Origin: Candidatus Thorarchaeota archaeon
GTDB lineage: Archaea > Asgardarchaeota > Thorarchaeia > Thorarchaeales > Thorarchaeaceae
Direction of reading: 5' to 3'
NCBI GenBank assembly: GCA_048884785.1
Contig: JBHLQM010000077.1
Location: 1 to 12,658, forward strand
DNA: 12,658 nucleotides
Shown: in pieces, positions 1-12,658 of the stretch
Layout: each line of letters opens with the position of its first letter
How positions within the stretch are numbered: position 1 is the stretch's first letter
Program-made: the position numbers and the translations under genes
The notes under the pieces: generated by a model
Databases searched by the model: none
What the model was told of the DNA's origin: nothing
What the model saw: only the letters and a program-made list of their open reading frames with translations

Positions 1-77
1 CCTTGGAGTCTTGACCTAGGAACCTATGCTACTAGGTACCCAAACCAAGAATCATAGCCAAGCTAGACCACCGACCC
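1..77 (-). tRNA. tRNA-Pro(TGG), intron-containing, 3' part truncated by window edge
   Basis: Minus strand from 77 reads GGGTCGG TG GTCT AGCTTGGCTA TGAT T CTTGG TT TGG G [31-nt intron] T CCAAG G. This gives the 5' acceptor strand, a D arm with GG, anticodon stem CTTGG/CCAAG and anticodon TGG at 42-40. The T arm and 3' acceptor strand lie outside the window. Confidence 0.93.
8..38 (-). other. Canonical 37/38 tRNA intron (31 nt) with strict bulge-helix-bulge motif
   Basis: Intron TACCTAGTAGCATAGGTTCCTAGGTCAAGAC. Central helix TTTG(44-41)/CAAG(13-10), bulges GG^T and AC^T, inner helix ACCTAG/CTAGGT, outer helix = anticodon stem. Confidence 0.92.
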
Positions 78-105
78 ATGCGATGCTGTCGTCCGCAACC
101 TCAGG

Positions 106-111
106 TTATAA
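106..111 (-). promoter_or_regulatory. TATA box of tRNA-Pro
   Basis: TTATAA about 29 nt upstream of the mature tRNA 5' end at 77. Confidence 0.6.
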
Positions 112-142
112 GAATAACGGAGTTGCAAATTCTCCATAATGG

Positions 143-1867
143 TTATGGGTTGTCCATTTTGCGCTCTGCAATAATTCCCTGAAAGGGTCGAAGATGAATA
201 CCATTGTCGAGAATTGGGCTGCAGTGATGCAGGGTTGAGTAGAGTAGATGCCTTTCCCCTTTGATATCGCCGATGGAGATTTCTTTTTTGGAGAGATTCA
301 ACCATACCTCCACTACTTGTTTGCTGCCATTACCATTGAACCTACGTTCGTACGAAAGAATCTGTCCTCGAAACTTGGCTAGGTTCTTAATGCTCATGGA
401 ACCAGAATGAAGAGCTGGTGTGTTGCTTCTAAGGTACAGGAGGTCTTTGTAGCAATTGAGCAAGGATTCTGTTTTCTTTTCCTCGACTTCCACATTGATC
501 TCTTTATGATTGGGACCAATGGGCATCCATGGTTCAACCTCAGGCTTGCTGAATCCTGCATTTGATGAAGAGTTCCATTGCATAGGAGTACGACAATCAT
601 CTCGATTCAGGGAAACGCCTGTAATTTTCTGAACCAGATTAATAAAGAACTGGGGGAGTTTGCTGAATTTCAAGGCTACAGGATCCTGTGCATTCCTGAG
701 TGGAATTCTATGATTCAACATGCCAATCTCCTCACCCATATAGATGAATGGCACACCTCTTGCGGTAAGCTGTAAGATTGCATTCAGCTTTGCCTTGTTT
801 ATATCTGCTCCAAGTACGCTAATTCTGCGAGTCCGGTCATGATTGGAAAACACCCAGGTGGGAGTATAAGGTTCTGAGAAGAATTCCTCATATGCTAGCA
901 TTAGCTTTCTTAGCTTGATAGCTTCCAGTTTCACACCAAGTGACTGAAACTGGAAGACCATGTGAAGCCCGTCAGTCTTGCTATCTGCAGCTTCTCCACA
1001 ATACTGTTTGAGCACCTCGAGTGATGCACCAACCTCACCAACCAAGAACCGCTCAGGGTCCGAATACTCATCCATCACGCTGCGAAGCTCCTTCACAAAG
1101 ACAAAGTTGTCAGGGTGATTGATTGTATGTATATTATCATGAAAGAACCCCTTGGAGTCCTCTTCTGATGGCATATACTTCATTGCAAATGGATTGTCTT
1201 GGAGGTGCTCATCCTCGTAAATGGTATTGATGATATCGAGACGAAATCCATCAACTCCCTTATCCAACCAAAACCGCATGGTATCAAACATCTCCTGTTT
1301 TACCTCTGGATTGCGGTGATTGAGATCGGGTTGGAAGGGAAGGAACTGAGCCCAATACCATTGCTCAGTCAAATCATCGTAGTGCCAGCCTGAACCCCCG
1401 ATCATTGAATTCCAATTAGTTGGGGGTTTCTTCCCGCCGGGTTTCTTTCCATCCCGCCAGATATACCAGTCGCGCTTCGGATTGTCGCGGCTTGACCGGG
1501 ATTCCATAAACCATGGGTGCTGTTCGCTAGTATGATTAAGAACCATATCAAAGACTACATACATGTTTCGACTGTGAATCTCGGCTATGAGACGTTCGCA
1601 GTCATTCAGAGTTCCATACTCTGGGGCAATACTACGATAATCACTAACATCATACCCGTGGTCCTTCTGAGGACTCGCAAAGAAGGGCGAAAACCAAATA
1701 GTTTCGATACCCAAATCCTTCAGGTAGTCTAGCTTTGAGATTATACCAGGAATATCTCCTATCCCATTTCCTGTACTGTCTTTGAAACTTCTCGGATATA
1801 TTTGATATACAACTGTCCGCTTCCACCATGGAAGTGTCTTGGGATCATGGGGTGACATATCCAACAT
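143..1867 (-). CDS. GH13 alpha-glucosidase / oligo-1,6-glucosidase family protein
   Basis: 574 aa with WWKRTVVYQIYPRSFKDS-GIGD N-terminus, DMVLNHTS, QPDLN (oligo-1,6-glucosidase group signature), GFRLDIIN (nucleophile), LVGEV (acid/base), FSNHD and RDDCRTPMQW. Start could also be the ATG at 1858. Confidence 0.95.
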   Translation of the reverse strand: MLDMSPHDPKTLPWWKRTVVYQIYPRSFKDSTGNGIGDIPGIISKLDYLKDLGIETIWFSPFFASPQKDHGYDVSDYRSIAPEYGTLNDCERLIAEIHSRNMYVVFDMVLNHTSEQHPWFMESRSSRDNPKRDWYIWRDGKKPGGKKPPTNWNSMIGGSGWHYDDLTEQWYWAQFLPFQPDLNHRNPEVKQEMFDTMRFWLDKGVDGFRLDIINTIYEDEHLQDNPFAMKYMPSEEDSKGFFHDNIHTINHPDNFVFVKELRSVMDEYSDPERFLVGEVGASLEVLKQYCGEAADSKTDGLHMVFQFQSLGVKLEAIKLRKLMLAYEEFFSEPYTPTWVFSNHDRTRRISVLGADINKAKLNAILQLTARGVPFIYMGEEIGMLNHRIPLRNAQDPVALKFSKLPQFFINLVQKITGVSLNRDDCRTPMQWNSSSNAGFSKPEVEPWMPIGPNHKEINVEVEEKKTESLLNCYKDLLYLRSNTPALHSGSMSIKNLAKFRGQILSYERRFNGNGSKQVVEVWLNLSKKEISIGDIKGERHLLYSTLHHCSPILDNGIHLRPFQGIIAERKMDNP

Positions 1868-1964
1868 CTCTCAATCGGTAAAGATTAACATCACCCTTTT
1901 GTCATTTCTTACTAATGGGAAAGGTCATAACAGTAAATAGGAAAGTAGACTACAGTGAACTGTG

Positions 1965-2201
1965 ATGAGCCTCCTCGGCCCTGATGATTTTGACCTTAGC
2001 AAAAAAGAACGAAAGAAAAAGCTGGCCAGAGACCTCTCGCCAGAAGTATACAAACAGATTGAGAAATGGCTCGACCGAGAAGATGACCCTGAGGCGATTC
2101 GAAAGCTGACCGAATTAGTTGGCCCTGAAGAGGCAAAGCTCCTCATGGCCAAAAGGAAAAAGAAGCCCGAAAATAGAGATTCTCTCCTCGAAGACATGTA
2201 G
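1965..2201 (+). CDS. Small highly charged hypothetical protein
   Basis: ORF 1962(GTG)/1965(ATG)-2201, K/E/R/D-rich and helical-looking. It fills the gap divergent from the GH13 gene and lies directly upstream of the next gene. No family recognised. Confidence 0.7.
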   Translation: MSLLGPDDFDLSKKERKKKLARDLSPEVYKQIEKWLDREDDPEAIRKLTELVGPEEAKLLMAKRKKKPENRDSLLEDM

Positions 2202-2213
2202 GTGATTAGTGAT

Positions 2214-2588
2214 ATGACCGAGGATGAGATAGTTAATCTTGCCAAGGTTGCAAAGGAAAAAGGCGATTTGACAACAACGCTTGCTGTTATTAGAACAATA
2301 GAAGCAGAGAAGAGGACGCACTTGGCTGAGCTTCGAACAGGAATCGGGATTCTCACTATTCCACTTTCATTGCTTACAATTCTGATTGCAACTTCTCAGT
2401 ATTATCTGATTGAAGAGGTCTTGATTTTCATTGTCAGTTTAGCTATAGGAATAGTCTGTCTTGCCATTGTAGGCACATATCTGGTCATTGACGCTCTTCG
2501 AGATTTAAGGAAGAATGCCAATCTAAGACGCCTTGCATGTGTAGATACTGAGAGCCTATTGAGAACCAACCGGATGCTGATTGAGTGA
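2214..2588 (+). CDS. DUF202 (YidH-like) small membrane protein
   Basis: EAEKRTHLAELRTGIGILTIPLSLL resembles the DUF202 ANERTxLAWxRT motif and is followed by two hydrophobic helices. AGGTGA (2200-2205) sits 8 nt before ATG 2214, which favours that start over GTG 2202. Confidence 0.7.
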   Translation: MTEDEIVNLAKVAKEKGDLTTTLAVIRTIEAEKRTHLAELRTGIGILTIPLSLLTILIATSQYYLIEEVLIFIVSLAIGIVCLAIVGTYLVIDALRDLRKNANLRRLACVDTESLLRTNRMLIE

Positions 2589-2751
2589 AATAAGAAAAAG
2601 AGCAATGTATGCTGCAATCGAGGAGAGAAGAAAATCGAGCTTTGGATTAGAACTATCGACATCACTCGGTCGATTGACTTCTTTGCGTACTCGGTAAATC
2701 CCTAAAGTCGAAGAGTATACACTGTTTCATCTAATTCATGGAGTGAAGCAA

Positions 2752-3060
2752 ATGGAAACCAATTTGAAAGTAACAGTAGTGAAGAGATTTGGCTCTGAAG
2801 ACATTCTTGGACATGTGGTGCATTGGAATGGTAAACCAATTCTTCCGTGTAATCATCAAGTCGGAGAAGAATATATTGTTGATCACCATCTGAACAAACC
2901 CGAGGGATTGTGTGGTCGGGCTTGGCAAGACATGTATACTACTCTAATGGTCTATTACTTTGGAGGCGACTACGACTATCCGGAACCCGGAGTCACATAC
3001 CAACCCTGTGGTGACGGATTAAGACCAGTTATCTTCAAGATTGAGAAGTTAGAAAAATAG
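2752..3060 (+). CDS. TIGR04076-family small cysteine-containing protein
   Basis: Pattern LKVTVVK...PC-H-VGEEYIV...PEGLCGRAWQDMY...FGG...CGDGLRPVIFKIEKL is typical of TIGR04076. GGAGTGA RBS at 2740-2746 precedes ATG 2752 (ORF track starts at GTG 2743). Confidence 0.85.
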   Translation: METNLKVTVVKRFGSEDILGHVVHWNGKPILPCNHQVGEEYIVDHHLNKPEGLCGRAWQDMYTTLMVYYFGGDYDYPEPGVTYQPCGDGLRPVIFKIEKLEK

Positions 3061-3134
3061 GTGGAAACGGACTGGATACGTGAAATCTTACAGGATATTT
3101 ACCACAGTTTGTCCAAGGAGAGATTCAGAGAGAG

Positions 3135-3794
3135 ATGATTGATATCAGGAGGGTTATTGGGATTCCAATTCTTGTCGCTTTTCTTAACCTTGGGTTCCTA
3201 TTTTTCTATCCTGAGGTCTTTTTTTCATATACAACAGCTCTTACTGTAATCCTGTTTGAGGGGTTCATCATCATTGACATTACCATACGCCCAATATCCA
3301 CAAAGGAAGATCAATATCGAAGGTCACGGGTCTTCAATAGTATTCTATTCCTATCAATGCCAATTCTAATAGTTACACCATTATTAGAAAAGGACTATCT
3401 TACAATCTTATACCTTGGAACACAAGAATTGAGTCTGATGACCTATTTGGGAGTAGTAGTTCTCTTATTAGGTGGAGTTATTCTTCTTTTGAGCCGTTAC
3501 TATCTGGGTCACTTTGGTGGTCCTAGAATCGTTATAGAAGATGACCATCAGCTTGTCACAAGGGGACCCTATCAGCATATCCGCCATCCAATCTACCTTG
3601 GAATGCTTTTGCTTTTCATCGGGTACCTAGTTTCCTTAGGAGGTGTACTCGTATCCATAGGCTGGACGATTATTCTATTCTTCATACTTAGGGAAAGAAT
3701 AAACCAAGAAGAAGACTTGCTGAAATCACAATTTGGTGATGAGTATGATGCATACATTGCTCGAACGAGCAGATTGATTCCATATCTCTATTGA
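3135..3794 (+). CDS. Isoprenylcysteine carboxyl methyltransferase (ICMT/PEMT) family membrane methyltransferase
   Basis: Multi-TM 219 aa with HQLVTRGPYQHIRHPIYLG and RINQEEDLL...FGDEYDAY...RLIPYLY motifs. Substrate unknown. Confidence 0.9.
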   Translation: MIDIRRVIGIPILVAFLNLGFLFFYPEVFFSYTTALTVILFEGFIIIDITIRPISTKEDQYRRSRVFNSILFLSMPILIVTPLLEKDYLTILYLGTQELSLMTYLGVVVLLLGGVILLLSRYYLGHFGGPRIVIEDDHQLVTRGPYQHIRHPIYLGMLLLFIGYLVSLGGVLVSIGWTIILFFILRERINQEEDLLKSQFGDEYDAYIARTSRLIPYLY

Positions 3795-3800
3795 GAGATT

Positions 3801-3809
3801 AAAAAGAAG
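3801..3809 (-). terminator. Oligo-T terminator after tRNA-Thr
   Basis: Minus strand CTTCTTTTT immediately follows the encoded CCA. Confidence 0.5.
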
Positions 3810-3919
3810 TGGAGCCCCTGGCGAGATTTGAATTCGCGCCGGATGCCACAGATGTGCACACGGTCTCGCGGCCTCCTCCTTACCAAGGAGGCGATCTAAC
3901 CGGTCTAAGCTACAGGGGC
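3810..3919 (-). tRNA. tRNA-Thr(GGT) with non-canonical intron at 53/54; CCA encoded
   Basis: Minus strand: GCCCCTG TA GCTT AGACCGGTTA GATC G CCTCC TTGGTAA GGAGG AGGCC GCGAG [32 nt] TTCAAAT CTCGC CAGGGGC T CCA. Acceptor, anticodon and T stems pair perfectly after removing 3864-3833. Anticodon GGT at 3884-3882, U73 discriminator, mature length 78 nt. Confidence 0.95.
3833..3864 (-). other. 32-nt tRNA intron between G53 and U54 (T arm), relaxed BHB motif
   Basis: Intron ACCGTGTGCACATCTGTGGCATCCGGCGCGAA. Central helix CGCG(3870-3867)/CGCG(3838-3835), bulges AG^A and AA^T, inner helix CCG/CGG extended by an imperfect hairpin. The outer helix is not formed. Confidence 0.9.
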
Positions 3920-3950
3920 TTCCGTGACAGCAGGTCCTCTTGGAATCTGA

Positions 3951-3963
3951 GATAAAGGTTTCG
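3951..3963 (-). promoter_or_regulatory. BRE/TATA promoter of tRNA-Thr
   Basis: Minus strand CGAAACCTTTATC, ending 32 nt upstream of the tRNA 5' end. Confidence 0.6.
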
Positions 3964-4135
3964 AAGAGGAATCGAGTAGTGATGGGGAAGAACGGCTTCG
4001 CTTAACCTAGTCAGATTTTATATAGAATACTTTGTTCAGAAAAGATGTGGAATGGAGAATAGATGTGCCTTATATGAAGCAATCACAAATTGTATTGCAT
4101 AATAAAGGAACTCTCTTGAGGTGTGGATTGTAAAG

Positions 4136-4252
4136 ATGATTGAATTCTTACGTGTTGATGTGTACGGGCAAATCCAGAATCATGGAGATCCATATTATTG
4201 TGCTTATAGCTGGGAAATTGAGCATCTTGCCTATGTAAGGAGCTGGTGGTAA
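4136..4252 (+). CDS. Possible 38-aa small ORF or gene remnant
   Basis: MIEFLRVDVYGQIQNHGDPYYCAYSWEIEHLAYVRSWW*. It ends 6 nt before the next ATG, and GAGGTG at 4118-4123 is a somewhat distant RBS candidate. Below the ORF-track cutoff. Confidence 0.3.
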   Translation: MIEFLRVDVYGQIQNHGDPYYCAYSWEIEHLAYVRSWW

Positions 4253-4258
4253 ATCATC

Positions 4259-4816
4259 ATGGACTGGAGATATTCACTCATCGCAATTACAATCTTAATT
4301 CTAGTTTCTTCAAGCAGTAATGTTACTACTAGTGACACATTGCATTTCACCCAAGATGATATGGGACCAGATTTTCGTGGTGTTGGAAATCGATATACAG
4401 ATTATCCGCCAAACATTGAAACTGCAAATGATCAACTCTTACTCTATATTGATGTTTTAGACAATGATGGTATTGATACTGTTATTGGTAGCTACAAACT
4501 CACCAACGAAACGAATTGGAACAATATCACACTCAGTCTAAATCATACTTATAGCAATGGCTGGCAGGCATATCTGGGATATGGTCCTGATTTCTCACTA
4601 ACACAAGACAGTAGAGTATTGGTTTGGGATGTGAGATACTATGCTAATGATACGCTAGGCAACTGGAATGCTTCAGAGATAGGAAGGCACTCTTACGCCT
4701 TATTGAATTTTCAACACTCGCTGGATGTAACCTTGATAATTGGAGCCATTGTAGGAATCGGTATGCTTGCATTGGTTGTAGTTGTATTTATCCAAAAGAA
4801 ACGGATGACAACATAG
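4259..4816 (+). CDS. Secreted, C-terminally anchored surface (glyco)protein of unknown function
   Basis: N-terminal signal-like hydrophobic segment, beta-rich N/T/D-rich domain (YYANDTLGNWN), six N-x-S/T sequons, C-terminal TM helix followed by KKR. Confidence 0.85.
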   Translation: MDWRYSLIAITILILVSSSSNVTTSDTLHFTQDDMGPDFRGVGNRYTDYPPNIETANDQLLLYIDVLDNDGIDTVIGSYKLTNETNWNNITLSLNHTYSNGWQAYLGYGPDFSLTQDSRVLVWDVRYYANDTLGNWNASEIGRHSYALLNFQHSLDVTLIIGAIVGIGMLALVVVVFIQKKRMTT

Positions 4817-4917
4817 CAGAATGCCTCTCGACAAACATCTGAAGACTTGTCTGATAGCTTCACCTGTCTGCTAGTCCATGTCTTGGTAGAATCCGACCCC
4901 ATTAGCTGCCAAGATCA

Positions 4918-5817
4918 CTATAGCCCAAGCTGATGAAGATGTATCTGATACTTGCCAAGTTTTCCACCGTAGTTGCCTGCGCCAACCTTCATGACTCCAT
5001 CAAACTTGCACACTTCTTGTATCGCTACCTTGGTTGCCTCTGCAACTGCCTCTTCAGTCAGACCATTGATGACTATCTCCTGAACAAACTCAGCCCCCTC
5101 AGGAACAAAGGTATCCGGAACCAATGCTCTTAGAGTAGGGCAGTATCTCTCATTTGTCGAGGCAAACATGCCTTTGTATCTTGAAGAGGGCTTAGAGCCA
5201 GAACCAACAAGTCCGCCAGGAAACGGAGTATACGCACCTTCCACTTTCTCAATTGCTTTTACGGCAGCCATTCCACTATCCATTCCTGACTTGACATCGC
5301 GACAGGAGTAGATGATATTCCCCCCAGCAACACCCTTTGTTCGTCCGAAACTCTCCTGAACAACAAAAGTTCCGCTCATACGAGGCACAAGCCACAAGAC
5401 TCTACCGCCTATTGGGCCCTTCTTTATTTGATGTCCGTCTCCAAACATTGATACAAGTTTGCCAATTCGATAGGTGTCTTTTGCATTTGGGGTGTCATCA
5501 TATGCACAAGCTGTGGGGCTTGTTAAGACGCATTGTCCGATTCTAGCTAGAAGTTGCTTCTCGAGCTGATCGTCCTTTCCAGTGGCGAAAATAACACGAA
5601 CACCCGGTCGACCATCTGGAGTTTGGTTCTCTTTCAAGATGTACTCTATTCCGGCCTCCGAGGGTGCCATGATAACAGAGGTCCCAAATCCAGTAGCCTC
5701 AAGAGCTGTGATGCGTGCCCACTCCTCACTATAGGCAGTGATGATTGTTCTGTTCATATGCATGCTAAAAGCTTCTGCAAAAGTGTCTTCAATGGGTACG
5801 CCATTAATCTCCAACAT
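4918..5817 (-). CDS. ftr: Formylmethanofuran--tetrahydromethanopterin N-formyltransferase
   Basis: MLEINGVPIEDTFAEAF start, ATGFGTSVI, TPDGRPG, RIGQCVLTSPT, GVAGGN, TPFPGG, EIVINGL, AGNYGGKLG. Start is ATG 5817 (299 aa). The ORF-track extension to 6000 overlaps fwdC and is spurious. Confidence 0.97.
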   Translation of the reverse strand: MLEINGVPIEDTFAEAFSMHMNRTIITAYSEEWARITALEATGFGTSVIMAPSEAGIEYILKENQTPDGRPGVRVIFATGKDDQLEKQLLARIGQCVLTSPTACAYDDTPNAKDTYRIGKLVSMFGDGHQIKKGPIGGRVLWLVPRMSGTFVVQESFGRTKGVAGGNIIYSCRDVKSGMDSGMAAVKAIEKVEGAYTPFPGGLVGSGSKPSSRYKGMFASTNERYCPTLRALVPDTFVPEGAEFVQEIVINGLTEEAVAEATKVAIQEVCKFDGVMKVGAGNYGGKLGKYQIHLHQLGL

Positions 5818-5938
5818 AAGCCATCTTACCCAGCTCTTTTTTGGTGCAGTTCTACCATTTCTTTGTTGTGCCTTGTGATTAAATGCACAGTATTTATGAG
5901 GGAGAGGGTTTCGTATCATTTTCGAGTTGGTATAGCGT

Positions 5939-6793
5939 ATGACTGTGAATCTTACTCTAAAAGCTGAGCTCGATCTGCCTATTGAGGCAGACACAGTCAC
6001 ACCCAGTCATTTTGCAGGCAGAACCCTTGCAGAGATTGGGGGACTTCCTGTTCTTCAGGGGAACAAGACCTTGGGGCTAAAAGACTTCTTCGATATCAAG
6101 GGTGAGGCGGGAGAAACTGCTGATACCACTGAGATTGCTATAGAGGGAGATCTCCGCAAGGTCAAGATGATAGGAAAGGGAATGAATGGCGGCAAAATCA
6201 CTGTCAATGGTGATGCTGGCATGTATCTAGGAGCAGAGATGATTGCGGGTCGGATACACGTCAAGGGATCTGTTGGATCTTGGGCTGCAGCCGAGATGCA
6301 GGGCGGAAATATCCAGATTGAGGGCGATGCCGCTGACAGACTCTGTGCAGCCTATCGTGGCAGTTTAGATGGAATGAGTGGGGGTCGCGTGTATGTGGCT
6401 GGAAATGTTGGGAGAGAGATGGCGGCTCGGATGAGAAAGGGGTTCATAGCCGTAAAGGGGAATGTGGATGAACTCGCTGCCGCTCGGATGAAAGGTGGAA
6501 CTATTGTAGTCTGTGGCAATCTTGCAGAGAGACCTGGAGTAGGTGCCACAAAGGGCATGATAATAGTGCTTGGAAAGATAGAACCACTAATGCCAACTTA
6601 TCTTTACAGTGGAACTTCAGAACGGGAATTCACGAATTACTTTATCAACTATGTAAAATCGCGACGACCTGATTTCGTTGGGAGGGATATTCCCACCTCC
6701 GAGAAATGGGTCAAGTACATGGGGGACTTCGCTGAGGGAGACCCCAGAGAAGAAATCTATGTTCGGGCAAAGATGCACGAACATAACATGTAG
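5939..6793 (+). CDS. fwdC: Formylmethanofuran dehydrogenase subunit C (FwdC/FmdC/FhcC, GXGXG beta-helix)
   Basis: PIEADTVTP, VLQGNKT...DFFDI, repeated G-x-x-M-x-G-G-x-I-x-V-x-G units, AYRGS...GMSGG, PTY and C-terminal GD...EI. Adjacent to ftr and mch. Confidence 0.93.
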   Translation: MTVNLTLKAELDLPIEADTVTPSHFAGRTLAEIGGLPVLQGNKTLGLKDFFDIKGEAGETADTTEIAIEGDLRKVKMIGKGMNGGKITVNGDAGMYLGAEMIAGRIHVKGSVGSWAAAEMQGGNIQIEGDAADRLCAAYRGSLDGMSGGRVYVAGNVGREMAARMRKGFIAVKGNVDELAAARMKGGTIVVCGNLAERPGVGATKGMIIVLGKIEPLMPTYLYSGTSEREFTNYFINYVKSRRPDFVGRDIPTSEKWVKYMGDFAEGDPREEIYVRAKMHEHNM

Positions 6794-6804
6794 GGGTATG
6801 ACCA

Positions 6805-7758
6805 ATGACAATTAGTGTGAATGAGAAGGCACTCGAGATTGTTGAAGAGATGATGAACAATGCTGATAGACTAGACTGCACCGTGAGCAAACAGGATAAT
6901 GGAACCACCATTATTGATGCAGGAGTAGAGGTCGCTGGCACAAATGAACTTGGTAGACTACTTGGTGAAGTGTGCCTGGGTGGCTATGGTGTGGTCAAGC
7001 TCTCAGAGACGACTATTGGAGATATGACCCTCCCGTGTGTGATTGTTTCTACTGATGAACCGGCAATCGCCACGATGGGCTCGCAATATGCGGGATGGGT
7101 AATTAACGTCGACAAGTATTTTGCCATGGGTTCAGGACCTGCTCGCGCGCTGTATGCAAAAGAGAAGCTGTATGGAGAGCTGGAGTACAAGGATGATGCA
7201 AAAGTGGGCGTCATCCTTCTAGAGACCAGAGAATTCCCTCCAGAGAATGTCACAGAGCATATTGCAAAGAAGTGTGGCATTGCCACTTCTGACCTCTATG
7301 TAATTGTTGCACCTACTGCGTGTCTTGCCGGGTCCATTCAAATATCAGCCAGAGTAGTGGAGGTTGGGGCTCATAAGCTGCATGAGCTGAAGTTCGATCC
7401 TCGGAAGATAGTCAGGGGACATGGCACTGCTCCTATTGCTCCGGTCGTCAAGAAAGACACCAAGGCCATGGGGATTACAAATGACTGCATACTGTATGGT
7501 GGAAGTACCTACTATGACATTCGTCCAGCTGACGGTGATGACCTAAAGACTCTCACAGAGAAAGCTCCCTCATCCACGTCTGAGCAGTATGGAATGCCAT
7601 TCTATGACCTGTTCAAAGGCTTTGAGTTTGACTTCTACAAGGTAGACCCACTGTTGTTCAGTCCTGCTCAAGTCACGATCAAGAATATTGACACTGGAGA
7701 GGTCTACAAGGCCGGGAAGCTGAATGCAGAGGTTCTGAAACAGTCACTCGGACTGTGA
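6805..7758 (+). CDS. mch: Methenyltetrahydromethanopterin cyclohydrolase
   Basis: ISVNE start, IIDAGV, EVCLGG, MGSQYAGW, MGSGPARAL, APTACLAGSIQISARVVE, TNDCILYGG, DFYKVDPLLFSPA. 11 nt after the fwdC stop with AGGGGT RBS. Confidence 0.97.
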   Translation: MTISVNEKALEIVEEMMNNADRLDCTVSKQDNGTTIIDAGVEVAGTNELGRLLGEVCLGGYGVVKLSETTIGDMTLPCVIVSTDEPAIATMGSQYAGWVINVDKYFAMGSGPARALYAKEKLYGELEYKDDAKVGVILLETREFPPENVTEHIAKKCGIATSDLYVIVAPTACLAGSIQISARVVEVGAHKLHELKFDPRKIVRGHGTAPIAPVVKKDTKAMGITNDCILYGGSTYYDIRPADGDDLKTLTEKAPSSTSEQYGMPFYDLFKGFEFDFYKVDPLLFSPAQVTIKNIDTGEVYKAGKLNAEVLKQSLGL

Positions 7759-9210
7759 TTAAGTCACTTCCAGCTCCTCTATGATTTCAATGGCATCTTC
7801 CTCGGCCGGAGCGATTTCCTCAATCTTAGGAATGGGATATCTGAATCCTACAACAATCATTATGGAGCCGATAAGGGAGACAATTGACATGAGCACGAAT
7901 GTTAGAGGGAATCCAGATTGAGGTAGCAACCATCCAAAGAAGGCTATAAATGGCATAGCAAGCAAGAGCGCTATAGTTGGCTGTAGTGAATAAACACTGT
8001 TCCGAATCTTATTTGGTACCACATCAAGCATGACACGTTGTGTCAGGATGTTTGCGAGCCCACCGAATGCATCTGATACGATAAACAGAACGAACAACAC
8101 AACCACAGGCACCACTGATGCAGCTGGCATCGAGATTATCGCAATATCAGTGAAGGGAATATATAGTCTGACATTATTCACTGCCTCTGGAGGCGGTGGA
8201 AATAGGAATGTTATCCCCGCCAGGACTAGGCAGAAGATAAATCCCAAGAATTGAAAGAATCTGAATCTTGGGACCCACTTGACCGGATCGAATCTGCGAG
8301 CCCAGATTCCGCTTCGTTCTTGCATGAGCGCCTCTGGGAAGAAGACGAGCGTACGGAAAGATGATACAGCTATGTCATTGAACAGATAGGCAAAGTAGAG
8401 CGGGAATAAAGCAAGTGTCCACCATACAGTGCCCATGGTCCAAGTTACGACCTCGCCTAGGAGTACATATGTCACAAATCGTGATGAGAAGAGAAACTTC
8501 ACGCCACCCTTGAGTATGCTACCATACTGCTTGATGGACCTGGATTCACTCTCGTCCCGTGCTCCGGGCAGGTCTTTGACGACCAACATGACAACAACTG
8601 CCAGTCCGACGCATGCCAGGGACTGAGCCATGAAGACAGTTTCTCTGAAAAGAATCGTTGCAATGATGCTTCCAGGAATCAGGACTAATGTTGAAGAGAT
8701 CTGCCAGAGGAAACCGATCTTCCCCCAGAACACTCCATATGCCTTTCGATCTTTATCATTAGGCATAGCAACTCTGTAGTTATTGTCAAACCATGCATGA
8801 AATGCACCGCTCTCTTGCGACGCGCCGAGTCCCATGAGGGCATAGATGGCAATAAAGACAAAGAAATCTGTATCATAGGTTAGAGTTGATGTCAGCCAGA
8901 ATGCAAGTGCATAACATATGAGTGCAGAGGATATGACATACCTTTGCCCAATGTGGTCTCCAAGTGCCCCTGTCGGATAGTCAAACACAACCTGAACACC
9001 GAATTGGATCACAGTTAGAAAGCCGACAAATATGAGCCCATCGAAATAATTGCCTCTGCCGAGCGATTCTGAGATGAAGATGACCCAGAATGTGGTTGAA
9101 ACCTGAAAGACTGCACCAAAGAGAGGGAGGACAACGGCTAGAACTTTGGCCAGACGGAGTCCATCCTCAGTGGCTTCCTCCATTCCAAATAGTCTGGCTA
9201 ACCTGTTCAT
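7759..9210 (-). CDS. Major facilitator superfamily transporter
   Basis: About 12 hydrophobic segments, motif A-like DYPTGALGDHIGQR, and SGAFHAW. AGGGGTGA RBS favours ATG 9210 over GTG 9219. Confidence 0.9.
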   Translation of the reverse strand: MNRLARLFGMEEATEDGLRLAKVLAVVLPLFGAVFQVSTTFWVIFISESLGRGNYFDGLIFVGFLTVIQFGVQVVFDYPTGALGDHIGQRYVISSALICYALAFWLTSTLTYDTDFFVFIAIYALMGLGASQESGAFHAWFDNNYRVAMPNDKDRKAYGVFWGKIGFLWQISSTLVLIPGSIIATILFRETVFMAQSLACVGLAVVVMLVVKDLPGARDESESRSIKQYGSILKGGVKFLFSSRFVTYVLLGEVVTWTMGTVWWTLALFPLYFAYLFNDIAVSSFRTLVFFPEALMQERSGIWARRFDPVKWVPRFRFFQFLGFIFCLVLAGITFLFPPPPEAVNNVRLYIPFTDIAIISMPAASVVPVVVLFVLFIVSDAFGGLANILTQRVMLDVVPNKIRNSVYSLQPTIALLLAMPFIAFFGWLLPQSGFPLTFVLMSIVSLIGSIMIVVGFRYPIPKIEEIAPAEEDAIEIIEELEVT

Positions 9211-9338
9211 CACTGTCACCCCTATGAGTTGCTGTAAAAGGCAGTCGGGCCGCTCATGTTTTGGCTATTAGTATTTGCGTAGTGCGCCAAATTGTCATAT
9301 GCTTATAGAATTGACCCTGTTCATCAGGCCAAATAGAT

Positions 9339-9368
9339 CTGATTCTCTCTCAGGTTCTTGAGAATCAG
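9339..9368 (-). terminator. Hairpin overlapping the aminotransferase stop codon
   Basis: Perfect 9-bp inverted repeat CTGATTCTC (9339-9347) / GAGAATCAG (9360-9368) with a 12-nt loop. Function is inferred only. Confidence 0.35.
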
Positions 9369-10663
9369 TTTCGGATAGCTTTGACAGCAACCTCAATTGC
9401 ATCAATTGTTCTATCCAGATCTCTTGTGGAATGCGAAAAGGATAGTGCTCCAAGGCCATGATATCCAAACACTCCTTCCTCCATAATGGTGCCCTGAAAG
9501 CGGTCAAGCCGATTGCTGTCAAATGCCTCGCCTATCTTTTGAGCTGTGTAGGGAGGCTGTATCATGTTTTTGAGTGCATTTATGAAAACGATGGATCCAG
9601 TTCCAGTCGCCAATGCAATGAACCCGTTGTCACTAAAGAGGGTGTTTATTCTGGAGCGAAATGCATCGCCTCTTTGGTTCAATTTCTGGTACTCGTTTCG
9701 TAGCTTATGGAGCTCACCTAGTGCGGCAATTCCAGTGGCCATGGTGAGAGGGTGACTTGAGAAGGTACCTCCACCGACCCATCGGCTTGCTTCTGCGCCG
9801 GGCTTTGCAAGCGCCATTATATCCTCACGACCACCATATACTCCCAGAGGCATTCCTCCACCGGCAATCTTCCCCAGAGTGATTAGGTCAGGTTCAACTC
9901 CAAATACATTGACTCCAGCAGAACCATAGCATATGCGAAATCCTGTAATTATCTCATCAAATATGAGAAGAATCCCATGTCTTTCGGTCTGCTCACGGAG
10001 GTGTGGCAAGAATTCGGGTTCTGGAGGTAGTCCTCCTCCAGCTCCAAGTACTGGTTCGATTATTACTGCGGCCAGATCATCCTTGTTTTTGGCAAGCATC
10101 TGATCAAAACTTGCAGTATCATTGTAATCGAAAGAAACACCCTCGAAGAATGGATCATCTGTGAATGGATATTTCAGGTGATATCCAAGCGAATCATTCC
10201 CTCCATGCCAACCCCCTCGTGCCTTGGCGACAAGGGGTTTCTTTGTAAACAATCGAGCAAGACGAGTGGCATACATGGTAGACTCACTTCCCGTCGTGCA
10301 GAAGCGCATCTTTCTCAGCATTGGAACTGCTGATTGCATTTTCTCTGCAAGAACTACTTGTGATTCACCCATTCCACCAAAATGAATACCATTCTCAAGC
10401 TGCCTTCGAAGTGCCTTTCCAACTGCTGGATTATTGTGACCCAGTATCTGAGCATAGTGTGTCATCCAGAAATCGATGTATTCGTTGCCATCAACATCCC
10501 AGATATGGCAGCCCTCACCCTTGGCAATGAAGGGAGGATAAGCTCCACATTTATCAAGGCCAAATGTCCTGATATTATGATTGACGCCTCCAGCAAAGAC
10601 TCTCAATGCTCGGTCCCAGAGCTTTGCTGATTTCTGGGTTGCCGCCTTGTATCTCTCGAGCAT
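9365..10663 (-). CDS. Class-III PLP-dependent aminotransferase (glutamate-1-semialdehyde aminomutase-like)
   Basis: WDVDGNEYIDF, ILGH, TGSESTMYATRLAR, IIEPV, LLIFDEIITGFR, PDLITLGKIAGGGMP (PLP lysine), GGTFSSHPL. GGAGGAG RBS. Confidence 0.93.
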   Translation of the reverse strand: MLERYKAATQKSAKLWDRALRVFAGGVNHNIRTFGLDKCGAYPPFIAKGEGCHIWDVDGNEYIDFWMTHYAQILGHNNPAVGKALRRQLENGIHFGGMGESQVVLAEKMQSAVPMLRKMRFCTTGSESTMYATRLARLFTKKPLVAKARGGWHGGNDSLGYHLKYPFTDDPFFEGVSFDYNDTASFDQMLAKNKDDLAAVIIEPVLGAGGGLPPEPEFLPHLREQTERHGILLIFDEIITGFRICYGSAGVNVFGVEPDLITLGKIAGGGMPLGVYGGREDIMALAKPGAEASRWVGGGTFSSHPLTMATGIAALGELHKLRNEYQKLNQRGDAFRSRINTLFSDNGFIALATGTGSIVFINALKNMIQPPYTAQKIGEAFDSNRLDRFQGTIMEEGVFGYHGLGALSFSHSTRDLDRTIDAIEVAVKAIRN

Positions 10664-10820
10664 GGTTTACTCCTCCAAGTGCTCCATAGATAATCCTATT
10701 CAAACATCCGGCTCTTTGAGTCTTCCTAAAGATCTGAAATCATTAATGCGAAGCGAAGAAGAGCTCAGCGCACAATCCATACACTTTATCATCGAATGAT
10801 AGAGGGAGAATCTGAGCAAG

Positions 10821-11099
10821 ATGATGGTAAAGGTTAGATTCCGGGGACCTCTGGCTTCTAGATTGACTACAGAGGTCTTCAAGGTTCAGATGCCAAGTGC
10901 CTCAAACCTCAGAGAACTGCTAGACCTGCTTATCACTCAATATGATGGAGTCAGGAATATATGGGATTCACCTGACCGTGTAGAGAGAGACGTCCTATTA
11001 CTCCTGAATGAAGTGGACATTGGCCTGCTCGAAGGACTAGAGACTATTCTTCATGAGGATGATTTACTGACCATTCTCCCACTGATACACGGTGGCTAA
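10821..11099 (+). CDS. MoaD/ThiS/Urm1-type ubiquitin-like sulfur carrier (SAMP)
   Basis: 92 aa beta-grasp pattern VKVRFRG...LRELLDLL...LLLLNEVDI.LLEGLET.L...D.LTILPLIHGG with a free C-terminal GG. Confidence 0.93.
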   Translation: MMVKVRFRGPLASRLTTEVFKVQMPSASNLRELLDLLITQYDGVRNIWDSPDRVERDVLLLLNEVDIGLLEGLETILHEDDLLTILPLIHGG

Positions 11100-11620
11100 A
11101 CAAATGATGCCCCAGCTCTTACAGCCTTGATGTTGATATCGAGATATTTTTGAGGCACTGAACTTGCTACTGCCTTTTCTAGCGACTCTGTAGATATTTC
11201 TTTCACTAACTTGACAAGCGATCCAAGCATGACCATATTCGAAACTATTCTTTGGCCAATCTCATCTGCAGTTCTCATGGCAGGCACACTGATGACCTGA
11301 AAGTCTTTCTCAATTTGAGATGTATCAACAAGGTCGGGATCGGCTATGACAATACTCTTCGGTTTCGCATCTGAGAGATACATATCTAGCGCCTTCTGGT
11401 TCATTGCAACCAGAATGTCGGATTTTCTGACCTCAGGATAATGTATCTCATCTGTACTGATTATGACCTCGCTCTTCGCGGATGTGCCTCTTGCTTCAGA
11501 CCCGTAGCTTTGGCTCTGCACAGCATTGAGACCTGCATTAATTGCTGCTTGTCCAGCAATGACGGCGGCCAGAACCACACCCATGCCGCCAGTACCTGCT
11601 ATTCTAATCTCCTGCCTCAT
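11096..11620 (-). CDS. korC: 2-oxoacid:ferredoxin oxidoreductase gamma subunit (KorC/KorG-like)
   Basis: EIRIAGTGGMGVV, QSYGSEARG-S-SEVIIS, DILVAMNQKA, NMVMLG, NIKA. Overlaps the beta subunit 3' end by 17 nt. Confidence 0.92.
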   Translation of the reverse strand: MRQEIRIAGTGGMGVVLAAVIAGQAAINAGLNAVQSQSYGSEARGTSAKSEVIISTDEIHYPEVRKSDILVAMNQKALDMYLSDAKPKSIVIADPDLVDTSQIEKDFQVISVPAMRTADEIGQRIVSNMVMLGSLVKLVKEISTESLEKAVASSVPQKYLDINIKAVRAGASFV

Positions 11621-12458
11621 CTATGTCTCCACCCGCAATATTCGAGATCATCTCATTCATAGTTTCAATGAAACTGGGTTCCTCTCTGTCAACAAAGACA
11701 CCCAGGTCAATTCCCTGTTTAGTGGGTACACTATATGTCAATGGGTCATCGGGTTTCCTCACAGGAAGGGTCTTGAACCATTCAAGGAACTTCTGCTGAT
11801 TTCCAACCTTGGCTCGGCGACCATAGGCGGTCGGACATTGGCTAAGCATCTCGATAAAGGTGAACCCCTTACGCTGGAGGGCAGTCTTCATTGCTCTGGC
11901 AGCCTGATTTGGATGAGCGGTAGTCCATCGTGCAACATAGTTCGCGCCAGCCGCAGCGACTAGACGTGAGATATCGAAGGGCCGCTCTGGATTTCCATAG
12001 GGTGTTGTTGCAGTTATGTCGCCTGTAAAGGTGGTACCACTGACCTGTCCACCAGTCATTCCATAGTTGTAGTTGTTGCTGAGAATCACGGTCATGTCTA
12101 TATTACGCCGGGCAGCATGGATAAGGTGGTTTCCACCAATTGTGGCTAGATCACCATCACCAGAAATGACAACCACCCTCAGGTCTGGCCGAACCATTTT
12201 CAGGCCAGTAGCGAAGGCAACCGCGCGCCCATGAGTGGTGTGAAGTGTATCAGCCTTGAAGTGGGGGGATGGAATCCACGCTCCACAGCCAATCCCTGAT
12301 ACAAAGGCAAATCCGTCCAAAGTATCGTGGCCGAGGTCACCGACAGCCTTTAGAAAGGCGTTCGCAAGAGTTCCATTTCCGCAGCCGGGACAGAACGGAT
12401 GTGGAAGGCACTCTTCACGAAGGTAGGGTATTGAGATATGTGGAGCAGGTGTTGTCAC
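11604..12458 (-). CDS. korB: 2-oxoacid:ferredoxin oxidoreductase beta (TPP-binding) subunit (KorB-like)
   Basis: FCPGCG, SGIGC, HTTHGRA, GDGD...NNYNYGMTGGQ (TPP motif), SQCPT. AGGTGA RBS favours GTG 12458 (alternative GTG 12467). Substrate specificity is not certain. Confidence 0.93.
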   Translation of the reverse strand: MTTPAPHISIPYLREECLPHPFCPGCGNGTLANAFLKAVGDLGHDTLDGFAFVSGIGCGAWIPSPHFKADTLHTTHGRAVAFATGLKMVRPDLRVVVISGDGDLATIGGNHLIHAARRNIDMTVILSNNYNYGMTGGQVSGTTFTGDITATTPYGNPERPFDISRLVAAAGANYVARWTTAHPNQAARAMKTALQRKGFTFIEMLSQCPTAYGRRAKVGNQQKFLEWFKTLPVRKPDDPLTYSVPTKQGIDLGVFVDREEPSFIETMNEMISNIAGGDIDEAGD

Positions 12459-12497
12459 TATACTCACCTTATCACTATGATGAGCTTCGATTCCTTT

Positions 12498-12508
12498 CGT
12501 TAATAACG
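12498..12508 (-). promoter_or_regulatory. Palindrome containing a TATA-like element upstream of korB
   Basis: CGTTA-A-TAACG inverted repeat; the minus strand reads TTATTAA about 40 nt before the korB start. Confidence 0.4.
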
Positions 12509-12594
12509 TAGCGATACTAGCTGCTCCCTATTGTTTCCTTTAGCTGTTCATAGATTACTAATATTTCAGAAAAGAGCTTCTCGTAGATTGATTA

Positions 12595-12657
12595 TCACAA
12601 TTTGAGTTCCCAGATTTCTGAGACAAGTTCATGACCAAACATGATACATGGTTCTTC
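12595..12657 (-). CDS. Possible 3' end of an upstream gene (partial)
   Basis: Frame from 12657 reads EEPCIMFGHELVSEIWELKL then TGA TAA. Too short to identify, and the frame is uncertain. Confidence 0.25.
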   Translation of the reverse strand, partial: EEPCIMFGHELVSEIWELKL

Positions 12658-12658
12658 C

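Follow-up and report, generated by a model that had tools for sequence, protein, structure and literature searches.

A 32-nt intron between positions 53 and 54 interrupts the tRNA-Thr(GGU) gene of a Thorarchaeota genome

The locus described here is a threonine tRNA gene of Thorarchaeota with a 32-nt intron in its T arm. The window, the whole stretch of DNA that was analysed, is a complete contig of 12,658 bp (C77) from an assembly of 3.61 Mb in 158 contigs, which is 91% complete with 5.4% contamination. Very probably this is the only tRNA-Thr(GGU) gene of the genome, its intron at position 53/54 has an HBh' splice motif that is cut by EndA, and the exons are joined by RtcB. The gene and its parts are as follows, in window coordinates.

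3810..3919, minus strand: the whole tRNA-Thr(GGU) gene, a 107-nt precursor body plus an encoded CCA (RF00005; ARAGORN after in-silico splicing)
3865..3919, minus strand: 5' exon, tRNA positions 1-53, with the acceptor, D arm, anticodon arm, variable loop and T-stem 5' strand GCGAG
3882..3884, minus strand: anticodon GGT, for the threonine codons ACC and ACU (ARAGORN cloverleaf)
3833..3864, minus strand: intron of 32 nt between positions 53 and 54, the removal of which restores the T arm
3810..3832, minus strand: 3' exon, with the T loop TTCAAAT, T-stem 3' strand CTCGC, acceptor 3' strand, discriminator U and encoded CCA
3952..3956, minus strand: putative archaeal TATA-like element TTTAT about 35 nt upstream of the mature 5' end, proposed from reading the sequence
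3801..3805, minus strand: putative oligo-T terminator, a T5 run directly after the CCA, likewise proposed from reading the sequence

The Rfam tRNA model RF00005 matches the unspliced gene at 3919..3813 with 44.3 bits, against a gathering score of 29. ARAGORN, run on the intact sequence in default and intron modes, reports no tRNA at the locus. After deletion of the 32 nt at 3864..3833, ARAGORN calls a 78-nt tRNA-Thr(GGT) with a perfect T arm (GCGAG-TTCAAAT-CTCGC), a U discriminator and an encoded CCA. The spliced gene has a 7-bp acceptor stem, D, anticodon and T arms and the anticodon GGU, and all 17 of the 17 acceptor, anticodon and T-stem pairs are intact. Sprinzl numbering puts the insertion between G53 and U54, and a junction shifted by 1 nt in either direction would alter position 53 or 54, as read from the sequence. 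The initial annotation, made from the sequence alone, had placed a tRNA-Thr(GGT) with a 32-nt intron at 53/54 in exactly this interval and had noted the perfect T arm left by the excision; ARAGORN on the spliced sequence bears out both. The D stem (GCTT/GATC, 3896-3910, minus strand) contains a C11.U24 mismatch. This mismatch is kept in 69 of 75 Thorarchaeia tRNA-Thr(GGU) genes (GCTY/GATC), and because it is conserved in orthologues we regard it as a trait of the lineage and not as damage.

The contig also encodes ftr, mch, an alpha-amylase-family gene, an MFS transporter and an aminotransferase. The MCH protein is 81% identical to proteins from Thorarchaeota MAGs, and the next 25 or so matches are all from Thorarchaeota. 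In many Thorarchaeota loci a tRNA-Thr(GGU) gene occupies the same place, 3-4 kb from mch and on the opposite strand. The MCH matches and the syntenic tRNA gene indicate that the gene is native to the lineage and is not contamination, and the suggestion that the host might be Asgard-like can be narrowed to Thorarchaeota. The exons are 87-98% identical to syntenic orthologues in other Thorarchaeota. Two open reading frames of the window have no Pfam match: one of 143 aa at 1925-2356 (minus strand) and one of 185 aa at 4259-4816 (plus strand), the latter between the tRNA gene and ftr.

We searched the precursor sequence against 87 genomes of the class from 17 genera, aligned the loci to the spliced reference and refined each insertion by cloverleaf and BHB scoring. 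Recognisable tRNA-Thr(GGU) genes number 75, in 74 genomes, and 27 of the 75 are uninterrupted. An intron of 30-32 nt at 53/54 is present in 23 of the 74 genomes and in 6 of the 17 genera searched; a survey of relatives had been proposed for the locus. The 53/54 intron stands alone in 20 of these 23 genomes, is accompanied by an intron at 37/38 in two and by a D-arm intron in one. The remaining Thr(GGU) genes have introns at 37/38, 39/40, 46/47, 58/59, 59/60 or in the D arm, in several combinations. Within the genus of the window, the 53/54 intron occurs in this genome (G000, 32 nt) and in G019 (30 nt and clearly different in sequence) and is absent from G015, G016 and G020. Its presence requires at least five changes on a gene tree of MCH from 19 Thorarchaeota loci. 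The presence of an intron at a given site is therefore patchy, even within a genus. One genome (G052) has two Thr(GGU) genes, one with D-arm and 53/54 introns and the other with an intron at 58/59 (loci L109 and L119). Locus L016 (SOKL01000334.1) holds, on its minus strand near 7127, the 5' portion of a Thr(GGU) gene, which ends near position 31 and is followed by unrelated sequence; a 3' half was not found within the 20-kb locus, and the fragment may be a truncated gene, a split gene or a gene with a very long intron.

A search of the 91% complete assembly with ARAGORN, Rfam and BLAST, as the initial annotation had advised, found no second Thr(GGU) gene, and a regular-expression search for anticodon hairpins gave, besides the gene on this contig, nothing but random hairpins. 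The other threonine tRNA genes of the genome are those for CGU (C14, uninterrupted) and UGU (C56, with an intron at 37/38). The codons ACC and ACT together make up 91 of the 2682 codons in seven open reading frames of the window. The locus could in principle be a tRNA-Thr pseudogene broken by a random insertion, with another copy doing the decoding, and both the lack of an ARAGORN call and the incompleteness of the assembly speak for this. We consider it very improbable: beyond the missing second copy and the intact 17 pairs, 23 genomes have an insert at this site, with compensatory changes, and in the two genomes of the class assembled as single contigs (G058 and G010) the interrupted gene is the only match. 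The junctions of the intron fold into a splice motif with the following parts.

3867..3870, minus strand: 5' strand of the central helix H, exon C48-G51 (CGCG), with 4/4 pairs to 3835-3838
3864..3866, minus strand: 5' bulge A52-G53^A, with the predicted 5' splice site after the second bulge nucleotide
3856..3863, minus strand: 5' strand of the inner helix h', CCGUGUGC, which pairs with 3839-3846 as 3 bp, a U.C mismatch and 4 bp
3839..3846, minus strand: 3' strand of the inner helix h', GCAUCCGG, which pairs with 3856-3863
3835..3838, minus strand: 3' strand of the central helix H, intron CGCG, which pairs with 3867-3870
3832..3834, minus strand: 3' splice-site trinucleotide A-A^U, with the predicted cut after the second nucleotide and no outer helix closing it

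Computed directly, the BHB geometry consists of a helix H of CGCG/CGCG with all four pairs formed, bulges of AG^A on the 5' side and AA^T on the 3' side, and an inner helix of CCG/CGG followed by one U.C mismatch and four more pairs. Up to the U.C mismatch, these are the elements that had been read from the letters alone, and the cutting rule applied to them (after the second bulge nucleotide) gives the same 53/54 junctions as the spliced tRNA. The locus thus has a 4-bp central helix, opposite bulges of 3 nt, an inner helix h' and cuts that yield the exact mature tRNA, all of which are expected of a BHB intron. No pairs of an outer helix form in this gene or in any 53/54 intron scored. The intron therefore has the relaxed HBh' form proposed for it and falls outside the strict hBHBh' motif, in which an outer helix h stands at the 3' bulge; with its 3' splice site unenclosed, cleavage there would depend on a broad-specificity enzyme. 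The central helix and the T stem share exon nucleotides, so the precursor has two conformers, a competition that the initial annotation had foreseen. The MFE fold, at -46.2 kcal/mol, forms the T stem, and the BHB conformer, at -44.5 kcal/mol, lies 1.7 kcal/mol above it, with an ensemble probability of about 10% for H. The cost of refolding is small because the BHB conformer is so close to the MFE.

Covariation among relatives supports both the motif and the exact junction. We aligned 33 junction regions, the 23 from Thr(GGU) genes and others from Thr(CGU), Ala(CGC/GGC) and Leu(CAA) genes whose introns share that junction. Pairs of H and h' are formed in 94.5% of the cells of this alignment, and both sides have changed in 9 of the 12 pairs. 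The observed pairing was reached in none of 500 shuffles, and slid controls gave 28-50%. Helix H is 98.3% paired over 29 distinct sequences and shows one CG-to-UA double change; in the inner helix h' all eight of the eight pairs show double changes across relatives. The 5' bulge is RG^A in all aligned 53/54 introns.

The same alignment bears on where the insert lies. A GCGA repeat occurs at both junctions, and because of it introns placed by alignment alone are ambiguous (47, 51 or 53) until refined by BHB and cloverleaf scoring. The repeat makes it superficially possible that the insert lies in the variable region, at about 47/48, and that the GCGAA within the intron is the true 5' strand of the T stem; the cmscan alignment has this arrangement, with a 34-nt insertion before GCGAA and GCGAA paired with CUCGC. 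It is highly unlikely to be correct. It leaves an A53.C61 mismatch in this gene and is only 69% paired, with no covariation, across the 33 sequences, whereas the exon T stem (GCGRG) is 100% paired in the same alignment and shows eleven AU-to-GC double changes at 52:62. Both cuts fall at the second bulge nucleotide of a 4-bp helix only when the junction is at 53/54. The Rfam placement of the insert was rejected on its pairing and lack of covariation, and the comparison of T stems and registers across relatives fixes the junction at 53/54. That the 32 nt persist as an extra arm of the mature RNA, or are removed without EndA, is about equally implausible: an insert between G53 and U54 would prevent contact between the T loop and the D loop, the cut sites have exact BHB geometry, 32 nt are far too few for a self-splicing intron, and the intronless orthologues in the same genus (G015, G016 and G020) mean that the mature sequence does not need the insert.

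EndA-dependent splicing at 53/54 is in keeping with the enzymes that the genome encodes. There are two PF01974 genes, one for EndA alpha on C35 (187 aa) and one for EndA beta on C56 (235 aa), and both products carry PF02778 and PF01974. The best solved relative of EndA alpha is the Aeropyrum pernix alpha subunit (3e-42). The alignment is gapless through the Crenarchaea-specific loop, with IRKPK on VEKPR of the A. pernix protein (APE) and Lys42 on its Lys44. The Tyr, His and Lys triad aligns with that of APE alpha, and the catalytic His corresponds to the residue changed to Ala in 3AJV. EndA beta has Ala at the catalytic His position. In a comparison with two-unit EndAs, the C-terminal catalytic unit corresponds to alpha and the N-terminal structural unit to beta. 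A strong EndA beta match is found in 82 of the 87 genomes of the class, and most of the class genomes have a second, weaker match of about 190 aa, the size of alpha. An RtcB gene is present in the genome.

An (alpha-beta)2 EndA with an L1 (CSL) loop has been reported for Asgard archaea from a set of genomes with one Thorarchaeota MAG among them (Kaneta et al., PMC5829648), and the lysine of that loop (K44) is reported to confer cutting of relaxed motifs outside the anticodon loop (PMC5829648). Two paralogues, the specific loop and the conserved lysine are all found here. At the level of sequence, separate genes for a catalytic alpha with the Lys42 loop and a beta that lacks the His support a predicted heterotetrameric (alpha-beta)2 EndA and the broad specificity that the initial annotation had supposed for the splicing endonuclease. 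On C56 the endA-beta reading frame (1111-1818, plus strand) overlaps the start of another at 1769-3076 (plus strand) for a 435-aa protein with the P-loop GSPGSGKST, and two tRNA-Arg genes lie 1.3-1.6 kb downstream. A tRNA-Sec gene is located on C35 (12547-12637, minus strand), about 9 kb from endA-alpha, and the genome therefore probably uses selenocysteine.

Starting from the observed gene, junctions, motif, covariation and enzyme genes, we infer cutting and ligation and the manner in which they may proceed. The gene would be transcribed as a precursor of about 110 nt in which the 32-nt intron separates nucleotide 53 of the T stem from nucleotide 54 of the T loop. Exon C48-G51 would then leave the T stem and pair with the intron CGCG, giving a 4-bp central helix stacked on the hairpin within the intron. 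The (alpha-beta)2 EndA, with the L1/CSL lysine on alpha, is predicted to cut both bulges, AG^A and AA^U, behind their second nucleotide. RtcB would join the exons, and the T arm GCGAG-UUCAAAU-CUCGC would form after ligation.

The genome contains at least three further 32-nt introns at 53/54 with the same layout, in Leu(CAA), Val(CAC) and Ser(CGA) genes.

C29 (L169:121-178), minus strand: tRNA-Leu(CAA), with a 53/54 intron and a 37/38 intron
C9, T loop near 36087, minus strand: tRNA-Val(CAC), with a 32-nt 53/54 intron
C107, T loop near 205, plus strand: tRNA-Ser(CGA), with a 32-nt 53/54 intron

The central helix of each intron fits the T stem of its host (CGCG/CGCG, CGGG/CCCG and CGUG/CACG among the three). 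Other interrupted genes include Arg-UCU, Tyr and initiator Met, with introns in the D loop, Lys-CUU, with an intron at 29/30, and Val-UAC and a CAU tRNA, with introns in the variable region. The intron of the tRNA-Val(UAC) gene (C56:6392-6498, minus strand; L173) is about 32 nt long and holds a second hairpin that resembles an anticodon arm, with a TTTGCAT loop. In intron mode ARAGORN assigns several of the non-canonical introns wrongly to the anticodon loop, for example the Leu(CAA) gene on C29, which is reported with one intron of 54 nt.

Similar introns are shared between threonine isoacceptors. In two genera (g11 and g12) the 32-nt intron of Thr(GGU) matches that of Thr(CGU) at up to 88% identity, with a core intron identity of 0.88 against a 99th percentile of 0.67 for shuffled sequences, and the exons of the same pair are 77% identical. 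Such shared introns are seen between L127 and L161 (G036) and also in L085, L091 and L163. The 53/54 junction design recurs in Ala, Leu, Val and Ser tRNAs, and two intron lengths (30 and 32 nt) are found at this site within one genus. The shared introns and their patchy presence may point to spread or exchange between genes with identical T arms, as judged from one intron family, a single-gene tree and junction nucleotides that are themselves constrained. A bolder proposal is that 53/54 is a hot spot in Thorarchaeia and that one intron family moves between tRNA genes by transposition or gene conversion. We put this forward only tentatively and think it rather less probable than not; with one family and T arms that are identical, the two mechanisms are equally likely.

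RF00005 scores the interrupted gene about 20 bits below its intronless orthologues, which reach 61.5-65.2 bits in the same genus. The expectation that standard annotation might miss the gene holds for ARAGORN, but not for the Rfam model, which finds it and misplaces the insert. tRNAscan-SE 2.0 in archaeal mode searches for non-canonical introns by default (PMC8450103). Given the ARAGORN miss and the low, misplaced Rfam match, a pipeline with no archaeal BHB step would report the ACC and ACU codons as unreadable by this genome.

Introns at 53/54 have been described before, as has the enzyme responsible for their removal, and both are common in Thorarchaeota; nothing here is new in principle. 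The position is named among the non-canonical tRNA intron sites in a review (PMC4090602). As presented in that review, the HBh' introns of Crenarchaeota and Thermoproteales (Marck and Grosjean, 2003; Sugahara, 2008) share with the present one the 53/54 site, the small size, the 4-bp central helix, the 3-nt bulges cut after the second nucleotide, the lack of an outer helix and the need for an (alpha-beta)2 EndA with a specific loop. The host here is an Asgard archaeon, in contrast, and, so far as one can tell, the intron sequences are not related. On the enzyme side, the Thorarchaeota alpha subunit is like that of the A. pernix (alpha-beta)2 EndA (PDB 3P1Z, 3AJV) in its CSL/L1 loop, which aligns without gaps, and in the loop lysine. 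The beta subunit differs from its A. pernix counterpart in being longer (235 aa), with an acidic N-terminal extension, and is closer to the M. kandleri and M. jannaschii units than to crenarchaeal beta.

Heavily interrupted tRNA genes have been described within the Asgard superphylum, with insertions that include some in the T arm at canonical BHB motifs, and most of the genomes encode a pair of EndA paralogues (bioRxiv 10.64898/2026.10.13.758758). The published Asgard introns and EndAs (PMC5829648; bioRxiv 10.64898/2026.10.13.758758) thus share with this genome non-canonical and multiple introns, T-arm insertions, two EndA paralogues with the L1 loop and repeated intron gains. The preprint (bioRxiv 10.64898/2026.10.13.758758) centres on Jordiarchaeia and Atabeyarchaeia, with Thorarchaeia absent from its main text, and Kaneta et al. 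(PMC5829648) included one Thorarchaeota MAG and did not describe the Thr(GGU) gene. Compared with the published cases the intron burden here is lower, and the Thr(GGU) 53/54 intron is traced across 87 genomes. The locus adds one more well-documented case to the evidence that Asgard archaea tolerate introns outside the anticodon loop and that they carry what, judged here by its sequence, is a crenarchaeal-type endonuclease of broad specificity.

What may be slightly new is the sharing of threonine introns together with their patchy presence. In the intron transposition of Thermoproteales (Fujishima et al., 2010, as cited in PMC4090602), similar introns likewise occur at the same position in different isoacceptors, whereas here there is one intron family, mainly in two threonine isoacceptors with identical T arms. 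Intron families that cross isoacceptors are almost absent from other Asgard classes (bioRxiv 10.64898/2026.10.13.758758). If the 53/54 hot spot were real, it would resemble the spread of introns in Thermoproteales and would be unlike the census of those other Asgard classes.
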